Shown here: piece after piece, positions 1 through 64,000 of the stretch
Position numbering within the stretch: the first letter of the stretch is position 1
Layout: every line of letters starts with the position of its first letter
Sequence record: PP216085
Source of the DNA: Escherichia phage vB_EcoM_HZ_ZJUN4
Reading direction: 5' to 3' (one strand)
DNA length: 64,000 nucleotides
Position numbers and translations under genes: made by a program
Notes under the pieces: model-generated
Told to the model about the DNA's origin: nothing
Databases searched by the model: none
What the model saw: the letters and a program-made list of their open reading frames with translations, nothing else

Positions 1-1566
1 AAAGGAATGCTTGAGAACGGGTTTAAGCTTGGTAATGCACAGATTGAAACCCCTAAATCAATCGGCGTTGCTACTGCAATTATGGCACAAATTACTGCAC
101 AGGTTGCTTCCCATCAATACGGTGGAACGACTTTTGCGAATGTAGATAAAGTCCTTTCTCCTTATGTTAAACGCACCTATGCAAAACATATTGAAGACGC
201 GGAAAAATGGCAAATCACTGATGCGTTGAATTATGCCCAATCTAAAACAGAAAAAGATGTATACGATGCGTTCCAAGCTTATGAATATGAAGTAAATACT
301 CTCTTTAGTTCAAACGGACAAACGCCTTTTGTAACAATTACATTTGGTACGGGAACTGACTGGACTGAACGAATGATTCAGAAAGCAATTCTGAAAAATC
401 GTATTAAAGGTCTTGGTCGTGACGGGATAACTCCTATTTTCCCTAAACTTGTTATGTTCGTTGAAGAAGGTGTTAATCTTTATAAAGACGATCCGAACTA
501 TGATATTAAGCAGCTTGCTCTAGAGTGTGCAAGCAAAAGAATGTATCCTGATATTATTTCAGCTAAGAACAATAAAGCTATCACCGGTTCATCTATTCCT
601 GTTTCTCCAATGGGTTGCCGTAGTTTCTTGAGCGTATGGAAAGATTCGACTGGTAATGAAATTCTTGATGGACGTAATAATCTTGGTGTTGTAACACTGA
701 ATCTTCCTCGCATTGCACTAGATTCTTATATTGGAACACAGTTCAATGAACAGAAATTTGCCGAATTGTTCAATGAGAGAATGGATTTATGTTTTGAAGC
801 ATTGATGTGTAGAATTAGTTCCTTAAAAGGAGTTAAAGCTACTGTTGCTCCTATTCTTTACCAAGAAGGTGCATTCGGGGTTCGTCTTAAACCTGATGAC
901 GATATAATTGAGTTATTTAAAAACGGTAGAAGTTCAGTGTCCCTAGGATACATTGGTATTCACGAATTGAATATTCTTGTCGGTCGTGATATTGGACAAG
1001 AAATTTTAACTAAAATGAATACTCATCTTAAGCAGTGGACTGAAAGAACCGGTTTTGCTTTTAGCTTGTATTCTACTCCTGCTGAAAACCTGTGCTATCG
1101 CTTCTGTAAACTTGATACTGAGAAATATGGAAGTGTAAAAGATGTTACTGATAAAGGATGGTACACTAATAGTTTCCATGTTTCAGTAGAAGAAAATATC
1201 ACTCCGTTTGAAAAGATTTCTCGTGAAGCACCATATCATTTCATTGCGACAGGTGGTCACATTTCTTATGTTGAACTTCCTGATATGAAAAATAACTTAA
1301 AAGGTCTTGAGGCTGTATGGGATTATGCTGCGCAACATTTAGATTATTTTGGCGTTAACATGCCAGTAGATAAATGTTTTACGTGTGGAAGTACCCATGA
1401 AATGACTCCTACTGAAAACGGATTTGTTTGTTCTATTTGTGGAGAAACTGATCCTAAAAAGATGAACACAATAAGAAGAACTTGTGGTTATTTGGGAAAT
1501 CCGAATGAACGCGGATTTAATCTTGGCAAAAATAAAGAAATCATGCATAGGGTTAAACACCAATGA
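1..1566 (+). CDS. nrdD: anaerobic ribonucleoside-triphosphate reductase NrdD, C-terminal ~520 codons (5' end upstream of window)
   Basis: ORF runs from window edge; C-terminal glycyl-radical motif RRTCGYLGN and Zn-ribbon CFTCGS..CSICGE; followed by nrdG as in T-even phages; no intron in visible part. Confidence 0.9.
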   Translation, partial: KGMLENGFKLGNAQIETPKSIGVATAIMAQITAQVASHQYGGTTFANVDKVLSPYVKRTYAKHIEDAEKWQITDALNYAQSKTEKDVYDAFQAYEYEVNTLFSSNGQTPFVTITFGTGTDWTERMIQKAILKNRIKGLGRDGITPIFPKLVMFVEEGVNLYKDDPNYDIKQLALECASKRMYPDIISAKNNKAITGSSIPVSPMGCRSFLSVWKDSTGNEILDGRNNLGVVTLNLPRIALDSYIGTQFNEQKFAELFNERMDLCFEALMCRISSLKGVKATVAPILYQEGAFGVRLKPDDDIIELFKNGRSSVSLGYIGIHELNILVGRDIGQEILTKMNTHLKQWTERTGFAFSLYSTPAENLCYRFCKLDTEKYGSVKDVTDKGWYTNSFHVSVEENITPFEKISREAPYHFIATGGHISYVELPDMKNNLKGLEAVWDYAAQHLDYFGVNMPVDKCFTCGSTHEMTPTENGFVCSICGETDPKKMNTIRRTCGYLGNPNERGFNLGKNKEIMHRVKHQ

Positions 1567-2402
1567 ATTACGATAGATTTTATCCCTGTGATTTTGTGAA
1601 TGATAAATTATCTTTAATATTTGAAGAAAATAATGATTTACTATTGTCATATGTTGATTTGATAACAAAAAATTATAATAATCCTAAAATAAAAGGAAAA
1701 ACGGAAGCACATCACGTGCTTCCCAAATCTATATTTCCCGAATATAAAACAGATAAATGGAATATTGTTAATTTGTCATATTATGACCACGCGTTAGCTC
1801 ATTACTATTTAGCTAAAACAAGTAATAGTAAAATGTGTTATGCCTTTCATAGAATGATAAACTCGAATACCGATAGATTTAATACAGATGAATTGGATGA
1901 AATTCTTAAATTGTATTCCAGTGAAAAGGAATTATTTCACCGCTCTATGTCAAAATTATCGAAAAATATATGGAAGGATGACGATTTTAGAAAAAGACAT
2001 AGAGAACTAACTAAGTTAGCAATGCAAAAACCTGAAGTTAGAAATAAAACTTTATTAAATTTGTCAAATGCAATGAAAACTGACGAAGTTAGAAATAAAA
2101 TTTCCAGGCTAACTAAGTTAGCAATGCAAAAACCTGAAGTAAAAGAAAAACATAGAAATTCATTGAGGTTGGCGTATGCAAATCCTGAGGTTATGAAAAG
2201 AAAACATCAACGTCTTCGAGAAAAATATACTCTTAATTTATTTGGCGCATATAAAGATGGTGTTCTTTTAAAAACATTTAATTATATACCAGACGCAGCA
2301 AAATATTTTAATATTTCTAGCAAAGGAAATATTTTAAAATGTTTAAATGGCGAACGTAAAAGTGTTGAAGGCTATAATTGGAAATATATAAATGAATTAT
2401 GA
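1563..2402 (+). CDS. HNH-family homing endonuclease-like protein (Mob-like)
   Basis: 279-aa ORF with HH..N..H core (EAHHVLPKS...NLSYYDHALAHYYL) resembling T4 Mob HNH proteins; ATGA overlap with nrdD stop; first 13 codons near-identical to nrdG start; internal repeated DNA-binding-like motifs. Confidence 0.65.
   Translation: MNYDRFYPCDFVNDKLSLIFEENNDLLLSYVDLITKNYNNPKIKGKTEAHHVLPKSIFPEYKTDKWNIVNLSYYDHALAHYYLAKTSNSKMCYAFHRMINSNTDRFNTDELDEILKLYSSEKELFHRSMSKLSKNIWKDDDFRKRHRELTKLAMQKPEVRNKTLLNLSNAMKTDEVRNKISRLTKLAMQKPEVKEKHRNSLRLAYANPEVMKRKHQRLREKYTLNLFGAYKDGVLLKTFNYIPDAAKYFNISSKGNILKCLNGERKSVEGYNWKYINEL
2007..2143 (+). repeat. direct repeat of ~34 bp (ctaactaagttagcaatgcaaaaacctgaagt) about 100 bp apart inside the HNH gene
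   Basis: Two near-identical copies starting at 2007 and 2109 encoding LTKLAMQKPEV; gaagttagaaataaa also recurs. Confidence 0.8.
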
Positions 2403-2862
2403 CAGAATATACCCGTGCTGCTTTGTGAATGGCCCTGGATGCAGGACCGTTCTTTTCGTTACAGGTTGTTTGCATAAATGTGAAGGGTGTTATAATAAAT
2501 CAACATGGAATGCTAGAAATGGCGTTCCATTCACTGGTGAAACACTGGAACAATTAATTAAATGTTTGAATAATGATTATATAGAAGGATTAACTATAAC
2601 TGGAGGAGACCCTCTTTATCCTGATAACCGAGATGTTGTTCATTGCATTGTTCAAACAGTAAAAAATCTTTATCCAAATAAAAGCATTTGGTTGTGGACA
2701 GGATATAAGTTTGAAGATATTAAACAACTAGAAATGCTTAAATATGTTGATGTTATTATTGATGGGAAGTATGAGAAAAATCTTCCGACCAAAAAGCTGT
2801 GGCGAGGTTCAGATAATCAGCGACTTTGGTCAAATACCGATGGGGTGTGGAAACATGATTAA
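2392..2862 (+). CDS. nrdG: anaerobic ribonucleotide reductase activating protein (radical SAM)
   Basis: 156 aa; radical-SAM cysteine motif CLHKCEGC; position after nrdD. Confidence 0.9.
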   Translation: MNYDRIYPCCFVNGPGCRTVLFVTGCLHKCEGCYNKSTWNARNGVPFTGETLEQLIKCLNNDYIEGLTITGGDPLYPDNRDVVHCIVQTVKNLYPNKSIWLWTGYKFEDIKQLEMLKYVDVIIDGKYEKNLPTKKLWRGSDNQRLWSNTDGVWKHD

Positions 2863-2952
2863 ACTGAATTATATTATTGATACTATAAATGATATGATTT
2901 TTCATTTTGGTCCAGAATTTTATTCGCAGTATAGTTTAGTACTTATCAATGC

Positions 2953-3192
2953 TTGGTTAATCAATTAAGGGTAAATATGTATAAATTTCGTAAAGGTTTA
3001 GCTGATTTTCTTACAACTGTAACGTTCTTTTTGTTTATGGCAGTTGGTGCTATTTTTCTTATTCCTTTTATTGCTATATTTTTCGTGATTAGTTTGATTT
3101 CTCCAGAAAAAGGACTGTCTTCTAGCGAGTTCAATGAACGCCTGGATAAAATTACTAATAAGCTGAATGCTGTTCTTGATAAAAAGGATTAA
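2953..3192 (+). CDS. hypothetical small membrane protein
   Basis: 79-aa ORF with long hydrophobic segment. Confidence 0.5.
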   Translation: MVNQLRVNMYKFRKGLADFLTTVTFFLFMAVGAIFLIPFIAIFFVISLISPEKGLSSSEFNERLDKITNKLNAVLDKKD

Positions 3193-3194
3193 TT

Positions 3195-3506
3195 ATGATT
3201 AGTTTTGAGCGGTATGTGGTAGAGAGTTGGAAAGGTTTTGATATGTTCGGTAATGACTATTATTTTTACGAATGTAATCTAAATCCTAGTTTTTGGGCTG
3301 GACGTGAACGAGATCTCGAAGAAATTAATGCTCGTGCCGAATTGTTAGGTGAACTACCTACGGTTTATTTTACCTTTGATGCATCTGGATTTGTTATCCA
3401 GGTTTATTTTCCTGAAGAAAACTCTGGTGAGGATTCTGTTAACCCGCCATACTGGGCTTATCAAGGAATTATTTCTCGTGGAACAAAACTCGAACTTAAA
3501 GAATAA
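3195..3506 (+). CDS. hypothetical protein
   Basis: 103-aa ORF, protein-like composition, tightly packed with neighbours. Confidence 0.5.
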   Translation: MISFERYVVESWKGFDMFGNDYYFYECNLNPSFWAGRERDLEEINARAELLGELPTVYFTFDASGFVIQVYFPEENSGEDSVNPPYWAYQGIISRGTKLELKE

Positions 3507-3801
3507 GATTGAAGTCTATGGAATTCCAGATGAAGTAGGTCGTTGTCCTGGATGTCAATCAGTTACAAAACTTCTAAAGGAGCTCAATGCTCCTTTTACT
3601 TTCTATAAAGTTCTTACAAATAATGGTAAGATCGAGTATGATCGTCCATTGATTGTATCTCTTGCTAAACGCGCTGGATTCACATCTCTTAACATTCGTT
3701 ATCCAGTCATTTTCATCAATGATTCTAGACAAAAGAACATTAAACACTTCAAAGAAACTCTCATTTCACTTGGATATGATAGAGATATCATAGAAGACTA
3801 A
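3478..3801 (+). CDS. nrdH: glutaredoxin-like protein (NrdH-like); start codon uncertain (GTG 3478 proposed, ATT 3508 possible)
   Basis: IEVYGIPDEVGRCPGCQS thioredoxin-fold CxxC motif; no in-frame ATG upstream of the motif outside the overlapping upstream ORF; AAGGAA 9 nt before GTG 3478. Confidence 0.5.
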   Translation: MEQNSNLKNKIEVYGIPDEVGRCPGCQSVTKLLKELNAPFTFYKVLTNNGKIEYDRPLIVSLAKRAGFTSLNIRYPVIFINDSRQKNIKHFKETLISLGYDRDIIED

Positions 3802-3804
3802 GAC

Positions 3805-3825
3805 GGGCCCTCTGGGCCTTTCTTT
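3805..3825 (+). terminator. putative hairpin terminator (ggccc tct gggcc + U-rich)
   Basis: Short GC stem followed by tttctttc. Confidence 0.35.
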
Positions 3826-3892
3826 CTCGCATTCTGTATATTACCATTCTAAGCTATCGTTCCCTTCTTATCATTCCCTAAAATAATTTCAC

Positions 3893-3930
3893 AAAGTTGT
3901 TTACAAGAAGTTCAAACTGTGGTATTATTA
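3893..3930 (+). promoter_or_regulatory. T4-type early promoter (GTTTAC -35 at 3899-3904, TATTAT -10 at 3923-3928, A-rich upstream)
   Basis: Match to T4 early promoter pattern GTTTAC-N18-TGGTATAAT. Confidence 0.55.
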
Positions 3931-3958
3931 ACATATGAATTGCCTTTGAGGATTTGAT

Positions 3959-4141
3959 ATGGTTGTGGTTGATAAAGAAATTAAAAAGGGACAATATTAT
4001 TTTATTAATGGTAATGTTGTTCGTGTTACTTATGTAAACGGTTTTGAAGTTTATTATCTTATACTCAAGTTACATAAACAGATGATTTGTGATCGTGCTG
4101 TATTTAGTTCAGTTGCTAAGGAAATTAAACTCCATGGGTAA
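3959..4141 (+). CDS. hypothetical protein
   Basis: 60-aa ORF directly downstream of early promoter. Confidence 0.4.
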   Translation: MVVVDKEIKKGQYYFINGNVVRVTYVNGFEVYYLILKLHKQMICDRAVFSSVAKEIKLHG

Positions 4142-4259
4142 AACGTATCGTCGTAAAGATTTAAAAGTACGTGATTATGACTATTTCGGAAAGCGTAAAG
4201 CTCCTGATGGTGTAAGTCATAAAGATATGGTTGAAAACATTTTTCACTCAGATAAATGA
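4134..4259 (+). CDS. hypothetical small basic protein (41 aa)
   Basis: ATG overlapping upstream stop; not in ORF track (below 60 aa). Confidence 0.3.
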   Translation: MGKTYRRKDLKVRDYDYFGKRKAPDGVSHKDMVENIFHSDK

Positions 4260-4350
4260 CGTAGAATGAAAGGCATTGATTCAGAAGTTAAAGATGAGTT
4301 AAATCGTCAATTACGTGGTGAAGTAAGAAAGTTGAAAAAATCAGTTTACA

Positions 4351-4566
4351 TTGACGATGATTTTGATTACAATACTTCTCAACGAGTTGCTAAGCGTAAA
4401 TCAAACGAGTGCTATCGTTACAGCTGAGGAAAATATGAATATCAAACGCATGCTTTTTAAACAGGGATTATATACTTTAAATGTTGCTCCAAAAGGCGAT
4501 ACGACCAAGTGGTCAGTAAATGACTGGATTAAATTTATTGATGAAAACGGTAACTGGAAAATTTAA
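4351..4566 (+). CDS. hypothetical protein
   Basis: 71-aa ORF in 55-proximal small-ORF cluster. Confidence 0.4.
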   Translation: MTMILITILLNELLSVNQTSAIVTAEENMNIKRMLFKQGLYTLNVAPKGDTTKWSVNDWIKFIDENGNWKI

Positions 4567-4767
4567 ATGAATCCTGAATCTAAATTATCGCAACGAATTG
4601 CTGAAGCTCGTCGTCAGTTCTTTGAAAATATGATAGCCCAAGGTATTGATGACGAAGTTTTTCTGAACTGGTTTTGGAATCACAAATATTCAAAATGCGC
4701 AGGAGCAATATTAATATCAGCCGCAATGATGTACGAAGGCTGGAAGGGTGCCAAACAGTTTAGCTAA
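4567..4767 (+). CDS. hypothetical protein
   Basis: 66-aa ORF abutting previous stop, followed by terminator hairpin. Confidence 0.45.
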   Translation: MNPESKLSQRIAEARRQFFENMIAQGIDDEVFLNWFWNHKYSKCAGAILISAAMMYEGWKGAKQFS

Positions 4768-4785
4768 GGGCTTCGGCCCTTTTTG
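4767..4785 (+). terminator. intrinsic terminator hairpin agggcttcggccct + TTTT
   Basis: GC stem with UUCG tetraloop and T run. Confidence 0.6.
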
Positions 4786-4819
4786 GATAATAAAATTTTA
4801 ATGCAATTGAGGATAATGT

Positions 4820-5146
4820 ATGACTATTCAAATTAAAAACGCCATCAATTCTTACGCATATGATAAAGTAGTTTCTTTGCTAGAAAAAGGCGATATTGTA
4901 ACTCCTCAAATTTTGGATAAATGGGAAAAAGAGCTTCATCAGACGATGAAACAGAATGATCAGAAAATTGGACGAAATACTATCCGTGAATTGTTGGTTC
5001 AATATATCTTGTCAGAATTTGATGTTAAAGCTTTTGGCGTAGAATCTAAAGCTTATCAAAAGCATGAAATTTCTGATAAAACTATTCGTCGTATGAAAAA
5101 TCAACGCAAGAAAAAATTTGCTGACCTGAAAATTGCTAAGGTATGA
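4820..5146 (+). CDS. hypothetical protein
   Basis: 108-aa ORF. Confidence 0.45.
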   Translation: MTIQIKNAINSYAYDKVVSLLEKGDIVTPQILDKWEKELHQTMKQNDQKIGRNTIRELLVQYILSEFDVKAFGVESKAYQKHEISDKTIRRMKNQRKKKFADLKIAKV

Positions 5147-5364
5147 ATATGAACGAAGCTCTTATTAACGATTTGCGTCTTGCCGGATATGAAGTAAATA
5201 CAAACGGCATTGGTTTAACTCAAATTGAAGGAAATGGATTCATCCTTGAGTATGAATTTAGCCAATGGTGGTTATACGCTAATTACGGCGAATTGATTGA
5301 ATACGTTGACCAGTTTGATTCACTAGATGCAGCTCTCGAAGCGGCTAAGTTGATGAATGTATGA
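5143..5364 (+). CDS. hypothetical protein
   Basis: 73-aa ORF, ATGA overlap with upstream gene. Confidence 0.45.
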   Translation: MNMNEALINDLRLAGYEVNTNGIGLTQIEGNGFILEYEFSQWWLYANYGELIEYVDQFDSLDAALEAAKLMNV

Positions 5365-5630
5365 AATTTATTAATATTTCTATTACTATTGAAAATTATG
5401 GAATTTTCTATGTTGACCAATACATGAAAATTTCATTTTTCCCAAATAAGACTGGTGTTGGATATTGGGAAAGCCATGTTTCTGAATTAAATGAAAGTGA
5501 ATATGCTAGCACACATGAAAAGTTTTTAGACTTTTTATATCATGCTGATTTAACTAGTCATTACATAGATATTCATGAATTTAAAAAGATGATGGAGAAA
5601 GTGTTCCAAGCATACTGTTTACTTAGATAA
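5361..5630 (+). CDS. hypothetical protein
   Basis: 89-aa ORF, ATGA overlap. Confidence 0.4.
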   Translation: MKFINISITIENYGIFYVDQYMKISFFPNKTGVGYWESHVSELNESEYASTHEKFLDFLYHADLTSHYIDIHEFKKMMEKVFQAYCLLR

Positions 5631-5708
5631 CTGATATCCTCTATGCTTTAAGATAGATCTTCAAATATTATGATATAATAGATCTATGAATTGAGCTAAG
5701 AGGTGAAA

Positions 5709-6266
5709 ATGTCAGAAACTAAGCCTAAATATAATTACGTAAACAATAAAGAGCTTTTACAGGCTATTATTGATTGGAAAACAGAATTAGCAAATAATAA
5801 AGACCCAAATAAAGTAGTTCGTCAGAATGATACTATCGGATTAGCCATTATGCTTATCGCAGAAGGCTTATCTAAACGTTTCAACTTTTCAGGATACACC
5901 CAATCTTGGAAACAAGAAATGATTGCAGATGGTATAGAAGCTTCTATTAAGGGGCTTCATAATTTTGATGAAACGAAATATAAAAACCCACATGCATATA
6001 TAACTCAAGCTTGTTTTAATGCATTCGTCCAACGTATTAAAAAAGAACGTAAGGAAGTTGCAAAGAAATATAGTTACTTCGTTCACAATGTCTATGACAG
6101 TCGTGACGACGATATGGTTGCGTTAGTAGATGAAACTTTTATTCAAGACATCTACGATAAAATGACGCATTACGAAGAATCAACCTATAGAACACCAGGG
6201 GCTGAAAAGAAAAGTGTTGTAGACGATTCTCCTAGTTTGGATTTTTTATATGAGGCTAACGATTAA
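5709..6266 (+). CDS. 55: late-transcription sigma factor gp55
   Basis: [23 protein letters not shown]... recognised as T4 gp55 (185 aa); GAGG SD upstream of ATG 5709. Confidence 0.9.
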
Positions 6267-6468
6267 CCTCTCCGGATTCTTGGAAGAAATACCTGAAGTT
6301 GAAGCTATTCCCTATTTACTTAAAATGTATCTCAGGGAAGTTTTAGCTCTTGACATTGATATTGATCCAGAAAATCCGTATGATACCGCTTTTAAATCTA
6401 ATGGTGTAGAATTAAACTATCGGTATCATTTAACAGATGATGATTTTTATTTTATATTAGAGAAATAA
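6250..6468 (+). CDS. hypothetical protein
   Basis: 72-aa ORF overlapping end of gene 55. Confidence 0.4.
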
Positions 6469-6469
6469 T

Positions 6470-6787
6470 ATGACTGATAAACCCGAAATTAATGATGAAG
6501 TGGAAAAGCTTATTTCTTCTATTGAAGAAAAGAACCGTCTTGAAGCAGAAAGAAAAGCAAATAAGTTATTGTCTAAAAATAAACGCGAACTGAACCGTCT
6601 TTATAAACACGCTCAGATTGCAGCTGAAAACAATAATTTTGCTCAATACGAATATGCTATCAAGAAAAGTCGGGATATTCTAAAACAGCCATATAATGAT
6701 GAACTCATTAGTATTCTTTGGAAGACTACTAGATCGCAGATTGAGGATATGATTGATGCTTACACACGTAAAATTCAAGCGTCTTAA
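6470..6787 (+). CDS. hypothetical protein (coiled-coil-like, charged)
   Basis: 105-aa ORF. Confidence 0.45.
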   Translation: MTDKPEINDEVEKLISSIEEKNRLEAERKANKLLSKNKRELNRLYKHAQIAAENNNFAQYEYAIKKSRDILKQPYNDELISILWKTTRSQIEDMIDAYTRKIQAS

Positions 6788-6959
6788 AATTAATGCAGGA
6801 TTTACTGAATCTTTGAACGGTCATCTTTGTGTGAAAATTTCTGAAAAAGAATACCATGATAGTTCAATTAAAGAAGTTAATCCTCCTATTGTAAGAGCAG
6901 ACCCTAATATGAAAGTGTGGGTTGATTCTTATCAAGTCAAAAAATGGTGGCAACTGTGA
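6753..6959 (+). CDS. hypothetical protein
   Basis: 68-aa ORF. Confidence 0.35.
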   Translation: MMLTHVKFKRLKINAGFTESLNGHLCVKISEKEYHDSSIKEVNPPIVRADPNMKVWVDSYQVKKWWQL

Positions 6960-7152
6960 AAGATGAACACCCAGACTTCTGAAATAGATTATAACAAAAT
7001 TCGTTCCTCTAAAGTAGAAATGATGAGACGCTTTAAAGAGGCTCATGATAAAGCTAAAGCAGAAGGAACTATAACATATAAACGCATAAAATTTAGAAGC
7101 TCTAATGAGCCTCTGTATGGTGTATTATGTGGATAGGAGCTTCGGCTCCTAT

Positions 7153-7178
7153 ATTGCTTTATAAATTTTTGGTAAAAT
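7153..7178 (+). promoter_or_regulatory. candidate MotA-dependent middle promoter (TTGCTTTA box, -10 TAAAAT 12 nt downstream)
   Basis: MotA-box-like sequence with correct spacing upstream of a-gt. Confidence 0.35.
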
Positions 7179-7202
7179 AAACCAAAACAATGAGGATATT
7201 AA

Positions 7203-8405
7203 ATGAAAGTATGTATTTTTATGGCTCGAGGTCTTGAAGGTTGCGGTGTAACTAAATTTTCTCTTGAGCAGCGTGATTGGTTTATTAAAAATGGTCATGA
7301 AGTAACTTTGGTTTATGCTAAAGATAAATCATTTACTCGTAATTGCGCGCATGATTATAAATCATTTTCAATTCCGGTTTTATTGGCAAAAGAATACGAT
7401 AAAACACTTAAGTTGGTAAATGATTGTGATATTCTAATTATCAATTCAGTTCCTGCTACTTCAGTTGAAGAAGACACGATTAATAACTATAAAAAAATTA
7501 TTGATAACATTAAACCTTCGGTTCGTGTTGTAGTTTATCAGCATGACCATTCTTCTCTTTCTTTACGCCGAAATTTGGGATTAGAAGAAACTGTTCGTCG
7601 AGCTGATGTTATTTTTAGCCATTCTGATAATGGCGATTTTAATAAAGTTTTAATGAAAGAATGGTATCCAGAAACTGTTTCACTGTTTGATGATATTGAA
7701 GAAGCACCGACTGTATATAACTTTCAGCCTCCTATGGATATTGCGAAGGTTCGATCAACTTACTGGAAAGATGTTTCTGAAATTAACATGAATATCAACC
7801 GTTGGATTGGTCGTACTACTACATGGAAAGGCTTTTATCAGATGTTTGATTTTCACGAAAAACATCTTAAACCTGCAGGACTAAGTACTATTATGGAAGG
7901 TCTGGAACGTTCTCCAGCGTTCATTCCTATTAAAGAAAAAGGAATTCCATACGAGTATTATCGTCTTCATCAAGTAGACCAAATTAAAATTGCTCCTAAT
8001 TTGCCAACGCAAATTCTCGACCGTTATGTAAATAGCGAAATGCTTGAACGTATGAGTAAATCCGGATTTGGTTATCAGCTGAGTAAATTAGATAAAAAAT
8101 ATCTACAACGTTCTTTAGAATACACTCATCTCGAGCTTGGTGCATGCGGAACAATTCCAGTATTTTGGAAATCTACTGGTGAAAATTTAAAATTCCGTGT
8201 TGATAATACTCCGTTAATTTCTCATGATAGCGGTATCGTTTGGTTTGATGAAAATGACATGAAATCAACATTTGAGCGTATTAAAGAACTGTCATCTGAC
8301 CGAGCTCTTTATGACCGTGAACGTGAAAAAGCTTATGAATTTTTGTATCAGCATCAAGATTCAAGCTTCTGCTTTAAAGAGCAGTTTGACATTATTACAA
8401 AATAA
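7203..8405 (+). CDS. a-gt: DNA alpha-glucosyltransferase
   Basis: 400-aa ORF MKVCIFMARGLEGCGVTKF... recognised as T4 alpha-gt; position upstream of 47. Confidence 0.88.
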   Translation: MKVCIFMARGLEGCGVTKFSLEQRDWFIKNGHEVTLVYAKDKSFTRNCAHDYKSFSIPVLLAKEYDKTLKLVNDCDILIINSVPATSVEEDTINNYKKIIDNIKPSVRVVVYQHDHSSLSLRRNLGLEETVRRADVIFSHSDNGDFNKVLMKEWYPETVSLFDDIEEAPTVYNFQPPMDIAKVRSTYWKDVSEINMNINRWIGRTTTWKGFYQMFDFHEKHLKPAGLSTIMEGLERSPAFIPIKEKGIPYEYYRLHQVDQIKIAPNLPTQILDRYVNSEMLERMSKSGFGYQLSKLDKKYLQRSLEYTHLELGACGTIPVFWKSTGENLKFRVDNTPLISHDSGIVWFDENDMKSTFERIKELSSDRALYDREREKAYEFLYQHQDSSFCFKEQFDIITK

Positions 8406-8420
8406 AGGGCTTCGGCCCTT
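8405..8420 (+). terminator. hairpin aagggcttcggccctt
   Basis: GC stem with UUCG loop directly after a-gt stop. Confidence 0.55.
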
Positions 8421-8446
8421 TAGCTTTATACGGAGTTTGATATAAT
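8421..8446 (+). promoter_or_regulatory. candidate middle promoter (tAGCTTTA box 8421-8428, TATAAT 8441-8446)
   Basis: Same hairpin-box-TATAAT architecture recurs at 39301-39341. Confidence 0.4.
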
Positions 8447-8585
8447 GATATTTCTTGGATATGTGATACTTTTTCTTGCATTTTATCTATTTGCTAGAGC
8501 ATGTTGGATTGGGTTCTTTAGCACTCCAGATGGATTTATTTCAATAATTTTATTTTGCATTTCAATGACGGTTCTTGATATATGA
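8445..8585 (+). CDS. hypothetical small hydrophobic protein (46 aa)
   Basis: GGAG SD before ATG; stop overlaps gene 47 start; not in ORF track. Confidence 0.3.
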   Translation: MIFLGYVILFLAFYLFARACWIGFFSTPDGFISIILFCISMTVLDI

Positions 8586-9601
8586 AAATTTTAAATTTAG
8601 GTGATTGGCATTTAGGCGTTAAAGCTGATGATGAGTGGATTCAATCAATCCAGTTGGATGGAATTAAGCAAGCGATAGAATATTCTAAGAAAAACGGAAT
8701 TACTACATGGATTCAATACGGCGATATTTTTGATGTGCGAAAAGCAATCACACATAAAACTATGGAGTTCGCCCGTGAAATAGTTCAAATGCTTGATGAT
8801 GCTGGTATTACCCTGCATACTGTTGTAGGAAACCATGATATGCACTTTAAAAATACTTTAACTCCAAATGCTTCTACTGAGCTTTTGGCTAAATATCCTA
8901 ATGTTAAAGTATATGATAAGCCTACTACAGTAGATTTTGACGGATGTTTGATTGATTTAATTCCTTGGATGTGTGAAGAAAATACCGGTGAAATTCTTGA
9001 ACACATCAAAACTTCATCTGCTTCTTTTTGTGTTGGTCACTGGGAACTGAATGGATTTTATTTTTATAAAGGAATGAAATCTCACGGTCTTGAACCTGAT
9101 TTCCTTAAGACTTATAAAGAGGTGTGGTCTGGTCACTTCCATACTATCTCTGAGGCTGCTAACGTCAAATATATTGGGACACCATGGACACTAACTGCAG
9201 GTGACGAGAATGACCCTCGCGGGTTCTGGATGTTTGATACAGAAACAGAACGAATGGAATTTATTCCAAACAACACTACCTGGCATCGTCGAATTCAATA
9301 TCCATTTAAGGGAAAAATTGACTACAAAGATTTTACAAATCTATCAGTACGTGTTATAGTAACTGAAGTAGACAAAAATCTAACGAAGTTCGAATCTGAA
9401 CTAGAAAAAGTTGTGCATTCATTACGAGTTGTGTCAAAGATTGATAACTCTGTCGAGTCAGATGATAGCGAAGAAGTTGAAGTTCAATCTCTTCAGACGT
9501 TGATGGAAGAATACATTAATGCAATTCCAGACATCACTGATTCTGATCGCGAAGCACTTATTCAATATGCAAATCAGTTATATGTAGAGGCAACACAATG
9601 A
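8582..9601 (+). CDS. 47: recombination endonuclease subunit gp47 (Mre11-like)
   Basis: 339 aa; calcineurin-like phosphoesterase motifs (GDWHLG, GNHD); T4 order 47-46. Confidence 0.9.
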   Translation: MKILNLGDWHLGVKADDEWIQSIQLDGIKQAIEYSKKNGITTWIQYGDIFDVRKAITHKTMEFAREIVQMLDDAGITLHTVVGNHDMHFKNTLTPNASTELLAKYPNVKVYDKPTTVDFDGCLIDLIPWMCEENTGEILEHIKTSSASFCVGHWELNGFYFYKGMKSHGLEPDFLKTYKEVWSGHFHTISEAANVKYIGTPWTLTAGDENDPRGFWMFDTETERMEFIPNNTTWHRRIQYPFKGKIDYKDFTNLSVRVIVTEVDKNLTKFESELEKVVHSLRVVSKIDNSVESDDSEEVEVQSLQTLMEEYINAIPDITDSDREALIQYANQLYVEATQ

Positions 9602-9861
9602 CTTTTGATGAATTTAAAAATGTTATGATGTGTCAGCATTTTGAATGCGAAGTAAAAGATGATATTGGGCATAAAGAAATTATTGAATATTGGTTTGAAC
9701 CGCTAGAGGTTGAAGATAATTGTATTAAAAAGGTCACGGTCTGCACTGACTGGGCGGTATCTTTTAACTTCAACATTTTAGATAATGACACACCTAAATC
9801 ATTACAAGATATGGCTGTATCTTGTATTAAGGATGCATACTGTGAAGTTTTCGACATTTGA
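9598..9861 (+). CDS. hypothetical protein
   Basis: 87-aa ORF, ATGA overlap with gene 47. Confidence 0.45.
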   Translation: MTFDEFKNVMMCQHFECEVKDDIGHKEIIEYWFEPLEVEDNCIKKVTVCTDWAVSFNFNILDNDTPKSLQDMAVSCIKDAYCEVFDI

Positions 9862-10048
9862 CATTAACGATGAATTCATAGCAAATATTGATTACACCGA
9901 AGAAGATTCTAGATATGTTGGAATAATTTATATCACATCAAAAGCAGCACAAGGTGTTGTTTGCATGGCTGAATTTGATGAATACTTTTTAGATTATGAT
10001 GATATGATAGAATGGTCTAAAAGATACATTAAAAGGAATCTTTTGTGA
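9842..10048 (+). CDS. hypothetical protein; start uncertain (ORF track starts at 9785, GTG 9842 avoids most of the overlap)
   Basis: C-terminal part looks protein-like; stop overlaps gene 46 start. Confidence 0.3.
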   Translation: MKFSTFDINDEFIANIDYTEEDSRYVGIIYITSKAAQGVVCMAEFDEYFLDYDDMIEWSKRYIKRNLL

Positions 10049-11727
10049 AGAATTTTAAACTAAACCGAGTTAGGTATCAAAATATAATGTCAGTAGGTGG
10101 AAATCCTATTGACATTCAACTAGATAAGGTTCAAAAAACTCTTATTACTGGACGAAATGGCGGTGGTAAGTCTACTATGTTAGAAGCCATCACATTTGGG
10201 CTTTTTGGCAAGCCATTCCGTGATGTAAAGAAAGGTCAATTAATAAACAGCACAAATAAGAAAGAACTTTTAGTTGAACTGTGGATGGAATATGATGAGA
10301 AAAAGTACTATATCAAAAGAGGACAAAAACCAAACGTTTTCGAAATCACCGTTAACGGTACACGTCTTAATGAATCTGCCAGCAGTAAAGATTTCCAAGC
10401 AGAATTTGAACAGCTTATCGGAATGTCATATGCCAGTTTCAAGCAGATCGTCGTACTCGGCACGGCTGGATATACCCCTTTCATGGGCCTATCCACTCCT
10501 GCAAGAAGAAAACTCGTCGAAGACCTGCTCGAGGTAGGAACATTAGCTGAAATGGATAAGCTTAATAAAGCACTAATACGTGAATTAAATTCACAAAACC
10601 AAGTGCTTGATGTTAAAAAAGATAGTATTATCCAACAAATTAAAATATATAATGATAACGTTGAACGCCAGAAAAAATTAACCGGTGATAACCTTACTCG
10701 TCTGCAGAATATGTATGATGATTTGGCAAAAGAAGCTAGAACGTTAAAATCGGAAATAGAAGAAGCTAATGAAAGATTAGTTAATATTGTTTTGGATGAA
10801 GACCCGACTGATGCATTTAATAAAATCGGTCAAGAAGCATTTTTAATTAAATCAAAAATTGACTCGTATAATAAAGTCATTAATATGTATCACGAAGGTG
10901 GATTATGTCCAACCTGTTTGTCACAATTAAGTTCCGGTGATAAAGTTGTTTCTAAAATTAAAGATAAAGTTTCTGAATGCACGCATTCGTTTGAACAGCT
11001 TTCAACGCATCGTGATAATTTAAAAGTTCTTGTTGATGAATACCGAGATAATATTAAAACCCAGCAGACGTTGGCGAATGATATTCGCAATAAAAAGCAA
11101 TCCTTAATCACGACGGTAGATAAAGCTAAAAAGGTTAAAGCGGCTATAGAAAAAGCATCATCTGAGTTTATTGACCATGCTGATGAAATAGCACTGCTTC
11201 AAGAAGAACTTGATAAAATTGTTAAGACAAAAACTAATTTGGTAATGGAAAAATACCACAGAGGAATTTTGACTGACATGCTCAAAGATTCTGGTATTAA
11301 AGGTGCTATTATTAAAAAGTACATTCCATTATTTAATAAGCAGATTAACCATTATCTTAAAATAATGGAAGCGGATTATGTGTTTACATTAGATGAAGAA
11401 TTTAATGAGACAATTAAATCACGTGGTCGTGAAGATTTTAGTTATGCTTCATTTAGTGAAGGTGAAAAAGCACGAATCGATATTGCTCTTTTATTTACTT
11501 GGCGTGATATTGCTTCTATCGTATCTGGTGTTAGTATTAGTACATTAATTCTTGATGAAGTGTTTGATGGGTCATTTGATGCCGAAGGTATTAAAGGCGT
11601 AGCTAATATTATAAATTCAATGAAAAATACTAATGTTTTTATAATTTCGCATAAAGACCATGACCCGCAAGAATATGGTCAGCATCTTCAAATGAAGAAA
11701 GTTGGTCGGTTTACTGTAATGGTTTAA
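10045..11727 (+). CDS. 46: recombination endonuclease subunit gp46 (Rad50/SbcC-like ATPase)
   Basis: 560 aa; Walker A GRNGGGKST; central coiled coil with CxxC zinc hook; GTG start. Confidence 0.9.
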   Translation: MKNFKLNRVRYQNIMSVGGNPIDIQLDKVQKTLITGRNGGGKSTMLEAITFGLFGKPFRDVKKGQLINSTNKKELLVELWMEYDEKKYYIKRGQKPNVFEITVNGTRLNESASSKDFQAEFEQLIGMSYASFKQIVVLGTAGYTPFMGLSTPARRKLVEDLLEVGTLAEMDKLNKALIRELNSQNQVLDVKKDSIIQQIKIYNDNVERQKKLTGDNLTRLQNMYDDLAKEARTLKSEIEEANERLVNIVLDEDPTDAFNKIGQEAFLIKSKIDSYNKVINMYHEGGLCPTCLSQLSSGDKVVSKIKDKVSECTHSFEQLSTHRDNLKVLVDEYRDNIKTQQTLANDIRNKKQSLITTVDKAKKVKAAIEKASSEFIDHADEIALLQEELDKIVKTKTNLVMEKYHRGILTDMLKDSGIKGAIIKKYIPLFNKQINHYLKIMEADYVFTLDEEFNETIKSRGREDFSYASFSEGEKARIDIALLFTWRDIASIVSGVSISTLILDEVFDGSFDAEGIKGVANIINSMKNTNVFIISHKDHDPQEYGQHLQMKKVGRFTVMV

Positions 11728-11782
11728 TTTATAAGAGATTATGCTTTAATTTATTAGAGTATAATCTCTATGGAGGAAAAAC

Positions 11783-11971
11783 ATGGAATATTCAACTGGA
11801 CAGCATCTATTAACTATTCCCGAAATAAAACGATATATTCTGAGAAATAATTTTTCTAATGAAGAGCATATAGTTACTGAATCTATGCTTAAGAATGCAT
11901 TTAAATCAGAATATACGAAAATAATGTCCAACAGAAATGAAGCTTGGACTGTTACTGATTATTATGACTAA
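11783..11971 (+). CDS. hypothetical protein (T4 45.2 position)
   Basis: 62-aa ORF between 46 and rpbA. Confidence 0.5.
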   Translation: MEYSTGQHLLTIPEIKRYILRNNFSNEEHIVTESMLKNAFKSEYTKIMSNRNEAWTVTDYYD

Positions 11972-11980
11972 AGGTGTATT

Positions 11981-12370
11981 ATGACTAAAATTACTGTGAA
12001 TTATAGTGTTGATGTAAAAGATATTCAGCCAAAACACGTGCGTTCTGAATCAAATCCACAAAACCAAAATAAAATTCGTCGAGCATGGGTTTTGTCTCTT
12101 TCTGATAACGCGATGGAAGTTATTCAGAGCAAAATTAAATCTGCACCTGCTCGTCATGCGTATTATGAAGCTATCGATCGTGAAGTGAGTGATAAATGGA
12201 TTGAACTGATGCGCAAACATACGGCAGAATCTCTAAACGCTGGTGCCAAATTTATTATGACTTCATGTGGTGAACGCCTTGAAGATGATTATTGCGGTAA
12301 TGCAGATGAACGTCTAATTGTTGCTGCTCAAATTGTTGCGGAAATAATTGCTGCTGATTTTAATCGTTAA
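11981..12370 (+). CDS. rpbA: RNA polymerase-binding protein RpbA
   Basis: 129-aa ORF in the T4 rpbA position upstream of gene 45. Confidence 0.7.
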
Positions 12371-12425
12371 TTGCTTTATTAAATTAGTTATAAAATTAAA
12401 TCTCATTTGAATTGAAGGAAATTAC

Positions 12426-13112
12426 ATGAAACTGTCTAAAGATACTACTGCTCTGCTTAAAAATTTCGCTACTATTAACTCTGGTATTATGCTTAAATCC
12501 GGTCAATTTATTATGACTCGCGCGGTTAATGGTACTACTTATGCGGAAGCAAATATTTCTGACACTATTGATTTTGATGTAGCAATTTACGATTTGAACG
12601 GTTTTCTCGGTATTCTGTCTCTAGTTAATGACGATGCAGAAATTTCCCAGTCAGAAGATGGTAATATTAAAATTGCTGATGCCCGTTCAACAATTTTTTG
12701 GCCAGCAGCCGATCCGAGTACAGTAGTTGCTCCTAATAAACCAATTCCATTCCCGGTAGCATCTGTTGTTACTGAAATTAAAGCTGAAGACCTTCAACAG
12801 CTGTTGCGTGTATCTCGTGGTCTGCAGATTGATACAATTGCTATCACAGTAAAAGAAGGTAAAATCGTAATTAATGGTTTTAATAAAGTGGAAGATTCTG
12901 CTTTGACTCGTGTTAAATATTCTTTGACTCTTGGTGATTATGATGGTGAAAATACATTTAATTTCATTATCAATATGGCAAATATGAAAATGCAACCAGG
13001 AAATTATAAACTTCTGCTCTGGGCAAAAGGTAAACAAGGTGCTGCTAAATTTGAAGGTGAACACGCGAATTATGTAGTAGCTCTTGAAGCTGATTCTACC
13101 CACGATTTTTAA
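12426..13112 (+). CDS. 45: sliding clamp gp45
   Basis: 228 aa, MKLSKDTTALLKNFATINSGIMLKSGQ... recognised as T4 gp45. Confidence 0.93.
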   Translation: MKLSKDTTALLKNFATINSGIMLKSGQFIMTRAVNGTTYAEANISDTIDFDVAIYDLNGFLGILSLVNDDAEISQSEDGNIKIADARSTIFWPAADPSTVVAPNKPIPFPVASVVTEIKAEDLQQLLRVSRGLQIDTIAITVKEGKIVINGFNKVEDSALTRVKYSLTLGDYDGENTFNFIINMANMKMQPGNYKLLLWAKGKQGAAKFEGEHANYVVALEADSTHDF

Positions 13113-13115
13113 TAG

Positions 13116-13132
13116 AGGGCTTCGGCCCTTTA
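13116..13132 (+). terminator. hairpin agggcttcggccct + T-rich
   Basis: GC stem and UUCG loop after gene 45 stop. Confidence 0.5.
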
Positions 13133-13163
13133 TAATTTACATTAAAACTTGAATGAGGAAATT

Positions 13164-14123
13164 ATGATTACTGTAAATGAAAAAGAACACATTCTTGAAC
13201 AGAAATATCGTCCATCTACTATCGATGAATGTATTCTTCCCGCCTTTGATAAAGAAACCTTTAAATCTATTACAAGTAAAGGTAAAATTCCACATATTAT
13301 TCTTCATTCTCCTTCTCCAGGAACAGGTAAAACAACCGTAGCAAAAGCATTATGTCATGATGTAAATGCTGATATGATGTTTGTGAATGGGTCAGATTGT
13401 AAAATTGATTTCGTTCGCGGTCCTTTGACTAATTTTGCTAGTGCAGCTTCATTTGATGGTCGTCAAAAAGTAATTGTTATTGATGAATTTGACCGTTCAG
13501 GGTTAGCAGAGTCTCAGCGACATCTTCGTTCCTTTATGGAAGCTTATAGTTCAAACTGTAGTATTATTATTACTGCTAACAATATTGATGGTATTATTAA
13601 ACCGCTTCAGTCACGCTGCCGAGTTATTACATTCGGTCAACCAACCGATGAAGATAAAATTGAAATGATGAAGCAGATGATTCGTCGATTGACTGAAATC
13701 TGTAAGCATGAAGGAATTGCTATAGCTGATATGAAAGTTGTAGCAGCTTTGGTTAAAAAGAATTTTCCTGATTTTCGTAAAACTATTGGCGAGCTCGATA
13801 GTTATTCGTCTAAAGGTGTTTTGGATGCTGGTATTTTATCACTGGTTACTAACGATCGTGGTGCTATTGATGATGTTCTTGAATCTCTCAAAAATAAAGA
13901 TGTTAAACAGCTCAGAGCTTTAGCACCAAAATATGCAGCTGATTATTCGTGGTTCGTAGGTAAACTTGCCGAAGAAATTTATACACGCGTAACTCCGCAA
14001 AGTATTATTCGTATGTATGAAATTGTTGGTGAAAATAACCAGTATCATGGAATTGCGGCTAATACTGAATTACATTTAGCATATCTTTTCATTCAATTGG
14101 CATGTGAAATGCAGTGGAAGTGA
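13164..14123 (+). CDS. 44: clamp loader large subunit gp44 (AAA+)
   Basis: Walker [11 protein letters not shown]; 319 aa from ATG 13164 (track start 13149 is TTG); GAGGA SD. Confidence 0.9.
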
Positions 14124-14124
14124 T

Positions 14125-14688
14125 ATGAGCTTATTTGAAGATGATATTCAATTAAACGAGCATCAAGTTGCTTGGTATTCAAAAGATTGGACAGCTGTCC
14201 AATCTGCTGCTGATTCTTTTAAAGAAAAAGCTGAAAATGAGTTTTTTGAAATAATTGGGGCTATCAATAATAAAACTAAATGCTCTATTGCTCAAAAAGA
14301 TTATTCAAAATACATGGTTGAAAATGCATTATCACAATTTCCGGAGTGCATGCCAGCTGTATATGCTATGAATTTAATTGGATCAGGTTTAAGCGATGAA
14401 GCCCATTTTAATTATCTGATGGCTGCTGTTCCTCGGGGTAAAAGATACGGTAAATGGGCAAAACTGGTTGAAGATTCTACCGAAGTATTGATTATTAAGT
14501 TACTTGCTAAGAGGTATCAAGTTAATACAAATGATGCAATTAACTATAAATCAATTCTTACTAAAAATGGAAAACTTCCTTTAGTATTAAAAGAACTAAA
14601 AGGTTTAGTCACGGATGATTTTTTGAAAGAAGTGACTAAGAATGTAAAAGAACAGAAACAACTTAAAAAACTAGCATTGGAATGGTAA
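14125..14688 (+). CDS. 62: clamp loader small subunit gp62
   Basis: 187 aa from ATG 14125 ([18 protein letters not shown]...); follows gene 44. Confidence 0.88.
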
Positions 14689-14689
14689 A

Positions 14690-15058
14690 ATGATTGAAAT
14701 TACTCTTAAAAAACCTGAAGATTTTCTGAAAGTAAAAGAAACTTTGACTCGCATGGGAATTGCTAATAATAAAGATAAAGTTCTGTATCAGTCCTGTCAT
14801 ATTCTTCAGAAAAAAGGACTATACTATATCGTTCATTTTAAAGAAATGCTTCGTATGGATGGTCGTCAAGTTGAAATGACAGAAGAAGATGAAGTTCGTC
14901 GTGATTCGATTGCATGGCTGTTAGAAGATTGGGGACTGATTGAAATCGCTCCAGGTCAAAGAACTTTTATGAAAGATTTAACTAATAACTTCCGAGTTAT
15001 TTCTTTTAAGCAAAAACATGAATGGAAACTCGTTCCTAAATATACGATTGGAAATTAA
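14690..15058 (+). CDS. regA: translational repressor RegA
   Basis: 122 aa MIEITLKKPEDFLKVKETLTRMG... recognised as T4 RegA. Confidence 0.9.
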   Translation: MIEITLKKPEDFLKVKETLTRMGIANNKDKVLYQSCHILQKKGLYYIVHFKEMLRMDGRQVEMTEEDEVRRDSIAWLLEDWGLIEIAPGQRTFMKDLTNNFRVISFKQKHEWKLVPKYTIGN

Positions 15059-15060
15059 GC

Positions 15061-15078
15061 AAGGGGCTTCGGCCCCTT
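15061..15078 (+). terminator. hairpin aaggggcttcggcccctt
   Basis: Strong GC stem with UUCG loop after regA. Confidence 0.55.
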
Positions 15079-15136
15079 ATTTGGAGTATAATATATCAAG
15101 AGCCTAATAACTCGGGCTATAAACTAAGGAATATCT

Positions 15137-17833
15137 ATGAAAGAATTTTATATCTCTATTGAAACAGTCGGAAATAACATTGTTGAACGTTATATTGATG
15201 AAAATGGAAAGGAACGTACTCGTGAAGTAGAATATCTTCCGACTATGTTTAGGCATTGTAAGGAAGAGTCAAAATACAAAGACATTTATGGTAAAAATTG
15301 TGCTCCTCAAAAATTTCCATCAATGAAAGATGCCCGAGACTGGATGAAACGAATGGAAGACATCGGTCTCGAAGCTCTCGGTATGAACGATTTTAAACTC
15401 GCTTATATCAGTGATACATATGGTTCAGAAATTGTTTATGACCGAAAATTTGTTCGTGTAGCTAACTGTGACATTGAGGTTACTGGTGATAAATTTCCTG
15501 ACCCAATGAAAGCAGAATATGAAATTGATGCTATCACTCATTATGATTCAATTGACGACCGTTTTTACGTCTTTGATTTGTTGAATTCAATGTACGGTTC
15601 AGTATCAAAATGGGATGCAAAGTTAGCTGCTAAGCTTGACTGTGAAGGTGGTGATGAAGTTCCTCAAGAAATTCTTGACCGAGTAATTTATATGCCATTT
15701 GATAATGAGCGTGATATGCTCATGGAATATATTAATCTCTGGGAACAGAAACGACCTGCTATTTTTACTGGTTGGAATATTGAGGGATTTGACGTTCCGT
15801 ATATCATGAATCGTGTTAAAATGGTTCTCGGCGAACGCAGTATGAAACGCTTCTCTCCAATCGGTCGAGTAAAATCTAAACTAATTCAAAATATGTACGG
15901 TAGCAAAGAAATTTATTCTATTGATGGCGTATCTATTCTTGATTATTTAGATTTGTACAAGAAATTCGCATTTACTAATTTGCCATCATTCTCTTTGGAA
16001 TCAGTTGCTCAGCACGAAACCAAAAAAGGTAAATTACCATACGACGGTCCTATTAATAAACTTCGTGAGACTAATCATCAACGATACATTAGTTATAACA
16101 TCATTGACGTAGAATCAGTTCAAGCAATTGATAAAATTCGCGGGTTTATTGATCTAGTTTTAAGTATGTCTTATTACGCTAAAATGCCTTTTTCTGGTGT
16201 AATGAGTCCTATTAAAACTTGGGATGCTATTATTTTTAACTCATTGAAAGGTGAACATAAGGTTATTCCTCAACAAGGTTCGCACGTTAAACAAAGTTTT
16301 CCAGGTGCATTTGTATTTGAACCTAAAGCGATTGCTCGTCGATACATTATGAGTTTTGACTTGACGTCTCTGTATCCGAGTATTATTCGTCAGGTTAACA
16401 TTAGTCCTGAAACTATTCGTGGTCAGTTTAAAGTTCATCCAATTCATGAATATATCGCAGGAACAGCTCCTAAACCGAGTGATGAATATTCTTGTTCTCC
16501 GAATGGATGGATGTATGATAAGCATCAAGAAGGTATCATTCCAAAGGAAATCGCTAAAGTATTTTTCCAGCGTAAAGATTGGAAAAAGAAAATGTTCGCC
16601 GAAGAAATGAATGCCGAAGCTATTAAAAAGATTATTATGAAAGGTGCAGGGTCTTGTTCAACTAAACCAGAAGTTGAACGATATGTTAAGTTCAATGATG
16701 ATTTCTTAAATGAATTATCGAATTACACCGAATCTGTTCTTAATAGTCTGATCGAAGAATGTGAAAAAGCAGCTACACTTGCTAACACAAATCAGCTGAA
16801 CCGTAAAATTCTTATTAACAGTCTTTATGGTGCTCTTGGTAACATTCATTTCCGCTATTATGATTTGCGAAATGCTACTGCTATCACAATTTTTGGTCAA
16901 GTCGGTATTCAGTGGATTGCTCGTAAAATTAATGAATACCTGAATAAAGTGTGTGGAACTGATGGTGAAGATTTCATTGCAGCGGGTGACACTGATTCTG
17001 TATATGTTTGTGTAGATAAAGTAATTGAAAAAGTAGGTCTTGACCGCTTTAAAGAACAAAATGATTTAGTTGAATTCATGAATCAGTTCGGTAAGAAAAA
17101 GATGGAACCTATGATTGATGTTGCATATCGTGAGTTATGTGATTATATGAATAACCGCGAGCATCTGATGCATATGGACCGTGAAGCTATTTCTTGTCCT
17201 CCGCTTGGTTCAAAGGGTGTCGGTGGATTTTGGAAAGCGAAAAAACGTTATGCTCTAAACGTTTATGATATGGAAGATAAGCGATTTGCTGAACCACATC
17301 TAAAAATCATGGGTATGGAAACTCAGCAGAGTTCAACACCAAAAGCAGTACAAGAAGCTCTCGAAGAAAGTATTCGTCGTATTCTTCAGGAAGGCGAAGA
17401 GTCTGTCCAAGAATACTACAAGAACTTTGAGAAAGAATATCGTCAACTTGACTATAAAGTTATTGCTGAAGTAAAAACTGCGAATGATATAGCGAAATAT
17501 GATGATAAAGGTTGGCCAGGATTTAAATGCCCGTTCCACATTCGCGGGGTGCTAACTTATCGTCGAGCTGTTAGTGGTTTAGGTGTAGCTCCAATTTTGG
17601 ATGGAAATAAGGTAATGGTTCTTCCATTACGTGAGGGAAATCCATTTGGTGACAAGTGCATTGCTTGGCCATCAGGTACGGAACTTCCAAAAGAAATTCG
17701 TTCTGATGTACTGTCTTGGATTGACTACTCAACTTTGTTCCAAAAATCGTTTGTTAAACCGCTTGCGGGCATGTGTGAATCGGCAGGTATGGACTATGAG
17801 GAAAAAGCTTCGTTAGACTTCCTGTTTGGCTGA
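15137..17833 (+). CDS. 43: DNA polymerase gp43 (family B, with 3'-5' exonuclease)
   Basis: 898 aa; exonuclease and polymerase motifs (DIE, YGDTDS-like AGDTDSVYV). Confidence 0.95.
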   Translation: MKEFYISIETVGNNIVERYIDENGKERTREVEYLPTMFRHCKEESKYKDIYGKNCAPQKFPSMKDARDWMKRMEDIGLEALGMNDFKLAYISDTYGSEIVYDRKFVRVANCDIEVTGDKFPDPMKAEYEIDAITHYDSIDDRFYVFDLLNSMYGSVSKWDAKLAAKLDCEGGDEVPQEILDRVIYMPFDNERDMLMEYINLWEQKRPAIFTGWNIEGFDVPYIMNRVKMVLGERSMKRFSPIGRVKSKLIQNMYGSKEIYSIDGVSILDYLDLYKKFAFTNLPSFSLESVAQHETKKGKLPYDGPINKLRETNHQRYISYNIIDVESVQAIDKIRGFIDLVLSMSYYAKMPFSGVMSPIKTWDAIIFNSLKGEHKVIPQQGSHVKQSFPGAFVFEPKAIARRYIMSFDLTSLYPSIIRQVNISPETIRGQFKVHPIHEYIAGTAPKPSDEYSCSPNGWMYDKHQEGIIPKEIAKVFFQRKDWKKKMFAEEMNAEAIKKIIMKGAGSCSTKPEVERYVKFNDDFLNELSNYTESVLNSLIEECEKAATLANTNQLNRKILINSLYGALGNIHFRYYDLRNATAITIFGQVGIQWIARKINEYLNKVCGTDGEDFIAAGDTDSVYVCVDKVIEKVGLDRFKEQNDLVEFMNQFGKKKMEPMIDVAYRELCDYMNNREHLMHMDREAISCPPLGSKGVGGFWKAKKRYALNVYDMEDKRFAEPHLKIMGMETQQSSTPKAVQEALEESIRRILQEGEESVQEYYKNFEKEYRQLDYKVIAEVKTANDIAKYDDKGWPGFKCPFHIRGVLTYRRAVSGLGVAPILDGNKVMVLPLREGNPFGDKCIAWPSGTELPKEIRSDVLSWIDYSTLFQKSFVKPLAGMCESAGMDYEEKASLDFLFG

Positions 17834-17847
17834 TAGAATAAATCTAG

Positions 17848-17868
17848 GGACCTCCGGGTCCCTTTTTC
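17848..17868 (+). terminator. hairpin gggacctccgggtccc + TTTTT
   Basis: Perfect GC stem and T run after gene 43. Confidence 0.65.
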
Positions 17869-17940
17869 ATACAAGTAATATAAATCTATACTTAGGAAAA
17901 ATAGATGATTCTGGGCCCTTTGAATTCATTAAAAATTTTT

Positions 17941-18014
17941 TCACAAAATGGTTTACATCTCTGTTCTTCCGTGGTACTATACAACTATCAACTGATGCGG
18001 ATTTGGAGAATGAA
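17941..18014 (+). promoter_or_regulatory. early promoter/leader cassette copy A (PeSL-like): GTTTACA...TGGTACTATACAACTATCAACTGATGCGGATTTGGAGAATgAAATG
   Basis: About 60 bp shared with copy at 46711-46785; partial matches at 50571-50652, 37481-37563 and 47440-47504. Confidence 0.7.
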
Positions 18015-18395
18015 ATGAAAATCGCTATTTTGGTTATTGCATTGGGTCTTACTGGTTGTGTAGCTCAAGGACCGGTAGTAAATCAATCTGATGTAGGAAA
18101 AATTGTAAACTGTTCAAGCAAATTTTATAATCCTAATGTTAAGTGTTATAAAGAAGCTCCAAAACAGACATTAGAACAAATGCAGGCGAATTTTGATGAA
18201 GCTATTCGTCCAGATGAATCTGCACAAGCATATCGTAATTCAGATGTAATTACACGCGAAGAAAAAATTGAAAACTACTGCGCTGTGCTTTGGGCAAATT
18301 GGGCTAATAATTACCAATGGCGCACAGGTAAAAATGCTCCAATGGAGTATGTAGTGAATTCTTATAATTCATGTGTAAAAAATTTGACTAAGTGA
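18015..18395 (+). CDS. predicted lipoprotein (signal peptide with LTGC lipobox), function unknown
   Basis: MKIAILVIALGLTGC...; track ORF 17826-18395 extends into promoter, true start at ATG 18015 after GGAG. Confidence 0.6.
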   Translation: MKIAILVIALGLTGCVAQGPVVNQSDVGKIVNCSSKFYNPNVKCYKEAPKQTLEQMQANFDEAIRPDESAQAYRNSDVITREEKIENYCAVLWANWANNYQWRTGKNAPMEYVVNSYNSCVKNLTK

Positions 18396-18402
18396 GGAAA
18401 AC

Positions 18403-18654
18403 ATGGAAACTTTAGTAGCAGGTTCAATTTTTATGGTTTTAGTTTCAGGCGTGTTGGCTATTATTATATACATGCTTCCATGGTTCATCGCCTTGATGCG
18501 CGGGTCAAAATCGACAGTAGGAATCTTTTTCACATCTTTACTGTTTAACTGGTCAATTATTGGTTGGTTTATTACATTTATTTGGTCAATTGCTGGTGAA
18601 ACTAAAAAATCTGCGCAGCCAAATCAGGTAATTATCATCAGAGAGAAGGAATGA
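18403..18654 (+). CDS. imm: superinfection immunity membrane protein Imm
   Basis: 83-aa two-helix membrane protein between 43 and 42 as in T4. Confidence 0.75.
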   Translation: METLVAGSIFMVLVSGVLAIIIYMLPWFIALMRGSKSTVGIFFTSLLFNWSIIGWFITFIWSIAGETKKSAQPNQVIIIREKE

Positions 18655-18807
18655 AAAGCAAAATTTTAGCAGTATTGCTTTTAATATTGATGATTATAAT
18701 AAGTATATACTATAGCGTAACAGTTCCTTGTATGATTCCGCCACTTATTATAGGTTGGGGTTTATTACTGTTACAAGTTAAATATGAATGTATCAATTGA
18801 GGTTTAA

Positions 18808-19548
18808 ATGATTAATGACTCTATGACAGTTGAAGAAATTCGTCTTCATTTGGGAATTGCATTAAAGGAAAAAGATTTTGTAATTGACAAAACCGGGGTT
18901 AAAACTATTGAAATTATTGGTGCATCATTTGTAGCAGATGAACCTTTTATTTTTGGCGCTCTTAATGATGAATACATTCAGCGTGAACTTGAATGGTATA
19001 AGTCTCAAAGTTTGTTTGTTAAAGATATTCCAGGTGAAACACCAAAGATTTGGCAGCAGGTAGCATCTTCTAAAGGCGAAATTAACTCGAATTATGGTTG
19101 GGCTATTTGGTCAGAAGATAACTATGCTCAGTATGATATGTGTTTAGCTGAACTTGGTCAAAATCCTGATTCTCGGCGTGGTATCATGATTTATACTCGT
19201 CCATCCATGCAGTTTGACTACAATAAAGATGGTATGTCAGATTTCATGTGTACGAATACAGTACAGTACCTGATTCGTGATAAGAAAGTCAATGCAGTAG
19301 TAAGCATGAGAAGCAATGATTGCTGGGCAGGCTATCGTAATGATTATGCTTGGCAAAAATACGTACTAGATAAATTAGTATCTGACTTGAATGCAGGCGA
19401 CCCATCGCGGCAATATAAAGCAGGTTCTATTATATGGAACGTTGGAAGTCTTCATGTGTACGAAAATCAGTTTTATTTAGTTGACCATTGGTGGAACACC
19501 GGTGAGACTCATATTGCTAAAAAGGATTATACTGGAAAATGGAAGTAA
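18808..19548 (+). CDS. 42: dCMP hydroxymethylase gp42
   Basis: 246 aa; thymidylate-synthase-like fold sequence recognised as T4 gp42. Confidence 0.9.
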   Translation: MINDSMTVEEIRLHLGIALKEKDFVIDKTGVKTIEIIGASFVADEPFIFGALNDEYIQRELEWYKSQSLFVKDIPGETPKIWQQVASSKGEINSNYGWAIWSEDNYAQYDMCLAELGQNPDSRRGIMIYTRPSMQFDYNKDGMSDFMCTNTVQYLIRDKKVNAVVSMRSNDCWAGYRNDYAWQKYVLDKLVSDLNAGDPSRQYKAGSIIWNVGSLHVYENQFYLVDHWWNTGETHIAKKDYTGKWK

Positions 19549-20180
19549 ATGTGCCACATGTTTATAAGTATAAACATCCTAAAACTAAAAAGTGGTATAT
19601 AGGAAGTCATGATGGTCACAACCCGAATTATGATGGTTCGGGTGTAGTTTGGCAACATGCTAAAAAGAAATATGGAATAAAATCCTTTAATAAAGAAATA
19701 TTATATGAAGGACCAATGTTTAGACAGGTTGAAGAAATTATTTTAACTTGTTTAGATGCTGCTAATTGTCCGGATTCATATAATTTAAAGAATGAAGCAT
19801 GGGGAGGAAGTTTTCCAGGCAAATTAAATGGAATGTACGGTAAAAAACTATCTCCAGAAGAAAGATATAAGTGCGGAAATGCCTTTCGTGGAATCAAGCG
19901 TCCTGATCATTCTAAAAGAATGAAAGGCGAAGGTAATCCAATGTATGGTAAAAATGAGCAGGCATATGGAATTATAAATCGAGCCAAGGAAAATTCTGGT
20001 AAAACTTATGAAGAAATTTTTGGCGTAGAAAAAGCTAAAATAATTAAAGAAACGATGTCTAAAAATCGTAAAGGAAAACCTCATAATTTGATAGAAAAAA
20101 TATGTCCGCATTGCGGACTAAAAGGACGTGGGCCAAATATGACAAGATACCATTTTGACAAATGTAAGGCACTTAAATGA
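19539..20180 (+). CDS. GIY-YIG homing endonuclease-like protein (Seg-like)
   Basis: N-terminal VYKYKHPKTKKWYIGS (GIY..YIG variant); C-terminal CPHCG..C zinc finger; overlaps gene 42 stop. Confidence 0.6.
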   Translation: MEVNVPHVYKYKHPKTKKWYIGSHDGHNPNYDGSGVVWQHAKKKYGIKSFNKEILYEGPMFRQVEEIILTCLDAANCPDSYNLKNEAWGGSFPGKLNGMYGKKLSPEERYKCGNAFRGIKRPDHSKRMKGEGNPMYGKNEQAYGIINRAKENSGKTYEEIFGVEKAKIIKETMSKNRKGKPHNLIEKICPHCGLKGRGPNMTRYHFDKCKALK

Positions 20181-21019
20181 TTCAATTCGTAATTCCAAGT
20201 TATCAACGCGTAGGGGCAGTTTCTGCCCTTGATATGTTTCCGACTGATTATGAACCTCATATTGTAGTACGTGAACACGAAGAAAAAGCTTATTATGACG
20301 CTTACGGGTCTAGAGCTAAAATTATAACTATTCCTGATGATGTTAATGGAATTGCTGGAACTCGTAAAGCAATTACTGATATGTATGCAGGTCAACGAAT
20401 CTGGATGATTGACGATGATACTACTATTCGTATGAGTTCAATGCGAAAGAAAGATGATCGTCGCTGCGTAGATAAAATTAACCAGTTAACTCGTGAACAG
20501 TTCTATGAATTGATTCAATACGTTGAAGATGCCATGGATTGCGGGTATTATCATGGTCATGCTCGTTTACCTATTTTTAAAATTACTTCATCTTGGGGTA
20601 ATTATCGTGAAAATTCATATGGATTCACGAATACTTGGTATGACCTCGGAAAACTTGCAACAGAACAAATTGGGTATGGAAAAATTGATTTATGCGAAGA
20701 TATGTATGCATTTCTCAATTTAATTAATCAAGGTTATCCGCATTTGGCCTTGTTCAAATATCTAGTTGTATCTGGAAAAGCACAGGCTCCCGGTGGATGC
20801 AGCTCAATTCGTAGTAATTCAAAACATAATAGAGCGCTTGAGCAAATCAATAGAGAGTTTCCAGAGCAAGCTCGTTGGAAAACTTCTAATATTGAAAAAC
20901 GAAAATCATTGGGTGAAGAAGACGAGCCATTAAAGGTTCTTCGCATGTGTGTTTCACGCAAAGAAAAGTCAGAAGCATTTCATAAGTTTAATGCTATTCA
21001 TCCAATAGCAGTTGATTAA
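20177..21019 (+). CDS. putative glycosyltransferase with DxD motif (WMIDDDTT); candidate T2/T6-type beta-glucosyl-HMC-alpha-glucosyltransferase at the T4 beta-gt locus
   Basis: 280-aa ORF between 42 and uvsX; no resemblance to T4 beta-gt as I recall it; DxD after hydrophobic strand. Confidence 0.4.
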   Translation: MIQFVIPSYQRVGAVSALDMFPTDYEPHIVVREHEEKAYYDAYGSRAKIITIPDDVNGIAGTRKAITDMYAGQRIWMIDDDTTIRMSSMRKKDDRRCVDKINQLTREQFYELIQYVEDAMDCGYYHGHARLPIFKITSSWGNYRENSYGFTNTWYDLGKLATEQIGYGKIDLCEDMYAFLNLINQGYPHLALFKYLVVSGKAQAPGGCSSIRSNSKHNRALEQINREFPEQARWKTSNIEKRKSLGEEDEPLKVLRMCVSRKEKSEAFHKFNAIHPIAVD

Positions 21020-21096
21020 TGCCTAAATTTATTGTGTTATAATTACTTTATCTTTAACCAGTGAGGAAAATATAATGATGCCTATGGAAAAAATGA

Positions 21097-22278
21097 ATGT
21101 CTATTGCAGATTTAAAATCCCGTTTGATTAAAGCTTCCACTTCTAAAATGACTGCTGAACTGACTACATCTAAATTCTTTAATGAAAAGGATGTAATCCG
21201 TACAAAAATCCCAATGCTTAATATCGCTATTTCAGGTGCGATTGACGGTGGTATGCAGTCTGGTTTAACCATTTTTGCAGGTCCTTCTAAACACTTTAAA
21301 TCAAATATGTCTTTGACTATGGTTGCGGCGTATTTGAACAAATATCCTGACGCGGTATGTCTATTTTATGATAGCGAATTTGGTATTACTCCAGCTTATT
21401 TGCGATCCATGGGAGTTGACCCGGAACGAGTAATTCATACACCAATCCAGTCAGTTGAACAACTGAAAATTGATATGGTGAATCAGCTTGAAGCTATTGA
21501 GCGCGGTGAAAAAGTTATTGTATTCATCGACTCAATCGGTAATATGGCTTCTAAGAAAGAAACGGAAGATGCCTTGAATGAAAAATCTGTGGCAGATATG
21601 ACTCGTGCTAAATCACTGAAGTCATTATTCCGTATTGTTACTCCTTATTTTAGCATTAAAAATATTCCATGCGTTGCGGTTAACCATACAATTGAAACAA
21701 TTGAAATGTTTAGTAAAACCGTGATGACAGGTGGTACAGGCGTAATGTATTCGGCTGATACTGTATTCATTATCGGTAAGCGTCAGATTAAAGATGGTTC
21801 TGATCTTCAGGGGTATCAATTTGTTCTAAATGTAGAAAAATCTCGTACCGTTAAAGAAAAAAGTAAATTCTTTATTGATGTTAAATTTGACGGTGGTATC
21901 GATCCTTATTCTGGATTGTTAGATATGGCTCTTGAATTAGGATTTGTGGTAAAACCTAAAAATGGCTGGTATGCTCGTGAATTTCTTGATGAAGAAACCG
22001 GCGAGATGATTCGTGAAGAAAAATCTTGGCGTGCAAAAGATACCAATTGCACTACATTCTGGGGTCCTTTATTTAAGCATCAACCATTCCGAGATGCTAT
22101 TAAACGTGCTTATCAGTTAGGTGCTATTGATAGTAATGAAATTGTTGAAGCTGAAGTTGATGAATTGATTAACTCAAAGGTTGAAAAATTTAAATCTCCA
22201 GAAAGTAAAAGTAAATCAGCAGCTGATTTAGAAACTGACCTAGAACAGTTAAGTGATATGGAAGAATTTAATGAATAA
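21097..22278 (+). CDS. uvsX: recombinase UvsX (RecA-like)
   Basis: 393 aa; MSIADLKSRLIKASTSK... and Walker A GPSKHFKS recognised as UvsX. Confidence 0.93.
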   Translation: MSIADLKSRLIKASTSKMTAELTTSKFFNEKDVIRTKIPMLNIAISGAIDGGMQSGLTIFAGPSKHFKSNMSLTMVAAYLNKYPDAVCLFYDSEFGITPAYLRSMGVDPERVIHTPIQSVEQLKIDMVNQLEAIERGEKVIVFIDSIGNMASKKETEDALNEKSVADMTRAKSLKSLFRIVTPYFSIKNIPCVAVNHTIETIEMFSKTVMTGGTGVMYSADTVFIIGKRQIKDGSDLQGYQFVLNVEKSRTVKEKSKFFIDVKFDGGIDPYSGLLDMALELGFVVKPKNGWYAREFLDEETGEMIREEKSWRAKDTNCTTFWGPLFKHQPFRDAIKRAYQLGAIDSNEIVEAEVDELINSKVEKFKSPESKSKSAADLETDLEQLSDMEEFNE

Positions 22279-22615
22279 AGATGATTTAGATTTAGATCTA
22301 GAAATTATCGACGAATCCCCCTCTTCGGAGGGGGAAGAAGAAAGAAAAGAACGTCTTTTTAATGAATCTCTTAAGATAATTAAATCTGCCATGGAAAATG
22401 TTATCCAGGAGATTGTCATTAAACTAGAAGATGGTTCTACACACATTGTGTATGTGACAAAATTAGATTGGGTTGATGGAAAAGTCGTAATGGACTTTGC
22501 TGTTCTTGACCAAGAAAGAAAAGCTGAGTTAGCTCCTCATGTAGAAAAATGTATTACAATGCAACTACAAGATGCATTTAATAAAAGGTCAAAGAAAAAA
22601 TTTAAATTCTTTTAA
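22271..22615 (+). CDS. 40: head vertex assembly chaperone gp40
   Basis: 114 aa from ATG 22271 overlapping uvsX stop; position between uvsX and 41. Confidence 0.65.
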   Translation: MNKDDLDLDLEIIDESPSSEGEEERKERLFNESLKIIKSAMENVIQEIVIKLEDGSTHIVYVTKLDWVDGKVVMDFAVLDQERKAELAPHVEKCITMQLQDAFNKRSKKKFKFF

Positions 22616-22624
22616 GGAGTAAGT

Positions 22625-24052
22625 GTGGTAGAAATTATTCTTTCTCATCTCATATTTGATCAAGCTTATTTTTCAAAAGTTTGGCCATATATGGATTCAG
22701 AATATTTTGAAAGTGGTCCAGCTAAAAATACATTCAAATTAATTAAATCACATGTTAATGAGTATCATAGCGTTCCATCTATTAATGCGTTAAATGTTGC
22801 ATTAGAAAATAGTTCATTTACTGAAACAGAATATTCTGGTGTAAAAACACTTATTTCAAAACTAACCGATTCTCCGGAAGACCACAGCTGGTTAGTAAAA
22901 GAAACAGAAAAATATGTTCAGCAAAGGGCGATGTTTAACGCCACATCTAAAATAATTGAAATTCAAACCAATGCTGAGCTTCCTCCAGAAAAACGAAATA
23001 AGAAAATGCCGGATGTAGGTGCTATTCCTGACATCATGCGCCAAGCATTATCAATTTCATTTGATAGTTACGTTGGTCATGATTGGATGGATGACTATGA
23101 AGCACGTTGGCTATCTTATATGAATAAAGCTCGTAAGGTTCCATTTAAACTCAAAATTCTAAATAAAATTACTAAAGGCGGAGCTGAGACTGGAACACTG
23201 AACGTTTTAATGGCTGGTGTTAACGTTGGTAAGTCATTAGGTCTATGTTCATTGGCAGCAGATTATTTGCAGCTCGGTCATAATGTTCTTTACATTTCAA
23301 TGGAAATGGCAGAAGAAGTCTGTGCTAAACGTATTGACGCTAATATGCTTGACGTTTCTCTTGATGACATTGATGATGGGCATATTTCTTACGCTGAATA
23401 TAAAGGAAAAATGGAAAAATGGCGTGAGAAATCTACTCTCGGTCGTTTAATCGTTAAACAGTATCCTACTGGTGGTGCAGACGCTAATACATTTCGTTCT
23501 CTTTTGAACGAATTGAAGCTCAAGAAGAATTTTGTTCCAACAATCATTATTGTTGACTATCTAGGTATTTGTAAATCTTGTCGCATCAGAGTTTACTCAG
23601 AAAATAGTTACACAACTGTTAAAGCTATCGCAGAGGAATTGCGTGCTCTGGCTGTTGAAACCGAAACTGTTCTTTGGACTGCAGCACAGGTTGGTAAGCA
23701 GGCTTGGGATTCTTCTGATGTTAACATGAGCGATATTGCAGAATCCGCCGGTCTTCCAGCAACAGCCGATTTTATGCTTGCGGTCATTGAAACCGAGGAG
23801 TTAGCAGCTGCTGAACAACAACTCATTAAGCAAATCAAATCACGATATGGTGATAAGAATAAATGGAATAAGTTTTTGATGGGTGTTCAAAAAGGAAATC
23901 AAAAATGGGTAGAAATTGAGCAAGATTCTACTCCAACCGAAGTGAACGAAGTAGCAGGTTCACAGCAGATTCAGGCTGAGCAGAATCGCTATCAAAGAAA
24001 CGAATCTACTCGAGCCCAGTTAGATGCTTTGGCAAATGAATTAAAATTTTAG
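22625..24052 (+). CDS. 41: replicative DNA helicase gp41 (DnaB-like)
   Basis: 475 aa; Walker A GVNVGKS; GTG start; recognised as T4 gp41. Confidence 0.93.
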   Translation: MVEIILSHLIFDQAYFSKVWPYMDSEYFESGPAKNTFKLIKSHVNEYHSVPSINALNVALENSSFTETEYSGVKTLISKLTDSPEDHSWLVKETEKYVQQRAMFNATSKIIEIQTNAELPPEKRNKKMPDVGAIPDIMRQALSISFDSYVGHDWMDDYEARWLSYMNKARKVPFKLKILNKITKGGAETGTLNVLMAGVNVGKSLGLCSLAADYLQLGHNVLYISMEMAEEVCAKRIDANMLDVSLDDIDDGHISYAEYKGKMEKWREKSTLGRLIVKQYPTGGADANTFRSLLNELKLKKNFVPTIIIVDYLGICKSCRIRVYSENSYTTVKAIAEELRALAVETETVLWTAAQVGKQAWDSSDVNMSDIAESAGLPATADFMLAVIETEELAAAEQQLIKQIKSRYGDKNKWNKFLMGVQKGNQKWVEIEQDSTPTEVNEVAGSQQIQAEQNRYQRNESTRAQLDALANELKF

Positions 24053-24083
24053 TTTACAAGCTGACAGGACTATGGTATAGTAG
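24048..24083 (+). promoter_or_regulatory. T4-type early promoter (GTTTACA 24052-24058, TATAGT -10 24076-24081)
   Basis: Consensus-like -35 GTTTAC and TGGTATAGT. Confidence 0.55.
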
Positions 24084-24110
24084 TCTTGTTGGTTAAATGA
24101 GGAGATTGTT

Positions 24111-24293
24111 ATGGAATTGGTAAAGGTAGTTTTTATGGGGTGGTTTAAGAATGAAAGCATGTTTACTAAAGAAATCACAATGATGAAAGACGACGTTCAA
24201 TGGGCTACTACTCAATATGCTGAAGTTAATAAAGCATTAGTTAAAGCTTTCATTGATGACAAGAAAGTATGCGAAGTGGATTGCCGAGGATAA
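24111..24293 (+). CDS. dmd: Dmd, inhibitor of host RnlA/LsoA mRNA endoribonuclease toxins
   Basis: 60 aa MELVKVVFMGWFKNESMFTKEITMMKDD... recognised as T4 Dmd. Confidence 0.8.
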   Translation: MELVKVVFMGWFKNESMFTKEITMMKDDVQWATTQYAEVNKALVKAFIDDKKVCEVDCRG

Positions 24294-24294
24294 T

Positions 24295-24549
24295 ATGCAC
24301 ATTGTTTTATTTAAACCTACTCCATACAGTGAATCATACTGTGTTAGGAAAAATACAAAATTTAAATTACCTATTTCATCCGCATGGGAATTGGTATTAG
24401 ATATTCCAGCAGAAGAAAGCCCTCCATTCGGTCGAGTGGAATTTATTGAGTTTGTTGTACGTCCTACGAAGCGACAGATTCGCCAATGCAAAAGATACTT
24501 TCGTAAAATAGTCAAGTTAGAGAAACAGTTACTGATGCTAGTAAAATAG
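24295..24549 (+). CDS. hypothetical protein (T4 61.4 position)
   Basis: ORF with GAGGA SD before ATG 24295; track start 24253 overlaps dmd. Confidence 0.45.
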   Translation: MHIVLFKPTPYSESYCVRKNTKFKLPISSAWELVLDIPAEESPPFGRVEFIEFVVRPTKRQIRQCKRYFRKIVKLEKQLLMLVK

Positions 24550-24583
24550 TAGTTTACAAGCTGATAGAGTTGTGTTATAGTAA
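24548..24583 (+). promoter_or_regulatory. T4-type early promoter (GTTTACA 24552-24558, TATAGT 24576-24581)
   Basis: Near duplicate of promoter at 24048. Confidence 0.55.
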
Positions 24584-24612
24584 TTCTATCAGCTAATCGC
24601 GGAGAAAAGAAA

Positions 24613-24867
24613 ATGATGCTAGTTAATAGAGAATATCAGTTTAAATCAGAAGAAGATTTGGAAAAATTCGCAAGTGGTTGTGAACTGAATAGACGCACAG
24701 CTAAAGTCATAGGATTAAAACCCTTTACAGTTCTAGATTGTGAAGTTTCTAAATTCCGCAGAGGGTGTTCTATTAGCGGTCATGCTCTGGTTGATGGGAA
24801 CACATTTTTCTTTGTTTTTAGCGTCAGAGAACTTTTATTGATTAACGAACTTGAGGAAATAAAATAG
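24613..24867 (+). CDS. hypothetical protein
   Basis: 84-aa ORF downstream of early promoter. Confidence 0.5.
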   Translation: MMLVNREYQFKSEEDLEKFASGCELNRRTAKVIGLKPFTVLDCEVSKFRRGCSISGHALVDGNTFFFVFSVRELLLINELEEIK

Positions 24868-24924
24868 TTTACTTTTGTTGGAAATTGAGATACTATATAA
24901 ACATAAACTACTGAGGAGATTATC

Positions 24925-25218
24925 ATGAAAAAATTTGTTTTTGCTGCAATTTTTGCTTTGACTTCTTGTGCTGCTCAGCCTGCTATGGCGGGTTATGATA
25001 AAGATTTGTGCGAATGGTCTATGACTGCAGATCAGACTGAGGTTGAAACTCAAATTGAAGCGGATATTATGAATATCGTTGAGCGTGATCGTCCTGAAAT
25101 GAAAGCTGAAGTACAAAAACAGCTTAAATCTGGTGGTGTAATGCAGTATAATTATGTTCTGTATTGCGATAAAAACTTCAATAATAAAAATATCATCGCT
25201 GAAGTGGTAGGTGAATAA
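24925..25218 (+). CDS. sp: Spackle (Sp), periplasmic superinfection-exclusion / lysozyme-inhibitor protein
   Basis: 97 aa with signal peptide MKKFVFAAIFALTSCAAQPAMA; recognised as T4 Sp. Confidence 0.8.
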   Translation: MKKFVFAAIFALTSCAAQPAMAGYDKDLCEWSMTADQTEVETQIEADIMNIVERDRPEMKAEVQKQLKSGGVMQYNYVLYCDKNFNNKNIIAEVVGE

Positions 25219-25829
25219 TGCTTTATCAAATGCACAAGTGCAAAGACACGTACAAATATAAAGGTGCCCAGTGTTATATCATTAATCGTGAAAACGCAGG
25301 TCCAGGTCATTCGCATCAATCGCGGTTTGTATTCGTTAAAAACAACGAAATTATAGCAGTTGCTAATTACATGCTTGCGACTAGTGATGTTAATCCGGTG
25401 CCTTTCACATATTATAATCTAATGGACTTGGCGTACGATTATAATTGGTTTAATCATGATACTTTGGCTCATATTGAAGGTGTAGGATTTGATATCTCTT
25501 ATTCTAGTTACTCGTTGTGTCCTATGAGCCGAGCTCATAAAGAGCCTGAATATTTTTCATTTCGTCGGCGTGTAGACTTTAAACGCAGCACAGAGTATGT
25601 CGGTGGAATCTTTGTTAAAGATAATCGAATTACTCGCATTATTTATCCTTTGGGCTGTGGTCAAAAAGATATTGATGTTGATTTAGACTTTACTGAAAAC
25701 ATCATTAATCATATTGCTTCTGTGTATTTTGATATTGATCACAAAATTGTAATATGTGGATATGAATTACCATCAGAAAAACAGTCTATTGATGACCAAA
25801 TTTTTAATGCTTTTATGAATAGAGGTTAA
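25218..25829 (+). CDS. hypothetical protein (T4 61.1 position)
   Basis: 203-aa ORF, TAATG overlap with sp. Confidence 0.55.
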   Translation: MLYQMHKCKDTYKYKGAQCYIINRENAGPGHSHQSRFVFVKNNEIIAVANYMLATSDVNPVPFTYYNLMDLAYDYNWFNHDTLAHIEGVGFDISYSSYSLCPMSRAHKEPEYFSFRRRVDFKRSTEYVGGIFVKDNRITRIIYPLGCGQKDIDVDLDFTENIINHIASVYFDIDHKIVICGYELPSEKQSIDDQIFNAFMNRG

Positions 25830-25830
25830 T

Positions 25831-25995
25831 ATGAAAACGTTTAAAGAATTTATCAAAGAAGATATGGTCGCTGGAGATTCAGGTGGTAATCCTGAAAATA
25901 TCTCTACTGGAACAACGTCAGGCGCTGCAGTAAATAAAGGTCCTGAACAGATTCCTAAAAAGAAAAAAGAGGAATCTAAAGAAAAAGAAGAGTAA
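25831..25995 (+). CDS. hypothetical small acidic/lysine-rich protein (54 aa)
   Basis: ATG 25831 after GAGG; not in ORF track. Confidence 0.3.
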   Translation: MKTFKEFIKEDMVAGDSGGNPENISTGTTSGAAVNKGPEQIPKKKKEESKEKEE

Positions 25996-25998
25996 AAA

Positions 25999-27027
25999 AT
26001 GTCATCAATACCTTGGATTGATAATGAGTTTGCATATCGTGCGCTAGCTCATTTACCTAAATTCACACAAGTAAATAATAGTTCAACTTTTAAATTGCGG
26101 TTTAGATGCCCTGTTTGTGGAGATTCAAAAACCGACCAAAATAAAGCCCGTGGATGGTATTACGGCGATAATAATGAAGGAAATATTCATTGTTATAACT
26201 GTAACTATCATGCACCAATCGGAATATATTTAAAGGAGTTTGAACCTGATTTATATCGTGAGTATATCTTTGAAATAAGAAAAGAAAAAGGTAAAAGTCG
26301 TCTAGTAGAAAAACCTAAAGAACTTCCTAAACAACCCGAGAAGAAAATAATTAAATCTCTTCCGTCATGCATTAGATTAGATAAACTGGCGGAAGACCAT
26401 CCAATTATAAAATACGTAAAAGCTCGCTGTATTCCAAAGGATAAATGGAAATATCTTTGGTTTACAACCGAATGGCCTAAATTAGTTAATAGTATAGCAC
26501 CAGGAACATATAAAAAGGAAATACCTGAGCCTCGTCTTGTTATTCCAATTTATAATGCTAATGGAAAAGCTGAGTCTTTTCAAGGACGTGCATTAAAGAA
26601 AGATGCTCCTCAAAAATATATCACCATCAAAGCTTATCCTGAGGCAACAAAAATCTATGGAGTTGAACGAGTTAAAGATGGTGATGTATATGTTCTAGAA
26701 GGACCTATAGATTCACTTTTTATTGAAAATGGTATAGCTATTACGGGTGGTCAATTAGACCTAGAAATTGTTCCATTTAAAGATAGACGTGTATGGGTTT
26801 TAGATAATGAACCTCGTCACCCTGACACTATTAAACGAATGACTAAATTAGTTGATGCAGGAGAAAGGGTTATGTTTTGGGATAAATCTCCCTGGAAATC
26901 AAAAGATGTTAATGATATGATTAGAAAGGAAGGTGCAACCCCTGAACAAATTATGGAATATATGAAAAATAATATTGCCCAAGGGTTGATGGCTAAAATG
27001 CGGCTATCTAAATATGCTAAGATTTAA
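25999..27027 (+). CDS. 61: DNA primase gp61
   Basis: 342 aa; N-terminal zinc ribbon CPVCGDS..CYNCNYH; TOPRIM-like region. Confidence 0.9.
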   Translation: MSSIPWIDNEFAYRALAHLPKFTQVNNSSTFKLRFRCPVCGDSKTDQNKARGWYYGDNNEGNIHCYNCNYHAPIGIYLKEFEPDLYREYIFEIRKEKGKSRLVEKPKELPKQPEKKIIKSLPSCIRLDKLAEDHPIIKYVKARCIPKDKWKYLWFTTEWPKLVNSIAPGTYKKEIPEPRLVIPIYNANGKAESFQGRALKKDAPQKYITIKAYPEATKIYGVERVKDGDVYVLEGPIDSLFIENGIAITGGQLDLEIVPFKDRRVWVLDNEPRHPDTIKRMTKLVDAGERVMFWDKSPWKSKDVNDMIRKEGATPEQIMEYMKNNIAQGLMAKMRLSKYAKI

Positions 27028-27224
27028 ATTAACCCAACCAAAGCAAATGCTAAATCTACGAATGTATCAAGAGTAATTACTGGAATACTAACGCCATGAG
27101 CAATAGCAACTGGCGATAAAACAAAATTCCAAAGTAAAATTCCTATCATAGCAGAAATAGTAAAAGCTATACGTTTTTTATTACCTTTGATGGCATTAAC
27201 AAGTGCCATTAATTTTTGTACCAT
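27024..27224 (-). CDS. hypothetical small membrane protein, antisense to the early gene block
   Basis: 66-aa hydrophobic ORF with strong AGGAGG SD 7 nt before ATG; late-promoter-like GATAAATA just upstream on minus strand; stop overlaps gene 61 stop. Confidence 0.5.
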   Translation of the reverse strand: MVQKLMALVNAIKGNKKRIAFTISAMIGILLWNFVLSPVAIAHGVSIPVITLDTFVDLAFALVGLI

Positions 27225-27269
27225 GCGTCGTCCTCCTTTAAATTAAATATTTATCGCAAATTTTACAAA

Positions 27270-27305
27270 ATTTGTTTACTTTCTCAGCTTGTTGTGGTAT
27301 TATAA
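27270..27305 (+). promoter_or_regulatory. T4-type early promoter (GTTTAC 27274-27279, TATTAT 27298-27303)
   Basis: Consensus-like elements 25 nt upstream of ATG 27329. Confidence 0.55.
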
Positions 27306-27328
27306 AATAAACTGCTGAGGATAATATA

Positions 27329-28668
<1,340 letters not shown>

Positions 28669-28728
28669 CTGCTTATATATTCAAATGATATAATTATTTA
28701 ACTTATTAATGAATTGAAAGGAAAACTA

Positions 28729-29247
28729 ATGGCTCACTTTAATGAATGTGCTCATTTGATCGAAGGTGTTGATAAAGCAAATCGTGCATATGCTGAGAAT
28801 ATTATGCACAATATTGACCCACTGCAGGTTATGCTTGATATGCAGAAATCTTTACAGATTCGCTTGGCTAATGATAAGCCAGAAACAAATCGTCATCCTG
28901 ATTCGCTTGAAACTGCAGGAGAAGTTCTTGCTTGGTTGCGAAACCAAGACGATTATATCGCAGACGAAACTCGCGAGCTATATACTTCTCTTGGCGGTAT
29001 GAGTAATGGCGAAAAAGAAGCTTCTGCTGTATGGAAACCTTGGAAGAAACGTTATTCTGAAATGCAATCCAAGAAAATTCAAGATTTATCTCCTGAAGAT
29101 CAACTTGAAATTAAATTTGAACTAATTGACCAATTTCACTTTTTCATGAATAAATTCATTGCTCTTGGAATGTCAGCTGAAGAAATCTTTAAACTTTATT
29201 ATCTGAAAAATGCCGAAAACTTCGCTCGTCAAGACCGAGGCTATTAA
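28729..29247 (+). CDS. 56: dCTP pyrophosphatase gp56
   Basis: MAHFNECAHLIEGVDKAN... recognised as T4 gp56; AAGGAAAA SD; MazG-like. Confidence 0.85.
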   Translation: MAHFNECAHLIEGVDKANRAYAENIMHNIDPLQVMLDMQKSLQIRLANDKPETNRHPDSLETAGEVLAWLRNQDDYIADETRELYTSLGGMSNGEKEASAVWKPWKKRYSEMQSKKIQDLSPEDQLEIKFELIDQFHFFMNKFIALGMSAEEIFKLYYLKNAENFARQDRGY

Positions 29248-29414
29248 TGGCTCGTTTAAATAAACGTCAGCTTAAGAAAGCCCATAAGAAACGTATTGAC
29301 CAGCTATTTAAAGATTATAACAAAGAGCTCGTGTGTGAGCTCTTAACTAATCAACTTCGTATGGTTGAAATTATAGAAGGTCCTGACGAAATTTTGTCAG
29401 TGAAGAAGCTTTAA
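29247..29414 (+). CDS. hypothetical small basic protein (55 aa)
   Basis: ATG overlaps gene 56 stop (TAATG); not in track. Confidence 0.35.
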   Translation: MARLNKRQLKKAHKKRIDQLFKDYNKELVCELLTNQLRMVEIIEGPDEILSVKKL

Positions 29415-29443
29415 AATTAATTATAGAGCATTCAAAATGAAAT

Positions 29444-29647
29444 TTGATTTTTTATGCATGGCAAAAAGCCGGGAGACCGGCTAGTCGAGCATTTGGTTCC
29501 GATGGATATAATATTAGAGCCCATTGGAAATTTAATGCTCCAGAAGATTATTCTCCGGTAATTATTAACGGCGATGTTGTTATATTAACTAAAATCGGGT
29601 ATTTTAACGTTCCGCGAGAATTTATTATAAATAATCATGTAATTTAA
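29444..29647 (+). CDS. hypothetical protein
   Basis: 67-aa ORF between 56 and soc. Confidence 0.35.
   Translation: MIFYAWQKAGRPASRAFGSDGYNIRAHWKFNAPEDYSPVIINGDVVILTKIGYFNVPREFIINNHVI
29626..29633 (+). promoter_or_regulatory. T4 late promoter TATAAATA upstream of soc
   Basis: Exact TATAAATA about 30 nt upstream of soc ATG. Confidence 0.6.
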
Positions 29648-29663
29648 ATAAAAGGAGAATTAC

Positions 29664-29921
29664 ATGGCTAGTACTCGCGGTTATGTTAATATCAAAACAT
29701 TTGACCAAGCAGTTGATGGTGGTACAATTCAGGGTAAAGAAATTTCTGTAGCTTTCCCTCTTTATTCTGATGTTCACAAAATTTCTGGTGCTCATTATCA
29801 GACATTCCCTTCTGAAAAAGCAGCATATTCTACAGTATATGAAGAAAATCAGCGTACTGAATGGATCACTGCAAATGAAGGTCTTTGGACTGTTACACCT
29901 ACACCTGGTGTAGGTGGTTAA
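29664..29921 (+). CDS. soc: small outer capsid protein Soc
   Basis: MASTRGYVNIKTFDQ...VAFPLYSDVHKISGAHYQTFPSEKAAYSTVYEENQRTEW recognised as Soc. Confidence 0.88.
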   Translation: MASTRGYVNIKTFDQAVDGGTIQGKEISVAFPLYSDVHKISGAHYQTFPSEKAAYSTVYEENQRTEWITANEGLWTVTPTPGVGG

Positions 29922-29930
29922 ATAATTTAA

Positions 29931-29954
29931 GGAATCCTTCGGGGTTCCTTTTTT
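29931..29954 (+). terminator. hairpin ggaatccttcggggttcc + TTTTTT
   Basis: GC stem, UUCG loop, T run after soc. Confidence 0.6.
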
Positions 29955-29961
29955 CGTTTTT

Positions 29962-29996
29962 GCAGTTTACTTTCCAAAACAAGTATGGTATAATAG
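29962..29996 (+). promoter_or_regulatory. T4-type early promoter (GTTTAC 29965-29970, TGGTATAAT -10 29989-29994)
   Basis: Near-consensus early promoter. Confidence 0.6.
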
Positions 29997-30020
29997 AATT
30001 ATCTTATAGAGGAGAGCACT

Positions 30021-30233
30021 ATGTTAAATCGCTGGATTAAACCAAATGAAGACCTCCAGAAGGTTCTTGATAAAGCTATCGCTGATAAATGGGGTATGAA
30101 AAGCTGGGATTGTGATGTCGTCACGCATTCATTCATGATGCATGCAGATGGTTCAGTCGAGTTCAATGCTGAAATGCGATATACTGACTGGGGTGGATTT
30201 CAAAGAGTCGAATTTCAAAGAGGCTTTTTGTAA
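30021..30233 (+). CDS. hypothetical protein
   Basis: 70-aa ORF after early promoter and SD. Confidence 0.5.
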   Translation: MLNRWIKPNEDLQKVLDKAIADKWGMKSWDCDVVTHSFMMHADGSVEFNAEMRYTDWGGFQRVEFQRGFL

Positions 30234-30574
30234 TGTTTATCTTTAATTGGTTTAAAAATTTCTTTATGGATTTTTTCTTTACAGCTCCTGGAGAAGGTGT
30301 AGTTCCTATTTCAAATGACTACCTTCCTTTAACTGTAGTTGAATATGTTTATATGGGAGATGGAACAGTAGAAGCAGTTACTATGACTTATGAAGAAGCC
30401 CAGGAATATTATAAAAATCCTTGGCGCTGGTCAACACCTACTACATCATCTAATACACAGAATACACAGTCTAATTCTGATTCATATGACACTAATGTTC
30501 CTGTTCATGTATGGACGGGCGATTCGTGTGGAAGTTCTTGCGATTCTAGTTGTTCATCTACATCTTGCGATTGA
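30233..30574 (+). CDS. hypothetical protein with Cys/Ser-rich C-terminal tail ([16 protein letters not shown])
   Basis: 113-aa ORF; start may be an internal Met. Confidence 0.45.
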
Positions 30575-30582
30575 GGAAAATT

Positions 30583-31068
30583 ATGGAAGCGATTTTGTTT
30601 GAAATGTATATTAGCAGTGATAGCATGTCGTTTGCTAAAGACGTTCCAATTACTGTAGCAGTAATGATTGATAAGGGTTATTGTGACCCAATGTATCTCG
30701 TAGAAAATTTCGTTTCAATGCCAGTTCCAGAAGATGCTGAAATAAAACTTAAAAAGATTGGTATTATTGAAACTGTACCAAATATTCCATTTAGAGCAAT
30801 TGAAGCATTTACTAAATCCGAATACATTAATGTTAGCGCAGAACAATATAATGATAAACCTTTATCTTTCTATTCGTATGATTCATTATATAGTTGGAAA
30901 ATAGATAAAGGAAATAAATTTATAATTGCAAGTGAAGATGCTTTATCATACTTTATTTCTTCTATATGGAATAGTTTACATCCAAATTTGCTAAAAATTC
31001 ATAAATTCGATGATGCTCCTACTGTTGTTTTAGGTAAAATAAATGAAAGTTCTGAAGAAAATGTTTGA
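30583..31068 (+). CDS. hypothetical protein
   Basis: ATG 30583 after GAGG (track start 30550). Confidence 0.5.
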
Positions 31069-31246
31069 ATGGTTCAATAGACCAAACTCAATGTACATTG
31101 ACGATGGTTGGGTTGAACAAGCAAATAAAGAAATGCAGAACGAATCAGAAGAATGGATGAAATCAATGATTAGTGCTGAGAAAGAAAAGAAATTAGAACG
31201 CTCAGCGCTTAAATTGATGAGAGACATCTATGGGGATAAATCGTGA
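31043..31246 (+). CDS. hypothetical protein (charged, coiled-coil-like)
   Basis: 67-aa ORF. Confidence 0.4.
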
Positions 31247-31399
31247 ACAGAGATATGACGTTAGAAGAGGCCAAGGCTAAAGCAAATGAAGCATTGGATT
31301 TGCTTCTTAAAATTGGCAGTAAAATGATGGAAGAAAATGAGAAATATATCCAGGAAAACAAAATTCCTGACGGCCCGTTAGTAGGCAAGAGGAAATCAC

Positions 31400-31870
31400 A
31401 TGATTGAAGTAGCAAAACATTATTCAATAGAATTTATGTCTAAAGAAGGTAAATCAGTAAATACGCTTGACAAAGATTGCTCATTAATTATTCCTTTAGC
31501 AGAAAATCCGGACCTTTTAATTAAAGATATAAAAGAAAGAAAATATCCAGAAAATGTTATTCTAATTATAAAGCATACTGAAGATATTTTGCAGCATACT
31601 GATTCACCATTTTCTTCTTCTGAGGCTTTAACTATTAAAGGCTATAAAAGAGCTCATGAATATGGTCTTTTTGACCTGTTTGAAGACGATAAAGTTAAAT
31701 TAGCGAGTCAACCTTCTAAAAGTAAAACATTCATTATTGAAGATATTAAAGATATAAATGCATTTGTTAAGATGGTCTGGGCTCATTTTGATGTTGGACT
31801 ACGCTGGAGAATGTCCGAAGAAGAAAGAAAGATTATTGAAGCTAATCGTTATTTTGGTTTTTATCGCTAG
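31400..31870 (+). CDS. hypothetical protein (T4 mrh region)
   Basis: 156-aa ORF upstream of modB. Confidence 0.45.
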
Positions 31871-31878
31871 GAATTAAT

Positions 31879-32061
31879 ATGGATTTATTTGAGATGTTAG
31901 AAGATAATCATTCTACGAATATCCAGAATGATTCTAGTGATTATAAGAAAGAATACCGTATAGTATTACAGAATTATGGAATTGAAGCTCCAGATGCTCT
32001 TCTAGAAGAACTAGCTTCATACCATCTTGACCCTCCGCCCTGGGCTCCCTGGGCAAAATAA
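31879..32061 (+). CDS. hypothetical protein
   Basis: 60-aa ORF. Confidence 0.35.
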   Translation: MDLFEMLEDNHSTNIQNDSSDYKKEYRIVLQNYGIEAPDALLEELASYHLDPPPWAPWAK

Positions 32062-32069
32062 TTCAAAAA

Positions 32070-32104
32070 GTTGTTTACTTTCCTTCCTAACAATGATATG
32101 ATAG
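32070..32104 (+). promoter_or_regulatory. T4-type early promoter (GTTTAC 32073-32078, TATGAT -10 32097-32102)
   Basis: Pattern match upstream of modB. Confidence 0.5.
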
Positions 32105-32128
32105 CTTCTGAAGTATATGGAGGCTATC

Positions 32129-32752
32129 ATGATTATTAATCTTGCAGATGTTGAACAGTTATCTATAAAAGCTGAAAGCGTTGATTTTCAATATGATATG
32201 TATAAAAAGGTCTGTGAAAAATTTACTGACTTTGAACAGTCAGTTCTTTGGCAATGTATGGAAGCCAAAAAGAATGAAGCTCTTCATCGGCAGTTGAATA
32301 AAATCGTTAAAAAGCATTTAACTAAATCACCTTATCAGCTATATCGTGGTATATCAAAATCGACAAAAGAACTCATTAAAGATTTACAAGTCGGAGAAGT
32401 GTTTTCAACGAACAGAGTAGATTCATTTACTACTAGTTTGCATACAGCGTGTTCTTTTTCTTATGCTGAATATTTCACTGAAATAGTACTTCGCTTAAAA
32501 ACTGATAAAGCTTTTAATTATTCTGACCATATCAGTGATATCATACTTTCTTCTCCTAATACTGAGTTTAAGTATACATATGAAGATACTGATGGATTAG
32601 ATTCAGAACGTACTGATAACTTAATGATGATTGTGCGTGAACAAGAATGGATGATTCCAATTGGAAAGTATAAAATAACTTCTATTTCAAAAGAAAAATT
32701 ACACGATTCATTTGGAACATTTAAAGTGTATGATATTGAGGTAGTTGAATGA
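32129..32752 (+). CDS. modB: ADP-ribosyltransferase ModB
   Basis: 207 aa from ATG 32129 (GGAGG SD); R-S-ExE signature (YRGI, STN, EQEWMIP); paired with second ART gene. Confidence 0.7.
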   Translation: MIINLADVEQLSIKAESVDFQYDMYKKVCEKFTDFEQSVLWQCMEAKKNEALHRQLNKIVKKHLTKSPYQLYRGISKSTKELIKDLQVGEVFSTNRVDSFTTSLHTACSFSYAEYFTEIVLRLKTDKAFNYSDHISDIILSSPNTEFKYTYEDTDGLDSERTDNLMMIVREQEWMIPIGKYKITSISKEKLHDSFGTFKVYDIEVVE

Positions 32753-33351
32753 AATATTCAGCAATGCAATTAAAAGATTTTAAAATCAAATCAATGGATG
32801 CATCGGTGCGTGCTTCTATTCGTGAAGAATTACTTTCTGAAGGATTTAATTTATCCGAAATTGAACTTTTAATTCATTGTATTACTAATAAGCCAGACGA
32901 CCACTCTTGGTTAAATGAAATAATCAAATCTCGTTTGGTTCCAAACGATAAACCTCTTTGGAGAGGTGTTCCAGTTGAAACTAAGCAGGTGTTAAATCAA
33001 GGAATTGATATTATTACATTTGATAAAGTAGTATCAGCTTCATATGATAAAAATATAGCTCTACATTTTGCTTCTGGATTAGAATACAACACACAAGTTA
33101 TTTTTGAATTCAAAGCTCCTATGGTATTTAATTTTCAGGAGTATGCTATAAAAGCTCTACGTTGTAAAGAATATAGTCCGAGTTTTAAGTTTCCGGATAG
33201 CCATCGTTATCGTAATATGGAATTAGTTTCAGATGAACAAGAAGTAATGATACCAGCTGGAAGTGTATTTAGAATTGCGGATAGATATGAGTATAAAAAG
33301 CATTCAACATACACTATCTATACTCTTGACTTTGAAGGATTTAATCTATAA
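32749..33351 (+). CDS. modA: ADP-ribosyltransferase ModA
   Basis: 200 aa; R-S-ExE signature (WRGV, SAS, EQEVMIP); ATGA overlap with modB. Confidence 0.7.
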   Translation: MKYSAMQLKDFKIKSMDASVRASIREELLSEGFNLSEIELLIHCITNKPDDHSWLNEIIKSRLVPNDKPLWRGVPVETKQVLNQGIDIITFDKVVSASYDKNIALHFASGLEYNTQVIFEFKAPMVFNFQEYAIKALRCKEYSPSFKFPDSHRYRNMELVSDEQEVMIPAGSVFRIADRYEYKKHSTYTIYTLDFEGFNL

Positions 33352-33403
33352 TGGAAGGACTTAGATTCATTATACCATGAAAGTTTTAAAGCATTTTTCA
33401 TAA

Positions 33404-33440
33404 AGTTGTTTACAAGCTGAAGTAAAAATGTTATAGTATA
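33404..33440 (+). promoter_or_regulatory. T4-type early promoter (GTTTACA 33408-33414, TATAGT 33433-33438)
   Basis: Pattern match. Confidence 0.55.
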
Positions 33441-33466
33441 AGTAGTTAACCGTCCGTGAGAAAAAT

Positions 33467-34213
33467 ATGAAACTGTCTAAAAATCAAATTCGTAAAATTA
33501 CACGTCGTCTAGAGCATACTCAGGCATCTGCTAAAAGACGTTCTAAAGATTTTAACTTAGACTTCAATTACATTAAGAACATTTTAGATCAGAAAGTTTG
33601 CGCTTACTCGGGAGAACCTTTTGATAATCGTATTGAAGGAGAGAAATTATCGTTAGAACGTTTTGATAATAACGTTGGATATATTAAAGGGAATGTTATT
33701 GCAGTAAAGAAAAAGTATAATACATTTCGTTCTGATTATACTTTAGAAGAGTTGATTGAAAAGCGTGATTTATTTGCTTTGCGAATTTGTCGTTCATCTG
33801 CGAAAAAAGTTCATAAACTAAATTTAGATGAAAAGAAATGGGCTAAAATCAAAAAGACTTATAATCAAATTAAAGCTATACAGAAAAAACGTGAAAACCG
33901 AATTGAGCACATTTCTCAGCTTTCTAAATCAAAACAAACCTCTGACATTAAGCTAACGATTATAGCACTTAAAGCTCGTATTGATGGTTCTCGTATAGCA
34001 GAAGGCGCTGAAGTTGTTAAATTGAACGTTCTTCTTAAAGGCTCGGATTGGAAAACTGTGAAAAAGTTGTCAGAAGCAGAAATGCAATATGATATGTGTG
34101 ATAAAATTATTCAAGGTGTAGAGCGGTATCAAAACTTGTCTTTTATTGATAAACTTAAACTGAAAAGAGGATACCCGCTAAATTGTTCAATTTTTAAACT
34201 TATCCGAGGATAA
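33467..34213 (+). CDS. srd: hypothetical protein at T4 srd position (sigma-70-like?)
   Basis: 248-aa basic ORF between modA and dda; assigned by position only. Confidence 0.45.
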   Translation: MKLSKNQIRKITRRLEHTQASAKRRSKDFNLDFNYIKNILDQKVCAYSGEPFDNRIEGEKLSLERFDNNVGYIKGNVIAVKKKYNTFRSDYTLEELIEKRDLFALRICRSSAKKVHKLNLDEKKWAKIKKTYNQIKAIQKKRENRIEHISQLSKSKQTSDIKLTIIALKARIDGSRIAEGAEVVKLNVLLKGSDWKTVKKLSEAEMQYDMCDKIIQGVERYQNLSFIDKLKLKRGYPLNCSIFKLIRG

Positions 34214-34214
34214 T

Positions 34215-34526
34215 ATGTTTTATGTATATGCGATAGTGTATAGAGATAAAGATGGATTTGCGGTGCCTGTTCCTCTTGATGAACATCGTCCTGCTGTATT
34301 TTTTGAAAGGGAGATTGCTGATAAAGTATTTACTACTCTTAAAGAGCAGTATCGACTAGCTTTAAGTATGGGAATTCCGAGATTAGTTGAGACTCCACGC
34401 AAGTTTTGGTTTAATAAAATAGAAGTTAAACATGTTAAGCCTGATGTAGACACACAAAGATTATATCGGCGAATTTTAGATACTGGGCGTATTGTTAGTA
34501 TACCAATTGCAGGGAATTTACGATGA
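34215..34526 (+). CDS. hypothetical protein (T4 dda.1 position)
   Basis: 103-aa ORF, overlaps dda start. Confidence 0.5.
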   Translation: MFYVYAIVYRDKDGFAVPVPLDEHRPAVFFEREIADKVFTTLKEQYRLALSMGIPRLVETPRKFWFNKIEVKHVKPDVDTQRLYRRILDTGRIVSIPIAGNLR

Positions 34527-35842
34527 CATTTGATGATTTGACTGAAGGCCAGAAAAATGCCTTTAACATCGTTATGAGGGCTATTAAAGAAAAGAAACAT
34601 CATGTAACTATTAATGGACCTGCTGGTACTGGTAAGACTACTCTTACTAAGTTCATCATTGAAGCCTTAATATCTACGGGCGAAACTGGCATTATTTTAG
34701 CAGCTCCTACTCATGCAGCTAAAAAGATTCTTTCAAAACTGTCAGGGAAAGAAGCGAGTACTATTCACAGTATTCTCAAAATTAACCCAGTAACATATGA
34801 AGAAAACGTTCTTTTTGAGCAAAAAGAAGTACCGGATTTAGCCAAATGCAGAGTATTAATCTGCGACGAAGTGTCAATGTATGATAGAAAGCTATTTAAA
34901 ATTCTGCTTTCAACTATTCCACCGTGGTGTACTATAATTGGAATAGGCGATAATAAGCAAATTAGACCTGTTGACCCAGGAGAAAACACTGCTTATATCA
35001 GTCCATTCTTTACACACAAAGATTTTTATCAATGTGAACTCACTGAAGTTAAACGCAGTAATGCTCCTATTATTGATGTAGCTACTGATGTTCGTAACGG
35101 TAAGTGGATTTATGATAAAATTGTTGACGGACATGGAGTACGTGGATTTACTGGTGATACTGCTTTACGCGATTTTATGGTAAATTATTTTTCAATCGTC
35201 AAATCGTTAGATGATTTGTTTGAAAATCGCGTAATGGCATTTACGAATAAATCTGTTGATAAGTTAAATAGCATTATTCGTAAAAAGATTTTTGAAACTG
35301 ATAAAGATTTTATTGTCGGTGAAATTATTGTAATGCAGGAACCATTAATTAAAACATATAAAATTGATGGAAAGCCTGTGTCAGAAATTATTTTTAATAA
35401 CGGACAATTAGTTCGTATTATAGAAGCAGAGTATACATCAACATTTGTTAAAGCTCGTGGTGTTCCTGGAGAATATCTAATTCGTCATTGGGATTTAACA
35501 GTAGAAACTTACGGCGATGATGAATATTATCGTGAAAAGATTAAAATAATTTCATCTGATGAAGAGCTGTATAAGTTTAACTTATTTTTAGGTAAAACTG
35601 CAGAAACTTACAAAAATTGGAATAAAGGCGGAAAGGCTCCATGGAGTGATTTTTGGGATGCTAAATCACAATTTAGTAAAGTGAAAGCACTTCCTGCATC
35701 AACATTCCACAAAGCTCAGGGCATGTCTGTAGACCGTGCTTTCATCTATACGCCTTGTATTCATTATGCAGACGCTGAATTGGCTCAGCAGCTTCTTTAT
35801 GTTGGTGTCACTCGTGGTCGTTATGATGTGTTTTACGTATGA
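34523..35842 (+). CDS. dda: Dda DNA helicase (SF1B)
   Basis: 439 aa; Walker A GPAGTGKTT; recognised as T4 Dda. Confidence 0.93.
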   Translation: MTFDDLTEGQKNAFNIVMRAIKEKKHHVTINGPAGTGKTTLTKFIIEALISTGETGIILAAPTHAAKKILSKLSGKEASTIHSILKINPVTYEENVLFEQKEVPDLAKCRVLICDEVSMYDRKLFKILLSTIPPWCTIIGIGDNKQIRPVDPGENTAYISPFFTHKDFYQCELTEVKRSNAPIIDVATDVRNGKWIYDKIVDGHGVRGFTGDTALRDFMVNYFSIVKSLDDLFENRVMAFTNKSVDKLNSIIRKKIFETDKDFIVGEIIVMQEPLIKTYKIDGKPVSEIIFNNGQLVRIIEAEYTSTFVKARGVPGEYLIRHWDLTVETYGDDEYYREKIKIISSDEELYKFNLFLGKTAETYKNWNKGGKAPWSDFWDAKSQFSKVKALPASTFHKAQGMSVDRAFIYTPCIHYADAELAQQLLYVGVTRGRYDVFYV

Positions 35843-35863
35843 TTAAATTTGAGGAAGCTATTC

Positions 35864-36109
35864 GTGGAAATAACTAAAGACCAGTTTTATCTGCTTCAAG
35901 ATAAAGTAAGCGAAATTTATGAAATATCTTATAGTAAAAATTATGAAACTGTGAAAATTGAGTCTAGTAAGTTAATGCTTCAATTGGAAGAAATTGAACG
36001 AGATTTGACTGCGTTAGAATTCTTTTGTGGTAGAGTGAAAACTGTTACAATCAGTGATTATATTTTAGGTGAAATTAGTCATCTTTATAAGGCGATTATT
36101 AATGTTTGA
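35864..36109 (+). CDS. hypothetical protein; start uncertain (track uses TTG 35849, GTG 35864 follows GAGGA)
   Basis: Small ORF between dda and dexA. Confidence 0.35.
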   Translation: MEITKDQFYLLQDKVSEIYEISYSKNYETVKIESSKLMLQLEEIERDLTALEFFCGRVKTVTISDYILGEISHLYKAIINV

Positions 36110-36785
36110 TTTTATTATAGATTTTGAAACAATGGGAAGCGGTGAAAAAGCAGCTGTTATTGATTTGGCTGTTATTGCCTTTGACCCTAATCCAGAAGTA
36201 GTTGAATCATTTGATGAATTAGTTTCACGTGGCATTAAAATCAAGTTTGATTTAAAAAGCCAAAAAGGACATCGTCTTTTTACTAAAAGCACTATCGAAT
36301 GGTGGAAAAATCAGTCTCCTGAAGCTCGAAAAAATATTGCACCATCAGATGAAGATGTAAGCACTATCGATGGTATTGTAAAATTTAATGATTACATCAA
36401 TGCGCATAACATCGATCCTTGGAAATCTCAAGGCTGGTGCCGTGGAATGTCGTTTGATTTTCCAATTTTAGTCGATCTCATTCGCGATATTCAACGTCTT
36501 AATGGCGTTTCTGAGAATGAACTTGACACATTTAAGTTAGAACCATGTAAATTCTGGAATCAGCGTGATATTCGTACAAGAATTGAAGCACTTCTGCTTG
36601 TTCGTGATATGACCACGTGTCCTCTTCCAAAGGGAACTTTAGATGGATTCGTTGCACATGATTCTATTCATGACTGTGCGAAAGACATCCTGATGATGAA
36701 GTATGCTTTGCGATATGCTATGGGTCTTGAAGATGCTCCGTCAGAAGAAGAGTGCGATCCTCTATCTCTTCCAACAAAACGATAA
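36102..36785 (+). CDS. dexA: exonuclease A (DEDDh 3'-5' exonuclease)
   Basis: 227 aa from ATG 36102; Exo I motif IIDFETMG and later H..D motif. Confidence 0.8.
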   Translation: MFDFIIDFETMGSGEKAAVIDLAVIAFDPNPEVVESFDELVSRGIKIKFDLKSQKGHRLFTKSTIEWWKNQSPEARKNIAPSDEDVSTIDGIVKFNDYINAHNIDPWKSQGWCRGMSFDFPILVDLIRDIQRLNGVSENELDTFKLEPCKFWNQRDIRTRIEALLLVRDMTTCPLPKGTLDGFVAHDSIHDCAKDILMMKYALRYAMGLEDAPSEEECDPLSLPTKR

Positions 36786-36787
36786 AA

Positions 36788-36823
36788 AGTTGTTTACTTC
36801 CTCGGTTAGTTGTGGTATTATAA
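36788..36823 (+). promoter_or_regulatory. T4-type early promoter (GTTTAC 36792-36797, TATTAT 36816-36821)
   Basis: Pattern match. Confidence 0.55.
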
Positions 36824-36889
36824 CACCATAGCTACTGAGGATAATAAAATGAAAATTTATCGTGTTGAATCATCGTTTAGTGAATTAAA

Positions 36890-36925
36890 TTAAGTTTACA
36901 AACTCTTGGGACCAGAGTATAATGG
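36890..36925 (+). promoter_or_regulatory. T4-type early promoter (GTTTACA 36894-36900, TATAAT 36918-36923) with -10 embedded in inverted repeat gggacca/tggtccc
   Basis: Second promoter in tandem, upstream of motB. Confidence 0.5.
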
Positions 36926-36967
36926 TCCCGCGGAGTATAAAATCTTTTTAACAAGTGAGAGATAACT

Positions 36968-37465
36968 ATGATTATTAATATTGGTGAAATTGCTCGTGTA
37001 TCTGATAAATCCCGTTCTAAAGCAGCAGGAAAATTGGTCGAAATTGTAAGCATTCAGCTTAAACACGGCGTTAAAGATGAAGATTCTGAAGTAAAAGTGC
37101 GTATCATTCCTAAAGATGGAAAGTCTAAACCCCAGTTTGGCTATGTTCGTGCGAAATTTCTTGAATCTGCGTTTTTGAAAGCTGTTCCTGCTAAAGAAAT
37201 TGAAACGATTGATACTTCGCATGTAGGTGTAGACTTTAAGTGGAAACTCGGTCAGGCTATTAAGTTCATTGCTCCTTATGAATTCGAATTTACCGAAGAT
37301 GAGGAAGGGGTTGTTCAAAAACATCGTACTCGTGCTATGTGTGCATACATTACTGATCAATGGGTAGAAGATGGCGTTAAGCTGTACAACGCGGTATTTT
37401 TAGGAACATACAAAGTCATTCCTGAAAGTTGGATTAAACACTATAGCAAAGCTCGCTGTGCATAA
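36968..37465 (+). CDS. motB: hypothetical protein at T4 motB position
   Basis: 165-aa ORF; assignment by position and size. Confidence 0.5.
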   Translation: MIINIGEIARVSDKSRSKAAGKLVEIVSIQLKHGVKDEDSEVKVRIIPKDGKSKPQFGYVRAKFLESAFLKAVPAKEIETIDTSHVGVDFKWKLGQAIKFIAPYEFEFTEDEEGVVQKHRTRAMCAYITDQWVEDGVKLYNAVFLGTYKVIPESWIKHYSKARCA

Positions 37466-37480
37466 AGTTTAAAATTTTTT

Positions 37481-37563
37481 CATAAAACTATATACATCAG
37501 TAGTTGATTATGGTACTATATCAATATCAACTACTGATACAGAAAAACAACTTGGAGAATAAA
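37481..37563 (+). promoter_or_regulatory. promoter/leader cassette copy D (PeSL-like, diverged)
   Basis: Shares aaaattttttca, tggtactata, tatcaactactgatacag and ggagaataaaatg with copies A-C. Confidence 0.55.
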
Positions 37564-37833
37564 ATGGAAAACTTAATTATCATCGAGCAATCTTTCAACG
37601 ATTATGGTATGGCTTACGGTTATCGTGCGATAATGGAAGATTCTCGTGGATGTGTTATCGATATTGCTGAATGTAAAGATTTACTGCAGCTTTTGAAGAT
37701 TGTTCGCAAAAATTGGGATTGTGAAAACATTAAAGTTCGTGTTGTAACGGAAGAAGAAACTGTTTTTCATGATGTAAAATTTGCCAAAGGTGCTGCTACT
37801 CTTCTGAAACGCATCGCTCCACTGTTCAATTAA
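37564..37833 (+). CDS. hypothetical protein
   Basis: 90 aa from ATG 37564 after cassette leader (track ORF 37504-37833 extends into the leader). Confidence 0.5.
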   Translation: MENLIIIEQSFNDYGMAYGYRAIMEDSRGCVIDIAECKDLLQLLKIVRKNWDCENIKVRVVTEEETVFHDVKFAKGAATLLKRIAPLFN

Positions 37834-37846
37834 TGAGGAAATTGTA

Positions 37847-38062
37847 ATGAAACGTAAAACTGTTCAGAATTGCACTAATGACGAATTTGAAGATGTATTA
37901 TTCGATCCAGATTTGGTAGTAGTTCAAAAAGAACATACCGTTAAGTTTACTCACTTGACTTCGGTTTATGTGTATGAAAAGGTTGGTGATAAACAGCCAA
38001 TTTACGGTGTATTTCGTGAAATTACTGAAGATGGCACAACTTACTGGAAGGAAATTTATTAA
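37847..38062 (+). CDS. hypothetical protein
   Basis: 71-aa ORF. Confidence 0.45.
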
Positions 38063-38481
38063 TGGCTATTAAATTTGAAGTTAATAAATGGTATCAATTT
38101 AAAAATAAACAAGCTCAAGAAAATTTTATTAAAGACCATACTGATAACGGAATCTATGCACGACGTTTAGGTATGGAACCTTTTAAAATTTTAGATGCTG
38201 ATTATCTTGGGCGTCCTACTAAAATTGTGACATCCACAGGTGTACTCAAACGTTGTGCCGGCGCTGATATCCTTGACGAAAACTTTATCTGGCTCTCTAC
38301 TAACGAAGCTGGGTTCTTTGATGAAGTGGAAAATCCATATCAGGCAGCTGGAGAGCAAGAGCAGGAAGAGCAAGAACAAATAGAAGATTTCACAGAATTC
38401 CCGGTAATGAAAGTTACTATTGAAAATAATGAGCAGGCATGGTCCTTGTATCAGATGTTGAAAGCACACTTTAAGGAATAA
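38062..38481 (+). CDS. hypothetical protein with acidic QEQEEQEQ tract (T4 goF/comC-alpha region?)
   Basis: 139-aa ORF, TAATG overlap. Confidence 0.45.
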
Positions 38482-38483
38482 TT

Positions 38484-38660
38484 ATGCCAATGTATGATTA
38501 TAAATGCCAATCTGAAGATTGCGGGCATGAATATGAAAAAATTAAAAAGATTTCTGAACGAGAAAATGATGTTTGCCCTAAATGTCATCGTTTGTCTACT
38601 CGTCGGCCTTCTGCTCCTAAGCATGTGAATGGTGGTTTTTACGACTTACTTAAAGGGTAA
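38484..38660 (+). CDS. FmdB-family zinc-ribbon protein (58 aa)
   Basis: MPMYDYKCQSEDCGHEYE...CPKCH: two CxxC pairs typical of FmdB zinc ribbon; not in ORF track. Confidence 0.5.
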   Translation: MPMYDYKCQSEDCGHEYEKIKKISERENDVCPKCHRLSTRRPSAPKHVNGGFYDLLKG

Positions 38661-38662
38661 TT

Positions 38663-39034
38663 ATGTTTAAAATTGGTAAGAAATATCGCATTCGTGAAGG
38701 TGAAGAACAGAAATATCTACTTTCTGCTAGTAATAGGAATAGTTCTATTAATGCTGTAATATTGACTAGTGAATTTATCGTTGAAGATATGAAAGGTCAT
38801 AATGTTACAATGATTAGTACAGCATCTAGAAATGACGGAAAAATTCTTCATAGTTGTCAGAGTAGTGTTCTAATTTATGATGAAGAATTTGACTTCTTCA
38901 AAGAAGTTTCCGAAGATTTTGATTTTGAATGCACTATCACTATGAAATCTGGCGACCCTCTTTCTTTTACAGTTAAAGATGAAAGAAGCCGCTTGAGAAT
39001 TATTAGTCTCCTTCAAGCCATTAAATTTGAGTGA
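38663..39034 (+). CDS. hypothetical protein
   Basis: 123-aa ORF. Confidence 0.5.
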   Translation: MFKIGKKYRIREGEEQKYLLSASNRNSSINAVILTSEFIVEDMKGHNVTMISTASRNDGKILHSCQSSVLIYDEEFDFFKEVSEDFDFECTITMKSGDPLSFTVKDERSRLRIISLLQAIKFE

Positions 39035-39299
39035 AATTATGAAATATGTTAATCGTTCTATCGCAGCATTAGTATTAGCAGTATCTTTAGTAGGATGTAC
39101 TGATGCTGATAATGCAACCAAAGTTTTGTCTTCAAGCGGTTTTACTAATATTGAAATCACTGGATATAATTGGTTCGGTTGCTCTGAAAATGATTTCCAA
39201 CACACTGGATTTCGTGCTATTGGACCTACCGGGCAGAAAGTAGAAGGAACAGTATGTTCTGGTCTATTCTTCAAGGATTCGACTATCCGTTTTAAATAA
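39027..39299 (+). CDS. predicted lipoprotein (signal peptide, LVGC lipobox)
   Basis: MKYVNRSIAALVLAVSLVGCTD... Confidence 0.5.
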   Translation: MSEIMKYVNRSIAALVLAVSLVGCTDADNATKVLSSSGFTNIEITGYNWFGCSENDFQHTGFRAIGPTGQKVEGTVCSGLFFKDSTIRFK

Positions 39300-39300
39300 A

Positions 39301-39314
39301 AGGCCTTCGGGCCT
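39301..39314 (+). terminator. hairpin aggccttcgggcct
   Basis: GC stem and UUCG loop after lipoprotein gene. Confidence 0.5.
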
Positions 39315-39315
39315 T

Positions 39316-39341
39316 TAGCTTTATGATTACCGGAGTATAAT
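39316..39341 (+). promoter_or_regulatory. candidate MotA-dependent middle promoter (tAGCTTTA 39316-39323, TATAAT 39336-39341, 12-nt spacing)
   Basis: Same module as 8421-8446. Confidence 0.45.
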
Positions 39342-39368
39342 ATTCCCGAAACCAAACGAGGATAAGTG

Positions 39369-40919
39369 ATGATTAAGAATGAAATTAAAATTCTAAGCGA
39401 TATTGAACATATCAAAAAGCGTAGCGGCATGTATATTGGCTCTTCTGCTAATGAAATGCATGAGCGCTTTCTGTTTGGTAAATGGGAAAGTGTTCAGTAT
39501 GTACCTGGTCTTGTTAAGCTTATTGATGAAATTATCGATAACTCAGTAGATGAAGGTATTCGTACTAAGTTTAAATTCGCAAATAAAATTAATGTTACTA
39601 TTAAAAACAATCAAGTAACAGTTGAAGATAACGGTCGTGGTATTCCACAAGCGATGGTTAAAACACCTACCGGTGAAGAAATTCCTGGTCCTGTTGCTGC
39701 ATGGACTATTCCAAAAGCAGGCGGTAACTTTGGTGATGATAAAGAACGCGTCACTGGCGGTATGAACGGTGTTGGTTCTAGTTTAACTAACATTTTTTCT
39801 GTGATGTTTGTCGGTGAAACTGGCGACGGTCAAAATAATATTGTAGTTCGTTGTTCAAATGGCATGGAAAATAAATCATGGGAAACTATTCCTGGAAAAT
39901 GGAAAGGAACTCGCGTTACTTTCATTCCTGATTTTATGTCATTTGAAACTAATGAGCTATCTCAAGTTTATCTTGACATTACACTAGATCGTCTCCAGAC
40001 ACTTGCAGTAGTTTATCCTGATATTCAATTTACCTTTAATGGTAAAAAGGTTCAGGGTAATTTTAAGAAATATGCACGCCAATATGATGAACACGCTATC
40101 GTTCAAGAACAAGAAAATTGTTCTATTGCGGTTGGTCGTTCACCCGATGGTTTTCGTCAATTAACATACGTCAATAACATTCATACTAAGAATGGTGGCC
40201 ATCACATTGACTGCGTTATGGATGATATTTGTGAAGACCTTATTCCACAAATCAAACGTAAGTTCAAAATTGACGTAACTAAAGCACGTGTTAAAGAATG
40301 TTTGACTATCGTTATGTTTGTTCGTGATATGAAAAACATGCGATTTGATTCTCAAACTAAAGAGCGTCTGACTTCTCCATTTGGTGAAATCCGTAGTCAT
40401 ATTCAGCTTGATGCTAAAAAGATTTCACGTGCTATTTTGAATAATGAAGCAATTTTAATGCCAATCATTGAAGCTGCCTTGGCTCGTAAATTGGCGGCAG
40501 AAAAAGCAGCAGAAACTAAAGCAGCTAAAAAGGCTTCTAAAGCTAAGGTTCATAAACATATTAAAGCGAATCTTTGCGGTAAAGATGCTGATACTACTCT
40601 TTTCTTGACTGAGGGTGATTCTGCTATCGGATATCTTATTGATGTTCGTGATAAAGAACTTCATGGTGGTTATCCATTGCGTGGTAAAGTTCTTAACAGT
40701 TGGGGTATGTCATATGCTGATATGCTTAAAAATAAAGAACTGTTTGATATTTGCGCAATCACTGGATTAGTTCTTGGTGAAAAGGCGTTTGAAGAAAAAG
40801 AAGATGGCGAGTGGTTTACTTTCGAACTAAATGGCGATACAATTATCGTAAATGAAAATGATGAAGTACAGATTAATGGTAAATGGATAACAGTAGGTGA
40901 ATTACGAAAAAATCTATAA
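39369..40919 (+). CDS. 39: DNA topoisomerase II large subunit gp39 (GyrB-like ATPase), N-terminal part of split gene
   Basis: 516 aa from ATG 39369; GHKL ATPase motifs (NSVDEG, GRGIP, GGMNGVGSS). Confidence 0.9.
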   Translation: MIKNEIKILSDIEHIKKRSGMYIGSSANEMHERFLFGKWESVQYVPGLVKLIDEIIDNSVDEGIRTKFKFANKINVTIKNNQVTVEDNGRGIPQAMVKTPTGEEIPGPVAAWTIPKAGGNFGDDKERVTGGMNGVGSSLTNIFSVMFVGETGDGQNNIVVRCSNGMENKSWETIPGKWKGTRVTFIPDFMSFETNELSQVYLDITLDRLQTLAVVYPDIQFTFNGKKVQGNFKKYARQYDEHAIVQEQENCSIAVGRSPDGFRQLTYVNNIHTKNGGHHIDCVMDDICEDLIPQIKRKFKIDVTKARVKECLTIVMFVRDMKNMRFDSQTKERLTSPFGEIRSHIQLDAKKISRAILNNEAILMPIIEAALARKLAAEKAAETKAAKKASKAKVHKHIKANLCGKDADTTLFLTEGDSAIGYLIDVRDKELHGGYPLRGKVLNSWGMSYADMLKNKELFDICAITGLVLGEKAFEEKEDGEWFTFELNGDTIIVNENDEVQINGKWITVGELRKNL

Positions 40920-41715
40920 TGACTTAATAGTGCGGGGTAAAACCCGCGTTTCTAAATTTAAGGGTGAAATTCATCATATCCTTCCAAGATCAATGGGAGG
41001 TTCTGATGATAAAGAAAATTTGGTGAAACTGACTTTTCGTGAACATTTTTTAGCACATTTTCTACTATATAAAATTCATCGTAATCGTGAAATGGCATAT
41101 GCGATGAATAGAATGTTAAACACTGAAAAATATTTACGTTCTAGTAAATTATATGAAATTACTAGAATTTACCATCAAAGAGCAGTATCTGAATGGTCAA
41201 AAAACTTTATGAAAGATAAAGTTTTAATGAGAAGTATTAAATCGGGTAAATGCGCCTTATTAATTAAAGGATCATTTAACCCAAAGGAATGGTGCGGTGT
41301 TAATAAAGGTGTTAAGCTTCCTGGAATTAAAGGCATGACATGCTTTAAAAATGAAAAAGGCGAAGTTTTTCGTCTTCATGTTAATGATCCACGCATTAAA
41401 GCTGAAAAATTAGTTGGTATTGGAAATACTGTTGCTGCTACTGCAAAAGCAGCTGAACTTGAAAAAGCGAAACCATGGTATAATAAATCAGCGACAAATC
41501 CAGAGGCTGTAAAATTAATACCAAATTTATATGAATGGTACGTCACGAAATATGACCCCGATCATTATAAACGAACGGGAGTTGCTAAATGGAAATCAGT
41601 TAATAATATAACTGTGAATTCAAAATTATTCGGCCGAGCATTTAATGAATTTAAACGCGGTTGGATTCCTGATGAAAAGTTCTATGAGGTGTATAATGAA
41701 ATTTGTAAAAATTGA
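40897..41715 (+). CDS. mobA: HNH homing endonuclease (MobA-like) between genes 39 and 60
   Basis: 272 aa; EIHHILPRSMGGSDDKENLVKLTFREHFLAHF HNH core; overlaps 39 end and 60 start. Confidence 0.7.
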   Translation: MNYEKIYNDLIVRGKTRVSKFKGEIHHILPRSMGGSDDKENLVKLTFREHFLAHFLLYKIHRNREMAYAMNRMLNTEKYLRSSKLYEITRIYHQRAVSEWSKNFMKDKVLMRSIKSGKCALLIKGSFNPKEWCGVNKGVKLPGIKGMTCFKNEKGEVFRLHVNDPRIKAEKLVGIGNTVAATAKAAELEKAKPWYNKSATNPEAVKLIPNLYEWYVTKYDPDHYKRTGVAKWKSVNNITVNSKLFGRAFNEFKRGWIPDEKFYEVYNEICKN

Positions 41716-41833
41716 TTCTTCTAGCGTTGATATGAAAAAATATAAATTGCAGAACAATGTTCGTCGTTCTATTAAATCCTCTTCAATGAACTATGCGAAT
41801 GTCGCTATTATGACAGACGCAGATCACGATGGA
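41696..41833 (+). CDS. 60: topoisomerase II subunit gp60, codons 1-46 (pre-bypass)
   Basis: MKFVKIDSSSVDMKKYKLQNNVRRSIKSSSMNYANVAIMTDADHDG ends at take-off GGA followed by TAG. Confidence 0.9.
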
Positions 41834-41883
41834 TAGCCTTCGGGCTATCTATAGAAATACCTCATAATTAAGAGATTATTGGA
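41834..41883 (+). promoter_or_regulatory. 60: gene 60 translational bypass coding gap (50 nt): UAG stop plus take-off stem-loop tagccttcgggctatct, ending at landing GGA 41881-41883
   Basis: Sequence GAT GGA TAG CCTTCGGGCTATCTATAGAAATACCTCATAATTAAGAGATTATT GGA TTA GGT matches the T4 gene 60 hop element as I recall it. Confidence 0.9.
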
Positions 41884-42228
41884 TTAGGTTCTATTTATCC
41901 TTCTCTGCTCGGATTTTTTAGTAATTGGCCAGAATTGTTTGAACAAGGAAGAATTCGCTTTGTCAAAACTCCTGTAATCATCGCTCAGGTCGGTAAAAAA
42001 CAAGAATGGTTTTATACAGTCGCTGAATATGAGAGTGCCAAAGATGCTCTACCTAAACATAGCATCCGTTATATTAAAGGACTTGGCTCTTTGGAAAAAT
42101 CTGAATATCGTGAGATGATTCAAAACCCAGTATATGATGTTGTTAAACTTCCTGAGAACTGGAAAGAGCTTTTTGAAATGCTCATGGGAGATAATGCTGA
42201 CCTTCGTAAAGAATGGATGAGCCAGTAG
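41884..42228 (+). CDS. 60: gp60 post-bypass segment (LGSIYPSLLGFFSNW...)
   Basis: In-frame continuation after landing codon; track lists only 41935-42228 from an internal Met. Confidence 0.88.
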   Translation, partial: LGSIYPSLLGFFSNWPELFEQGRIRFVKTPVIIAQVGKKQEWFYTVAEYESAKDALPKHSIRYIKGLGSLEKSEYREMIQNPVYDVVKLPENWKELFEMLMGDNADLRKEWMSQ

Positions 42229-42258
42229 TTTACTTTACCACAAGGACGTGGTATAATT
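42225..42258 (+). promoter_or_regulatory. T4-type early promoter (GTTTAC 42228-42233, TGGTATAAT -10 42252-42257)
   Basis: Near-consensus. Confidence 0.6.
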
Positions 42259-42282
42259 AATTGGGCAAATGAGGATATTGAA

Positions 42283-42486
42283 ATGAAATCATATAAAGTA
42301 AATTTAGAACTTTTTGATAAAGCAGTTCATCGAGAATATAGAATCATTCAACGCTTTTTCGATATGGGAGAAGCCGAAGAGTTTAAAAACCGCTTTAAGA
42401 ATATTAGAGATAAAATTCAATCCGACACCGCAACTAAAGATGAACTACTAGAAGTTGCTGAAGTTATTAAACGCAATATGAATTAA
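42283..42486 (+). CDS. hypothetical protein
   Basis: 67-aa ORF upstream of rIIA. Confidence 0.5.
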
Positions 42487-42496
42487 TGAGGAAATT

Positions 42497-44674
42497 ATGA
42501 TTATCACCACTGAAAAAGAAACTATTCTTGGTAATGGTTCTAAATCAAAAGCATTTAGCATCACAGCATCTCCTAAAGTATTTAAAATTCTGTCATCTGA
42601 TTTGTATACAAACAAGATTCGCGCAGTAGTACGTGAATTGATTACTAATATGATTGATGCCCATGCTCTTAATGGAAATCCTGAAAAATTTATCATACAA
42701 GTTCCAGGACGATTAGACCCACGATTTGTTTGCCGAGATTTTGGTCCGGGTATGAGCGATTTTGATATTCAGGGTGATGATAATTCTCCTGGGTTGTATA
42801 ATTCATACTTTAGTTCATCTAAGGCTGAATCTAACGATTTCATTGGCGGATTTGGTTTAGGTTCTAAATCTCCGTTTAGTTATACTGATACATTTAGTAT
42901 TACTTCATATCATAAAGGTGAAATTCGTGGTTATGTAGCTTACATGGATGGTGACGGTCCGCAGATTAAACCTACATTCGTAAAAGAAATGGGTCCAAAT
43001 GATAAAACTGGTATTGAAATCGTAGTTCCAGTTGAAGAAAAAGACTTTAGAAACTTTGCTTATGAAGTTTCTTATATCATGCGACCATTCAAAGATTTGG
43101 CTATTATTAATGGTCTTGACCGTGAAATTGATTATTTTCCGGATTTTGATGACTATTACGGCGTAAATCCAGAAAGATATTGGCCAGATCGTGGTGGATT
43201 GTATGCTATCTATGGCGGTATTGTTTATCCTATTGATGGTGTTATTAGAGACCGTAACTGGTTAAGCATCCGCAATGAAGTGAATTATATTAAGTTTCCA
43301 ATGGGTTCACTTGATATTGCTCCATCGCGTGAGGCTCTTTCACTAGATGATCGTACTCGTAAAAATATTATTGAGCGTGTTAAAGAGCTCAGTGAGAAGG
43401 CATTTAATGAAGATGTAAAACGATTTAAAGAATCTACATCTCCTCGTCATACATACCGTGAATTGATGAAGATGGGGTATTCTGCTCGAGATTATATGAT
43501 TAGTAATTCAGTCAAATTCACGACTAAAAATCTGTCATATAAGAAGATGCAGAGCATGTTTGAACCTGACAGTAAGTTATGCAATGCAGGGGTTGTGTAT
43601 GAAGTAAATCTTGACCCTCGACTGAAACGCATTAAGCAAAGTCATGAAACTTCAGCCGTTGCATCAAGCTATCGTCTGTTTGGTATTAATACGACAAAAA
43701 TTAATATTGTTATTGATAATACTAAAAATCGTGTTAATATTGTCCGTGGATTAGCACGCGCGTTAGATGATAGTGAATTTAATAACACCTTAAATATTCA
43801 TCACAATGAGCGGCTTCTGTTTATTAATCCGGAAGTAGAATCGCAGATTGATTTGCTTCCTGATATTATGGCAATGTTTGAAAGTGATGAAGTTAACATT
43901 CATTATTTATCAGAAATTGAAGCTTTAGTTAAAAGTTATATTCCAAAGGCAGTAAAAAGTACAGCTCCTCGTCCTAAAGCTGCTACTGCATTTAAGTTTG
44001 AAATTAAAGACGGGCGCTGGGAAAAAGAGGAATTGTTTACGCTCACATCAGAAGCAGATGAAATTACTGGTTATGTAGCATACATGCATCGTTCTGATAT
44101 TTTCTCTATGGATGGTACTACATCGCTTTGTCATCCATCTACGAGTATTTTGACTCGTATGGCTAATCTTATTGGCATTAATGAATTTTATGTTATTCGT
44201 CCGCTTTTGCAGAAAAAGGTAAAAGAACTTGGTCAATGCCAATGTATTTTTGAAACTTTGCGTGATTTATATGTAGATGCTTTTGATGATGTAGATTATG
44301 ATAAGTATGTAGGTTATTCAAGTTCAGCTAAACGATATATTGATAAAATTATCAAGTATCCTGAGTTAGATTTTATGATGAAGTACTTCAGTGTAGATGA
44401 AGTTTCTGAAGAATATACACGACTCGCTAATATGGTTAGTTCATTACAGGGTGTATATTTCAACGGTGGAAAAGATACCATCGGTCATGACATCTGGACA
44501 GTAACTAATCTTTTTGATGTATTATCAAATAATGCTTCAAAAAACAGTGATAAAATGGTTGCTGAGTTTACCAAGAAATTCCGTATTGTTTCCGACTTCA
44601 TCGGTTATCGCAACTCTTTAAGTGATGATGAAGTTTCCCAAATCGCTAAAACTATGAAGGCCCTTGCGGCCTAA
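42497..44674 (+). CDS. rIIA: rIIA membrane-associated protein (lysis inhibition / exclusion phenotype)
   Basis: 725 aa; size and position as T4 rIIA; GHKL-like N-terminal region. Confidence 0.88.
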
Positions 44675-44685
44675 TAAGGAAAATT

Positions 44686-45624
44686 ATGTACAATATTAAA
44701 TGCCTGACCAAAAACGAACAAGCTGAAATTGTTAAACTGTATTCAAGCGGTAATTATACCCAACAGGAATTGGCTTATTGGAAAGATGTATCGGTTGACA
44801 CCATCCGTCGTGTTTTGAAAAATGCTGAAGAAGCTGAACGCTCCAAAGTTACTATTAGCGGTGACATTACAGTTGAAGTTAAGAGTGATGTAGCTATTGC
44901 TCCAGTTGCTAAATCTGACATTATTTGGAATGCATCTAAAAAATTCATTTCAATTACTGTTGACGGCGTAACTTATAACGCAACTCCTAATACTCATTCA
45001 AACTTCCAGGAAATTCTTAACCTGCTTGTTGCAGATAAATTGGAAGAAGCAGCACAAAAAATTAACGTTCGTCGCGCTGTTGAAAAATATATTTCCGGTG
45101 ATGTTCGAATTGAAGGTGGAAGCTTGTTCTATCAAAACATTGAATTGCGGTCTGGTTTAGTTGATCGTATTCTCGATTCGATGGAAAAAGGCGAAAACTT
45201 TGAATTTTATTTTCCGTTCTTGGAAAATCTGCTGGAAAACCCAAGCCAAAAAGCGGTATCTCGACTCTTTGATTTCTTGGTAGCAAACGATATTGAAATT
45301 ACAGAAGACGGTTACTTCTATGCTTGGAAAGTAGTTCGCAGTAATTACTTTGACTGCCATTCAAATACTTTTGATAACAGTCCTGGTAAAGTAGTTAAAA
45401 TGCCACGTACTCGTGTGAATGACGATGATACACAAACTTGTTCTCGTGGTCTGCATGTGTGTTCTAAATCTTATATTCGTCACTTTGGCAGTTCAACCAG
45501 CCGAGTTGTAAAAGTTAAAGTACATCCTCGCGATGTAGTATCAATTCCGATTGATTACAACGATGCTAAAATGCGTACCTGCCAATACGAAGTAGTTGAA
45601 GACGTTACTGAACAATTTAAATAA
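44686..45624 (+). CDS. rIIB: rIIB protein
   Basis: 312 aa directly after rIIA. Confidence 0.88.
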   Translation: MYNIKCLTKNEQAEIVKLYSSGNYTQQELAYWKDVSVDTIRRVLKNAEEAERSKVTISGDITVEVKSDVAIAPVAKSDIIWNASKKFISITVDGVTYNATPNTHSNFQEILNLLVADKLEEAAQKINVRRAVEKYISGDVRIEGGSLFYQNIELRSGLVDRILDSMEKGENFEFYFPFLENLLENPSQKAVSRLFDFLVANDIEITEDGYFYAWKVVRSNYFDCHSNTFDNSPGKVVKMPRTRVNDDDTQTCSRGLHVCSKSYIRHFGSSTSRVVKVKVHPRDVVSIPIDYNDAKMRTCQYEVVEDVTEQFK

Positions 45625-45639
45625 GGGCTTCGGCCCCTT
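45623..45639 (+). other. RNA hairpin aagggcttcggcccctt overlapping rIIB stop (no T run)
   Basis: GC stem with UUCG loop; may be a stability element rather than terminator. Confidence 0.4.
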
Positions 45640-45652
45640 ACTGAGGAAAATT

Positions 45653-45847
45653 ATGTTAGGTTATCAAGCACGAGTAAAAGAAGAATACGATCAATTAATG
45701 CTCAAAATTAATGCGCTGAGCAAATTTTTAGAAAGCACAAAGTTTCTAACGATTAATGAAGTTGAACAAGAATTACTGCTTTCACAGTTCATCTCAATGA
45801 AATCTTACGCAGATTGTTTAGAAAAAAGAATTGCACAATTCAAATAA
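45653..45847 (+). CDS. hypothetical protein (64 aa)
   Basis: ATG 45653 after GAGG; track ORF 45596-45847 reads through the hairpin. Confidence 0.45.
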   Translation: MLGYQARVKEEYDQLMLKINALSKFLESTKFLTINEVEQELLLSQFISMKSYADCLEKRIAQFK

Positions 45848-45850
45848 AAT

Positions 45851-45870
45851 AAGGGGCTTCGGCCCTTTTG
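45851..45870 (+). terminator. hairpin aaggggcttcggccctt + TTGTTTT
   Basis: GC stem, UUCG loop, T-rich tail. Confidence 0.6.
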
Positions 45871-45885
45871 TTTTAAGGAAAAATT

Positions 45886-46215
45886 ATGATTTATTGTATG
45901 AATATCGGTGATTCCGACATAAAAGAGATTAAACTGCACGGAAATCATCACGCTAATATTGTGTACTGCAATAAATTTGAGTTTGGTCACGAAAAACTTG
46001 GGTTTCTTTACTGTAATGATGTTATAGTCATGGATAAAAAGGAACTCGATGATCTCGACCATGAGTCTTTAGATGAAAATGATCGAATTTATTATGGCAC
46101 TCTTAAAGTATATAACGCTTATCTCAGCGGTAAAAAGGAAAGTCTAAATGCAGAAAACGAATCCGGGTTTACAGAGACTATTTCAGATTCCGACATTTAC
46201 CCTATCGAACAATGA
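45886..46215 (+). CDS. hypothetical protein
   Basis: 109-aa ORF. Confidence 0.5.
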   Translation: MIYCMNIGDSDIKEIKLHGNHHANIVYCNKFEFGHEKLGFLYCNDVIVMDKKELDDLDHESLDENDRIYYGTLKVYNAYLSGKKESLNAENESGFTETISDSDIYPIEQ

Positions 46216-46705
46216 TTTGACTAGTGAAATGAAGGTCAAAATTGCTGATACAGCAAGATACTCTTTAAAACAAAATCCAAATCAGGATAAAGCAGAAGTC
46301 ATCGAAAGATGCCGTATCGCTGTGTATGCAGAGTTTTTTGTAGCAGATTGGTTAAGCGGGTATGTTAACAAAGGCCAAGAGGATGTTAATGACCCGTATA
46401 CATACGCATGGGATGTATTGGCGCATCCAAGATACTGCGGGCTTCGTGTAGAAGTTAAGACACATCAAACTGACTCACGTTGGATTTCTGTAACAACAGG
46501 ATGCAGCGGAGAGTATCCATACGGTTCTGGAATAAATCTAGGGCCCATTCTGAATCATCAGGTCGCTGACTGTATAATTATATTCAACACTAAAGAAATT
46601 CACCCAGGTGTCATCCAGTACACTCCGAAGTTCATCGGTGATAGAGAAGACCTTCGTAAAGTTGTAAGAAAAAGCAACTACAACGGATGGTATCTTTCCA
46701 TTTAA
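46148..46705 (+). CDS. denB: hypothetical protein at T4 denB (endonuclease IV) position; start uncertain
   Basis: 185-aa ORF, size matches T4 endo IV; assignment by position. Confidence 0.45.
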   Translation: MQKTNPGLQRLFQIPTFTLSNNDLTSEMKVKIADTARYSLKQNPNQDKAEVIERCRIAVYAEFFVADWLSGYVNKGQEDVNDPYTYAWDVLAHPRYCGLRVEVKTHQTDSRWISVTTGCSGEYPYGSGINLGPILNHQVADCIIIFNTKEIHPGVIQYTPKFIGDREDLRKVVRKSNYNGWYLSI

Positions 46706-46710
46706 AAAAT

Positions 46711-46785
46711 TTCACAAAACGGTTTACATACCACAAGGACTGTGGTACTATACAACTATCAACTGATGCGGATTTGGAGAATAAA
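46711..46785 (+). promoter_or_regulatory. early promoter/leader cassette copy B (PeSL-like)
   Basis: ttcacaaaacggtttaca...tgtggtactatacaactatcaactgatgcggatttggagaataaaatg, near-identical to copy A. Confidence 0.7.
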
Positions 46786-46992
46786 ATGTTTACTACAGCT
46801 GAATTAAAACGAGCAAAAGCTAAGAAAGGGCAAGGAAAATATAAAGCTGAATTAGTTAAAGAACTTCAGTTTGCTGAGGCTGAATTGAATTCAATGATTA
46901 TTCAAAATGCTCCAGAAACTGAAATTGCTCTTAAACGTATTGCGAATAAGTGTCTTCGTGATGCAATTGTCGATCTTTTAGCGGATTATTGA
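46786..46992 (+). CDS. hypothetical protein (68 aa)
   Basis: ATG 46786 directly after cassette leader; track ORF 46687-46992 includes leader. Confidence 0.5.
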   Translation: MFTTAELKRAKAKKGQGKYKAELVKELQFAEAELNSMIIQNAPETEIALKRIANKCLRDAIVDLLADY

Positions 46993-47261
46993 ATAAAATG
47001 AAATTTAAATTTTATTACGCTAAACATAAAATAACTGATGAGTTTGTGTCAGTTGAATATTCTAGCGATGATGAAGGTATGATTTATACTCGCTTGGGAC
47101 TATCGCACTGGGAGTCTGATACGCCTTATTTTTCAACTCCCGAAGAAATTACACGCTTAGTTAATGGTCATATGAATGACCACTGGAATGTAATTCTTTC
47201 AGATAGTCTTAAAGCGGCTATTAATAGTAATGAAATGAAAATCGCTGAGATTGAACTATGA
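46989..47261 (+). CDS. hypothetical protein
   Basis: 90-aa ORF, ATGA overlap. Confidence 0.5.
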   Translation: MNKMKFKFYYAKHKITDEFVSVEYSSDDEGMIYTRLGLSHWESDTPYFSTPEEITRLVNGHMNDHWNVILSDSLKAAINSNEMKIAEIEL

Positions 47262-47439
47262 GTTCATTATGGTGGTGTTTTGTTTGGTTAATTAGTATTC
47301 CATTGATTTGTTTAGTATTTACTTTTGTGATGAGGTTATTATGAAAATTTTGAATTCTGTACTTATTGCTTGTGCATGGTGGGTTGCGCAAGTTTCAGCA
47401 GTAGTAGTTGGTATTCACATTTATTACGAATATTTTTAA

Positions 47440-47504
47440 AAAAGTTATTTACAAGACTGTTCCTCTGTGGTATTATTACCCTATCAACTACGGAGGAACA
47501 GAAA
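47440..47504 (+). promoter_or_regulatory. early promoter/leader, diverged relative of the PeSL-like cassette (ATTTACA...TGGTATTATTACCCTATCAACTACGGAGGAACAGAAAATG)
   Basis: Shares tatcaact and ggag-aaaatg leader. Confidence 0.45.
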
Positions 47505-47618
47505 ATGAAAAAGATTGTTAAAGCTATATGGAATGTAGTTATAATACTAATAGTTTTGAGTATATTCCCAATCGTTTTAATGATTGATGTATTAAACGCT
47601 TACTTTGGATTTATGTGA
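47505..47618 (+). CDS. hypothetical small membrane protein (37 aa)
   Basis: Hydrophobic; ATG after leader. Confidence 0.35.
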   Translation: MKKIVKAIWNVVIILIVLSIFPIVLMIDVLNAYFGFM

Positions 47619-47823
47619 GGAAAATATGAAGCGTAAACGTAGTGCTTTTACATTTATGGAATGGTTTTTCGATAATATTTTTCCAGCTTTATTCATTTTC
47701 ATGCTGATTTTTGCCTTAGGTTCAGTTGTAGTTGGAATCTATTTGATGGCAGTTGTCGGAATGGACATTCATCAAAATGGCTTAAAATCTGTAGTTGAAA
47801 CAATTTGGAATGGTGTAAAATAA
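47605..47823 (+). CDS. hypothetical membrane protein
   Basis: 72-aa ORF with hydrophobic helix. Confidence 0.45.
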   Translation: MDLCEENMKRKRSAFTFMEWFFDNIFPALFIFMLIFALGSVVVGIYLMAVVGMDIHQNGLKSVVETIWNGVK

Positions 47824-47938
47824 TGAATTTACTAAGCATTTGGTTTTATATTCTTATGTTTTACATTGGTGCAAATTTCCCATACTGGATGGGATGGTCA
47901 ACAACTGCATTTGGATTTTATACTCCCTGAGGTGAATT

Positions 47939-48154
47939 ATGAAAATTTTTAAAGATGTAAAGGTCGGTGAAATTTTTTGCTTAGATAATGGTGATCAGTT
48001 AATTCGTATTTCACCTCTTAAGAGCACTAGCGAGAAAATGACAGTTAACGCTACTTTAGCAAATAACAGTAATGAACGTTTCTGTATTGAAAATGATACT
48101 GAAACTTATACTGTAGAAGAATTCTGGGAATTAAGTGTCGACTGCGACGATTAA
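47939..48154 (+). CDS. hypothetical protein
   Basis: 71-aa ORF after GAGG. Confidence 0.45.
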   Translation: MKIFKDVKVGEIFCLDNGDQLIRISPLKSTSEKMTVNATLANNSNERFCIENDTETYTVEEFWELSVDCDD

Positions 48155-48214
48155 TTTATCGGCCGTGTGTATTCATGCGGCCTTGGAGTAGAAAATAATT
48201 TAGAGGAAATTAAT

Positions 48215-48670
48215 ATGAAATACATGACTGTTACTGATCTGAATAATGCAGGCGCAACTGTTATTGGTACAATTAAGGGCGGTGAATGGGTTTTTGGAAC
48301 TCCGCATAAAGACATTTTGTCTAACCCTGGATTTTACTTTTTAGTAAGCAAATTTGGTGGTCCATTTGATAGTCCATGTGTATCTGCACGATTTTATGTA
48401 GGTAATCAGCGTTCTAAACAAGGATTTAGCGCAGTTCTAAGTCATATTCGCCAGCGTCGGTCTCAGCTTGCGCGTACTATTGCAAATAACAATGTTCCAT
48501 ACACGGTATTTTATCTACCTGCTTCTAAGATGAAACCTCTGACGACGGGATTTGGAAAAGGTCAGTTAGCTTTAGCGTTTACTCGTAATCATCATTCTGA
48601 GTATCAAACACTTGAAGAAATGAACCGTATGTTGGCTGATAACTTTAAATTTGTTTTGCAGGCATATTAA
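48215..48670 (+). CDS. ndd: nucleoid disruption protein Ndd
   Basis: 151 aa from ATG 48215 ([25 protein letters not shown]...) recognised as T4 Ndd. Confidence 0.85.
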
Positions 48671-48750
48671 TGAGTAATTTCCATAACGAACATGTAATGC
48701 AGTTCTATCGTAACAATCTTAAAACTAAAGGCGTCTTCGGACGCCAGTGA
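48670..48750 (+). CDS. stp: Stp peptide (26 aa), activator of host PrrC anticodon nuclease / EcoprrI inhibitor
   Basis: [26 protein letters not shown]; ATG overlaps ndd stop; contains hairpin ggcgtcttcggacgcc. Confidence 0.75.
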
Positions 48751-48757
48751 GGAAAAT

Positions 48758-48913
48758 ATGAATATTGCAAAACTATTAGGAGTTATTTCATTTATTTGTT
48801 GGATAGTAGCATGTGTTTTAACTATCTGTATCGATGCTAGCAGTGTGTTTTCGCAAGCTTTAGCTCAGGGTATGTGTGCATATTTAACATTTGCGTTGTT
48901 ATCTAATGATTAA
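48758..48913 (+). CDS. ac: small membrane protein (51 aa), probable ac (acridine sensitivity) gene
   Basis: 51-aa hydrophobic ORF after GAGG, position between stp and 52. Confidence 0.5.
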   Translation: MNIAKLLGVISFICWIVACVLTICIDASSVFSQALAQGMCAYLTFALLSND

Positions 48914-49046
48914 GAAAATCTTGGGCTACTCGGTAGCCCTTGCTGCTTTATTGGTAGCACTATATTATGGAGTAATGTTCGGATTAATTCAAGTCGTGCT
49001 TTTCATTTCTGATGTTATTATGGCACTACATTCACTAGTATGGTAA
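48906..49046 (+). CDS. hypothetical small membrane protein (46 aa)
   Basis: Hydrophobic ORF overlapping previous stop. Confidence 0.35.
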   Translation: MIKKILGYSVALAALLVALYYGVMFGLIQVVLFISDVIMALHSLVW

Positions 49047-49050
49047 ATTT

Positions 49051-50379
49051 ATGCAACTGAATAATCGCGATTTAAAAAGTATCATTGATAATGAAGCATT
49101 GGCTTATGCTATGTACACGGTTGAAAATCGTGCTATTCCAAATATGATTGATGGATTTAAGCCAGTTCAACGATTTGTTATTGCTCGAGCTCTTGATTTG
49201 GCACGGGGAAATAAAGATAAGTTTCACAAACTTGCTTCTATTGCAGGTGGTGTAGCAGACCTTGGATATCATCATGGTGAAAACTCTGCGCAAGACGCGG
49301 GGGCTTTGATGGCTAATACTTGGAATAATAACTTTCCTTTGTTAGATGGTCAAGGAAACTTTGGTTCTCGTACCGTCCAAAAAGCAGCAGCAAGTCGTTA
49401 TATTTTTGCTCGTGTAAGTAAAAATTTCTATAACGTATATAAAGATACTGAATATGCTCCGGTACATCAAGATAAAGAACACATTCCTCCTGCTTTCTAT
49501 CTGCCTATTATTCCTACTGTTCTTCTTAATGGTGTTTCCGGTATTGCAACTGGTTATGCAACTTACATTCTTCCTCATAGTGTTTCTTCTGTCAAGAAAG
49601 CTGTACTACAAGCTCTTCAAGGAAAGAAAGTAACTAAACCAAAGGTAGAATTCCCAGAATTTCGCGGTGAAGTCGTTGAAATTGAAGGTCAATATGAAAT
49701 TCGTGGAACGTACAAGTTTACTTCACGAACTCAAATGAATATCACTGAGATTCCGTATAAGTATGATCGCGAAACTTATGTGAGTAAAATCTTAGACCCG
49801 CTTGAAGATAAAGGCTTCATTACGTGGGATGATGCTTGTGGTGAGCATGGTTTTGGCTTTAAAATTAAATTCCGCAAAGAATACTCTTTGAGCGATAACG
49901 AAGAAGAACGCCATGCAAAAATTATGAAAGACTTCGGGTTGATTGAGCGTCGTTCCCAGAATATTACAGTCATCAACGAGAAAGGAAAACTACAAGTTTA
50001 CGATAACGTAGTTGATTTAATTAAAGACTTCGTTGAAGTTCGTAAAACTTATGTCCAAAAACGAATTGATAACAAAATCAAAGAAACTGAATCAGCATTT
50101 CGTTTAGCCTTTGCCAAGGCACATTTCATTAAGAAAGTGATTTCAGGTGAAATTGTTGTACAAGGTAAAACTCGCAAAGAACTGACTGAAGAACTTTCTA
50201 AAATTGATATGTATTCTTCTTATGTTGATAAACTAGTTGGAATGAACATTTTTCATATGACTTCCGACGAAGCAAAGAAACTTGCTGAAGAAGCTAAAGC
50301 TAAGAAAGAAGAAAACGAATATTGGAAAACTACTGATGTAGTTACAGAATACACCAAAGATTTAGAGGAAATCAAATGA
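49051..50379 (+). CDS. 52: DNA topoisomerase II medium subunit gp52 (GyrA-like)
   Basis: 442 aa; MQLNNRDLKSIIDNEALAYAMYTVENRAIP...; breakage-reunion domain with FKPVQRF. Confidence 0.9.
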   Translation: MQLNNRDLKSIIDNEALAYAMYTVENRAIPNMIDGFKPVQRFVIARALDLARGNKDKFHKLASIAGGVADLGYHHGENSAQDAGALMANTWNNNFPLLDGQGNFGSRTVQKAAASRYIFARVSKNFYNVYKDTEYAPVHQDKEHIPPAFYLPIIPTVLLNGVSGIATGYATYILPHSVSSVKKAVLQALQGKKVTKPKVEFPEFRGEVVEIEGQYEIRGTYKFTSRTQMNITEIPYKYDRETYVSKILDPLEDKGFITWDDACGEHGFGFKIKFRKEYSLSDNEEERHAKIMKDFGLIERRSQNITVINEKGKLQVYDNVVDLIKDFVEVRKTYVQKRIDNKIKETESAFRLAFAKAHFIKKVISGEIVVQGKTRKELTEELSKIDMYSSYVDKLVGMNIFHMTSDEAKKLAEEAKAKKEENEYWKTTDVVTEYTKDLEEIK

Positions 50380-50525
50380 GTCCATTCATAGGTATTACAA
50401 GCGCTGCATTAGTATCCGGTGGCATTTTACTGGCGGGTTTAGGTGTTGTTCCAGCTGTAGCAGGAGGTCTTCTTGCGTTCGGCATTCAACGTGTTATCAT
50501 GACAGTTATCACAGTCATGCAGTAA
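50376..50525 (+). CDS. hypothetical small membrane protein (49 aa)
   Basis: ATGA overlap with gene 52 stop; glycine-rich hydrophobic. Confidence 0.4.
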   Translation: MSPFIGITSAALVSGGILLAGLGVVPAVAGGLLAFGIQRVIMTVITVMQ

Positions 50526-50530
50526 TTTTA

Positions 50531-50558
50531 GGGAGAGCCTCGGCTCTCCCTTTTTTAT
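50531..50558 (+). terminator. intrinsic terminator gggagagcctcggctctccc + TTTTTTATTT
   Basis: 8-bp GC-rich stem plus T run. Confidence 0.7.
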
Positions 50559-50570
50559 TTCAAAATTTTT

Positions 50571-50652
50571 TTCACAAAACGGTTTACAACCAAAGCATAC
50601 TGTGGTACTATACAACTATCAACTACTGATACAGAATTACGGAGATTAGAAA
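50571..50652 (+). promoter_or_regulatory. early promoter/leader cassette copy C (PeSL-like) upstream of motA
   Basis: ttcacaaaacggtttaca...tgtggtactatacaactatcaactactgatacagaattacggagattagaaaatg. Confidence 0.65.
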
Positions 50653-51288
50653 ATGTCTAAAGTAACTTACATCATCAAAGCTTCTAACGATGTTCTGAAT
50701 GAAAAAACTGCTGCGATTTTAATTACCATTGCTAAGAAAGATTTCATTACAGCTGCAGAAGTTCGTGAGGTGCATCTAGATTTAGGTAACGCAGTAGTTA
50801 ATAGTAATATTGGGGTATTGATTAAAAAAGGCCTGGTGGAGAAATCTGGTGATGGATTAATCATTACAGGTGAAGCTCAGGATATTATTTCAAATGCAGC
50901 AACTTTATACGCACAGGAAAATGCTCCTGAACTGTTGAAAAAACGAGCAACACGTAAAGCTCGCGAGATTACTTCCGATATGGAAGAAGATAAAGACTTC
51001 ATGTTAAAACTTTTAGATGAAAATGGATTTGTTCTTAAAAAAGTTGAAACTTATCGTAGTAACTATCTCGCTATTTTAGAAAAACGCACTCACGGAATTC
51101 GCAATTTTGAAATTAACAACAATGGAAATATGCGAATTTTTGGATACAAAATGATGGAACATCATATTCAGAAATTTACTGATATTGGAATGTCATGTAA
51201 AATCGCTAAAAACGGTAATGTGTATCTTGACATTAAACGCTCGGCAGAAAACATTGAAGCTGTAATCACCGTAGCATCTGAACTGTGA
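50653..51288 (+). CDS. motA: middle-transcription activator MotA
   Basis: 211 aa MSKVTYIIKASNDVLNEKTAAILITIAKKDF... recognised as T4 MotA. Confidence 0.9.
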   Translation: MSKVTYIIKASNDVLNEKTAAILITIAKKDFITAAEVREVHLDLGNAVVNSNIGVLIKKGLVEKSGDGLIITGEAQDIISNAATLYAQENAPELLKKRATRKAREITSDMEEDKDFMLKLLDENGFVLKKVETYRSNYLAILEKRTHGIRNFEINNNGNMRIFGYKMMEHHIQKFTDIGMSCKIAKNGNVYLDIKRSAENIEAVITVASEL

Positions 51289-51298
51289 GGAATAAATA

Positions 51299-51628
51299 AT
51301 GAACAAGTTAGAAATTATCAATGAACTTCGTCGCTGTGCAGAACCCACTCAAGAGGGGTGGGACATCTGGTACCATGGAGCTTATCTTGGAACCATCGTA
51401 AAGATTAAGACTGGCAAATACATGATTATTCGTGAAAGTAAAGATGCTCCAGTAGGTATTCGCAATAATTTCATGGCAGCGATAAGTTCCTTTACGGATT
51501 CAGCTTACGAAATTTACCTTGCTGATTATAAAGAATTCCAGGAATCTCAATCAGTTATTCGCTCAATTGGTGTTAACAAAGCTCAACAGAAAACCTTGTG
51601 GCAACGTATTAAAGGATGGTTTAAATGA
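51299..51628 (+). CDS. hypothetical protein
   Basis: 109-aa ORF. Confidence 0.5.
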
Positions 51629-52086
51629 ACCCATTTATTAATCGTTTAAAAATGCTGAATGTTCCTTTATCTCGTGAAACTCCAGAAAGTCTTGTTGAAA
51701 AATTTAAAGCGCATGGTTATAAATGCACAGAAGAAGATATTCTTGCAGAAGTTCCTGAAATCTGTTGGCAGTCTGCATACTGGGATGAAAACCAAAAGTA
51801 TCAACGACGAATTGTTTGCGCAGCCAACCGTTTTAAATTAAAAGATGGACGAACTCTTGTTATTCCAGGTGCTCGTCATTATTCTAAAGACATGGCAGCA
51901 GTTTTAGATGTAGTTAAACCTCAATTAGTTACTCAGCAAGTTTGTGATGATGACCAAGGGTTTATTGACCAATATAGTAATTATTGGACACGTGAAGAAG
52001 CAATGATTATTGCAACTTACGCTGGACAAGTACGCATTGAACGTGGTGGTAGTGAAAAAGAACTTTACTCTGAGGACCTTTACTAA
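51625..52086 (+). CDS. hypothetical protein
   Basis: 153-aa ORF, ATGA overlap. Confidence 0.5.
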
Positions 52087-52382
52087 TGAATATTAAAAAG
52101 TTTCAAATTGACGGAATTATGAATCAAATCCAGGCATTGGAATATGCCAATAAAATGATGTCAACCAAATGGGGAATTTATGCCAATGAACCGGCATTTC
52201 AGTTCTGTAATATGGAATTCACTAAAAAGCTCGTAGGAAAAGATTATGTATGTCCATTTAGTTCTCCAGTAAATGGAATGTTAAAGCCTGCTTTACGCGA
52301 TCTTTATATCGCGATGAACGAAGAGATGATAAAAGAACTAAAACGTCAACTGAAGGTGATTCAATTTGGCCAGGGAAATTAA
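52086..52382 (+). CDS. hypothetical protein
   Basis: 98-aa ORF. Confidence 0.5.
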   Translation: MNIKKFQIDGIMNQIQALEYANKMMSTKWGIYANEPAFQFCNMEFTKKLVGKDYVCPFSSPVNGMLKPALRDLYIAMNEEMIKELKRQLKVIQFGQGN

Positions 52383-52584
52383 TTCAAAATCCGATTATTT
52401 TAATTCTCTTAATGATAAAGATAAAAATCTAATACGGCATTTTATCGTTGAGATGGGATATACTGATACACGTGATTTAAGAGAACATATATTTGAATGT
52501 GGTGTAGCTAAAAAGTTTTCATTCACATGCAAATGTTTAAGAGAGGTAATTCAGCACTATGAACAATTTAGTCGCAAAACATAA
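52366..52584 (+). CDS. hypothetical protein
   Basis: 72-aa ORF. Confidence 0.4.
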   Translation: MAREINSKSDYFNSLNDKDKNLIRHFIVEMGYTDTRDLREHIFECGVAKKFSFTCKCLREVIQHYEQFSRKT

Positions 52585-52667
52585 TTTTAATAAAGCTTCT
52601 GTCCATAAGGATAAGAAGAAAGCGTTTAAAGAATCTAATCGCAAACAGAAACATAAGGGGAAGGTCT

Positions 52668-52946
52668 ATGATTATTGATTCTCAATCTGTGGTTCAATAC
52701 ATAATCAAAATTGACATTCTAGAAAAGCTATATAAGTTTCTACCAAATTTATACCACTCAATTGTCGATGAATTAGTTGAAGAACTACATCTTGAGAATA
52801 ATGATTTCTTGGTTGGAACTTATAAAGATAACTCAAAGGCGGGATATTTTTACGTAATTCCAGCTCCAGGAAAAAGTATTGATGATGTATTAAAAACTAT
52901 AATGATTTATGTCCATGATTACGAAATTGAAGATTATTTCGAATGA
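52668..52946 (+). CDS. arn: probable Arn (anti-restriction nuclease, McrBC inhibitor) by position and size
   Basis: 92-aa acidic ORF immediately upstream of asiA. Confidence 0.45.
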   Translation: MIIDSQSVVQYIIKIDILEKLYKFLPNLYHSIVDELVEELHLENNDFLVGTYKDNSKAGYFYVIPAPGKSIDDVLKTIMIYVHDYEIEDYFE

Positions 52947-53107
52947 GTCATAATCTTGAAATGGTAATCGAGCATAATGTAGCTCAGGAACGTGAGTCGT
53001 TCAAAGAATTCGTAGAAAAAATTTTTGAAGAAAATAACACAGACCAGTTTACAAATCAAGCGTCTGATGATATTATAATAAAGTCAACTAATTGAGTGGT
53101 GTAGTTA

Positions 53108-53380
53108 ATGAATAAAAGCATTGATACAGTTCGTGAAATTATTACTGTTGCATCTATTTTGATTAAATTTTCCAGAGAAGATATTGTTGAGAATCGTGCT
53201 AATTTTATTGCATTTCTGAATGAGATTGGAGTAACGCATGAAGGTAGAAAGTTAAATCAGAATTCATTCCGTAAAATTGTTGCTGAATTAACTCAAGAAG
53301 ATAAGAAAACCCTCATCGACGAATTCAACGAGGGTTTTGAAGGTGTATATCGATATCTAGAGATGTATACAAACAAATAA
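53108..53380 (+). CDS. asiA: anti-sigma-70 factor AsiA
   Basis: 90 aa MNKSIDTVREIITVASILIKFSREDIVENRANFIAFLNEIG... recognised as AsiA. Confidence 0.9.
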   Translation: MNKSIDTVREIITVASILIKFSREDIVENRANFIAFLNEIGVTHEGRKLNQNSFRKIVAELTQEDKKTLIDEFNEGFEGVYRYLEMYTNK

Positions 53381-54037
53381 TTATTTAGCCCTTCCTAATA
53401 TTCTGGCCGCCTGAGAACATATTGATTCAAGGCGGTCATTACTTATATGATCATTTCTATACCAGTACATGGTTATTGTTCCAGCATAGATATTATCCAA
53501 ATTGAAATATGGACAACTGTACATGTAATTTATTTCAGGAGTAGGCTTTTTAGTTGGTAAAAAAGCAAATTTTGAGTCGGAATAATAATGACGTCCATTT
53601 AAATGAACTGTATATTCATCCATAGTTTTATCAACAGGATATCCTCCAAGTGATTTTTCACTTATTGTTGAAGGTAATTTTCCTTCATATGCTATAATAT
53701 CAACAAAATAGTTTAAGTTTTTAGGGCGGAAAGAATACACCGCACTAAAGTCTGCCTCAGATGATATGTGAACTATCTGGAGTTGTTCCAGGGCGACAGA
53801 TTCAAAGCGTGCATTTCTTTCCTTTTCAATAATTTCACTGTATGTTTCATACTTTGATTGCTTATAGTACTCAAAGAAACTATCTCCCCTATACCAAACA
53901 ATCGCCATTATAAACAAAAGAATTACGACAGCTACTCGGGAAGCAAGAACCTTCCCGGTAGCGTTATCTTTGAACAAGCGATCTAGAACACCCAACAGAA
54001 TATCAGAGGGCGAAAATGATATTCTAGGTGCTGCCAT
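53381..54037 (-). CDS. t: holin T
   Basis: 218 aa with single N-terminal TM helix and large periplasmic domain; recognised as T4 holin; convergent with asiA. Confidence 0.88.
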   Translation of the reverse strand: MAAPRISFSPSDILLGVLDRLFKDNATGKVLASRVAVVILLFIMAIVWYRGDSFFEYYKQSKYETYSEIIEKERNARFESVALEQLQIVHISSEADFSAVYSFRPKNLNYFVDIIAYEGKLPSTISEKSLGGYPVDKTMDEYTVHLNGRHYYSDSKFAFLPTKKPTPEINYMYSCPYFNLDNIYAGTITMYWYRNDHISNDRLESICSQAARILGRAK

Positions 54038-54067
54038 AGACCCTCCTTTTAAGGGTATTTATTCAAA

Positions 54068-54844
54068 TTATACTCTTGGACCATATATTGCTCCAACGTT
54101 TTGCCATGTCGGTGTAGACCCTATGACGGCATAACCGGCAGCTCCGCCATCGTATTCATATCCTTGACCACGAATATTACATCTACCTCCCGCTGAACCT
54201 ACTTCACCGCCGTTTCCACCATTATAGATACCATTCACGGATCCTGAGCCAGGTGCAGAAATAGTACCGCCAGTCGCGCCTGATTGCATATCAATAGATC
54301 CGCCTGGCGCACCAAAAGGACGACCGCCACCGCCGCCAAAGGTCAATCTCATTTGTGAAAAAGGAGAATAATATCCGCCGCCACCGCCGCCGCCGCCGCC
54401 TGCAATAGCTCCGCCATTATTAATTCTTAGTCTCCCACCAATATCGTTTTGAATACAATGACCTCCAGCTGAGCCAGGACTATTGCTACCGCCATTACCT
54501 CCACGACCATACATCGTTACGCCATGTATATTTAACTGAACATATTCATTTGGTGTATCTCCGTACATGAAGAATAAAGGAACATCTTTAGAATATGATA
54601 CTAAATCTCCAGTGATATTAAACACTATAGGTGCACTACCTGCCTCAAAACATCTATCTCGGAACCATTGGCCATTGAAGTTATGGTCTGCTCCAAGCGT
54701 GTGAATTATTTCAACAGACCGCCCGTTCATATTACTCATCCAAAACGGAATACCCATTCTCAATCGTTGGGCGGCGCCGCCCATCCAATTTTGTCCTGTA
54801 TTAACTACTGCAGACGATCCTACCCACGGTCCTGTTACTGCCAT
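54068..54844 (-). CDS. 38: tail-fibre adhesin gp38, T2-type (glycine-rich motifs)
   Basis: Poly-Gly blocks ([23 protein letters not shown]) separating variable segments; ATG at 54844 after GGAGG (track start 54856 is TTG). Confidence 0.75.
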
Positions 54845-54856
54845 ATAAACCTCCAA

Positions 54857-54870
54857 GGGGCCGAAGCCCC
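54857..54870 (-). other. RNA hairpin GGGGCUUCGGCCCC between gene 37 stop and gene 38 SD
   Basis: Perfect 5-bp GC stem with UUCG loop on minus strand. Confidence 0.5.
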
Positions 54871-54875
54871 TCTTA

Positions 54876-57800
54876 TTATTTTAACAATGATTTAACTAAT
54901 GCTTTAAGTTCTTCAATTTCTGATTTAAGTTCCGCAATTTCTGCAGTATGCTCATTGATTGCAGCTGTATTTAAACCAATTACGCCGTTATAGTTCAAAC
55001 GAAGTAAAGCTTCACCATCAGGGTCACCTTCAACTAATTCTGGTAAAATAGCTTGAACTTCTTGAGCTATCAAACCGGCGTTAGGTTCCCATTTCTGATT
55101 GCCTTCTTCATCTAGGCCTCGCTTCTGCATATAAGTGTAACCGTTAATTTTAGAAAGCTTCTCAGAAGCATTTTCAAATTTAACAAGGTCTTTTTTAACA
55201 CGAATATCAGAGCGGACATAAACGTCACGAACAAATGTTGAATAGTTGTCATTCGCCTGAATCAAATGACCATGTGAAATAATAGCTTTGTCAACTTCAG
55301 TCCATAAAGCAGCACCAACAGACCACAATCCTGGGTGTTCTTGATGGAAAACCCCCCATGACGCAATATGTTGTCCGTTAGCAAACATGTTAATACGACC
55401 ATCACCGCCATGGACTAAACCAGTATCATTATCACCGATGGCGATAGATGCTCCGCCCCATACCGGAATTGTACCGACACCCAAGTTAACACCAGCGCGA
55501 AGACCAGCCGGAGCTTTAAAATCGCCATTAGCTTGAAACACAAATATTGCATTAGGATGACTGCTATCTCCACTTTCCGCAGAACCAACACGAATTACTG
55601 CATTTCCCCAAGTAGCATCTCCGCCCAATCTAATAATACCAAAATCTGCCTTTGTTGCATATCCTTCGTTAATGATTTGGCTTCTTCCTTTAATTATAGG
55701 CATATAACTATCTTTCGGAACAGATTCACCAAAGTCAACGAAGAATGGGGCTTCTGTTTGCCATTGATTACTATATCCGTGGCCTTGGGTAGCTGTCCAT
55801 TGTCTTCCGTTTAAATATAAACGATAAAAATTTAATGAAGCTGCAGTAGCTTGATTTTTAACATTAAAGTCAATATCGCCTACACTATTAAGAGTAATTC
55901 CTGCCGTAGTCTTAAAATTATAAAATGAAGCAGTGTCATCTGCCCCGCCTTTACCGATGTACCATGAATTCGCTCCACCTGATGTTCCAAGTAAATAACC
56001 AGAATCATTTTCATCGGCAGCAATGTTAATAGCGTCAGAGCCTCTTTTAACGATTAATTTGCCGGTCATCGTATCGCCTTCTTTAGCAACACGGGAGGCA
56101 ATAGCATCATGAAGGTTGGTTATATCACCAGCAGAGCTAAATAATTTCCAAATATCAGAGAAGATATTACCATTTCGAGCAATAGTAGCTTCGCCGCCAC
56201 CGACCTGTACGTTATCCGGGAAGTTAACTGTACCGTCCTGATTAAAACGAGACGTATGGCCTTGTGAACCATCTTCTTTCAGATGATGAATAACGAATGT
56301 ACCCGAATTAATTTCAGTACCTAAAGACCAAACAGCTTTGCCGTTTAAAAACTTCTGTTTAACAATAGGATAATATTTGCTTATAGCATCATCATCAATT
56401 TCCTGGAAAATAGGAGCTGCTTGAACATACTGAATGTCATAACCACCAGCGCCTGCGCCATGACCAGTAAATTTAATATAGCCGTTTGCTGCGAACGTAT
56501 TGTAACTTGATTGTAAATCTGGAATAGTAACTTTACCAGTATCTAAAGCCATACTAAACGGGCGAAGTGGACCGATATCACCATATTTACCTTCACCGTA
56601 AGCAGTTGGAATAATATGAAGACTTCCTTCTGAACGTCTAAAAATGGCTCCATAATCTGCGTTCCAAATACGAAGAGCATTCACTGCTCCAGATGAAATT
56701 TCGCCTGTTGTGTGAACTCCTCTATTTCCAGCAGTAACACCGGATGATTCAAATGAACCATTGACGTTCATTTCTACTTCGCCGGTAGTAAGTCTTTGAA
56801 TATAGCTCATCCAACTAGTTGCGTCAGAAATTTCCATGACATTTTTACGATTACCTACGCTAGGATTAGTAAACGTATTACCCCATACAGAAATTGTCAT
56901 ATTATCAACTGAACTGCTACCAGTTGTGTTACCTCTAAACATCAGCGTAGAAGCATTATTACGACCATCAATATTAACAGAACCACCAATAACGTCAATA
57001 TTACCTGGAGTGACTAACAAACCGCCGTGAGTATTAATGTTTGTGGTACCCTTACCGCGGAAATAATGATGATAATTACCACCTTGGTAATATCCTAAAA
57101 GAGTCTGACCGTCACCATACGCGTTATTATCATGGTAAGTAACAACAGTGGCTAATGCATAGTTTTCAGTTGGAGGAGTCGTTAAATCGGTTCCATTAGT
57201 AGAATATCCAGCTACAAATTTTCTTAGGCTAGTTGTTTCGCTAGGACTAAATAAAAATGTTTTCGTTCCATTATTAACGCTGAAATAATATCCGTCCTGA
57301 TGCCATTTTAGCCCGGTATCATTATCTCCAAGAGCAATTGAAGCAGTCCCTAGTTCAGAGTATCCTTTAGAGCCACCAGGAGTACCAACAGAAATAGAAT
57401 GGCCTGCTTTCAATCCACCGGACCAGGTAAACGACCAAAGATAGGCATCTAACCCGTCACCGGCGTACCAGGTTATCCCGTCGTTATCTTTAACTTCATG
57501 GAATATACCAGATCCTACGGCATTTCGCATAACACGGAGGTGGTTAATAGCCGTTTCGCTTTCTGCCAATGGAGTGTTATTTGCTAATGAAGATATATCA
57601 TAATCGCCCGTCTTCTTCCCATCTGTAATAACTTTATCGGTCAGAATTTGTGGAGACGAAATAGATTTCCACGCTGATACTTCAGGTGAAGTAAATAGTC
57701 CACTGCCTGAAAATGCATAGGTGCTTTCGCTTCCTGCAGCATAATCTTGAACCCTGATATTAAGTACTTGTGTAGTTAATCCATCATTAGCCGGGGCATA

Positions 57801-58202
57801 AATGATTCCGCGTTCGCGGCTATTGCCATCGAAAAAACGAACATGTGATGTACCTGAACTTTTTGTAATAAGTTCTCCGCCCTCAGTCATAATTTGCCCG
57901 GCGGCAATAATATCGCGAGTTACTCGAGCAATACCAGTTAAATTAAAATTACCTGTCTGAGTGAAGGTGCCATTTAAAGTATAATCACCAGTTTGATTAT
58001 AATTTCCTATATGAATAACATTCCCGTCAATACTACCGCCCTTAGCAAAACCCAGATCAATGATATTTCCTTGGTCATCTTTAGTAAAAAGTACGCGGTC
58101 TTTTAAGTTTATAGCCAATTCACCTTCGGCTAATACTGAAGCGGCAGGACGTGCTCCTGCAGTTTTGCTTCTTTTAAATTGTATTTGTTTTAAAGTAGCC
58201 AT
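54876..58202 (-). CDS. 37: long tail fibre distal subunit gp37
   Basis: 1108 aa, Gly/Thr/Ser/Asn-rich fibrous protein; [13 protein letters not shown] start; order 34-35-36-37-38. Confidence 0.88.
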
Positions 58203-58210
58203 AAGTCCTC

Positions 58211-58867
58211 TTAATAATAGCCGAAATCTTGAACAGAATCCTTAATAACAATTTGATCAAATCGTGGAACATGTGAAGGTTGAGATGCAGGATTCTGTGA
58301 AAAAAGGTTTGGCGCAGTTAAATTTCCTGTCATAGTATCTCCAGAGCGTAATACCCTAGAGTTTGCGTTTGCTGTAACAATATTTATTGCTCCATCAACA
58401 TAATCTTTCCGTGTAAGGTCATAATTATTTACTGGTGATAATGAAGTTGCGCGTATTTGTGATGCTTCAATTACACCCTTTGAGCTAATATCTCCATTTC
58501 GCGTGTTAATTACTACAGTTCTACCTGCTGTTCCTTGTGATGATTTAAAACCAATACCATACCACGAAACAATATCCATATTTGTAGTATCAAATGTTGC
58601 TCCATCATCATTACCAGGATATATACCATTTCCAGAATTACTTGCTAATGGAATCGTTATTCCATTATTAAAAATTACTCTATTTAAATAAGTACCACCA
58701 TTAGCTTTAGAAACGAAATCGTTATCAGCAGCTTGTGGTTTATTGTATTCTGAATATATTTTAAATGATTTATAGAGTACATCGTCACCGGCTGGATTCA
58801 ATGGAAAATTTCCTTGATGCCAAATGACAGAGCCTCCAGTTGTTGAACCTACTTTTAAATCAGCCAT
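58211..58867 (-). CDS. 36: long tail fibre subunit gp36
   Basis: 218 aa, position between 35 and 37. Confidence 0.85.
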   Translation of the reverse strand: MADLKVGSTTGGSVIWHQGNFPLNPAGDDVLYKSFKIYSEYNKPQAADNDFVSKANGGTYLNRVIFNNGITIPLASNSGNGIYPGNDDGATFDTTNMDIVSWYGIGFKSSQGTAGRTVVINTRNGDISSKGVIEASQIRATSLSPVNNYDLTRKDYVDGAINIVTANANSRVLRSGDTMTGNLTAPNLFSQNPASQPSHVPRFDQIVIKDSVQDFGYY

Positions 58868-58890
58868 TGTATGCCCCTTTATTTTAATAG

Positions 58891-58898
58891 TATTTATA
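58891..58898 (-). promoter_or_regulatory. T4 late promoter TATAAATA (minus strand) upstream of gene 36
   Basis: Plus-strand tatttata 24 nt upstream of gene 36 start. Confidence 0.6.
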
Positions 58899-58929
58899 AA
58901 GAAAAAGGGAACACGAAGGCTCCCTCAAT

Positions 58930-60045
58930 TTAAACTTCTCTAAATTCTTGCCCAAATACTTTACCAGCTTTAGACGATGCTTGCGTAGGAAGTACCATTA
59001 TATCCGGAGGTGAAGCAGATTCACAGATATAATTAACACGAATGCCGTTGATACCAAATTCAGCAGGTTTCGAAATACTTCCATTTCTTGACACTTCCGA
59101 AAAGCTTAAATTCCTCATGCCACCTTGACCAGCTTGAGCAGTTCTTTGTGCATATATCGTAAATCCTACTGCATTTTCTGGAATAACTACATAATCTTCC
59201 TTTAATTCCCATGACTCAGCTTGTCCAGTAAACTCAGCATGTGTTGAAGAAATATATCCATTCGATTCATCATAAAAACGGATAGATATATTTGTAGTTC
59301 CAAGCGCAAGTAAATCTGCATCAGCATATAGCTGCGCTTTAAGATAAAGAACATCGCCAGGAATTAAATTATAGTCAGATAATTTACTTATTGCGGATGA
59401 AGTTGGTAAACGTGCAATTTCGTTATTAGTTCCACCAACCGCTGACATAAATTGCTCAACGCTTTCATATGTTCTTTTAGGAAATCCTGTAGCTCCAACG
59501 TCTTCTAAACTATCAAATACAACATCTAAAATAGTTTGATAGTCATCTGTGCTTTTTCTATTACTTAGTTTAACATGTTCTAATGCAATAGCTCTTTTAG
59601 AAGAAGTATAAAAGGCAGCATATGATACGTCGAATCTTGACAATATAGAATCAGATGGAAAAGCAGACGTTCCTGCTCCCCTTAACCAAGATACCACTTC
59701 AGGAGGAAAATTAACCTTTCCGCTAGTTAATATAGCAACAAGTCTATTATTCGTCAAAGAGTCCATGAAACTAACAAAAGCAGCTGATGTAGTATCATTT
59801 GAAGTCGAAAAAGCATATGACTTACTATCAACTAATGCTCCTGTAGAAGGGTCAAAAACTCTTAAATGAAGTCCTGCGCTAAATGTTTGACTTCCGATAG
59901 GATTATCCTGAAATTTAACATATGGTCCTGCTGTAGAAAGCGGGCAAGAACCCGCTATACTTATTTTATATCTTACTGAATTGCTTTCCGATAAAAATGG
60001 CGTTTGGACATATCCTTGTCCAAACTCTGCCATAAATTTTTCCAT
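58930..60045 (-). CDS. 35: long tail fibre hinge connector gp35
   Basis: 371 aa, position after gene 34. Confidence 0.85.
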   Translation of the reverse strand: MEKFMAEFGQGYVQTPFLSESNSVRYKISIAGSCPLSTAGPYVKFQDNPIGSQTFSAGLHLRVFDPSTGALVDSKSYAFSTSNDTTSAAFVSFMDSLTNNRLVAILTSGKVNFPPEVVSWLRGAGTSAFPSDSILSRFDVSYAAFYTSSKRAIALEHVKLSNRKSTDDYQTILDVVFDSLEDVGATGFPKRTYESVEQFMSAVGGTNNEIARLPTSSAISKLSDYNLIPGDVLYLKAQLYADADLLALGTTNISIRFYDESNGYISSTHAEFTGQAESWELKEDYVVIPENAVGFTIYAQRTAQAGQGGMRNLSFSEVSRNGSISKPAEFGINGIRVNYICESASPPDIMVLPTQASSKAGKVFGQEFREV

Positions 60046-60053
60046 AATACCTC

Positions 60054-63000
60054 TTATTCAACCCATTCAAATTTAACCGTTTTATTCACTGGGTCAGGAA
60101 TAATGCGAACATTACCAATTCGTAAGAAATCACGAATAGTAAGATTCCCCATTATAGCATTATCAGATGGTAAAGCACCGATATCAGATGGCTGAGGAGG
60201 GTTACCACCATCAAATACCTGAACAAAACTTGACCAAGAGTTTTTGGTTTTCTGCCATGTACGCGTCCAGCGAGTGGTGCGCGCTTCTGGGGTCGTTGGA
60301 TAAGTAATCCAATCTTGGTAAAGCGAATCGAGTGTGTTACCAAACTGAGTTAATGTACCAGGAGATTTAACTTCTTCGCCACGTTCTAAGTATGGAAGTC
60401 CAGTCACTTCATTAGTTTTTTCAACCATTTCAAAATAACCCGGGAACTGGTTATAAGTGGCTGAATCATTAATATCGATTGACCAGAATCCTACAGTATC
60501 AGATGTTGGCGCACGAGTATATAAATCAGAGGTTTTAGTACCCTGAGAACGAATTCTCGAGTTGACAGTTAAACCACCTGAAGTTATAGTAGCACCTTTG
60601 GCAATGATTAAGCTTTCACCAATTGTAACCTGACCAGATTGATTATTAATTGATAATGGACGTAATCCATTAAATCCACCGGTCTGATCACCAGATGCAG
60701 TAAGCATAAAATAGGTGTTAGCAGCATCATTACGAATAAAGAATCCATAATCACCGTTTATTGCTCTAAAAGCATTTGACGATTTACTGATAAATTCGCC
60801 ATTAGCAGTAACTGAACTACCGAATGTTGCAACGCCATTCGCATTCAATGTTCCTGAAGCATTCACATTTATCGGCGTTACTGTACCATTGATATTAAAT
60901 GTTATATTACCAGCTTTATTGCGCTGAGAATAAAAGTGACTAGACGTTTCATCACTAACTTCAAATACAGTAGAACGTGTTGTGTCCGATTCACCGCTGA
61001 ATTGATTTCCCCACACTCTGACTGTCATCGTCTGCGTTGGGTTCGTTCCAGTTTGAGGTCCTTTCTCAAAAATCAGACGAGTCGCTGTTCCAGTATTAGA
61101 AATAGTTAGTGTACTATTTGCTGAAACTGATCCACCGAACGTAGCAGTACTAGATGATACAAGAGGGGCACTCAGATTCGTTTGTTGGGTTAAGGTTAGT
61201 GAACCATTAACTGTCTGTGCAATATCCCTACGAATGAACTGAGATGAATCTAGACCATCCAGTAAATTACTATCTACGGCTTTTGCTTTTAACGGCAAAT
61301 AATTTGCTAATACACGGTTTAATTCATATGGCGATACTGCATAACTATTTTTCTCGTACAAGTCTAATGACTGCGTTGAACCAACTGTATCATTACCAAC
61401 GAATGTAATTGAACCAGATGAAGTTTTAACAAAACCTCTTACCAGAGTAGTAGCTGCCCATGTTGGTTCATTCTGGACAATCCATTTTAAATTTTTTGGA
61501 GATACAGCAGTATTTGCTGACGTTCCAACTACAGTTTCAGACTGAGTTGCAACTTTAATAACACCTTCCTGTGCTTCAGTAGATTTAGTACCTAAAAGCT
61601 TTTTAGGAGTTATTAAAACATTATCTAATGTTCCTGCAGCAGCTTCAACTTGTGTAGCTACACGAAGTGTACCACGCTGTGTCTCATTTGCTTCAAGAAT
61701 ATTAAGGGTATAATGGTCCCAGAGAGTTCCTGATTCAACTAATCCAGATAGAGCAACAACAGAAGTACGATCAGTACTATTAAATCTAGTTTTAATTTTT
61801 AATGGTGTAGAGATACGAGTATCGTCGACGCCTGCGTCGAATTCAACTTGTGTCGCAATTTCAGCTATACCACTTAAACTTTCAGTTGCTCTACGGTCAT
61901 TTAAAGTTTTCGGAGTGACTGCACGAGTATAATCAGTTCCTGTATTAACTTCACTTTGCGTAGCAATTTCAATTAAACCAATTCTTGCATCAGTTGATGT
62001 CTTTTTATGTAACGTTTCTGGCGTTACAACCGCATTTGCCCATCCTTCTTGGCTTTGTCCAGCAATTACTTCACTTTCAACTGCTAAAATTACTGCACCT
62101 TGTTGTGTTGGAGTAGCTTTATACTGGTCCAAAGCTTTAGGCGAAACAACTAAATTATTAGTGTTTTTATTGTAAACATTTGTACCATTTAATTCACGAC
62201 TAGAGGCTGGAGTAGCTCCTGCGGTAGATACAAAGGTTACAATACCAGATAATGATTCAGAACCTTGTCGAGCTTGAAGCTTTTTAGGAGTGATGATTGT
62301 AGTATCATCAGTACCTGCGTTAGTTTCTTGCTGTGTAGCAATTTCAGCAACACCTCTACGAGTTTCTGTAGCAGTTCTTTCATTCAGCTTTTTAGGAGTG
62401 ACGATAATATCATCAGCAAAAGAGAATGTAGTATCCTGGTTCACTTGAGCAGTGGTTGCTATTCTTGCGATACCTCTACGAGTTTCTGTAGCAGTACGGT
62501 TAGCTAATGTTTCTGGTGTAATTGCTAATTCTTTTTGTGGAGAATTTTCTAAATCGACGTTAGCTTGAGCTTGTGTAGCTAAAGCAATTACGCCTAATCT
62601 TGCTCTAGTAGAATCATTTAAAGAATCGACTCTTTCAACTGTTGGAACGTTTTGTTGTACAACCCAGTATTTTCCGTCAGAATCTTCTATATAAGCAAGC
62701 TCTAAAACTGGAACATAATTAGTTTCGCCGTTAAAAACTAATTCTTGAACAGTCACCCATTCAGCTTCAGGCGGATACTCTGAACGTTTTGGGAATTGCA
62801 GCAATTGAACTGAAGAAGCAATTTTATCTTCACCGGCAGCTTTGATTTTAACTGTTTGGCCTTTTCTCATGTAATTCATGGAAATTTTAACAGTATCACC
62901 AACAGAAATATCGGTTGGAAGCTGAAGTTCAATTGTTTGGGTTGTTCCGTTATTCGCTCCAAATACCATAACTTCTTCATTTGGATGAATGTTTGAATTA

Positions 63001-63923
63001 GTCGTTATGATACGTAAACGTGCTTTACTATCCCCGTCAAACAATCTCCACAATTTTTCATTATCATCATACATTAAGAAACCATCAATCGATGTACGGC
63101 CTTCAATGGAATGAGTTCCAACTTCTTGTACTGAAGTTGTTTCATCGTATGTAGTAACAATTGTATGATAAAGTGGATTTAGTTTATCTAAATCGACGAA
63201 ATTAATAATATCGCCATGATTAGCAAATCTCGGAAGTTTAATATTAATCGGCGCAGCGGAAGTAAATCTACGCACGATAAAATCGTTAGATTGCGCCTGA
63301 TAAAGACTTGCCGGTGTTACAATTGCAGCTTCTCTGCTATAATCAGCAACGTACATTTGCCACAGACGATTACTAAAAATTAAAACTATCTGTGATTTTG
63401 GATGAGTCATTAGTACTGATCGTACTTGCTGACCTCTAAAATTTACAATGCTTTGCACCGGAGCTGTAATTAAAACTTGGTTAACTCCAGGTTTTCCTCC
63501 AATGTCTTGGAGAACGATAGTATCTCCATCAATTGGGGAAGATGGTAAAGTAAATGTAATGTCATTACCAGCTGCAGTATCAACTGAAATTGATTCGCCT
63601 GACTTTAATTGATAAGGTCCTGATGAAACAGTTGTCCAATTAGCATCAGTACGTAATGCTCTCCAACGTACGCTATTAAAAGCTCCTGCTGGTTTTGGAA
63701 TATCATTTATAGCAGCCCAAAAGCGGTTATCATAAATGATTACAAAATCTTTTAAATATCCACGAGTTGGATCGTATTGTTGAACTGTGTTTTCTTGAAT
63801 TAGGTAATCAACGTTAACACCGTCAGTTCCTACGGTACGATCAGCTAAAGCTACGTTGATTATTTTATCGCCACCTGCGTCCAGACCGTCTTCTGCTCTG
63901 AACTTTCTTTTAATCTCGGCCAT
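60054..63923 (-). CDS. 34: long tail fibre proximal subunit gp34
   Basis: 1289 aa (same length as T4 gp34 as I recall); MAEIKRKFRAEDGLDAGGDKIINVALADRTVG... Confidence 0.92.
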   Translation of the reverse strand: MAEIKRKFRAEDGLDAGGDKIINVALADRTVGTDGVNVDYLIQENTVQQYDPTRGYLKDFVIIYDNRFWAAINDIPKPAGAFNSVRWRALRTDANWTTVSSGPYQLKSGESISVDTAAGNDITFTLPSSPIDGDTIVLQDIGGKPGVNQVLITAPVQSIVNFRGQQVRSVLMTHPKSQIVLIFSNRLWQMYVADYSREAAIVTPASLYQAQSNDFIVRRFTSAAPINIKLPRFANHGDIINFVDLDKLNPLYHTIVTTYDETTSVQEVGTHSIEGRTSIDGFLMYDDNEKLWRLFDGDSKARLRIITTNSNIHPNEEVMVFGANNGTTQTIELQLPTDISVGDTVKISMNYMRKGQTVKIKAAGEDKIASSVQLLQFPKRSEYPPEAEWVTVQELVFNGETNYVPVLELAYIEDSDGKYWVVQQNVPTVERVDSLNDSTRARLGVIALATQAQANVDLENSPQKELAITPETLANRTATETRRGIARIATTAQVNQDTTFSFADDIIVTPKKLNERTATETRRGVAEIATQQETNAGTDDTTIITPKKLQARQGSESLSGIVTFVSTAGATPASSRELNGTNVYNKNTNNLVVSPKALDQYKATPTQQGAVILAVESEVIAGQSQEGWANAVVTPETLHKKTSTDARIGLIEIATQSEVNTGTDYTRAVTPKTLNDRRATESLSGIAEIATQVEFDAGVDDTRISTPLKIKTRFNSTDRTSVVALSGLVESGTLWDHYTLNILEANETQRGTLRVATQVEAAAGTLDNVLITPKKLLGTKSTEAQEGVIKVATQSETVVGTSANTAVSPKNLKWIVQNEPTWAATTLVRGFVKTSSGSITFVGNDTVGSTQSLDLYEKNSYAVSPYELNRVLANYLPLKAKAVDSNLLDGLDSSQFIRRDIAQTVNGSLTLTQQTNLSAPLVSSSTATFGGSVSANSTLTISNTGTATRLIFEKGPQTGTNPTQTMTVRVWGNQFSGESDTTRSTVFEVSDETSSHFYSQRNKAGNITFNINGTVTPINVNASGTLNANGVATFGSSVTANGEFISKSSNAFRAINGDYGFFIRNDAANTYFMLTASGDQTGGFNGLRPLSINNQSGQVTIGESLIIAKGATITSGGLTVNSRIRSQGTKTSDLYTRAPTSDTVGFWSIDINDSATYNQFPGYFEMVEKTNEVTGLPYLERGEEVKSPGTLTQFGNTLDSLYQDWITYPTTPEARTTRWTRTWQKTKNSWSSFVQVFDGGNPPQPSDIGALPSDNAIMGNLTIRDFLRIGNVRIIPDPVNKTVKFEWVE

Positions 63924-63958
63924 TCTCCCGGGCTCCTATTGTGTTTTCAATAATAAGT

Positions 63959-63966
63959 ATTTATAC
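63959..63966 (-). promoter_or_regulatory. T4 late promoter TATAAATA (minus strand) upstream of gene 34
   Basis: Plus-strand tatttata 36 nt upstream of gene 34 ATG. Confidence 0.65.
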
Positions 63967-63967
63967 T

Positions 63968-63999
63968 TGTTTACTTTAAGATTCGGATGGTATATAATA
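63968..63999 (+). promoter_or_regulatory. T4-type early promoter on plus strand (GTTTAC 63970-63975, TGGTATATAAT -10) diverging from gene 34
   Basis: Consensus-like; presumably drives genes beyond window end. Confidence 0.5.
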
Positions 64000-64000
64000 G

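Follow-up and report, generated by a model that had tools for sequence, protein, structure and literature searches.

In most T4-like coliphages, gp38 is the main determinant of the host range. Gene 38 of Escherichia phage vB_EcoM_HZ_ZJUN4 therefore raises the questions of which kind of gp38 it encodes, which receptor this protein recognizes, and whether the runs of GGC-type triplets in the gene are simply the coding sequence of a glycine-rich protein or serve as sites of slippage and recombination between adhesin alleles. We addressed these questions in silico, using a stretch of 64,000 nucleotides of the phage DNA, referred to below as the window. Our analyses indicate that gene 38 very probably encodes a Tequatrovirus monomeric adhesin of the T6/Tsx type that caps the tip of gp37, in which the GGC runs code for polyglycine strands and repeat-mediated insertions and deletions are rare.

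Gene 38 is located on the minus strand at 54068..54844. Its open reading frame, translation, Pfam hits and PDB matches identify it as the gene of the gp38 adhesin, consisting of 258 codons and a stop codon as claimed in the first-pass annotation. The ATG start codon is at 54844, and the Shine-Dalgarno sequence GGAGG (54850-54854) is found seven bases upstream of it. The program listing open reading frames proposed an alternative TTG start at 54856, which was rejected because this codon is inside the ribosome-binding region. NCBI lists the identical protein under WVX92832.1 ('tail fiber protein', Escherichia phage vB_EcoM_HZ_ZJUN4). The closest full-length DNA sequence in the phage collection searched is that of EPIMRB01 (94.5%), and the closest protein is that of KMB40 (98.8%); altogether, 864 phage records were positive by tblastn. 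A scan of the IMG/VR viral contigs with the gp38 protein yielded just 13 loci, not enough to survey a population.

Upstream of gene 38, also on the minus strand, lies gene 37 (54876..58202; stop codon at 54876-54878), which encodes the distal long-tail-fibre subunit of 1108 residues and was assigned by its open reading frame, Pfam and synteny with KMB40 and EPIMRB01. The gp37 protein contains Pfam matches to Gp34_trimer and, at residues 998-1057, to Peptidase_S74, the C-terminal intramolecular chaperone domain; a match to gp37_trimer is weak (0.0072) and under the Pfam cut-off. The conserved downstream neighbour of gene 38 is the holin gene t (53381..54037, minus strand; Pfam Phage_holin_T, 8e-118, and synteny). 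The same gene order, gp37 with an S74 domain, gp38 and holin t, is also present in KMB40, EPIMRB01, RB27 and T6, and gp37 is most probably the fibre that is capped by gp38.

The region between genes 37 and 38 contains two signals (54850..54871, minus strand; from sequence and RNA folding), a hairpin followed by the Shine-Dalgarno sequence. The hairpin, AGGGGCUUCGGCCCCU, is located at 54856-54871 on the minus strand, downstream of the gp37 stop codon and ahead of the gp38 Shine-Dalgarno sequence, and has a UUCG tetraloop and a predicted stem of 7 bp; a fold of 51 nt containing it has a z-score of just -1.7. Because it is not followed by a run of Us, it looks like an intercistronic stabilising hairpin and not like a terminator. 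No Rfam family reached its gathering score in a scan of the whole window (1-64000). The 3' end of gene 37 contains a 21-nt tandem repeat (2.0 copies) at 54903-54943 and a 12-nt repeat at 54880-54907, which encode a heptad-like C-terminal tail beyond the S74 chaperone domain. With respect to the annotation of homologues, gene 38 of IME537 (locus L017, 289-1077; 789 nt) and that of PST (locus L030, 294-1097; 804 nt) are annotated from upstream starts, T2 gp38 (MH751506, locus L023, 701-1489) is annotated as 'hypothetical protein', and several gp38 homologues carry the label 'distal long tail fiber assembly catalyst', thereby naming the function of the T4 protein.

Two Pfam families were matched by gp38: GP38 (PF05268) at residues 45-258 (4e-71; 239.7 bits with a cut-off of 25) and Gp38_N (PF21721) at residues 1-39 (3e-21; 75.5 bits). 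No other Pfam family was matched. Sequence matches in the PDB were 9V85 (2e-80), which is the receptor-binding domain of PP01 gp38 (PMC12892980), and 6F45_D (2e-51; residues 1-255), which is S16 gp38 in the gp37-gp38 tip complex. An AlphaFold model of gp38, made from 36 homologues, had a mean pLDDT of 89.2. When this model was compared with the PDB using Foldseek, just the same two entries were retrieved at E <= 0.001: 9V85 (4e-26; target-normalised TM of 0.88) and 6F45_D (7e-22). The fold predicted in this way is a beta-helix plus a polyglycine-II sandwich. Pfam, the PDB sequence matches and Foldseek thus bear out the earlier proposal that gp38 is an adhesin and not the T4-type chaperone of 183 residues. 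The notion that gp38 is nevertheless a T4-type assembly chaperone absent from the virion can practically be dismissed: nothing was found in its favour, the 'assembly catalyst' labels in databases being a carry-over from the T4 annotation, whereas Pfam gives adhesin families alone, sequence and fold match solved adhesins, gp37 has a C-terminal S74 intramolecular chaperone domain as in gp38-capped fibres, and the adhesin has been described as having no relation to the version of gene 38 found in T4 (PMC3157838).

The N-terminal attachment segment of gp38 (Gp38_N, PF21721) comprises residues 1-39 (54728..54844, minus strand) and is predicted to dock on the gp37 tip. The C-terminal specificity domain, delimited by conservation, the model and the fold matches, comprises residues 113-258 (54071..54508, minus strand). 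Conservation profiles made from 118 and 36 sequences, with up to 117 homologues aligned, revealed the invariant stretches GRGG, GG..I.N.IG.RL.I.N.G.I.GGG, GGGGRP.G and a C-terminal W..G.IYG, with variable parts between them. Glycine makes up 63 of the 258 residues of gp38, and 34% of residues 113-258. In the specificity domain, five glycine-rich motifs alternate with four hypervariable segments (the polyglycine-II sandwich), and this is the layout of gp38 as published (PMC3157838). The alignments with up to 117 homologues hence agree with the earlier description of glycine-rich motifs separating variable segments, and instead of homology to the T4 chaperone without such an architecture, which had been named as the outcome speaking against an adhesin, we found adhesin families only and the motif layout present.

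The first-pass annotation had referred to gp38 as 'T2-type'. This is correct for the T2/T6-type adhesin class but not in the narrow sense, as gp38 is 87.6% identical to T6 gp38 (AAC61977) versus 48.8% to T2 gp38 (MH751506). The alignment with T2 and T6 gp38 that had been suggested for finding the hypervariable segments and predicting the receptor was performed, and identified the protein as T6-like with Tsx as the predicted receptor. That gp38 would be a T2-type adhesin in the narrow sense, using FadL or OmpF as its receptor, is highly improbable. It has the Pfam family and the overall architecture in common with T2 gp38, but the identity is just 48.8%. Of the 255 nt of the N-terminal domain, 126 are different, as are 25 of the 36 nt of hypervariable segment 2, and tblastn aligns residues 1-112 only (43.5%).

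Within the specificity domain (residues 113-258), the window protein does not differ from that of Pinarejo, and it differs by two residues from KMB40, by four from FL23, and by five from both T6 and RB27. The DNA of this domain is 94-95% identical to that of T6, FL23/FL44, RB14 and WilhelmHis, and hypervariable segments 1-3 are exactly those of FL23. Dependence on Tsx has been shown for T6 and T6-like RB phages (PMC3157838), for FL23 and FL44 (PMC12032242) and, with complementation, for WilhelmHis/Bas35 (PMC8594841). As the specificity domain is just four to five residues off those of Tsx-verified phages and has T6-type loops, the most likely receptor of ZJUN4 gp38, as predicted from these comparisons, is E. 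coli Tsx. No receptor data were found in the literature on vB_EcoM_HZ_ZJUN4.

PST illustrates how a different receptor could arise. Its gp38 is few residues off that of T6, yet PST also needs OmpA (PMC3157838), and therefore few substitutions in hypervariable segments can shift the specificity. At residues 229 and 244, ZJUN4 gp38 carries Y and T, as compared with S and A in T6 and PYps47T. Use of a different receptor instead of Tsx, or of several receptors such as OmpA plus Tsx in the case of PST, would be in line with Y229, D232, T244 and Q248 of ZJUN4 gp38, the corresponding residues of FL23 being S, N, A and I. However, hypervariable segments 1-3 are the same as those of the Tsx-dependent phage FL23 (PMC12032242), adhesins with this set of segments nearly all use Tsx (PMC3157838), and none of the PST-specific residues R164, I165 and I205 is present in ZJUN4 gp38. 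We therefore regard a receptor other than, or additional to, Tsx as quite unlikely.

The adhesin allele itself is composed of parts from two lineages. We compared window positions 54068-54844 with three loci (L021, L015 and L016). Gene 38 and its Pinarejo counterpart mismatch at 54 positions within nt 1-138 and at only 14 within nt 139-777; in the comparison with KMB40, nt 1-60 match throughout and mismatches cluster at nt 440-660. Judged from these alignments, gene 38 is a mosaic of a 5' end similar to KMB40/IME537 (nt 1-60) and a Pinarejo-like remainder (nt 139-777). Shigella phage A2 (locus L028) has a T2-like N-terminal domain joined to a T6-like hypervariable segment 2. According to the account in PMC3157838, which cites Tetart 1998, exchange of gp38 alleles takes place at or near the conserved glycine-rich motifs, and the mosaics of ZJUN4 and A2 fit such published module exchange. 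We propose that the conserved glycine-rich motifs may be homologous patches at which gp38 alleles recombine, and that the mosaic make-up of the allele may be due to this recombination.

Next, we consider the glycine codons themselves. Gly149-157, the polyglycine end of motif 2, is encoded at 54374..54400 on the minus strand by five GGC codons, GGT, two GGC codons and GGA. On the plus strand the run reads ccgccgccaccgccgccgccgccgcc and is located exactly at 54375-54400, as the first-pass annotation had it; Tandem Repeats Finder describes it as having a period of 3 and 8.7 copies, and it is the sole run of at least three GGC-type triplets within the 64-kb window. The second run that had been quoted, ccgccgccgccgcc at about 54335-54347, could not be confirmed, since this string occurs inside the first tract only. 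The actual second tract is ccgccaccgccgcc on the plus strand at 54324-54337. It belongs to the codons of Gly170-174 (54323..54337, minus strand; GGC GGC GGT GGC GGT), which form the polyglycine start of motif 3 (GGGGGRPFG). Between the two tracts the alignment places hypervariable segment 2 (residues 158-169; 54338..54373, minus strand). The AlphaFold model has strands at 157-162 and 165-170, and the segment is predicted to be a beta-hairpin receptor loop.

The GGC runs are the coding sequence of the polyglycine strands Gly149-157 and Gly170-174. At the protein level, the motif-3 tract has five glycines in 114 of the 115 homologues that have both tracts; in these 115 homologues the motif-2 tract contains four to nine glycines depending on the subtype, and the T6-like alleles examined all have nine, apart from that of PYps32T. 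Of the 60 best phage records, 58 have a specificity domain of the same length (441 nt). At the DNA level, in contrast, the wobble bases of the tracts differ between alleles having identical protein tracts (pooled counts of GGC 145, GGT 84, GGA 9 and GGG 0). Conservation of the (GGC)n run as DNA is ruled out by these differences; the wobble positions are free to vary, and thus there is no sign of DNA-level selection for the repeat. Accordingly, the pure (GGC)5 run is allele-specific: it is also present in PYps47T and PYps32T, and the runs of Pinarejo and NBG2 are equal in length but in another register.

Codon usage in gp38 was compared with that in 49 other long open reading frames of the window. 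GGC makes up 36.5% of the glycine codons in gp38 versus 13.5% in the other frames (Fisher p = 9e-6). The entire excess is in glycine codons that precede another glycine, of which 71% are GGC in gp38 versus 27% in the other frames (p = 4e-4); at the remaining glycine codons gp38 is ordinary (15% versus 13%). The other frames show a similar context effect: before glycine, GGC rises to 27% versus 13% elsewhere (p = 0.003), GGA drops to 13% versus 33% and GGG to 0 versus 6%, so that GGT and GGC are favoured. The pairs GGA-GGN and GGG-GGN generate Shine-Dalgarno-like GGAGG sequences or G homopolymers, and their avoidance is a published effect. The glycine-glycine codon pattern across the open reading frames of the window fits avoidance of GGAGG and G runs, and the bias towards GGC and GGT before glycine in gp38 may partly reflect this genome-wide avoidance of GGA-GGN and GGG-GGN. 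The 71% found in gp38 is above the genome-wide level of 27%, the extra preference being one for GGC over GGT. The regional G+C peak (up to 55% versus a window mean of 35%) is explained by the glycine content of 34%. A foreign origin of this G+C-rich stretch was ruled out, as the GC3 of non-glycine codons in the gp38 C-terminal domain (0.21) is below that of gp37 (0.25) and the holin (0.29).

An exact match search revealed that the two tracts share an in-frame direct repeat of 14 nt (GGCGGCGGTGGCGG on the coding strand; CCGCCACCGCCGCC on the plus strand, at 54324 and 54378). Copy 1 is in the motif-2 tract (54378..54391, minus strand) and copy 2 in the motif-3 tract (54324..54337, minus strand); they are spaced by 54 nt and flank hypervariable segment 2. 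If the two copies paired unequally, 54 nt (18 codons) would be gained or lost.

Exactly such a gain is seen in PYps47T (MT515755; gene 38 at 315-1151 of locus L031). Its region from motif 2 through segment 2 to motif 3 is base-identical to that of the window, except that it has an additional 54 nt (18 codons) from a tandem duplication of segment 2. The junction of this duplication is located inside the 14-nt repeat, which is present in the window as well. The gene of PYps32T (315-1106 of locus L032) has an insertion of 9 nt (GGT GGC GTC) in the motif-2 tract. The PYps32T and PYps47T genes differ solely by these indels, the former lacking the duplication and having the additional 9 nt, and therefore they represent two independent length mutations in one allele background. 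ZN18 (MN716856; 1501-2334 of locus L002) has an independent duplication of segment 2, of 51 nt, in another background. These three are the only length variants found among the isolate genomes; all three phages were isolated on Yersinia, are T6-like and have changes that are in frame. The original description of the PYps phages mentions a '15 amino acid insertion' but proposes no mechanism (PMC8762354).

The indels of PYps47T, ZN18 and PYps32T, together with the mosaic allele, support the earlier suggestion that the glycine-codon runs can mediate slippage or recombination, with the qualification that such events are rare. The same holds for the length polymorphism that had been proposed as a check: it exists among isolates, in the three variants mentioned, next to 58 of 60 records in which the length is unchanged. 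Repeat-mediated slippage and recombination are thus supported as a rare process that is secondary to the structural coding role of the tracts.

Alternatively, the glycine-codon repeats might be more than that, namely a hotspot selected at the DNA level, similar to a contingency locus, for changes in segment-2 copy number, allele swaps and host range. This reading is in agreement with the use of GGC before glycine (71% in gp38 versus 27% elsewhere), with the presence of both indel carriers PYps47T and PYps32T among the alleles having the purest (GGC)5 run, and with the occurrence of three independent length changes, every one in a phage isolated on Yersinia. In addition, PYps47T is viable and lyses 40.6% of Y. 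pseudotuberculosis strains, versus 61-68% for its near-identical relatives PYps14T, 15T and 32T (PMC8762354). On the other hand, alleles whose protein tracts are identical differ in their wobble bases, the repeat common to both tracts varies from 6 to 15 nt across alleles, 58 of 60 records show no change in domain length, and by our own estimate a 14-nt match between glycine runs built from two codons is not improbable. Moreover, the repeat unit is 3 nt and the changes are in frame, so that on/off switching does not occur, which also counts against a selected hotspot. Unlike a simple-sequence contingency locus, the tract has a fixed length in the T6-like alleles examined, except PYps32T. Altogether, we consider a selected hotspot unlikely; the shared 14-nt repeat looks like a by-product of glycine runs made of two codons and not like a conserved element.

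Candidates for the opposite event, loss of segment 2, were also encountered. The gp38 alleles P0007 and P0030, of 238 and 242 residues, have motif 2 fused to motif 3 and lack hypervariable segment 2. They come from locus L034 (Logan SRR30543803; 1501-2217, 33-1466) and loci L035 and L036 (ENA ERZ27235453, Logan SRR7533025). L034 also has an abnormally short gp37 of only 477 residues. As these alleles are known from short-read assemblies only, and in view of the short gp37 of L034, they are not firm evidence; they may represent true deletions, or else the assemblies may have collapsed at this point. In previous work by Trojet et al., no T6 lacking segment 2 could be obtained (PMC3157838). Two further candidate length variants were rejected: the additional length of P0133 (268 residues) is due to an upstream start call only, and HP3.2 differs in length because of a frameshift in the N-terminal domain, which has no connection with the tracts. 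In HP3.2 (OP978391, 'in vitro directed evolution'; locus L033, 401-1172), gene 38 is 11 nt shorter with the frameshift near codon 50, and the record annotates just a 5'-truncated CDS from 522. Either the sequence contains an error here, or the evolved phage has a disrupted attachment domain.

Taken together, homology and the model suggest the following arrangement for the T6-type adhesin. Gp38_N (residues 1-39) would dock on gp37, the stretch following it would form a small beta-helix together with the C-terminus, and the five glycine-rich motifs would build a polyglycine-II sandwich, with the four hypervariable loops protruding from it and touching the outer-membrane protein. The fold would hold the length of the polyglycine strands fixed, and slipped or unequal pairing may occasionally duplicate or delete the segment-2 loop, or add glycine codons.

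The gene is a catalogued and ordinary one, and the principle of slippage and recombination has been published before. Assigning the allele to the T6/Tsx type is useful when phages are chosen or engineered, although it is nothing new in kind. The modest new point is that the gp38 'insertions' of Yersinia phages are tandem duplications of segment 2 or expansions of glycine codons, with junctions in the glycine-codon tracts, and that the window carries the exact progenitor arrangement for the PYps47T event. A bolder extension, which we regard as doubtful, is that the tracts flanking segment 2 are a recurrent hotspot of in-frame duplication and deletion, at which purer GGC runs are the least stable and copy variants are viable and shift the host range. 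If so, T6-type phages would gain a fast and reversible way of changing their adhesin beyond point mutations and allele swaps, and variants in segment-2 copy number would shift the host range, for example among Yersinia pseudotuberculosis strains. If indels do change the host range, recoded tracts could stabilise therapeutic phages, and tracts that are kept could speed up host-range training.

Finally, ZJUN4 gp38 can be compared with known systems. The T4-type gp38 chaperone has 183 residues, and its partner gp37 bears its own receptor-binding tip; ZJUN4 gp38 does not belong to this class. S16 and PP01 gp38, for which a polyglycine-II sandwich with protruding receptor loops has been described (PMC12892980), resemble ZJUN4 gp38 in having a beta-helix, a polyglycine-II sandwich and loops between the glycine-rich motifs. 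However, they bind OmpC and their hypervariable loops are unlike those of ZJUN4 gp38; the identities in the Foldseek structure alignments are 44% for S16 and 66-67% for PP01. T2 gp38 has the same Pfam family and the same layout of motifs and segments, but its N-terminal domain and hypervariable segments are different and its receptor is FadL/OmpF (PMC3157838). The T6-like group (T6, RB27, RB14, FL23/FL44, WilhelmHis/Bas35, Pinarejo and KMB40) has the family, architecture, gene position and tracts of nine and five glycines of ZJUN4 gp38, whose N-terminal attachment segment is two residues shorter than the MAVVGVPGWIGSS type of T6. As to changes in variable segments, the account in PMC3157838 of the T4 gp37 duplications (Tetart 1996) and of motif recombination (Tetart 1998) also involves short conserved motifs that flank variable receptor segments. 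In that account, the T4 host-range duplications are in gp37 and not in gp38, and the gp38 exchanges are swaps between alleles and not tandem duplications of segment 2. The segment-2 duplications of PYps47T and ZN18 fit the scheme of conserved motifs flanking variable segments, as far as it is presented there.
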